Source: a bacterium (GTDB lineage Bacteria; Zhuqueibacterota; Zhuqueibacteria; Oceanimicrobiales; Oceanimicrobiaceae). From it: a DNA stretch of 25,094 nucleotides. The stretch lies in contig JBBIIG010000045.1 in NCBI GenBank assembly GCA_037446635.1, positions 7,206 through 32,299 on the forward strand. Direction: 5' to 3'. This document shows positions 1-25,094 of the stretch, one piece after another. Position numbers and translations under genes: made by a program. Position 1 is the stretch's first letter; the number at the start of each line of letters is the position of its first letter. Below the pieces are notes generated by a model. That model was not told the DNA's origin and did no database searches. It saw nothing but the letters and a program-made list of their open reading frames with translations.

Positions 1-26
1 AGAACCTAAAAAATAAAAGGACGATT

Positions 27-1888
27 ATGAACCATTCGATCCGAATTTTGCAAATCGGCGCTTTGATCTTATCACTGTTTGCGTGCAAGCAGGAGCCGGG
101 TGATATGCCATCCCAATCGCAAGCAACCGACCCCCACTCATTTTCCCGCCCCGACGAGGTGATCGTCAGGCATCTCAATCTCGATGTGACCGTGGATTTT
201 ATGGCGCGGCAAATTTCCGGCAGAGCGTCGCTGGCCATTGCAAACAAAACCGGCGCGCGCCAACTCATTTTGGACTCGCGAGACCTTCGCATTGAGCGCG
301 TAACTTTGGATGACGCCGAAAGCGAAACCACGTTCAGACTCGGCGAGCCCCAACCCTATCTCGGCCAGGCGCTCACGATTACCATTTCTCCCGAAACCAA
401 AGTGGTGCACATTTATTATGCCACCAGCCCGCAGGCTGCCGCGCTGCAGTGGCTGACGCCGGAACAAACTGCCGGCAAAAAACATCCGTTTCTATTCACG
501 CAGTCGCAGGCGATTTTGGCGCGCACCTGGGTTCCTTGTCAGGACAGCCCCGGCGTGCCGCAACACTCAAAACCGATCCCAACCTGCTGGCGGTGATGAG
601 CGCGGAAAACCCCACGCAAAAAAAAACCGACGGCGTTTACACATTCGAAATGCCGCAGCCCATTCCCTCGTATCTGTTGGCGCTGGCGGTGGGGGATTTG
701 GAATTCCGCGAAATCGGCCCGCGCAGCGGCGTATATGCCGAACCTGCGGTGGTTGAAAAAGCGGCGTGGGAGTTGGCGGATACCGAGAAAATGATGGCCG
801 CTGCTGAACGTTTGTACGGCCCCTATCGCTGGGGCCGCTACGACCTCCTCATTCTCCCGCCCAGTTTTCCGTTTGGAGGAATGGAAAATCCGCGGCTGAC
901 GTTCCTTACTCCCACCATTTTGGCTGGTGATCGCTCGCTGGTGGCGCTGGTGGCGCACGAGCTGGCGCACTCGTGGTCCGGCAATCTCGTCACCAACGCC
1001 ACCTGGAACGATTTCTGGCTCAACGAAGGCTTCACCACTTACCTCGAAAATCGCATTATGGAAGAAATCTATGGGAAAGAATATGCGGACATGTTGGCCG
1101 TGCTCAGTTTTCAAAACTGGCAGAAAGAGTTGGAAAATCTCGGAGCGGAAAGCGCAGACACGCATCTGCGTTTGAATCTCGCCGGCCGCGATCCGGATGA
1201 TGGCATGACCGACATCGCATACGAAAAAGGGTTCTACTTTTTGAAAACGCTCGAGCACGCGTTTGGCCGGGAAAAGTGGGATGCGTTTCTGCGAGACTAC
1301 TTCGACCAATTCGCTTTTCAAACCATGACCTCCGCCCGGTTTGTGGAGCATCTGCAACAGGAACGGATCAAAGGCAATACGGAATTGGCGGAGAGCCTGC
1401 AAATTGACGCCTGGCTCTATGGCCCGGGCGTACCTTCGAATGTTGTGCGCATGGAATCAGTTGCTTTTGCCAAAGTGGAGGCGCAGTTGCAAAGTTGGCT
1501 GGCCGGCACACCAGCAAAAAATCTCGACGTCTCCAACTGGACTACGCACCACTGGCTGCACTTCCTGCGCAATTTGCCGGACTCATTGAGCAAAACTAAA
1601 ATAGCTGAATTGGATGCCACGTTCGGATTTAGCCAAACTGGAAATTCGGAAATCCGCTTTGAGTGGCTCATGCAGTGTATCAAAAATCAGTATGAGCCGG
1701 CGTATCCAGTTTTAGAACAATTTCTCACCGGCATGGGACGGCGCAAATTCCTGGAACCGCTCTACAAGGAGTTGGCAAAATCGCCGGCGGGTCTGACGCG
1801 TGCAAAATCAATATATGAGAAAGCGCGGCCAACTTATCACTCATTGGCCGTTAGCACTGTTGACAAAATTCTGAATTGGGAGATTTAA
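27..1888 (+). pseudogene. M1 family zinc aminopeptidase (leukotriene A4 hydrolase-like), predicted lipoprotein, frameshifted at about 555-560
   Basis: The N-terminal part (27..~557) has a lipobox-like signal (LILSLFAC) and M1 N-domain motifs (DPHSFS, ALQWLTPEQTAGKKHPFLFTQSQAILARTWVPCQDSPGV). The C-terminal part, in the 449..1888 frame, has GGMEN and HELAH-18x-E (NEG). The two halves are in different frames. This could be a real lesion or an assembly error. Confidence 0.85.
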
Positions 1889-1904
1889 GGAAGAACAGAT
1901 TATG

Positions 1905-1932
1905 CTCGTTCCCTAGCAAACTTGGGAACAAG
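1905..1932. repeat. Short imperfect palindrome (REP-like or terminator hairpin) after the aminopeptidase stop
   Basis: CTCGTTCCCTAG-CAAA-CTTGGGAACAAG. Confidence 0.5.
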
Positions 1933-1940
1933 ACGTAACG

Positions 1941-2116
1941 GGGCTGTCCAAAAAAAGAATGCCACTGCGAGGCGCTGTTCGCCTGCCCGCCAAAGGCCTT
2001 AGGCAGGCGGGCCGAAGCAGCCTCCAAGCTCAAAATCAGCAGATCCCCTCACAAAAAGCGTTCGCCTGCCTGCGCAGGCAGGCGATGACATTTATTGCAT
2101 ACTTTTGGGACAGCCC
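1941..2116. repeat. Composite palindromic element with GGGCTGTCC terminal inverted repeats and two nested GCCTGCC palindromes
   Basis: Ends are GGGCTGTCCAAAAA / TTTTGGGACAGCCC, the same as the element at 8768-8902. The core is TGCCACTGCGAG...CGAAGCAGCCTC...AGATCCCCTC...GCGATGACA. Nested hairpins lie at 1981-2012 and 2064-2083. Confidence 0.8.
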
Positions 2117-2190
2117 TCTTTTAGTGGTAATAGTGGTAATAACCCCTGGAGCAACGCGCAGTCCTAAACTGCTTTTTTGAGGTGTGAAAA

Positions 2191-2216
2191 GTAGCGCAAC
2201 ATTAATGTTGCATTAC
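2191..2216. repeat. GTAG-type REP-like palindrome overlapping the hisI stop codon
   Basis: GTAGCGCAACATT-AATGTTGCATTAC, 13-bp arms with 2 mismatches. Confidence 0.6.
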
Positions 2217-2530
2217 AACAACATCCGGAAAAAACAACTCCGATTCCCCGTGTGACACGCAACCCCAATCTGCTCCACCTCCAGCAGCAGCGTGTCGCCG
2301 TCGCAATCGTATTTGATCGACTTCACCAGTTGGTAATGTCCACTGGTTTCTCCCTTCTGCCACAGCTTTTGTCGCGATCGCGAAAAATAGCAGGCTTTGC
2401 GATCGCGAATCGTCAATTCCAAGCTTTCGCGATTCATGTACGCCAGCATCAGCACTTCTTTGGTAGCAGCGTCCTGCACCACCGCCGGCATGAGTCCGCG
2501 CTCATCGAATTGGAGCTCGTTGAGATTCAT
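2213..2530 (-). CDS. hisI: Phosphoribosyl-AMP cyclohydrolase (monofunctional, no HisE domain)
   Basis: [18 protein letters not shown] and DCDGD...[10 protein letters not shown] motifs; 105 aa; ATGA overlap with hisF. Confidence 0.95.
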
Positions 2531-3285
2531 TTTCGCACCGGAATGTTTTTGTTTGCGAGATAATTTTTGACTTCCGCAATTCTCAATTTTCGAAAATGGA
2601 AAATGGTTGCCGCCAACGCGGCGTCGGCTTGTCCTTTCAAAAATACTTCCTCGAAATGATGCAGGTCGCCGCCGCCGCCCGAAGCGATCACCGGAATTTT
2701 CACGGCAGTGGAAATTTGCCGTGTGATCTCAAGATCGAACCCTTGTGTTGTGCCATCGCAATCCATACTAGTGAGCAAGATTTCGCCGGCCCCCAATTCC
2801 TCGACTCGCTTCGCCCAGGTCAGCGCCTCGATTCCCGTGGCCTGACTGCCGCCATGAGTATACACTTCCCAGCGATTCGGAGAAGTTTGTTTGACATCAA
2901 TTGCTAGCACCACACATTGCGAACCGAAGGCCTCCGCAGCTTTTGTAATCAACGTCGGTTCCGCAACCGCGGCCGTGTTGAGCGAAATTTTATCGGCGCC
3001 GCGCGAAAGAATTTCGCGGATTTCAGACAAAGAGCGGAGACCGCCGCCAATGGTGAATGGGATGAACACGCTGCGCGACAATTTCTCCACTAGATCAAAC
3101 ATCAGCGACCGCTTTTCTTTCGAGGCGGTGATGTCGAGGAACACCAGCTCATCCGCGCGCTCCTCGACATAATATTTTGCTAGCGCAACCGGATCGCCGG
3201 CGTCGCGCAAATTCTCAAATTGCACGCCTTTCACCACGCGACCTTCCATCACATCTAAACAGGGGATGATGCGCCGCGCCAGCAT
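2527..3285 (-). CDS. hisF: Imidazole glycerol phosphate synthase cyclase subunit
   Basis: [43 protein letters not shown]; start overlaps the hisA stop. Confidence 0.97.
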
Positions 3286-3998
3286 CACAACACCTCTTCA
3301 GGCTGAATGCGGCCTTCGTAAAACGCGCGTCCGACGATCACACTGTCCACGCCAAATGGCGCTAATTTTTGCAGCGCATCCAAATCTGCTTTTGAAGAAA
3401 TTCCCCCTGAAGCGGTGACCCTCAGACCGGTCGCCACCGCCAACTCTTTTGTACTTTCAATTGCCGGGCCCTGCAACATGCCATCGCGGGCGATGTCCGT
3501 GTAAAGCACACGGTTCAAGCCGGCGGATTTGAATTGCCGCGCTAATTCCACCGCCGGGAGTTCAGTTTCCTGCTGCCACCCTTCAATCGCCACACGTCCG
3601 TCGCGCGCATCGACCGCCAGCGTCAGCCGCTCTGGCCGGTATGTTTTCAATGCCTCCAAAACAAGCTGCGGATTTTTGACCGCGGCGGTCCCGATCACAA
3701 TCCGCTGCACGCCGCGATTGAACCAAAACTCAATTTGCTCCAGCGTGCGAATGCCCCCACCCAACTGCACGGGAATTTGCACTGCGGCTAAAATCCTTTC
3801 GATCACTTCAACGTTTATTGAGCCAAGGCCCGCTGTAGCATCCAAATCGACGACGTGCAAAAGTACCGCGCCGGCGCTTTGAAATCGAAGAGCCACCACT
3901 TCGGGTTGCGCGGAGTAAATTGTCAATCGCGAAAACTCACCTTGCTGCAAGCGCACACACTTTCCATTTTTGATGTCAATCGCCGGAATCACCAACAT
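3285..3998 (-). CDS. hisA: ProFAR isomerase
   Basis: [43 protein letters not shown] at 3998 with GGAG upstream. Confidence 0.96.
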
Positions 3999-3999
3999 C

Positions 4000-4599
4000 T
4001 CACATCTCCGCAAAATTTTTCAAAATTTGCAATCCGAATTCCTGGCTTTTCTCCGGGTGAAACTGCACGCCGAAAACATTCTCTTTTTCCACGATTGCCG
4101 TGAATGAATGACCATAATCCGCGGTGGCTACGGCAACCTTCGAATCGCCCGGTTCGCAAAAATAGGAATGCACAAAGTACGCATGACGCGATATCGGCAG
4201 ATTTTTCAGTAATCGCGATTCGCGCTGAATCTGAATTTCATTCCAGCCAATTTGCGGCACCTTGAGACTCGCATCAAAACGCTTCACCTCCCCGACGATG
4301 ACATTCAATCCGGGAGTCGGCTGCCCCTCTTCGCTGCGGGTGAAAAAAAGCTGCATGCCCAAACAGATTCCTAAAATGGGAACACCCGCACGAATTCGTT
4401 CCAGTAACGCGGTTTTCAAATTCAGAGCGCGCAGATTTTTCATGGCGTAAAAAAATGCGCCTACGCCGGGCAGCACCAATTTCGGCGCGCAAGAAATTTC
4501 TTCTGGCGTGTTGATGCGCCGCGTCTCGATACGTAAATGTTCAAATGCGTTTTCGAGGCTGCGCAAATTGCCGACACCGTAGTCAACTATGGCGATCAT
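4000..4599 (-). CDS. hisH: Imidazole glycerol phosphate synthase glutamine amidotransferase subunit
   Basis: IVDYGVGNL, LPGVGAF, GICLGMQ, YFVHSY, QFHPEKS catalytic triad motifs. Confidence 0.97.
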   Translation of the reverse strand: MIAIVDYGVGNLRSLENAFEHLRIETRRINTPEEISCAPKLVLPGVGAFFYAMKNLRALNLKTALLERIRAGVPILGICLGMQLFFTRSEEGQPTPGLNVIVGEVKRFDASLKVPQIGWNEIQIQRESRLLKNLPISRHAYFVHSYFCEPGDSKVAVATADYGHSFTAIVEKENVFGVQFHPEKSQEFGLQILKNFAEM

Positions 4600-5183
4600 G
4601 CCAACACTCCTTTGGATGACGCCGTCCCTTTACGAAGCGGTGAGGGTTGCACCGCTTGTCGCAACGCTAGCGCCGTCGCTTTGAAAATGCTCTCGATCTG
4701 ATGATGCGTGTTTTCGCCGTACAAAAGCTGCACGTGCAAATTGATGAACGCGTGGTTGACGAACGCTTGCAAAAATTCTTTCACCAGCTCCGTGTCAAAT
4801 TCGCCAACCTTGCTCTTTGAGAAGGCCGCACTAAAAACCAGCGTTGGCCGTCCAGAAATATCCACCACTGCACGGGCCAGCGACTCGTCCATGGGCACAT
4901 ACGCGGAGCCGTAACGCACAATGGCGCGGTCCGCTGGCAGGCTTTGTTTGAACGCCTGTCCTAAAACGATGCCAACATCTTCCACTGTGTGATGAGCATC
5001 CACGTGTAAATCGCCGCTGCATTTGATTTCAAGATCCAATCCGCTGTGAAACGCTAGCAGCGTCATCATGTGATCAAAAAATCCGACGCCAGTTTTGATT
5101 TCGCTCTTTCCTTCGCCGTAAAGTTCGATTTTGAGAACAATATCGGTCTCATGGGTTTTGCGAGTGATGGTGGTTTTGGACAT
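4596..5183 (-). CDS. hisB: Imidazoleglycerol-phosphate dehydratase (monofunctional)
   Basis: RKTHETDI, GFFDHM, DAHHTVED, NTHHQIES; no N-terminal HAD phosphatase domain; start set at MSKTT. Confidence 0.96.
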   Translation of the reverse strand: MSKTTITRKTHETDIVLKIELYGEGKSEIKTGVGFFDHMMTLLAFHSGLDLEIKCSGDLHVDAHHTVEDVGIVLGQAFKQSLPADRAIVRYGSAYVPMDESLARAVVDISGRPTLVFSAAFSKSKVGEFDTELVKEFLQAFVNHAFINLHVQLLYGENTHHQIESIFKATALALRQAVQPSPLRKGTASSKGVLA

Positions 5184-5222
5184 GAACTTATTCCTTTCTA
5201 ACTTGATCGCGCAGAATAATAT

Positions 5223-5369
5223 TGTCATTCCTCACCCGACGAAAAGCGTCCGGTGAGGAATCTGGCGGAGCACCAAATCATTTTGTATCCTATCAACTAC
5301 GAGCGCACTCACCCGAAGCGACTCTCCGCCAGATTTCTCGACTCCGCTGCGCTTCGTCTCGAAATGACA
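5223..5369. repeat. TGTCATT...AATGACA palindromic element in the hisC-hisB spacer
   Basis: Terminal TGTCATT/AATGACA; internal perfect pair AATCTGGCGGAG (5259-5270) / CTCCGCCAGATT (5324-5335); sub-hairpin ATTCCTCACC...GGTGAGGAAT. Confidence 0.75.
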
Positions 5370-5381
5370 TTTTCAAAAAAG

Positions 5382-6467
5382 TTACTTCAAATCCAAAAGG
5401 GCTCGTTTTAAAGCCTGAACACACGCCTCATTCTCCGCGCGCGTCCCGACACTGATGCGCAGCTTCTTTTGCAGCCGCGGATGGTAACCGGAGATGTCGC
5501 GTATCAGCACGCCCTGCTCGCTCATCACTTCAAAAACGGCATCTGATGAAAACGGCGTTCCGATCATAAAAAAGTTCGCGGCCGATGGAAATACGCTGAC
5601 GCCGTCGATGGCTTCCAATTCCCGATAGAGCCACTCTTTCTCACGCTGTAATTGCCGGATACGTTGGGTGACCACCTCCGGATGCTCGAGCACTTTGCAG
5701 GCGACGGTCTCGCTGAGAATGTTGAGGTTATACGGCAGCTTCACTTTTCGAAACTCGGCGACCAAATTGGGATGCGTGATCAAATAGCCGACGCGCAGTC
5801 CAGCCAATCCCAGCGCTTTTGAAAACGTGCGTGTGATGATGAGATTCTCAAATTCGTTTTGCAGCGGCAGCGCACTCCTTTCGGCAAACTCAAAATAGGC
5901 TTCGTCAACAACAACCAGCCCCGCGGCCGCGCGCAAAATTTCAGCGAGACCTTCTATCGCCAGCAACGCGCCGGTGGGACTATTGGGCGAACACAACACG
6001 CACAATTCCGGCTGATTCACTTTCAGCGCTGATAAAATTCTCTCGACTGGAAATGACCAGTCGGCTTCAAATTCCAACGCCAGCAATTCCGCTTCAAAAA
6101 CGCGCGCGATTTGCTGATAAATGGGAAACGTTGGAACCACGGTCAACAACTTTTTGTGGGTGGATAGAGTTGCCGTGAAAATCATTTGCAGGATTTCATT
6201 CGAGCCGTTGCCGATCAGCAGTCGCTGCGGTTCAACATTCAAATGGGCCGCCAATTTTTCCTGCAAACGATTTCTTGAAAAATCCGGGTAACGATTCCAC
6301 GAAATTTTTTGCAGTTCATCGGCGATCGCCGTTTTCAGCCACTGCGGCAAATCCTCGGGATGCTCGTTTTGGTTGAGCTTGATTTTATATTCGCGCGATG
6401 GCAAATGATAGGGAGAAATCGCGCGAACCGCCAGCCGGATTGCGGTCAAACAATCATCTGCTTTCAT
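5382..6467 (-). CDS. hisC: Histidinol-phosphate aminotransferase
   Basis: KLNQNEHP, GNGSNE, SPNSPTG, VVDEAY, RTFSKALGLAGLRVGY (PLP lysine); start set at MKADD. Confidence 0.93.
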   Translation of the reverse strand: MKADDCLTAIRLAVRAISPYHLPSREYKIKLNQNEHPEDLPQWLKTAIADELQKISWNRYPDFSRNRLQEKLAAHLNVEPQRLLIGNGSNEILQMIFTATLSTHKKLLTVVPTFPIYQQIARVFEAELLALEFEADWSFPVERILSALKVNQPELCVLCSPNSPTGALLAIEGLAEILRAAAGLVVVDEAYFEFAERSALPLQNEFENLIITRTFSKALGLAGLRVGYLITHPNLVAEFRKVKLPYNLNILSETVACKVLEHPEVVTQRIRQLQREKEWLYRELEAIDGVSVFPSAANFFMIGTPFSSDAVFEVMSEQGVLIRDISGYHPRLQKKLRISVGTRAENEACVQALKRALLDLK

Positions 6468-6513
6468 AAACTTTGAAAAAAATGAATACGCGTTCTGTAA
6501 ACTTCGTGAATTA

Positions 6514-7782
6514 TCAAGACCGGCACTCGATTGAGAATTGGTGATTGTACAATCCTTCCAACTCCGCAAAACGGGCAATGTGCTTGGCGTCGCTGCGGAA
6601 GCGTTCTTTTGAATATTGCACCAGCGATGAAAATTTCATGAAGTCCCACACGCTCAGCGGCGAGGCGAAGCGCGCGCTAGCGGCGGTTGGTAAAACATGA
6701 TTCGACCCAGCGAAATAATCACCGATTGCCACGGGAGAAAATTCGCCCACGAAAATCGCGCCGGCGTTGCGCATCTGCGGCCATACTTGATCGAGATTCT
6801 CTGTCATAATCTGCACATGTTCCGGTGCTATTTGATTGACGACGCGTGCTGCTTCCGCGATGTCATTTACCAAAATAACCGCGCCGGCATTCGTTAAGGA
6901 TTTTTGCAATATTTCTTTGCGCGGAAGCCCGGGTAACAACTGTTCAATAATTTTGGCAACCGCGCTCGTCAGCTTCTTGGATGGCGTAATCAAAAGCGCT
7001 CGCGCATCGGGATCATGCTCGGCCTGCGCCAGCAAATCGCGCGCGATATATTGCGGATTGGCGCTGTCATCGGCCAACACCACGACTTCGGAAGGACCCG
7101 CCAGACTATCGATGCCCACGTCACCAAAAACTTGACGTTTCGCTTCGTTGACAAAAGCATTTCCGGGACCGACAATTTTATCAACCGGTGGAATGGACTT
7201 TGTGCCGTACGCTAACGCGGCGATCGCCTGCGCCCCGCCCACGGTGTAAATCTCGTTGATTCCCAGAAGTCTTGCAACCGCCAACACCAATTGATTGGCA
7301 CCACCTTCGCGCGTTGGCGGCGACACCAGCGCGATGCGCTCGACGCCGGCAATTTGCGCCGGCATCACGGTCATGATCACCGTCGAAGGATACGCCGCAC
7401 GTCCGCCTGGAACATATACGCCGACGTTTTGCATCGGAGTGAATTGTAAACCCCGGCGCGAACCATCCGGCAACGTTTCGAGCCATGACTTCGGCAGCTG
7501 ATTTTCATGGAATCTACGGACATTCTCGATGGCGCGTTCAAAGATCCGGCGAATCTCCGCATCTAATTTCTGCAAACTGTCATCGAGCAGAGGTTGCGGC
7601 ACTCGAAGCGACGGCAGTTTGACACCATCGAATTTCTCGGTGAGTTGTGTCAACGCGCGATCGCCATCGCGCCGCACGCGGGCGATGATGTCGGAAACGT
7701 GCTGCCGCAATTGCTGAGTGTCAGCAGCGGTCGCTTTTTGAATTTTAATAAACTCGTCCGGTGAAGAATAGATTTTCAGCAT
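6514..7782 (-). CDS. hisD: Histidinol dehydrogenase
   Basis: GVYVPGG, GGAQAIAALAYGT, KIVGPGN, AGPSE, QAEH, GDYFAGSNHVLPT; alternative TTG start at 7797. Confidence 0.96.
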   Translation of the reverse strand: MLKIYSSPDEFIKIQKATAADTQQLRQHVSDIIARVRRDGDRALTQLTEKFDGVKLPSLRVPQPLLDDSLQKLDAEIRRIFERAIENVRRFHENQLPKSWLETLPDGSRRGLQFTPMQNVGVYVPGGRAAYPSTVIMTVMPAQIAGVERIALVSPPTREGGANQLVLAVARLLGINEIYTVGGAQAIAALAYGTKSIPPVDKIVGPGNAFVNEAKRQVFGDVGIDSLAGPSEVVVLADDSANPQYIARDLLAQAEHDPDARALLITPSKKLTSAVAKIIEQLLPGLPRKEILQKSLTNAGAVILVNDIAEAARVVNQIAPEHVQIMTENLDQVWPQMRNAGAIFVGEFSPVAIGDYFAGSNHVLPTAASARFASPLSVWDFMKFSSLVQYSKERFRSDAKHIARFAELEGLYNHQFSIECRS

Positions 7783-7834
7783 ATCGGTAAAAGGCAATCC
7801 TGTAGGCGACGAGACTCGCCCCCTATTAGTCTGG

Positions 7835-8704
7835 TTAGTAAATCACTTTGTTCAGCGGGTACTCAATGATATCTTCTGCACCGGCTTTTTTCAACAGTGG
7901 CAGAAGTTTGCGCACCACTTTTTCATCGAGGATGGTTTCGAGCGCCACCCAGTCGTTGCCCACCAGCGGCGCGATGGTGGGGCGCTTCATCGCGGGTAAA
8001 ACTTTTTGCACGTTTTCGAGATCGGTTTTGCGGACGTTCAATTTCAAGCCGACCTTGCCGCTGGCGTGAATCGCGCCCTGCATGAGCATCGCAAGGCTCT
8101 GAATTTTCTCGCGCTTCCACTCGTCGCGAACACTCTCGAAGTTGGCAATCAGCCGCACAGTGGACTCTAAAACCGTATCCACGATGCGCAGCTTGTTGGC
8201 GCGCAGCGAGGCGCCGCTTTCGGTGATCTCCACGATGGCATCGACCAGCTCCGGCGTCTTCGCTTCCGTGGCGCCCCACGAAAATTCTACCTCAGCAGTA
8301 ACGCCGTGCTTCTCCAGGTATTTTTTGGTGATGTTCACCACCTCGGTGGCAATGCGCTTGCCATTTAAATCTTTCACCGTTTGAATTTGCGAATTTTCCG
8401 GCACCGCCACCACCCAGCGCACTGGCCGAAAACTTACTTTCGAGTAAATCAGCTCTGCAACCTCAACCACTTCGACGCCATTTTCAATAATCCAATCCTT
8501 GCCGGTGATGCCAACATCTAGCACACCATCAGCGACGTATTTAGCCATCTCTTGCGCGCGGATCAAAATCGCCTGCAGTTCCTCGTCGTCGCTGGCGGGA
8601 AAATAGGCGCGCTCGCGGATGTAAAAATTGAACCCGGCTTTGCTGAGCAGAATCAGCGTTGCCTCCTGCAAGCTGCCTTTTGGCAAACCAATTTTGAGCA
8701 TCAT
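7835..8704 (-). CDS. hisG: ATP phosphoribosyltransferase, long form
   Basis: [44 protein letters not shown] and a C-terminal regulatory domain; AGGAG 7 nt before ATG at 8704. The ORF-track extension to 8875 runs through a repeat element. Confidence 0.95.
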
Positions 8705-8767
8705 CACCTTTCTCCTGTCGCGAGTTTGGCAGTGTTGAGTGCCAAACTTCAGTTTGGCATATTTAAA

Positions 8768-8902
8768 TGGGGCTGTCCAAAAAGTCCATCTGTCACTCCC
8801 GCATGTTTTTAGCGGGAGTCTATAAGTTGCTGTTTTCATGGATGACCGCAAAAAGCATGCGGGCATGACATTCAACGAAAATCGACTTTTTGGACAGCCC
8901 CA
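8768..8902. repeat. MITE/REPIN-like palindromic element with perfect 19-bp terminal inverted repeats in the his 5' UTR
   Basis: TGGGGCTGTCCAAAAAGTC (8768-8786) / GACTTTTTGGACAGCCCCA (8884-8902); inner arms TGTCACTCCCGCATG...CATGCGGGCATGACA. Confidence 0.85.
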
Positions 8903-8910
8903 CTCCGTTC

Positions 8911-8949
8911 AAAATAAAAAAACCCACTACCTGGTTCAGATAGTGGGTT
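8911..8949 (-). terminator. Intrinsic terminator of the his attenuator
   Basis: Minus strand AACCCACTATCTG-AAC-CAGGTAGTGGGTT followed by TTTTTATTTT. Confidence 0.9.
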
Positions 8950-8975
8950 GATTGGTGAATTCGGTTATGATTATT

Positions 8976-9077
8976 TCATTGGATGGTTGGCAAATCGGTA
9001 ACACCCACTATCGTTGCGAAATGATGATGGTGATGATGAATATGAGAGTGGATGTTGTTGGCCAATGAATTTTTCAT
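8976..9077 (-). CDS. hisL: His operon leader peptide MKNSLANNIHSHIHHHHHHFATIVGVTDLPTIQ
   Basis: 33-codon ORF translated by hand, with 8 His codons (6 consecutive), between the promoter and the terminator upstream of hisG. Confidence 0.88.
   Translation of the reverse strand: MKNSLANNIHSHIHHHHHHFATIVGVTDLPTIQ
9003..9012 (-). promoter_or_regulatory. Antiterminator segment of the his attenuator
   Basis: Minus-strand GATAGTGGGT is perfectly complementary (10 bp) to the terminator 5' arm ACCCACTATC (8948-8939). Confidence 0.82.
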
Positions 9078-9102
9078 TCTGAATTTCTGTGAACGTTGGC
9101 GC

Positions 9103-9131
9103 AATATAAAAACTCAAGCGAAGAAATGCAA
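9103..9131 (-). promoter_or_regulatory. Putative sigma70-type promoter of the his operon
   Basis: TTGCAT-N17-TATATT, ending 25 nt upstream of the leader ATG. Confidence 0.6.
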
Positions 9132-9175
9132 ATGAAATTTTTTATAAGCAGTCGAGGCCCGTTTTCAAGCGAGTC

Positions 9176-10954
9176 TCAACTGGCGTACATCTCTTCAATC
9201 AATTCCCTGAACTCCTTCTCCACCACTTTTCGTTTAACTTTCAAAGTCGGCGTGAGCTGCCCAGCTTCGATGGTGAACGGCTGCGGCAGCAGACGGAATT
9301 TGCGAATCCTTTCGTAATCGGAAAAATGTTTTTGGCGCTCGTCCACCTCGGATTGAATCAAGTCGATTATGGCCGGGTGGTTGATCAACTCCACATTGCC
9401 GTTCACGGCAATCCCTTGACCTTCAGCAAACACTTTCAGCGCCTCAAAATCCGGCACAATTAACGCGCTGATGAAATTTCGCTGCTCGCCGATCAACACC
9501 ACCTGATCGATATACTTGCTATTCTCCACTTCTTTTTCAATGGCTTGCGGCGCCACCTTTTTCCCAACCGAAGTAACCATCAACTGTTTCTTGCGGTCGG
9601 TGATGGTCAGGTAGTTATCTTCATCCAACGTGCCGACATCGCCGGTGTGCAGCCAGCCGTCTTCCAGCACTTCGTCGGTAGCGGCGGGCATTTTGTAATA
9701 GCCCATCATCACGTTGGGCCCCTTCACAATGATCTCACCGTCTGCCGCGATTTTCACTTCCACGCCCGGCAGCACTTTGCCCACCGTGCCAATCTTCGGC
9801 CGCTCCGGCGGATTCACCGAAATGATGGGCGAGGTTTCTGTCAGCCCGTACCCTTCCATAATTTTCAATCCAGCGGAATAGAAAAAAAGCGCCACCTCAA
9901 CGGACAGCGGCGCGCCGCCGGAAATAAAATACTTCATCCGCCCGCCGGTGCGCGCTTTGATTTTTGAGAAAACCAATTTGTCCGCTAAATTGTACTGCCA
10001 CCGACTCGGCTCGCCCTTTTCGCCAATGCCCAGCTCTGCTTCAGCCATTTGGCGGCCAACTTTCATCGACCAATTAAACAGTGCTTTTTTCACACTCCCC
10101 TCCGCCTCCGCTTTGGCAATGACGCGGGCGCGCACTTTTTCATAAAACCGCGGCACCGCCGCCATGATCGTCGGCCGGCCCTCTTCCATATCCTCCGCCA
10201 CGGTTTCATTGGAAGAATAGATAATGCTCACTCCGCTGTAAAAATAAAAGTAGTCAACCGTGCGCTCGAAGGCATGGGAAAGAGGCAGGAACGAAAGCCC
10301 GACGTCAGATGGCTCTAATTTGAAATAATGAGTGCAGGCCAGAAAATTGGAGACAAGATTTCTGTGGCTGAGCATCACGCCTTTGGGTGTGCCAGTGGTG
10401 CCGGAGGTATAAATCAGCGTCGCGATCTCGTCAGGGCGGGCGACGTTAACGGTCCGCTCCAAAAACTCATCGCCCTCCCTCTCGCTGCCAGATTGCAAAA
10501 CTTTACCGAACGAAACGACATTTTCTTTTATCGCATCAGCGTTCATCACAATCACGTGCTTGAGCTTTTTGAGACGAGCGCGAATTTGCTGAATTTTTGC
10601 GAGCTGAATTTCATTTGAGACGATGATAACTTCGCTGTCGCTGTTGTTGGCGATGAATTCGATTTGATCCGGGATGAGGGTCGGAAAAATGGGGACGAGC
10701 ACCGCCCCCAACAAATGACTCGCAAAATCCGCGATATGCCACTCCGGACGATTTTCAGAGAGCAGCAAAATTTTATTTTCAGACTTGATGCCCAACGCCT
10801 TCAGCCCCAGCGCAAAACTCACGACGCGATCTTTGAATTCGTTGCTGGAAATTTTGTGGAACGTGCCGTCGTGACCGCGATAGATAAGCAGATCGGGCTT
10901 GTTGAAATGGGTGATGTTGTAATGGAAAAGCTGGCTCAGGGTCTGCACGCTCAT
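9176..10954 (-). CDS. fadD: Long-chain fatty acid--CoA ligase (AMP-binding, FAA1/FadD15-like)
   Basis: IYTSGTTGTPKGVMLSH, SFLPLSHAFER, EGYGLTE, WLHTGDVG, ITDRKK, LTPTLKVKR; AAGGAG before ATG 10954. Confidence 0.9.
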   Translation of the reverse strand: MSVQTLSQLFHYNITHFNKPDLLIYRGHDGTFHKISSNEFKDRVVSFALGLKALGIKSENKILLLSENRPEWHIADFASHLLGAVLVPIFPTLIPDQIEFIANNSDSEVIIVSNEIQLAKIQQIRARLKKLKHVIVMNADAIKENVVSFGKVLQSGSEREGDEFLERTVNVARPDEIATLIYTSGTTGTPKGVMLSHRNLVSNFLACTHYFKLEPSDVGLSFLPLSHAFERTVDYFYFYSGVSIIYSSNETVAEDMEEGRPTIMAAVPRFYEKVRARVIAKAEAEGSVKKALFNWSMKVGRQMAEAELGIGEKGEPSRWQYNLADKLVFSKIKARTGGRMKYFISGGAPLSVEVALFFYSAGLKIMEGYGLTETSPIISVNPPERPKIGTVGKVLPGVEVKIAADGEIIVKGPNVMMGYYKMPAATDEVLEDGWLHTGDVGTLDEDNYLTITDRKKQLMVTSVGKKVAPQAIEKEVENSKYIDQVVLIGEQRNFISALIVPDFEALKVFAEGQGIAVNGNVELINHPAIIDLIQSEVDERQKHFSDYERIRKFRLLPQPFTIEAGQLTPTLKVKRKVVEKEFRELIEEMYAS

Positions 10955-10990
10955 CGTCTCTCCTTCATTCACGATGAATTCTTTAACGGC

Positions 10991-11019
10991 AAATTAGCGG
11001 AGTCAAAAAGCAAAATCAA
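10991..11019 (-). promoter_or_regulatory. Putative sigma70-type promoter for fadD
   Basis: TTGATT-N17-TAATTT on the minus strand. Confidence 0.45.
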
Positions 11020-11044
11020 GAGAAAATATGGGCGGAATATTGTC

Positions 11045-11073
11045 TTGACTTTTAGGGGGCGTCGGCGTAAATT
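11045..11073 (+). promoter_or_regulatory. Putative sigma70-type promoter for the CMD-fabF unit
   Basis: TTGACT-N17-TAAATT. Confidence 0.55.
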
Positions 11074-11161
11074 TGCAGCGCTTGAAAAGATATTAAGGGA
11101 CACAAAAATTTAAAAGCACACCATATTGGTAAATTAATGGAGCAGTGAGGGAATCTATTCA

Positions 11162-11512
11162 ATGAAAATCTCAGCCGCCGAAACCCGCAAATACCGCGCC
11201 GCCATGAACGAAAAAATTCTCAACAGCGGCTTCAACGATTTCAAAAAATTCTTTGGGCTGGATCACAAAGCCTACGTCGAAGGCGCGCTGCCGGTGAAAA
11301 TGAAAGAGCTGATGGGGCTGGTGGCGTCGATGGTGCTGCGCTGCAACGAGTGCATCTTCTATCACCTCGACCGCTGCGTCACCGAGGGCTGCTCCCGGGA
11401 AGAATTGTACGAGGCGATGAACATCGCGCTGATTGTTGGCGGGTCCATTGTCATCCCGCATCTGCGTTATGCCTTCGACGTTATCGATGAACTAATGGCG
11501 GAGCGCAGTTAA
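11162..11512 (+). CDS. Carboxymuconolactone decarboxylase / AhpD-like family protein
   Basis: EGALPVKMKELMGLVASMVLRCNECIFYH (E...CxxC...H AhpD/CMD core). Confidence 0.85.
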   Translation: MKISAAETRKYRAAMNEKILNSGFNDFKKFFGLDHKAYVEGALPVKMKELMGLVASMVLRCNECIFYHLDRCVTEGCSREELYEAMNIALIVGGSIVIPHLRYAFDVIDELMAERS

Positions 11513-11541
11513 ACCTGCGAAGGTTTGGAACCTTCGCAAGG
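11511..11541. repeat. REP-like palindrome overlapping the CMD stop codon
   Basis: AAACC-TGCGAAGGTT-TGG-AACCTTCGCA-AGG, perfect 10-bp arms. Confidence 0.65.
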
Positions 11542-11580
11542 CTCACTGAAGTTTTCCACAAAGGAGAGAGGATTTACATT

Positions 11581-12828
11581 ATGGCAGAAAGCAAACGCCG
11601 CGTGGTGGTCACCGGTTTGGGAATGGTGACACCGTGCGGGTTATCAGTGAAAGAAAACTGGGGGAACATTCTGGCCGGGAAATCCGGCATCGGCCCATTG
11701 ACTAAATTTGACCTTCCAGACTTTCCGGTACGAATTGCCGGCGAAGTCCGCAACTTCAATCCCGAAAATTACATCGACAAAAAAGAAATCAAAAAGATGG
11801 ACCCGTTCATCCAGTTTGCGATGGCGGCCACCATCGAGGCCATGAACGACGCCGGCTTGATCGTGGAAGATGACATCTCCGAACGAGTGGGCGTGATCAT
11901 CGGCTCCGGACAGGGCGGTATCACCGTTATCGAACAAAACACGTTGAAAGCGTACAACGGACAAAGCGGCCGCATCTCGCCGTTTTTCATTCCCTCGGCC
12001 ATCATTAATCTGGCGTCGGGGCAGGTGGCCATTAAATACAAGCTGCGCGGGCCGAGTTACGGCGTAGTGTCCGCCTGCTCCACCGGTGTGCACGCCATCG
12101 CCGACGGCTATTTCACCATTCTGCGCGGCGACGCCGAGGCCATGATCGTCGGCGGCACCGAGGCCACGCTGGTGCCGGTAGCGATGGCCGGCTTCGCCAA
12201 CGCCAAAGCCCTCTCCACCCGTAACGATGAACCGGAAAAAGCCAGCCGTCCTTTTGATCTCCACCGAGACGGCTTCGTCTCCAGCGAGGGCGCGGGGGTG
12301 CTGATTCTCGAAGAATTACAATTTGCCAAAGCGCGCAACGCCAAAATTTATGCTGAGGTTATCGGCATCGGAATGAGCACCGACGCCTTTCACATCACGG
12401 CGCCGGACCCCGAGGGCCGCGGACCGCAACTCTGCATGCGCAACGCCATCCGCAACGCCGGCATCCAACCAGAAGATGTGGATTACATCAACGCGCACGG
12501 CACCTCCACTCCCCTCAACGACGTCACCGAAACCAAAGCCGTCAAAGAAGTTTTCGGCAAACACGCCTACAAACTGCCCATGAGCTCAACGAAATCTCTG
12601 ACAGGCCATCTGCTGGGCGCGGCCGGCGCCATCGAAGCCATCTACTGCATCAAGGCCATCGAGGATCAAATTCTTCCCCCAACGATCAACTACGAGACGC
12701 CGGACCCAGAATGCGATCTCGATTACGTGCCCAACAAGCCGCGTCGTGCGAAAGTGAATGTTTGCCTCTCCAATTCATTTGGGTTTGGGGGAACGAACGC
12801 CAGTGTGATTATGAGGAGATATAGGTAA
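11581..12828 (+). CDS. fabF: 3-oxoacyl-[ACP] synthase II
   Basis: RRVVVTGLG, SACSTG (catalytic Cys), YINAHGTST, KSLTGHLLGAAG, SNSFGFGGTN. Confidence 0.96.
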   Translation: MAESKRRVVVTGLGMVTPCGLSVKENWGNILAGKSGIGPLTKFDLPDFPVRIAGEVRNFNPENYIDKKEIKKMDPFIQFAMAATIEAMNDAGLIVEDDISERVGVIIGSGQGGITVIEQNTLKAYNGQSGRISPFFIPSAIINLASGQVAIKYKLRGPSYGVVSACSTGVHAIADGYFTILRGDAEAMIVGGTEATLVPVAMAGFANAKALSTRNDEPEKASRPFDLHRDGFVSSEGAGVLILEELQFAKARNAKIYAEVIGIGMSTDAFHITAPDPEGRGPQLCMRNAIRNAGIQPEDVDYINAHGTSTPLNDVTETKAVKEVFGKHAYKLPMSSTKSLTGHLLGAAGAIEAIYCIKAIEDQILPPTINYETPDPECDLDYVPNKPRRAKVNVCLSNSFGFGGTNASVIMRRYR

Positions 12829-12844
12829 TGGGATGCAAACAGTA

Positions 12845-12871
12845 GGAAGTTGGAAGTTGGAAGTTGGAAGT
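12845..12871 (+). repeat. Heptamer tandem repeat (GGAAGTT) x about 4
   Basis: GGAAGTT GGAAGTT GGAAGTT GGAAGT. Confidence 0.85.
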
Positions 12872-12916
12872 GAACTTGCTTACCCGGCTATCACAAATTT
12901 ATCAAAGGAGGATAAC

Positions 12917-13354
12917 ATGGCACTCACTGTCAAAAAAATCACACTCTGGAGAACGGAAGTTGACAACCGGCCCGGGGCTTTGGCCAGCGTACTTGGGCCG
13001 CTGGCCGACGCTGGCGCGGATTTACACGTGGTGATGGGGTATCGTTTTCCGGGCAACGCCAGCAAGGCCGCCATCGAGGTCTTTCCCGTCTCTCGCAAAA
13101 AAGTGGTAGATGCGGCGTCCAGCGCCGGACTCATCGCCTCGGCGATTCCTACTCTGCTGGTGGAAGGCGACAACAAGCCGGGACTGGGAAAAGCAATTTC
13201 CGAAGCCATCGCTGGCGCCGGGATTAATTTGGATTTTCTGGTGACGCAGGTGATCGGCAAAAAATATTCCTGCGTCATTGGGTTCGAGAATGAAGGCGAC
13301 GCCAAGAAGGCGGCCAGTCTGATCAAGAAGGTGACGGCGCGCAGGAAAAGGTGA
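12917..13354 (+). CDS. Tandem ACT-domain protein
   Basis: Two ACT signatures (VDNRPGALASV, GDNKPGLGKAISEAIAGAGINL); strong AAGGAGG RBS before ATG 12917. Confidence 0.8.
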   Translation: MALTVKKITLWRTEVDNRPGALASVLGPLADAGADLHVVMGYRFPGNASKAAIEVFPVSRKKVVDAASSAGLIASAIPTLLVEGDNKPGLGKAISEAIAGAGINLDFLVTQVIGKKYSCVIGFENEGDAKKAASLIKKVTARRKR

Positions 13355-13399
13355 CAACATAAAATCCACAACTGGTAAACGTTTTTGGGAATTTTTGTA

Positions 13400-13800
13400 G
13401 TATGCCTTCCTTAATCCATTTGGCGCTGCCGAAAAGGCTGTTGGAGGCGCGATTATCGAGTTGATCAAACTTCGCCCGCCGCCGACCGCAGCAATTTTGA
13501 AAAGGTGTTTTGGGACACCCTGACCCAGCTACTCAAAAGCGCAACAATTACAACAAAACCATTGTCGCCCGAACTCTCAATTCGCTCGTGGGCGACCCGG
13601 AAATCCCAAACAGTGGCTGAACGGCGAGCAATTGCCAAAACGACCTTCCGTTGATTGAGGGGCTTGCCGGCAAACTGCAATTCGAGGTGTTGTTTCCTCA
13701 AGATTTCTTTTTGGCTTTTGAAATGGCCGTCGCCCAAAATGACACCCTCTACAAAATTCTGCAAAATCGCCGCGACGCCAGCCGGACACATTCGTTAGTT
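13400..13800 (+). pseudogene. Possible degraded gene remnant of unknown family
   Basis: Protein-like segments in successive + frames (SNFEKVFWDTLTQLLK / NNYNKTIVARTLNSLVGDPEI / NDLPLIEGLAGKLQFEVLFPQDFFLAFEMAVAQNDTLYKILQNRRD) with no intact ORF. Confidence 0.3.
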
Positions 13801-13803
13801 GGT

Positions 13804-13906
13804 GAATTTGAACGTTCGTAGTAACGCCTTCAGGCGTTAAACCCTGAAGGGGTAACTACATACATTCCCAAGAATTTGAACGTTCGTAGTAACGCCTTCA
13901 GGCGTT
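13804..13906. repeat. 35-bp direct repeat pair containing a GTAG-type REP
   Basis: GAATTTGAACGTTCGTAGTAACGCCTTCAGGCGTT at 13804-13838 and 13872-13906. The first copy pairs with CCTGAAGGGGTAACTAC to form a hairpin at 13818-13859. Confidence 0.85.
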
Positions 13907-14012
13907 TAACAGTTGGTCGCGCGAATCGAGGTCAACCCAGCGAGTTACACGCGCGGGTCACTCACGATGCCGGCGCCGTTCACAGTAATTGAAGAAGACA
14001 TCTTTCGCTTAC

Positions 14013-14038
14013 GAAACCCGAAAACGCCTTTTTCGTCT
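14013..14038 (+). promoter_or_regulatory. Possible ECF-type promoter upstream of the sigma factor gene
   Basis: GAAAC-N16-CGTCT, the generic AAC/CGT ECF promoter pattern; single occurrence. Confidence 0.35.
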
Positions 14039-14050
14039 TTTGGTGTGTTT

Positions 14051-15343
14051 ATGGAATACCCAACATCAGGCCCGAGTCCGGCGCTAAGCAGTGAAGACGC
14101 ATCGCAATCTATCCGTAAGATGGTGGATGCCGTCTATCGCACGGAGTCGCGCCGCATCCTCGCCACCCTCATCCGGATGCTCGGCGACTTCGATCTCGCT
14201 GAAGACGCACTCCACGAAGCCTTCGCGGCCGCGGTAGAAAAATGGCCGGCGGAGGGCGCGCCGGCCAATCCTCGGGCGTGGCTGGTTTCCACCGGCCGCT
14301 TCAAAGCCATCGACGCCATGCGGCGGCGCGCCCGTTACGACGAAAAACTAACAGAGTTGGCTGAGCGGCTTGCCGACGACGCCGCAGACAGGGCAGAGTC
14401 GGAGGACGAGGGTCTCGAAGACGACCAACTGCGGCTCATCTTCACCTGCTGCCACCCGGCGCTGTCTTCGGAGGCGCGAATTGCGCTGACGCTGCGGGAG
14501 GTTTGCGGCCTCACCACCGAGGAGATCGCGCGCGCTTTCCTCACGACTCCCCCTACCCTCGCGCAACGCATTGTGCGCGCCAAAGCGAAAATCCGCGACG
14601 CGCGCATTCCGTATCAGGTGCCGTCGCCGGCGGAGTTGCCGGATCGGTTAGATACGGCGCTGCACGTGATCTACCTGGTGTTCAACGAGGGCTATTCGGC
14701 TTCCTCGGGTGAATCGCTCACCCGGCCCGATCTCTCGGGCGAGGCCATTCGCCTCGGGCGTCTGCTGCTCGAATTGCTGCCGCAGCCGGAGGTGATGGGA
14801 CTGCTGGCGCTGATGCTGCTGCACGAATCGCGGCGGCCTGCCCGCACTTCGCCGTCTGGTGATTTGATTTTGCTTGAAGATCAGGATCGCTCGCTTTGGA
14901 ATCGCGATCAAATTGCAGAGGGGTTGGCGCTGGTGGAACAGGCGATGTCCTCGCGGCAGTTTGGGTCTTACACTTTGCAAGCGGCGATTGCGGCGGTGCA
15001 CGCCGAAGCGCCCACGGCCGCCGCCACGGACTGGGCGCAGATCGTGGCGCTCTACGATTTGCTTTTGCAGGCGAGGCCATCGCCGGTGATCGAACTGAAT
15101 CGCGCGGTGGCGGTGGCCATGCGAGACGGTCTCGAGGTGGGACTGGCCCTCATCGACGCCATCCTGAGCCGCGGCGATTTGGCGGACTACCATCTGGCGC
15201 ACGCGGCGCGAGCGGATTTGTGCCGACGGCTGGGAAGAACCACAGAAGCCCGGAGTTCCTACGAACGCGCCCTCCGCCTCACCCAGCAGGAGCCGGAGCA
15301 GCGGTTTCTCCAACGCCGGCTGGATGAGTTGCGGGCGGCGTAG
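14051..15343 (+). CDS. ECF42-type RNA polymerase sigma factor with C-terminal TPR-like extension
   Basis: Region 2 (GDFDLAEDALHEAF...NPRAWL...KAIDAMRR), region 4 (DDQLRLIFTCCHPAL...LTTEEIARAFL...QRIVRAK), and an extension of about 200 aa (LEDQDRSLW, QAAIAAVHA, ELNRAVAV). It lies next to DGPF genes. The start is uncertain (GTG 14045 or ATG 14051). Confidence 0.92.
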   Translation: MEYPTSGPSPALSSEDASQSIRKMVDAVYRTESRRILATLIRMLGDFDLAEDALHEAFAAAVEKWPAEGAPANPRAWLVSTGRFKAIDAMRRRARYDEKLTELAERLADDAADRAESEDEGLEDDQLRLIFTCCHPALSSEARIALTLREVCGLTTEEIARAFLTTPPTLAQRIVRAKAKIRDARIPYQVPSPAELPDRLDTALHVIYLVFNEGYSASSGESLTRPDLSGEAIRLGRLLLELLPQPEVMGLLALMLLHESRRPARTSPSGDLILLEDQDRSLWNRDQIAEGLALVEQAMSSRQFGSYTLQAAIAAVHAEAPTAAATDWAQIVALYDLLLQARPSPVIELNRAVAVAMRDGLEVGLALIDAILSRGDLADYHLAHAARADLCRRLGRTTEARSSYERALRLTQQEPEQRFLQRRLDELRAA

Positions 15344-15367
15344 CGCAGACACGAACAGTCTGCATTC
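15340..15367. repeat. Degenerate GTAG-type REP-like palindrome overlapping the sigma factor stop codon
   Basis: GTAGCGCAGAC-ACGAACA-GTCTGCATTC; shares GTAGCGCA...TGCATT ends with 2191-2216. Confidence 0.45.
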
Positions 15368-15559
15368 TTAAAATGCCGCACGATTTTTTAAACTTTTAAA
15401 TTGCAGGAAGCGCTTGGCGGAGATGCCCGAAATGTCCAAGAACCCGGTGCTCCGCTTCGGCTATTAAAGATCCTGCCGGTGAGCATCATTATTACCTTGA
15501 TTAGCGCCGCTGTTTTAAGAAGAAAACAGTTCCTTCCGGAATAAAGGCGGAAATCCAGT

Positions 15560-15591
15560 TGTCGATTTTGGGCTGCGTCAAACGACTATTG
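15560..15591 (+). promoter_or_regulatory. ECF42-type promoter 1
   Basis: TGTCGATTTT-N13-CGACTATTG, 37 nt before the first YCII gene; same motif and spacing as 16033-16064. Confidence 0.8.
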
Positions 15592-15628
15592 TGTGAACAG
15601 TCATTTCACCTTAGATGGAGGCACATAG

Positions 15629-15982
15629 ATGAAATACATGCTGCTCATTTACCTTGACGAACAAGCGCTGGACGAGATCGAGCGGGAGCAGTGCTACGTG
15701 GAGTCCACGCAGCTTGCCCGGGAACTCCGCTCCCGCGGCCAGTACCTGGGCGCGAACCCCCTGCACCCAATCTCGACGGCAACCAGCGTGCGCGTGCGCA
15801 ACGGCAGGCGGCTGGTGACCGACGGCCCGTTTGCGGAAACCCACGAGCAGCTCGGCGGCTATTTTCTCATCGACGCCGAGAATCTCGACGAGGCCATCGG
15901 CATCGCCGAACGCATCCCCATGGCGCGCAAGGGCACAGTAGAAATCCGGCCGGTGGTGGAGATTCCGGGGTTGCCGGGTTAA
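15629..15982 (+). CDS. YCII-related (DGPF) protein
   Basis: MKYMLLIY...TDGPFAETHEQLGGYFLI...VEIRPV; GGAGG RBS. Confidence 0.92.
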   Translation: MKYMLLIYLDEQALDEIEREQCYVESTQLARELRSRGQYLGANPLHPISTATSVRVRNGRRLVTDGPFAETHEQLGGYFLIDAENLDEAIGIAERIPMARKGTVEIRPVVEIPGLPG

Positions 15983-16032
15983 TTTCGCGCTTAGTTGGAA
16001 AAACCAGAAAAATTCCGGGCGAAAAGATAACG

Positions 16033-16064
16033 TGTCGATTTTATCCCCCTTCGAGCGACTATTG
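16033..16064 (+). promoter_or_regulatory. ECF42-type promoter 2
   Basis: TGTCGATTTT-N13-CGACTATTG, 39 nt before the second YCII gene. Confidence 0.8.
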
Positions 16065-16103
16065 GAAGGAAGCAAAACAATTACATCAGAAAGGACAAAA
16101 ATT

Positions 16104-16520
16104 ATGCGCTTCATGGTCATGGTCAAAGCAACGAAAAATTCAGAGGCAGGCATTCTCCCCGACGAGAAACTGCTTTCCGATATGATGAAATACAATGAAG
16201 AACTGTCGAAAGCCGGAATCATGCTTGCTGGCGAAGGCCTTCAGCCAAGCTCGAAAGGAGCACGGGTCAAGTTTTCTGGCGATAAGCGAATGGTGACCGA
16301 TGGGCCCTTCCCTGAGACCAAAGAGCTGGTTGCTGGCTTCTGGTTGTGGCAATGTAAAACGATGGAAGAAGCCATTGAGTGGGTGAAGCGCTGTCCGAAC
16401 CCGATGCCCGGAGAGGAGGCCGTCATCGAGATTCGTCCGCTATTTGAGGCGGAGGATTTCGGCGCAGCGCTCACGCCGGAGCTGCGGGAAAAAGAGGAGC
16501 GGCTGCGCGTGAAGAAGTGA
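16104..16520 (+). CDS. YCII-related (DGPF) protein
   Basis: MRFMVMVKA...GEGLQPSSKG...TDGPFPETKELVAGFW...IEIRPLFE; AAGGA RBS before ATG 16104. Confidence 0.92.
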   Translation: MRFMVMVKATKNSEAGILPDEKLLSDMMKYNEELSKAGIMLAGEGLQPSSKGARVKFSGDKRMVTDGPFPETKELVAGFWLWQCKTMEEAIEWVKRCPNPMPGEEAVIEIRPLFEAEDFGAALTPELREKEERLRVKK

Positions 16521-16607
16521 ATGGTGGTTCGGTAGTTCGTTCAACTTGAGGGCGCGCATGGAAATTTGTTGGTTTTAGCGCACTAACTTCAACCAGAGGA
16601 GCCCAAG

Positions 16608-16982
16608 ATGGCCAGTGCAACTATCAAATTCGACGGCGGCGTGAACATCGCTGTCAAAATCCCCAAAAACAAATATGAAAAAACCGTCGCCTTCTATCGC
16701 GACATCTTAAACCTAAAAGTAGTGGAAAGGCCGGTCGAGTCCCCTTCGATTTCACGCACGCACGAAGTGAAGTTTGGAACCCATTCGCTTTGGCTGGATT
16801 GCGTGGATCATTACACCCACTCGGAAACCTGGCTGGAATTAAGAACCACCGATGTTGATGCAGCCACCCGCTACTTGAAATCCAAAGGAATCGAGACCTG
16901 CGATGAATTGGAGAAAATACCGGCTAACATGCACTGGATTATGGATCCGGCCGGAACGGTATTCCTCTTATGCGCGCAATAA
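16608..16982 (+). CDS. VOC / glyoxalase-bleomycin resistance family protein
   Basis: NIAVKIP...VAFYRDILNL...WLELRTTDVDAA...WIMDPAG; GAGGAG RBS. Confidence 0.75.
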   Translation: MASATIKFDGGVNIAVKIPKNKYEKTVAFYRDILNLKVVERPVESPSISRTHEVKFGTHSLWLDCVDHYTHSETWLELRTTDVDAATRYLKSKGIETCDELEKIPANMHWIMDPAGTVFLLCAQ

Positions 16983-17016
16983 ATTGAAAAAATTATGGTC
17001 TAAGCACAGGAGAGAC

Positions 17017-18462
17017 ATGTTAAAAAGAGAAGCCCAAATGGATGTTACTTTAGAGAATCACACGCGCCTGGCCACGGCGCGTTCGCTTTGGCAGGAACTA
17101 AAAGATGCCATTCGCGGAACAGAAGCTGACTACACCCAAATCGGCATCGGCAAGGCGGTGTTCCTGCTGGCAGTTCCAATGATTTTGGAATTGATCATGG
17201 AGTCCACCTTTGCGGTGGTGGATATCTACTTCGTTGGCACACTGGGCGCTTCGGCGGTGGCAACCGTCGGTTTGACGGAGACCTATTTGTTTCTGCTCTA
17301 TTCCATCGGCATTGGATTGTCGATGGCCGTTACCGCCATTGTTGCGAGGCGAATCGGAGAAAAGAACAAACAACAGGCTGGCCTCGCAGCCATTCAATCT
17401 ATTTTCATTGCCTTGCTCGTTTCCGTGCCGTTTGCTCTCACCGGCATCTTCTTTGCCAAAGACTTGCTGGGGCTGATGGGCGCCGATGCCTGGACGCTCG
17501 AGCACGGCTACCGTTACATGCAATGGATGCTGGGCGGCAACGCGGTGATCATGTTGCTGTTTGTGATCAATGCCATTTTCCGCGGCGCCGGCGATCCCGC
17601 CATTGCCATGCGTGTGCTGTGGATCGCCAACGGCTTCAACATCATTTTAGATCCAGTGCTTATTTTCGGACTGGGACCCTTTCCCGAATTAGGAATCGAA
17701 GGCGCCGCCATTGCCACCACTATCGGTAGAGGCATCGGCGTGCTTGCGCAACTGTGGCTGCTTTTCAAAGGTGGCAAACATATCCGGGTACTTCCTTCTC
17801 AGATTCATCTTCACTGGCCGACCATTGCCAATATCGTTCGGACTTCATGGGGTGGCATTGGGCAAATGATTATTGGCATGACTTCCTGGATTTTCATCAT
17901 GCGCATCCTTGCTGAATTTGGAAGCCAGACCGTGGCCGGCGCCACCATCGCACTGCGCATCATGATGTTCACGCTCATGCCGGCCTGGGGCATGTCGAAC
18001 GCAGTGGCGACGCTCGTCGGACAAAATCTCGGCGCCCAAAAACCGGAACGCGCTGAACGCGCAGTATGGGTGACCGGCTTCTGGAATATGCTGTTTTTGA
18101 TCGGGGTGTCGATTTTCTATTTTCTTTTCAGTGAATCACTGGTTAGCATTTTCACCGATGATGGCGGCGTCATCGCCGTCGGCGCAAAATGGCTGCGCAT
18201 CGTTTCCTATTCCTATTTTGTCTATGCCTGGTGGATGGTGGCGGTGCAGGCCTTCAATGGCGCCGGCGACACCGCCACCCCGACCAAAATCAACCTGGTC
18301 TTTTTCTGGTTGTTTCAAATTCCGCTTTCATACCTGATGGCAAAGACCCTCGGCATGGCGCATACAGGCGTGTTTTGGGCAATTTTCGTTTCAGAAACTT
18401 CGATAGGCCTGTTCACCTTGTGGCTCTTCAACCGCGGCGGGTGGAAGAAGGTGAAGGTGTGA
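17017..18462 (+). CDS. MATE family efflux transporter
   Basis: About 12 hydrophobic segments; AVVDIYFVGTLG, FRGAGD, NIILDPVLIFG...LGIEGAAIAT, VGQNLGA, FNGAGDT; AGGAG before ATG 17017. Confidence 0.92.
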   Translation: MLKREAQMDVTLENHTRLATARSLWQELKDAIRGTEADYTQIGIGKAVFLLAVPMILELIMESTFAVVDIYFVGTLGASAVATVGLTETYLFLLYSIGIGLSMAVTAIVARRIGEKNKQQAGLAAIQSIFIALLVSVPFALTGIFFAKDLLGLMGADAWTLEHGYRYMQWMLGGNAVIMLLFVINAIFRGAGDPAIAMRVLWIANGFNIILDPVLIFGLGPFPELGIEGAAIATTIGRGIGVLAQLWLLFKGGKHIRVLPSQIHLHWPTIANIVRTSWGGIGQMIIGMTSWIFIMRILAEFGSQTVAGATIALRIMMFTLMPAWGMSNAVATLVGQNLGAQKPERAERAVWVTGFWNMLFLIGVSIFYFLFSESLVSIFTDDGGVIAVGAKWLRIVSYSYFVYAWWMVAVQAFNGAGDTATPTKINLVFFWLFQIPLSYLMAKTLGMAHTGVFWAIFVSETSIGLFTLWLFNRGGWKKVKV

Positions 18463-18510
18463 AAACGGAAGTAAAAATAATGTCTAACCAATTCGAAAAA
18501 GGAGATGACC

Positions 18511-18984
18511 ATGCCAAAAATCACCCCATTCTTGTGGTTCGATAACCAGGCCGAGGAGGCCGCGAACTTTTACACCTCTATTTTCAAGAACTCAAAGGTT
18601 GTGAACGTGGCGCGCTACGGAGACGCAGGGCCGGGACCAAAGGGGTCAGTGATGACCGTTGTCTTCCAGATCGAGGAGCAGGAATTCATTGCGCTGAACG
18701 GCGGGCCGCAATTCAAATTCACCGAAGCCGTTTCGTTCGTCGTCAATTGCAAAACTCAGGAAGAGGTGGATTATTTTTGGGAGAAGCTCTCTGCCGGCGG
18801 GGAAATCCAAATGTGCGGCTGGCTCAAAGATAAATTTGGCTTGTCGTGGCAAATCGTCCCCACGGCTTTGGGCGAGCTGATGAGCGACCCGGATCCGATA
18901 AAATCACAGCGAGTCATGCAAGCCATGCTGCACATGCAGAAGCTCAACATCGAGCAATTGCAGCAGGCGTATGCGCAAAAATAA
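18511..18984 (+). CDS. VOC family protein (3-dmu-9_3-mt / PhnB-like)
   Basis: [19 protein letters not shown]...[16 protein letters not shown]...[16 protein letters not shown]. Confidence 0.9.
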
Positions 18985-18996
18985 GGAGAAACACTC

Positions 18997-19446
18997 ATGG
19001 ACACATTACGTTTTTCAATCGTTATCAACGCCCCCAAAGAAAGAGTTTGGAACACCATGCTCGACGACGCTACCTACCGGCAGTGGACGGAAGCCTTTAC
19101 GCCCGGTTCCCACTACGTCGGCGACTGGAGCAAAGGCAGCAAAATTCTTTTCCTTGGACCGGACCCGGCCGGCAAGCTGTCCGGCATAGTGAGCCGAATC
19201 AAAGAAAACCGGCGCTACGAGTACATCTCCATCGAACACCTTGGCGTTGTGCAAGATGGCAAAGAAGACACAACCAGCGACGCGGTGAAGGCGTGGGCCG
19301 GCGCGCACGAAAATTACACCTTCAAGGAGAGGGGCGGCAAAACCGAAGTGCTAGTGGAGATGGATTCGGCGGACGAGTACAAGGAGATGTTCCAAGAAAA
19401 GTGGCCGCAAGCGCTGCAAAAACTCAAAGAGTTGGCGGAGGAGTAG
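18997..19446 (+). CDS. SRPBCC / AHSA1-like ligand-binding protein
   Basis: INAPKERVW...YRQWT...ENYTF...WPQALQKLKELAE helix-grip pattern. Confidence 0.85.
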   Translation: MDTLRFSIVINAPKERVWNTMLDDATYRQWTEAFTPGSHYVGDWSKGSKILFLGPDPAGKLSGIVSRIKENRRYEYISIEHLGVVQDGKEDTTSDAVKAWAGAHENYTFKERGGKTEVLVEMDSADEYKEMFQEKWPQALQKLKELAEE

Positions 19447-19481
19447 AGCGAATTCACTATTAGAAATCGGCGATCGAGTTA

Positions 19482-19937
19482 ATGTTGAAGAATATAGTAA
19501 ACTTGAAACTTGCCGAGCAAATCACGGGATTTTTGCTGCGGGTGGTGTCGGGGCTGCTTTTTCTGCAGGCTGGCGGCATGAAACTCTTCGGCTGGTTCGG
19601 AGGCATGCCCGGCGGCGGCACCGCGCCGCTGCTCTCCCAAATTGGCATTGGCGGAGTGCTGGAGGTAGTGGGCGGTATCGCCATGATGCTCGGTCTGTTT
19701 ATCCGGCCGGTGGCCTTCATTTTATCCGGTGAGATGGCCGTGGCGTACTGGCAATTTCATGCGCCCAGTGGCGCGTGGCCGATCCAAAATCAGGGCGTGC
19801 CGGCGGTGCTGTTTTGTTTCATCTTTTTGTTTTTCGCGGCGTACGGCGCCGGTGATTGGAGCCTCGATGCGCTTTGGCGGCGCCGTGCTCTAAATCGTTC
19901 CCACAAGAATTCCCCTACAATTGCGGAGAAAAGATGA
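19482..19937 (+). CDS. DoxX family membrane protein
   Basis: LLRVVSGLLF..GGMKLFG, LEVVGG..LGLFIRPVAFILSGEMAVAY, GAGDWSLD. Confidence 0.9.
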   Translation: MLKNIVNLKLAEQITGFLLRVVSGLLFLQAGGMKLFGWFGGMPGGGTAPLLSQIGIGGVLEVVGGIAMMLGLFIRPVAFILSGEMAVAYWQFHAPSGAWPIQNQGVPAVLFCFIFLFFAAYGAGDWSLDALWRRRALNRSHKNSPTIAEKR

Positions 19938-20314
19938 AGTATCTTTGTTTGGCCTACGAGGAGGAAAGCATCCTCAACGCGATGTCCCAAAGTGAGTGGA
20001 GCGCGCTAAGAGCGGAAACTCTGGCCTATGTGGAAGAATTACAGAAAAACGGCTATCTGATTGCCGCGGAGCCCCTGCAGAGCGTTCGTACCGCCGCCAC
20101 GGTGCGGGTTCGCAACAACAAGGTCGCTGTCACCGATGGCCCTTTCGCCGAGACCAAGGAGACGCTCGGTGGTTTCTTCCTGATCAACGCGCGCGATCTA
20201 AACGAGGCGATTCAAGTGGCCTCGCGGTGGCCGTCGGCGCGTTTCGGGAGTATCGAGGTTCGTCCCATCGCGGAGGAGCTTCGAGAAAGCGGCCGTTATT
20301 CGCCAGCGCCATGA
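19934..20314 (+). CDS. YCII-related (DGPF) protein
   Basis: MKYLCLAY...TDGPFAETKETLGGFFLI...IEVRPI; ATGA overlap with DoxX. Confidence 0.92.
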   Translation: MKYLCLAYEEESILNAMSQSEWSALRAETLAYVEELQKNGYLIAAEPLQSVRTAATVRVRNNKVAVTDGPFAETKETLGGFFLINARDLNEAIQVASRWPSARFGSIEVRPIAEELRESGRYSPAP

Positions 20315-20367
20315 GGCGTTGGCCACGGCATATCACTGAATCTTAAACAAATTAAAGGAGGAACACG

Positions 20368-20796
20368 ATGGCCACGATGAATCCTTATTTGAACTTTAAG
20401 GGCAACACCGAAGAAGCCTTCAATTTTTACAAATCCGTTTTTGGCGGAGAATTCATGACGCTGCAGCGTTTCAAAGATACGCCGGCGGCGGACAAAATCC
20501 CGGCAAACGAAAAAGCAAAAATTATGCACGTCGCCTTACCCATTGGAAAAGGAAACGTACTCATGGGAACCGACGCACTGGAATCAATGGGGCAGAAATT
20601 GACAATCGGCAACAATTTTTATATCTCCATTAACGCGGAAAGTAAAGAAGAAGCGGAGAAACTTTTTAACGGACTCTCGGCCGGCGGGAAAATCGAAATG
20701 CCGCTTCAGGATGCTTTCTGGGGCGCCTACTTTGGGATGTTCACCGACAAGTTCGGCATTCAGTGGATGGTCAATTACGATTATAATCAAAAATGA
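20368..20796 (+). CDS. VOC family protein (PhnB-like)
   Basis: NPYLNFKGNTEEAFNFYKSVFGGE...IMHVAL...FWGAYFGMFTDKFGIQWMVN; AAGGAGG RBS. Confidence 0.9.
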   Translation: MATMNPYLNFKGNTEEAFNFYKSVFGGEFMTLQRFKDTPAADKIPANEKAKIMHVALPIGKGNVLMGTDALESMGQKLTIGNNFYISINAESKEEAEKLFNGLSAGGKIEMPLQDAFWGAYFGMFTDKFGIQWMVNYDYNQK

Positions 20797-20892
20797 GAAA
20801 ATGATGTTGGAACCCGAATGACATCGCTTGGATTGGAAAAAAACGACCTGATATGGGAAAACTAAACCTTCAACCCCAGAAAGGAGAAAGCC

Positions 20893-22071
20893 ATGAGCAA
20901 GGTTCGAGTTTTGGTTGGCACGCGCAAGGGCGCGTTTATTCTCACCTCCGACGGCAAGCGCCAGAAGTGGGAAGTGAGCGGGCCGCATTTTGCCGGCTGG
21001 GAAATTTATCATATCAAAGGCTCGTCGGTTGATCCAAATCGGATTTATGCCTCACAGACCAGCGGCTGGTTCGGGCAGATCATCCAACGCTCCGATGACG
21101 GCGGCAAAACCTGGCACCAACCCGGCACGCCTCCCGGCGAGCCCACCACCACCCCAGAGGGCTGGCCCAAAGGCGAAAGCAACAAGTTCGTTTACGATAC
21201 CGCCGCAGCGCCGCTGACCACGCATCAGTGGTACGACGGCACCCAGCATCCGTGGGAATTCAAGCGTGTGTGGCACCTCGAGCCGTCGCTGAGCGACCCA
21301 GACACCGTTTACGCCGGCGTGGAAGACGCCGCCCTGTTCCGCACCACCGACGGCGGCAAATCCTGGCATGAGCTCGCGGGACTGCGCGGCCACGGCACCG
21401 GATCACAATGGGCGCCGGGCGCCGGCGGCATGTGCCTGCATTCCATCCTTTTGGATCCCAAAAATCCCAAACGAATTTATATTGCCATCTCCGCGGCGGG
21501 CGCGTTTCGTAGCGATGATGGCGGCAAATCATGGAAACCGATCAACAAAGGGCTGCAGTCGCAATACATTCCCGATCCGGACGCCGAGATCGGTCACTGC
21601 GTTCATCACATCGCGATGAATCCGTTGCGGCCGGACGTACTGTTCATGCAGAAGCACTGGGATGTCATGCGCAGCAACGACGCCGGCGACTCGTGGCATG
21701 AGGTCAGCGGCAATCTGCCCACCGACTTCGGCTTTGTGATTGACGTCCACGCCCACGAGCCGGAGACCATCTACGTCGTGCCCATCAAAAGCGACTCCGA
21801 GCACTACCCACCGGACGGCAAATTGCGCGTCTATCGCAGCCGCACCGGCGGCAACGAATGGGAAGCGCTCACGAACGGTTTGCCGCAAAAGGACTGTTAC
21901 GTCAATGTTTTGCGCGACGCGATGGCGGTGGATTCGCTAGATAAGTGCGGCATCTACTTTGGCACCACCGGCGGCCAGGTGTATTGTTCGCCCGACGCTG
22001 GCGATAGTTGGGCGCCAATCGTCCGTGATCTGCCGGCGGTGCTGTCGGTGGAAGTTCAAACGCTGCGGTAA
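20893..22071 (+). CDS. Cytoplasmic BNR/Asp-box beta-propeller protein of unknown function
   Basis: About six Asp-boxes ([54 protein letters not shown]); no signal peptide; AAGGAG RBS. Confidence 0.85.
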
Positions 22072-22079
22072 CAAGCCAC

Positions 22080-22108
22080 GTAGGGAACGCATAGTATGCG
22101 TTCCCTAC
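22080..22108. repeat. Perfect GTAG-type REP palindrome
   Basis: GTAGGGAACGCATA-G-TATGCGTTCCCTAC (14-bp perfect arms); second copy at 24389-24416. Confidence 0.9.
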
Positions 22109-22166
22109 CAATTCAACCTTCGCGGTGTTTGGTATCAGTTTTTGACTTTCTACTTTGGAATTTCTT

Positions 22167-22469
22167 ATGAGTGCCATTAGAATAACGCTTCCGTTTCATC
22201 TGCGAAACCTGGCGCAGGTCGGCGCCGAGGTGACACTGGAGATCGAGGGTCCGGTCACGATCCGTGCGGTGTTGGACGCGCTCGAGGCTCGGTATCCGAT
22301 GCTGGCCGGTACCATCCGCGACCACGTCACCCAGCAGCGCCGACCGTTCCTGCGATTTTTTGCGTGTGAGGAGGATTGGTCGCACGAGTCGCCAGATGCG
22401 CCGCTGCCGGAGGCAGTTGCATCCGGGCGAGAGCCACTGTTCATTGTGGGAGCGATTGCGGGCGGGTAG
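22167..22469 (+). CDS. MoaD/ThiS family ubiquitin-like protein with C-terminal Gly-Gly
   Basis: 100 aa; beta-grasp pattern [11 protein letters not shown]...[16 protein letters not shown]...RRPFLRFF...[12 protein letters not shown]. Confidence 0.88.
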
Positions 22470-22555
22470 GACCTGGCTCAAAACCACCTGAAGCCAAATG
22501 GTCGAATGCCTAAGTTTTGCATGAGGCTTAAGTTAGAATTTAAGGAGGAACAAGA

Positions 22556-24019
22556 GTGACTCTTAAACCCAACTTCCACATGACCCCGGAAGATTTTCGC
22601 CGCCACGGTCATGCCGTGGTAGATTGGATCGCAGATTACTATCAAAACATCGAATCGTTTCCGGTCTTATCGCAAGTGCAGCCGGGACAGATACGCGCCG
22701 CGCTTCCTGCCGATCCCCCCGTACGCGGCGAAGCTTTTGAAAACATCCTTGCCGATGTTGACAAACTGATTATGCGGGGAATCACTCACTGGCAGTCACC
22801 GAACTTCTTCGCCTATTTTCCGGCCAATGCCTCCGGCCCCTCCATTCTCGGCGAACTGCTCTCCGCCGGCCTGGGTGTGCAGGGGATGCTGTGGGCGACC
22901 AGCCCGTCCTGCACCGAACTCGAAACGCACGTGCTGGACTGGCTCGTGGATATGCTCGGCTTGCCGGGCAAGTTTAAATCCAACAGCACCGGTGGGGGCG
23001 TAATTCAGGATACGGCCTCCAGCGCCACGCTCTGTGCTCTGCTCGCCGCGCGCGAGCGCGCCACCAATTATCGCAGCAACGAACAGGGCTGCCTGTCTGC
23101 TCAGGCAGGCGATGGCAAGCTTGTCGCTTATGCCTCCAACCAGGCGCATTCGTCCGTCGAGAAAGCCGTGAAGATTGCCGGGCTGGGGCGCGAGAATCTC
23201 CGCCTGATCGACGTGGATGATCGCTTTGCCCTTCGCCCGGACGTGCTGGAGAGACAGATTAAACTCGATCGCAAAAATGGCCGGGTTCCGTGCTTCGTGT
23301 GTGCCACGGTGGGAACGACGTCCTCCAACGCTATCGATCCCGTTGCGGAGATTGGGCGTATCTGTCGCGAGCAGGGCCTCTGGCTGCACGTCGATGCGGC
23401 CATGTCCGGCACCGCGGCGCTCTGCCCGGAATATCGCTTCATCCACGATGGCGTGGAGCTGGCCGACAGCTACGCCTTTAATCCCCACAAGTGGATGTTC
23501 ACAAATTTTGATTGCGACTGCTTCTATGTGGCGGACCGCGAGGCTTTGATCAAGACGCTGAGTGTGCTGCCGGAATACCTGCGCAATCCGGCCACGGAGT
23601 CCGGCGCTGTCATCGACTACCGCGACTGGCACGTCCAACTTGGCCGGCGCTTCCGGTCTCTCAAGCTCTGGTTCGTTATTCGCCATTACGGCATCGAAGG
23701 CTTGCGTTACCACATCAAACGCCACGTAGAACTGGCGCAAGAATTGGCCAAATGGATTGAGGCGTCGGAGCGCTTCGAGTTGACGGCGCCAGCGCCCTTG
23801 AACCTAATTTGCTTTCGACATATCGGAGGCGAATCCATCAACCAACGCTTAATGGCCCGACTCAATCAGAGCGGCCGCTTATATTTGACCCACACCACCC
23901 TCAACGGCCAATTCACCCTGCGCTTATGTGTAGGACAGACCCAAACTGAGGAACGTCACGTGGTTGAGGCCTGGCGATTGATTCAGGAAACTGCCAAGGC
24001 ATTCGAGATGGAAACTTAA
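22556..24019 (+). CDS. Group II PLP-dependent decarboxylase (aromatic-L-amino-acid/DOPA decarboxylase-like)
   Basis: THWQSPNFFAYFP, SPSCTELE, AHSSVEKA, WLHVDAA, FNPHKW (PLP lysine), LGRRFRSLKLWFV; AAGGAGG before GTG. Confidence 0.93.
   Translation: MTLKPNFHMTPEDFRRHGHAVVDWIADYYQNIESFPVLSQVQPGQIRAALPADPPVRGEAFENILADVDKLIMRGITHWQSPNFFAYFPANASGPSILGELLSAGLGVQGMLWATSPSCTELETHVLDWLVDMLGLPGKFKSNSTGGGVIQDTASSATLCALLAARERATNYRSNEQGCLSAQAGDGKLVAYASNQAHSSVEKAVKIAGLGRENLRLIDVDDRFALRPDVLERQIKLDRKNGRVPCFVCATVGTTSSNAIDPVAEIGRICREQGLWLHVDAAMSGTAALCPEYRFIHDGVELADSYAFNPHKWMFTNFDCDCFYVADREALIKTLSVLPEYLRNPATESGAVIDYRDWHVQLGRRFRSLKLWFVIRHYGIEGLRYHIKRHVELAQELAKWIEASERFELTAPAPLNLICFRHIGGESINQRLMARLNQSGRLYLTHTTLNGQFTLRLCVGQTQTEERHVVEAWRLIQETAKAFEMET
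23091..23110. repeat. GCCTGYCTGC-type palindrome inside the decarboxylase coding sequence
   Basis: GCCTGTCTGCTCAGGCAGGC, 18/20 identical to intergenic GCCTGCCTGCGCAGGCAGGC (2064-2083); both are followed by GATG. Confidence 0.75.
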
Positions 24020-24232
24020 ACGACGCCGGACGATGGGGCAGGACTTTTTAAGATGTTCTGAAAGGTACTATCGAAATCCAACCGGCTCCATTAGTTTTAC
24101 AAATGGGGAGTCGGTACGAACGGGGTCAAGCTTTGGATCAACCCCAAGCCAGGCCATCCAGCCAACCCGCTCTTTGATTGACAATTCTTGCGGAGAGTCC
24201 GTTTGTGAGTAAAATTGCGAAAGACAGCAAGC

Positions 24233-24362
24233 GCCCAACACAGCGTGCGGCGGAACAGCCGGGTATGCTCCCCGCCTGAAGCGAATCTGTCCCTTTGAGT
24301 TGTTTCTACGCTCGAAGTTTTCCCTGCCAAGTCCCGCCTGCCGCTAACGCAAGCCGTTAGAA
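24233..24362 (+). mobile_element. Solo integron attC-like recombination site
   Basis: R'' GCCCAAC (RYYYAAC), L''-like GCGTGCGGCGG, L'-like CCGCTAACGC, R' GTTAGAA; 130 bp; no integrase in the window. Confidence 0.55.
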
Positions 24363-24388
24363 CAAGGTTATTGTAAATTGTTAGATAC

Positions 24389-24416
24389 GCAGGGAACGCA
24401 TAGTATGCGTTCCTGC
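24389..24416. repeat. Second, degenerate copy of the 22080 REP
   Basis: GCAGGGAACGCATAGTATGCGTTCCTGC. Confidence 0.85.
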
Positions 24417-24642
24417 ATGAACCTTACTATTGAATCGAGTGTTTGGGCCTTTTCATCAAAATACAAAGTTTCACGAACACGGAGATCACGTTGGCTTAAC
24501 CCCGGCGGTTAATTTAGACGACTGCTGATGTGCTAATTTTCGAGGTTATTTGATTTTTTTAGTAAAAAAACGTGCTTTTTACATTTGAACGGTCTATATT
24601 CATTCTCAGGATGAAAATAAAATAATTGCAAAGGACACTTGC

Positions 24643-25094
24643 ATGGGAAGCGGCAAGAAAACGAGCGCACAGCTTGGGGGTGATCGCGATACGACAAAAA
24701 AATATATAGAGAAACTCGAATTATCAATAAGAGAAAACCAATTACAATTGAAGAATGCCCAGGACTCCTTAATCTTTTTGAACAGCATTTTAGACACGGT
24801 TCGACAACCACTTCTTGTTCTCGATAAGGAGCTACAGGTCGTGTTTGCGAATCGCATGTTTTATGAGTTCTTCAAGGTCGTTCCGCAGGAAACCGTCGCT
24901 CAGTTGCTCTTCGATCTCGGCGAGCAGCAGTGGAATATTCCCGGGCTGCGCGTGATGTTAGAGACCATTCTGCCCCAAGACACCCAATTTGACAACTTCG
25001 AGGTCGAGCACGACTTTCCAGATATCGGATGGAAAATCATGGTGCTGAACGCGCGAAGATTGTACCGCGAAAAAAACCGGACACAGATGATCTT
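24643..25094 (+). CDS. PAS-domain signal transduction protein, truncated by the window edge (not in the ORF track)
   Basis: Open frame from ATG 24643 to the end: ...SILDTVRQPLLVLDKELQVVFANRMFYEFF...DLGEQQWNIPGLR...FEVEHDFPDIGWKIMVLNARR; AAGGA RBS. Confidence 0.82.
   Translation, partial: MGSGKKTSAQLGGDRDTTKKYIEKLELSIRENQLQLKNAQDSLIFLNSILDTVRQPLLVLDKELQVVFANRMFYEFFKVVPQETVAQLLFDLGEQQWNIPGLRVMLETILPQDTQFDNFEVEHDFPDIGWKIMVLNARRLYREKNRTQMI

Follow-up and report, generated by a model that had tools for sequence, protein, structure and literature searches.

A sialidase-annotated beta-propeller and a ubiquitin-like Gly-Gly protein as a likely enzyme and sulfur-carrier pair

Described carrier systems and the gene pair

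To our knowledge, a named acceptor enzyme has been assigned to every bacterial sulfur carrier described so far. The carriers of the CysO-CysM-Mec system with MoeZ and of CysO-BexX (3DWG, 4N6E) share their fold and Gly-Gly tail with the small protein treated here, and the partners of CysO are a PLP enzyme or a ThiG-type barrel. A second parallel is found in MoaD-MoaE and the fused MoaX, where carrier and partner form a gene pair that is sometimes joined through GG-S, as is the propeller pair described below. The SAMP1/Urm1 modifiers come closest in fold to the present carrier, for which conjugation is hypothetical, and we know of no fixed propeller partner in these systems. According to the available part of PMC3227635, the E1 of CysO systems can serve more than one carrier in trans, a single MoeZ supplying sulfur to MoaD as well as to CysO; the genome studied here likewise encodes a JAB protease.

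The window, i.e. the whole 25,094-nucleotide stretch of DNA that was analysed, holds a carrier gene of this kind on the same strand as a propeller gene, starting 95 bp past the propeller stop:

20893..22071, plus strand: propeller ORF, 392 aa; cytoplasmic seven-bladed Asp-box beta-propeller of the 3B7F family
22167..22469, plus strand: carrier ORF, 100 aa; beta-grasp ubiquitin-like protein of SAMP1/CysO-like fold, C-terminus AIAGG
22365..22367, plus strand: carrier Cys67 (in RFFAC), clade-specific; present in 118/119 homologues among the matches listed
22461..22466, plus strand: C-terminal Gly-Gly of the carrier

A sequence-only reading of this DNA had described the first product as an Asp-box propeller lacking a signal peptide and the second as a 100-aa beta-grasp protein, and both descriptions hold. 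The propeller contains six Asp-boxes and is matched by Sortilin-Vps10 and BNR in Pfam, and no stretch hydrophobic enough for a signal peptide or a membrane segment is seen in its Kyte-Doolittle profile (highest 11-residue mean 1.04 in the first 40 aa; highest 19-mer 0.83). The AlphaFold2 model of the carrier (pLDDT 90.4) retrieved SAMP1 as best Foldseek match (E=1.9e-4, TM 0.73), followed by CysO (4N6E, 3DWG), MoaD and Urm1. By sequence, SAMP1 is reached at E around 1 only, and the carrier has no match in Pfam (ThiS, PF02597, included) or NCBIfam; PF02597 does recognise the carriers in the fusion clades. A search of plasmids with the carrier alone gave no match. The terminal Gly-Gly, whose conservation the earlier reading had proposed to check, is invariant in 62/62 aligned rows and in 119/119 homologues among the matches listed. 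As ORFs of 80-120 aa ending in GG amount to 34/6432 in this genome, this is more than chance. The position of Cys67 is not Cys in carriers of divergent clades.

The pair departs from the CysO systems in its partner, an Asp-box propeller whose predicted site combines His with Cys or Asp, and the genome has its own CysO, CysM and JAB elsewhere, apart from the pair. It is also unlike MoaD-MoaE: the carrier is paired with a protein other than MoaE and escapes the Pfam ThiS model, and contig C9 holds a moaD-moaE pair of its own. The literature searched, with subscription papers and bioRxiv supplements outside its scope, contained no description of a propeller-carrier pair, and the text and three supplements of PMC1779556 mention no propeller, BNR or sialidase. 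The pair is real, widespread and, as far as the literature searched goes, undescribed.

Pairing across genomes, fusions and an E1 in trans

A set of close loci was compiled from the best 80 of at least 596 confirmed stretches (600 candidates). These loci have 77-86% identity and span 11 phyla, 49/80 belonging to Acidobacteriota. In 74 of these best 80, the propeller gene is followed on its own strand by a carrier gene. The six remaining loci comprise one that ends at the propeller, one with 1.9 kb downstream and four with about 6 kb. The carriers of 68 loci end at the canonical GG, five have a tail after it and one is ambiguous. For a less biased sample, a profile search was run on two phyla, represented by 301 and 101 genomes, and found the propeller in 20 and 15 of them, respectively. 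At 19/20 and 15/15 of these loci (34/35 in the two other phyla), a GG carrier is encoded on the strand of the propeller gene at a distance of no more than 1.5 kb. The propellers concerned have identities of 25-83%, and depending on the clade the carrier gene is located upstream or downstream. The co-occurrence that the sequence-only reading had suggested measuring is thus borne out in both samples, and we consider it very probable that propeller and carrier are functional partners. Neighbour clustering revealed no third gene conserved with the pair, and no locus was found on viral contigs. A complex prediction, with both proteins given as alignments, scored 0.00; its controls did not fold, so that the score carries no weight either way. 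A glutamine-synthetase-family gene lies beside the propeller at four loci of two clades (L022, L125, L128, L131).

In a quick tree, from which the rows L111 (a duplicate), L018, L004 and L006 were dropped, three propeller clades have no carrier in their flanks: L011-L019, L121/L022/L023, and L021/L029, two Streptomyces loci. The first comprises nine loci of the window's own phylum with flanks of up to 1.5 kb. In five genomes of this clade, a Pfam ThiS search found only housekeeping carriers in three and an extra lone CysO-like gene in two, but since the ThiS model misses the window carrier, the search is a weak one. Six of the L011-L019 loci adjoin a ferredoxin-type gene, which we take to resemble a succinate dehydrogenase Fe-S subunit, and four adjoin glyoxalase-like genes. 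The carrier-less clades count against an obligate pair. They retain every invariant residue of the propeller, as would be expected if it were a small-molecule metalloenzyme able to work alone, with the beta-grasp protein as an accessory or structural subunit. Glyoxalase-fold neighbours, which recur in several clades, one of them carrier-less, point the same way. A structural subunit, however, needs neither an invariant terminal GG nor a GG kept inside fusions, and we consider this alternative to be of low probability.

Such fusions exist. A representative search uncovered the first, P0322, with an N-terminal carrier and the propeller in one chain; among 17 matches of a follow-up search ten were fusions, and a cluster look-up added one more. 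All 11 carrier-propeller fusions have the GG, followed by Ser or Ala, and the four placed in the quick tree fall into two separate clades with support of 93-100 each. According to the available part of PMC4326299, the MoaD-MoaE fusion MoaX has to be cut after Gly82 and before Ser83 to work. JAB is encoded in 5/5 genomes with tailed carriers, as counted in these five only.

Within the window, Pfam analysis of 29 proteins gave no ThiF, MoaE, JAB, rhodanese or cysteine synthase, in agreement with the earlier reading, and the sole row for ThiG, in the same 29 proteins, was a below-cut-off match on HisA. Around the close loci (the best 80 of at least 596; up to 6 kb), an E1 lies near 1/80 and JAB near 0/80, and the known acceptors MoaE, ThiG and CysM are found beside the carrier gene at 0/80 each. 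The genome as a whole (97% complete), on the other hand, encodes one full ThiF-family protein, on contig C4. This E1 is a CysO-MoeB-rhodanese fusion with nucleotide loop, two CxxC pairs and rhodanese Cys, and its gene sits downstream of CysM and JAB genes. The claim that no E1 is nearby thus stands for the locus but not for the genome, where a full E1, JAB and CysM share another contig. ThiS-ThiG is also encoded elsewhere in this genome. The arrangement on contig C4 (genome G000, about 30369-33215) consists of CysM, JAB and the three-domain fusion with an internal VAGG, and ThiS and ThiF matches in one open frame recur in relatives.

An E1 is present in 41/41 chosen propeller genomes. In the window's phylum it occurs in 59/151 genomes, that is, in 19/20 with a propeller versus 40/131 others, and in the sole propeller genome without it the propeller gene is truncated to its first 74 codons. 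MoaE is distributed similarly: it was found in 40/41 chosen propeller genomes, in 18/20 propeller genomes versus 26/131 others of the window's phylum, and in 20/20 versus 214/281 in one phylum sample. Both co-occurrences follow families, so that the genomes are not independent counts.

These MoaE counts are what one would expect if the propeller held a metal or a cofactor, e.g. the molybdenum cofactor, to which the carrier donates a sulfido ligand. At locus L026 (494-5080, Chondrinema litorale) the pair sits with genes for cysteine desulfurase, SufU, MoaE and XdhC, which would fit as well. Yet MoaE is near 0/80 close loci (best 80 of at least 596) and 1/46 divergent loci, all inspected genomes with MoaE encode a MoaD of their own next to it, and genome G103 (91% complete) has an intact pair and an E1 with no MoaE match. 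Sulfide delivery is therefore regarded as quite improbable. A role of the carrier as a spare MoaD for Moco synthesis was rejected.

The propeller family and its predicted metal site

The propeller has one strong sequence match in the PDB, 3B7F (phmmer, E=7.8e-72; by family profile, E=2.1e-125). The AlphaFold2 model, calculated from a 72-row alignment, is all-beta (pLDDT 92.4, pTM 0.92), and 3B7F is likewise its best Foldseek match (TM 0.84), with GH74 enzymes next. At 50% identity the family comprises 1981 representatives (E up to 1e-30), and matches in the ESM Atlas were same-family clusters only, with automatic names. 3B7F corresponds to Reut_B4987 (YP_299179.1). The available part of PMC2716378 describes it as a seven-bladed propeller from structural genomics with the family 'Not known', and mentions no link to a carrier. 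Like the window protein, 3B7F has equivalents of H183, H238, Q253, H255 and R341; unlike it, it has Ile in place of Lys12 and Asp as the residue at 236. The window clade has a private insert at about residues 76-122. In P0265 (704 aa) and P0411, a family propeller is fused behind a domain that its motifs suggest to be Ser/Thr-kinase-like.

The earlier reading had drawn attention to three motifs, GMCLH (179-183), GHCVHH (234-239) and QKHW (253-256). The residues concerned, together with two basic ones, are located as follows:

20926..20928, plus strand: Lys12, basic and invariant, at a B-C turn; predicted to contact an anion
21433..21435, plus strand: Cys181 of GMCLH, not conserved family-wide
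21439..21441, plus strand: His183, at the start of an inner strand; predicted metal ligand; 69/69
21598..21606, plus strand: Cys236-Val-His238, predicted metal ligands; position 236 Cys/Asp, His238 69/69
21649..21657, plus strand: Gln253-x-His255, at a strand B-C turn; both 69/69; His255 a predicted metal ligand
21913..21915, plus strand: Arg341, basic and invariant, ahead of an inner strand; predicted to contact an anion

Residues were counted in 69 full-length diverse propellers, after two rows, one duplicate and one partial, had been dropped. K12, H183, H238, Q253, H255, F281 and R341 are present in 69/69, and W173 and S200 in 68/69 each. Position 236 is Cys in 39/69 and Asp in 30/69, with no other residue. 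C181 occurs in 13/69 diverse rows and in 71/80 close relatives (best 80 of at least 596), and H235 (25/69) and H239 (10/69) are variable. A partly overlapping set of 50 proteins gave H183 in 49, C236 in 42, H238 in 47, H255 in 47 and R341 in 50, with K or R at the Lys12 position in 50/50; H238, H255 or C/D236 is missing from a few of these proteins, so that rare members deviate. In the secondary structure of the model, the invariant residues all lie at inner-strand starts or B-C turns.

It becomes clear from these counts that GMCLH and GHCVHH, read before as similar motifs, are both present but not equivalent, C181 being variable and 236 strictly Cys or Asp. Of the proposed CxH conservation, the histidines H183 and H238 were recovered in all 69 rows, the cysteines not, and twin CxH catalytic motifs were rejected. 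QKHW, assigned by the earlier reading to a position ahead of a blade, is actually the end of strand B in the blade begun by GHCVHH.

A Cys/Asp exchange among fixed histidines is typical of metal ligands, not of thioester nucleophiles. The switch at 236 and the invariant histidines therefore fit a metal site rather than a thioester cysteine, with three or four invariant ligand-type residues (H183, H238, H255 and C/D236; 69 rows) at hand. That the four predicted ligands cluster is suggested by blade geometry, secondary structure placing them on the same face, and a closed metal site is a prediction. We consider it probable that the propeller holds a metal site. In PAL and carotenoid oxygenases, histidines from neighbouring blades hold one metal on the axis, and in zinc thiol-activating transferases the metal activates a sulfur nucleophile. 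The likeness of the propeller to these His-ligated propeller metalloenzymes and zinc transferases is one of analogy, not membership, and none of them is among the Foldseek matches listed.

Since 5/69 propellers have no Cys at any of 181, 201, 236 and 256, and no catalytic Cys is invariant, a thioester ligase of the E2/E3 type was rejected. From the earlier proposal of a metal- or thiol-dependent enzyme, the metal half fits the invariant residues, whereas a thiol ligase or thioester role lacks a universal Cys. The same deficit weighs on protein tagging, in which the carrier would be conjugated like SAMP1/Urm1 and the propeller would act as a metal-dependent remover or reader of the tag. This idea draws on the best fold match of the carrier, SAMP1, with Urm1 close behind, on the identity of 58-85% among carriers across phyla, which suggests constrained surfaces, and on the kinase-like fusion P0265, which hints at signalling. 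However, no E1 or JAB is kept near the loci, and E2/E3 are not among the recurrent neighbour clusters, so that we regard tagging as unlikely.

The database names suggest an ordinary glycosidase or sialidase that merely adjoins a spare MoaD, and GH74 xyloglucanases are the next neighbours after 3B7F in sequence and fold. GH74 enzymes have two tandem seven-bladed propellers (targets of 685-776 aa), in contrast to the single propeller of the 392-aa window protein. Their catalytic residue, the Asp of RTD, lies on the face that carries the invariant residues of our family. It aligns with Ser200 or His255, the blade position of His255 matching that of the RTD Asp in the N-terminal blade of a GH74 enzyme. 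No carboxylate outside the Asp-boxes is invariant except Cys/Asp 236 (69 rows); other acidic columns conserved to at least 70% either belong to Asp-boxes or turns or fall short of invariance. GH33 sialidases carry a RIP motif and an arginine triad; in the propeller family the RIP motif is absent and a single Arg is invariant (69- and 50-row sets). Sialidases also have six blades, as tabulated in the available part of PMC2716378, against seven in the window propeller. Together with the pairing and the fusions with a carrier, these features make a glycosidase very improbable, and the earlier suspicion that the sialidase or glycosidase label has no catalytic basis proved well founded.

Proposed mechanism and genomic setting

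Taken together, propeller and carrier genes form a conserved unit, whose propeller is likely a single-metal enzyme and whose GG protein is likely the dedicated sulfur carrier of that enzyme. The propeller would then be an undescribed enzyme, one that likely takes sulfur from a carrier loaded by an E1 that is encoded elsewhere. In a first step, the only E1 of the genome, the CysO-MoeB-rhodanese fusion, would adenylate and thiocarboxylate the last glycine of the carrier; tailed or propeller-fused carriers would first be trimmed by the JAB protease. In a second step, His183, Cys/Asp236, His238 and His255, together with Gln253, are predicted to coordinate a divalent metal where the propeller channel opens, while Lys12 and Arg341 may hold an anion. 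In the third and most tentative step, the thiocarboxylate sulfur, activated by the metal, would pass to a small electrophilic substrate, after which the carrier could be recharged. The idea of an electrophilic substrate derives from neighbour genes in a quarter of the close loci (best 80 of at least 596).

Pairing, fusions, residue pattern, carrier fold and an E1 in trans speak for a metalloenzyme that accepts sulfur from a thiocarboxylated carrier charged in trans. The carrier-less clades, the four close loci with no carrier in about 6 kb, the few members deviating at H238, H255 or C/D236, the lack of a third shared gene and a MoaE co-occurrence about as good as that of the E1 speak against it. 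We put forward the metalloenzyme acceptor tentatively, its chances falling somewhat short of even, and hold sulfur transfer from the carrier to be possible to a similar degree. A bolder proposal, that the sialidase-labelled propeller of thousands of genomes is a metalloenzyme using a protein thiocarboxylate as recyclable nucleophile against electrophiles, or else a ubiquitin-like deconjugase of new fold, seems rather unlikely. If sulfur transfer to the propeller is true, the acceptor fold would be new, as would the reaction, be it sulfur insertion or tagging; if the recyclable nucleophile is true, a protein carrier does the job of the small thiol in glutathione-type systems. The propeller family is large, includes a solved but unassigned structure (3B7F) and bears a sialidase annotation although the catalytic residues are missing, and its invariant set of three His plus Cys/Asp and the fusions provide handles for mutational and structural tests.

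At the present locus, where glyoxalase-fold, YciI, DoxX and MATE genes are neighbours, the third step would belong to a stress response under ECF42. The pair forms the end of a same-strand YciI/VOC run, with the following features upstream:

13913..15343, plus strand: ECF42-type sigma factor (Pfam sigma2, sigma4, DUF6596, TPR); local context, outside the core pair
15560..15586, plus strand: ECF42-type promoter-like motif before the first YciI gene
15629..20796, plus strand: same-strand run of three YciI, three VOC/glyoxalase-fold, MATE, SRPBCC and DoxX genes (Pfam)
16033..16059, plus strand: ECF42-type promoter-like motif ahead of the second YciI gene and at the head of the run on this strand whose last genes are the pair

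The ORF at 15629 was assigned by tblastn co-hits and the other genes of the run by Pfam. The sigma factor has the ECF42 architecture given in the available part of PMC8103513, and the promoter motif was compared with the S. meliloti RpoE10 promoters in that of PMC6180224. A scan for the motif yielded 3 matches versus 0.75 expected, 3 being reached by 5/100 shuffles, and the third match lies inside the MATE gene. In a set of 73, the motif occurs in sense orientation in 23 versus in antisense in 14. An ECF42 gene lies near 8/80 close loci (best 80 of at least 596, up to 6 kb) and 1/46 divergent loci; YciI is near 14 and a VOC/glyoxalase-fold gene near 20 of the same best 80. The stress context is thus a recurrent minority feature of the family, not a defining one. 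ECF42 control, which the sequence-only reading had proposed for the pair, is plausible at this locus, given the sigma gene and the promoter-like motif upstream of the run, but the counts of 8/80 and 1/46 led us to reject it as a family property. Scans for sigma-70 promoters and terminators were uninformative for the pair.

Directly downstream of the pair (window 22556-24019), Pfam identifies a group II PLP-dependent decarboxylase. As it is near 1/80 related loci (best 80 of at least 596), it was rejected as a partner. A gene labelled from its sequence as an HxlR-like regulator is near 16/80 close loci (L031-L110; best 80 of at least 596). Farther upstream in the window, an M1 aminopeptidase (leukotriene A4 hydrolase-like; Pfam) is split over two frames (27-596 and 449-1888), with the N-terminal domain in the first ORF and the catalytic and C-terminal domains in the second, which reflects a frameshift or an assembly error. 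It is followed on the minus strand (2527-8875) by an ordinary histidine biosynthesis operon (Pfam).
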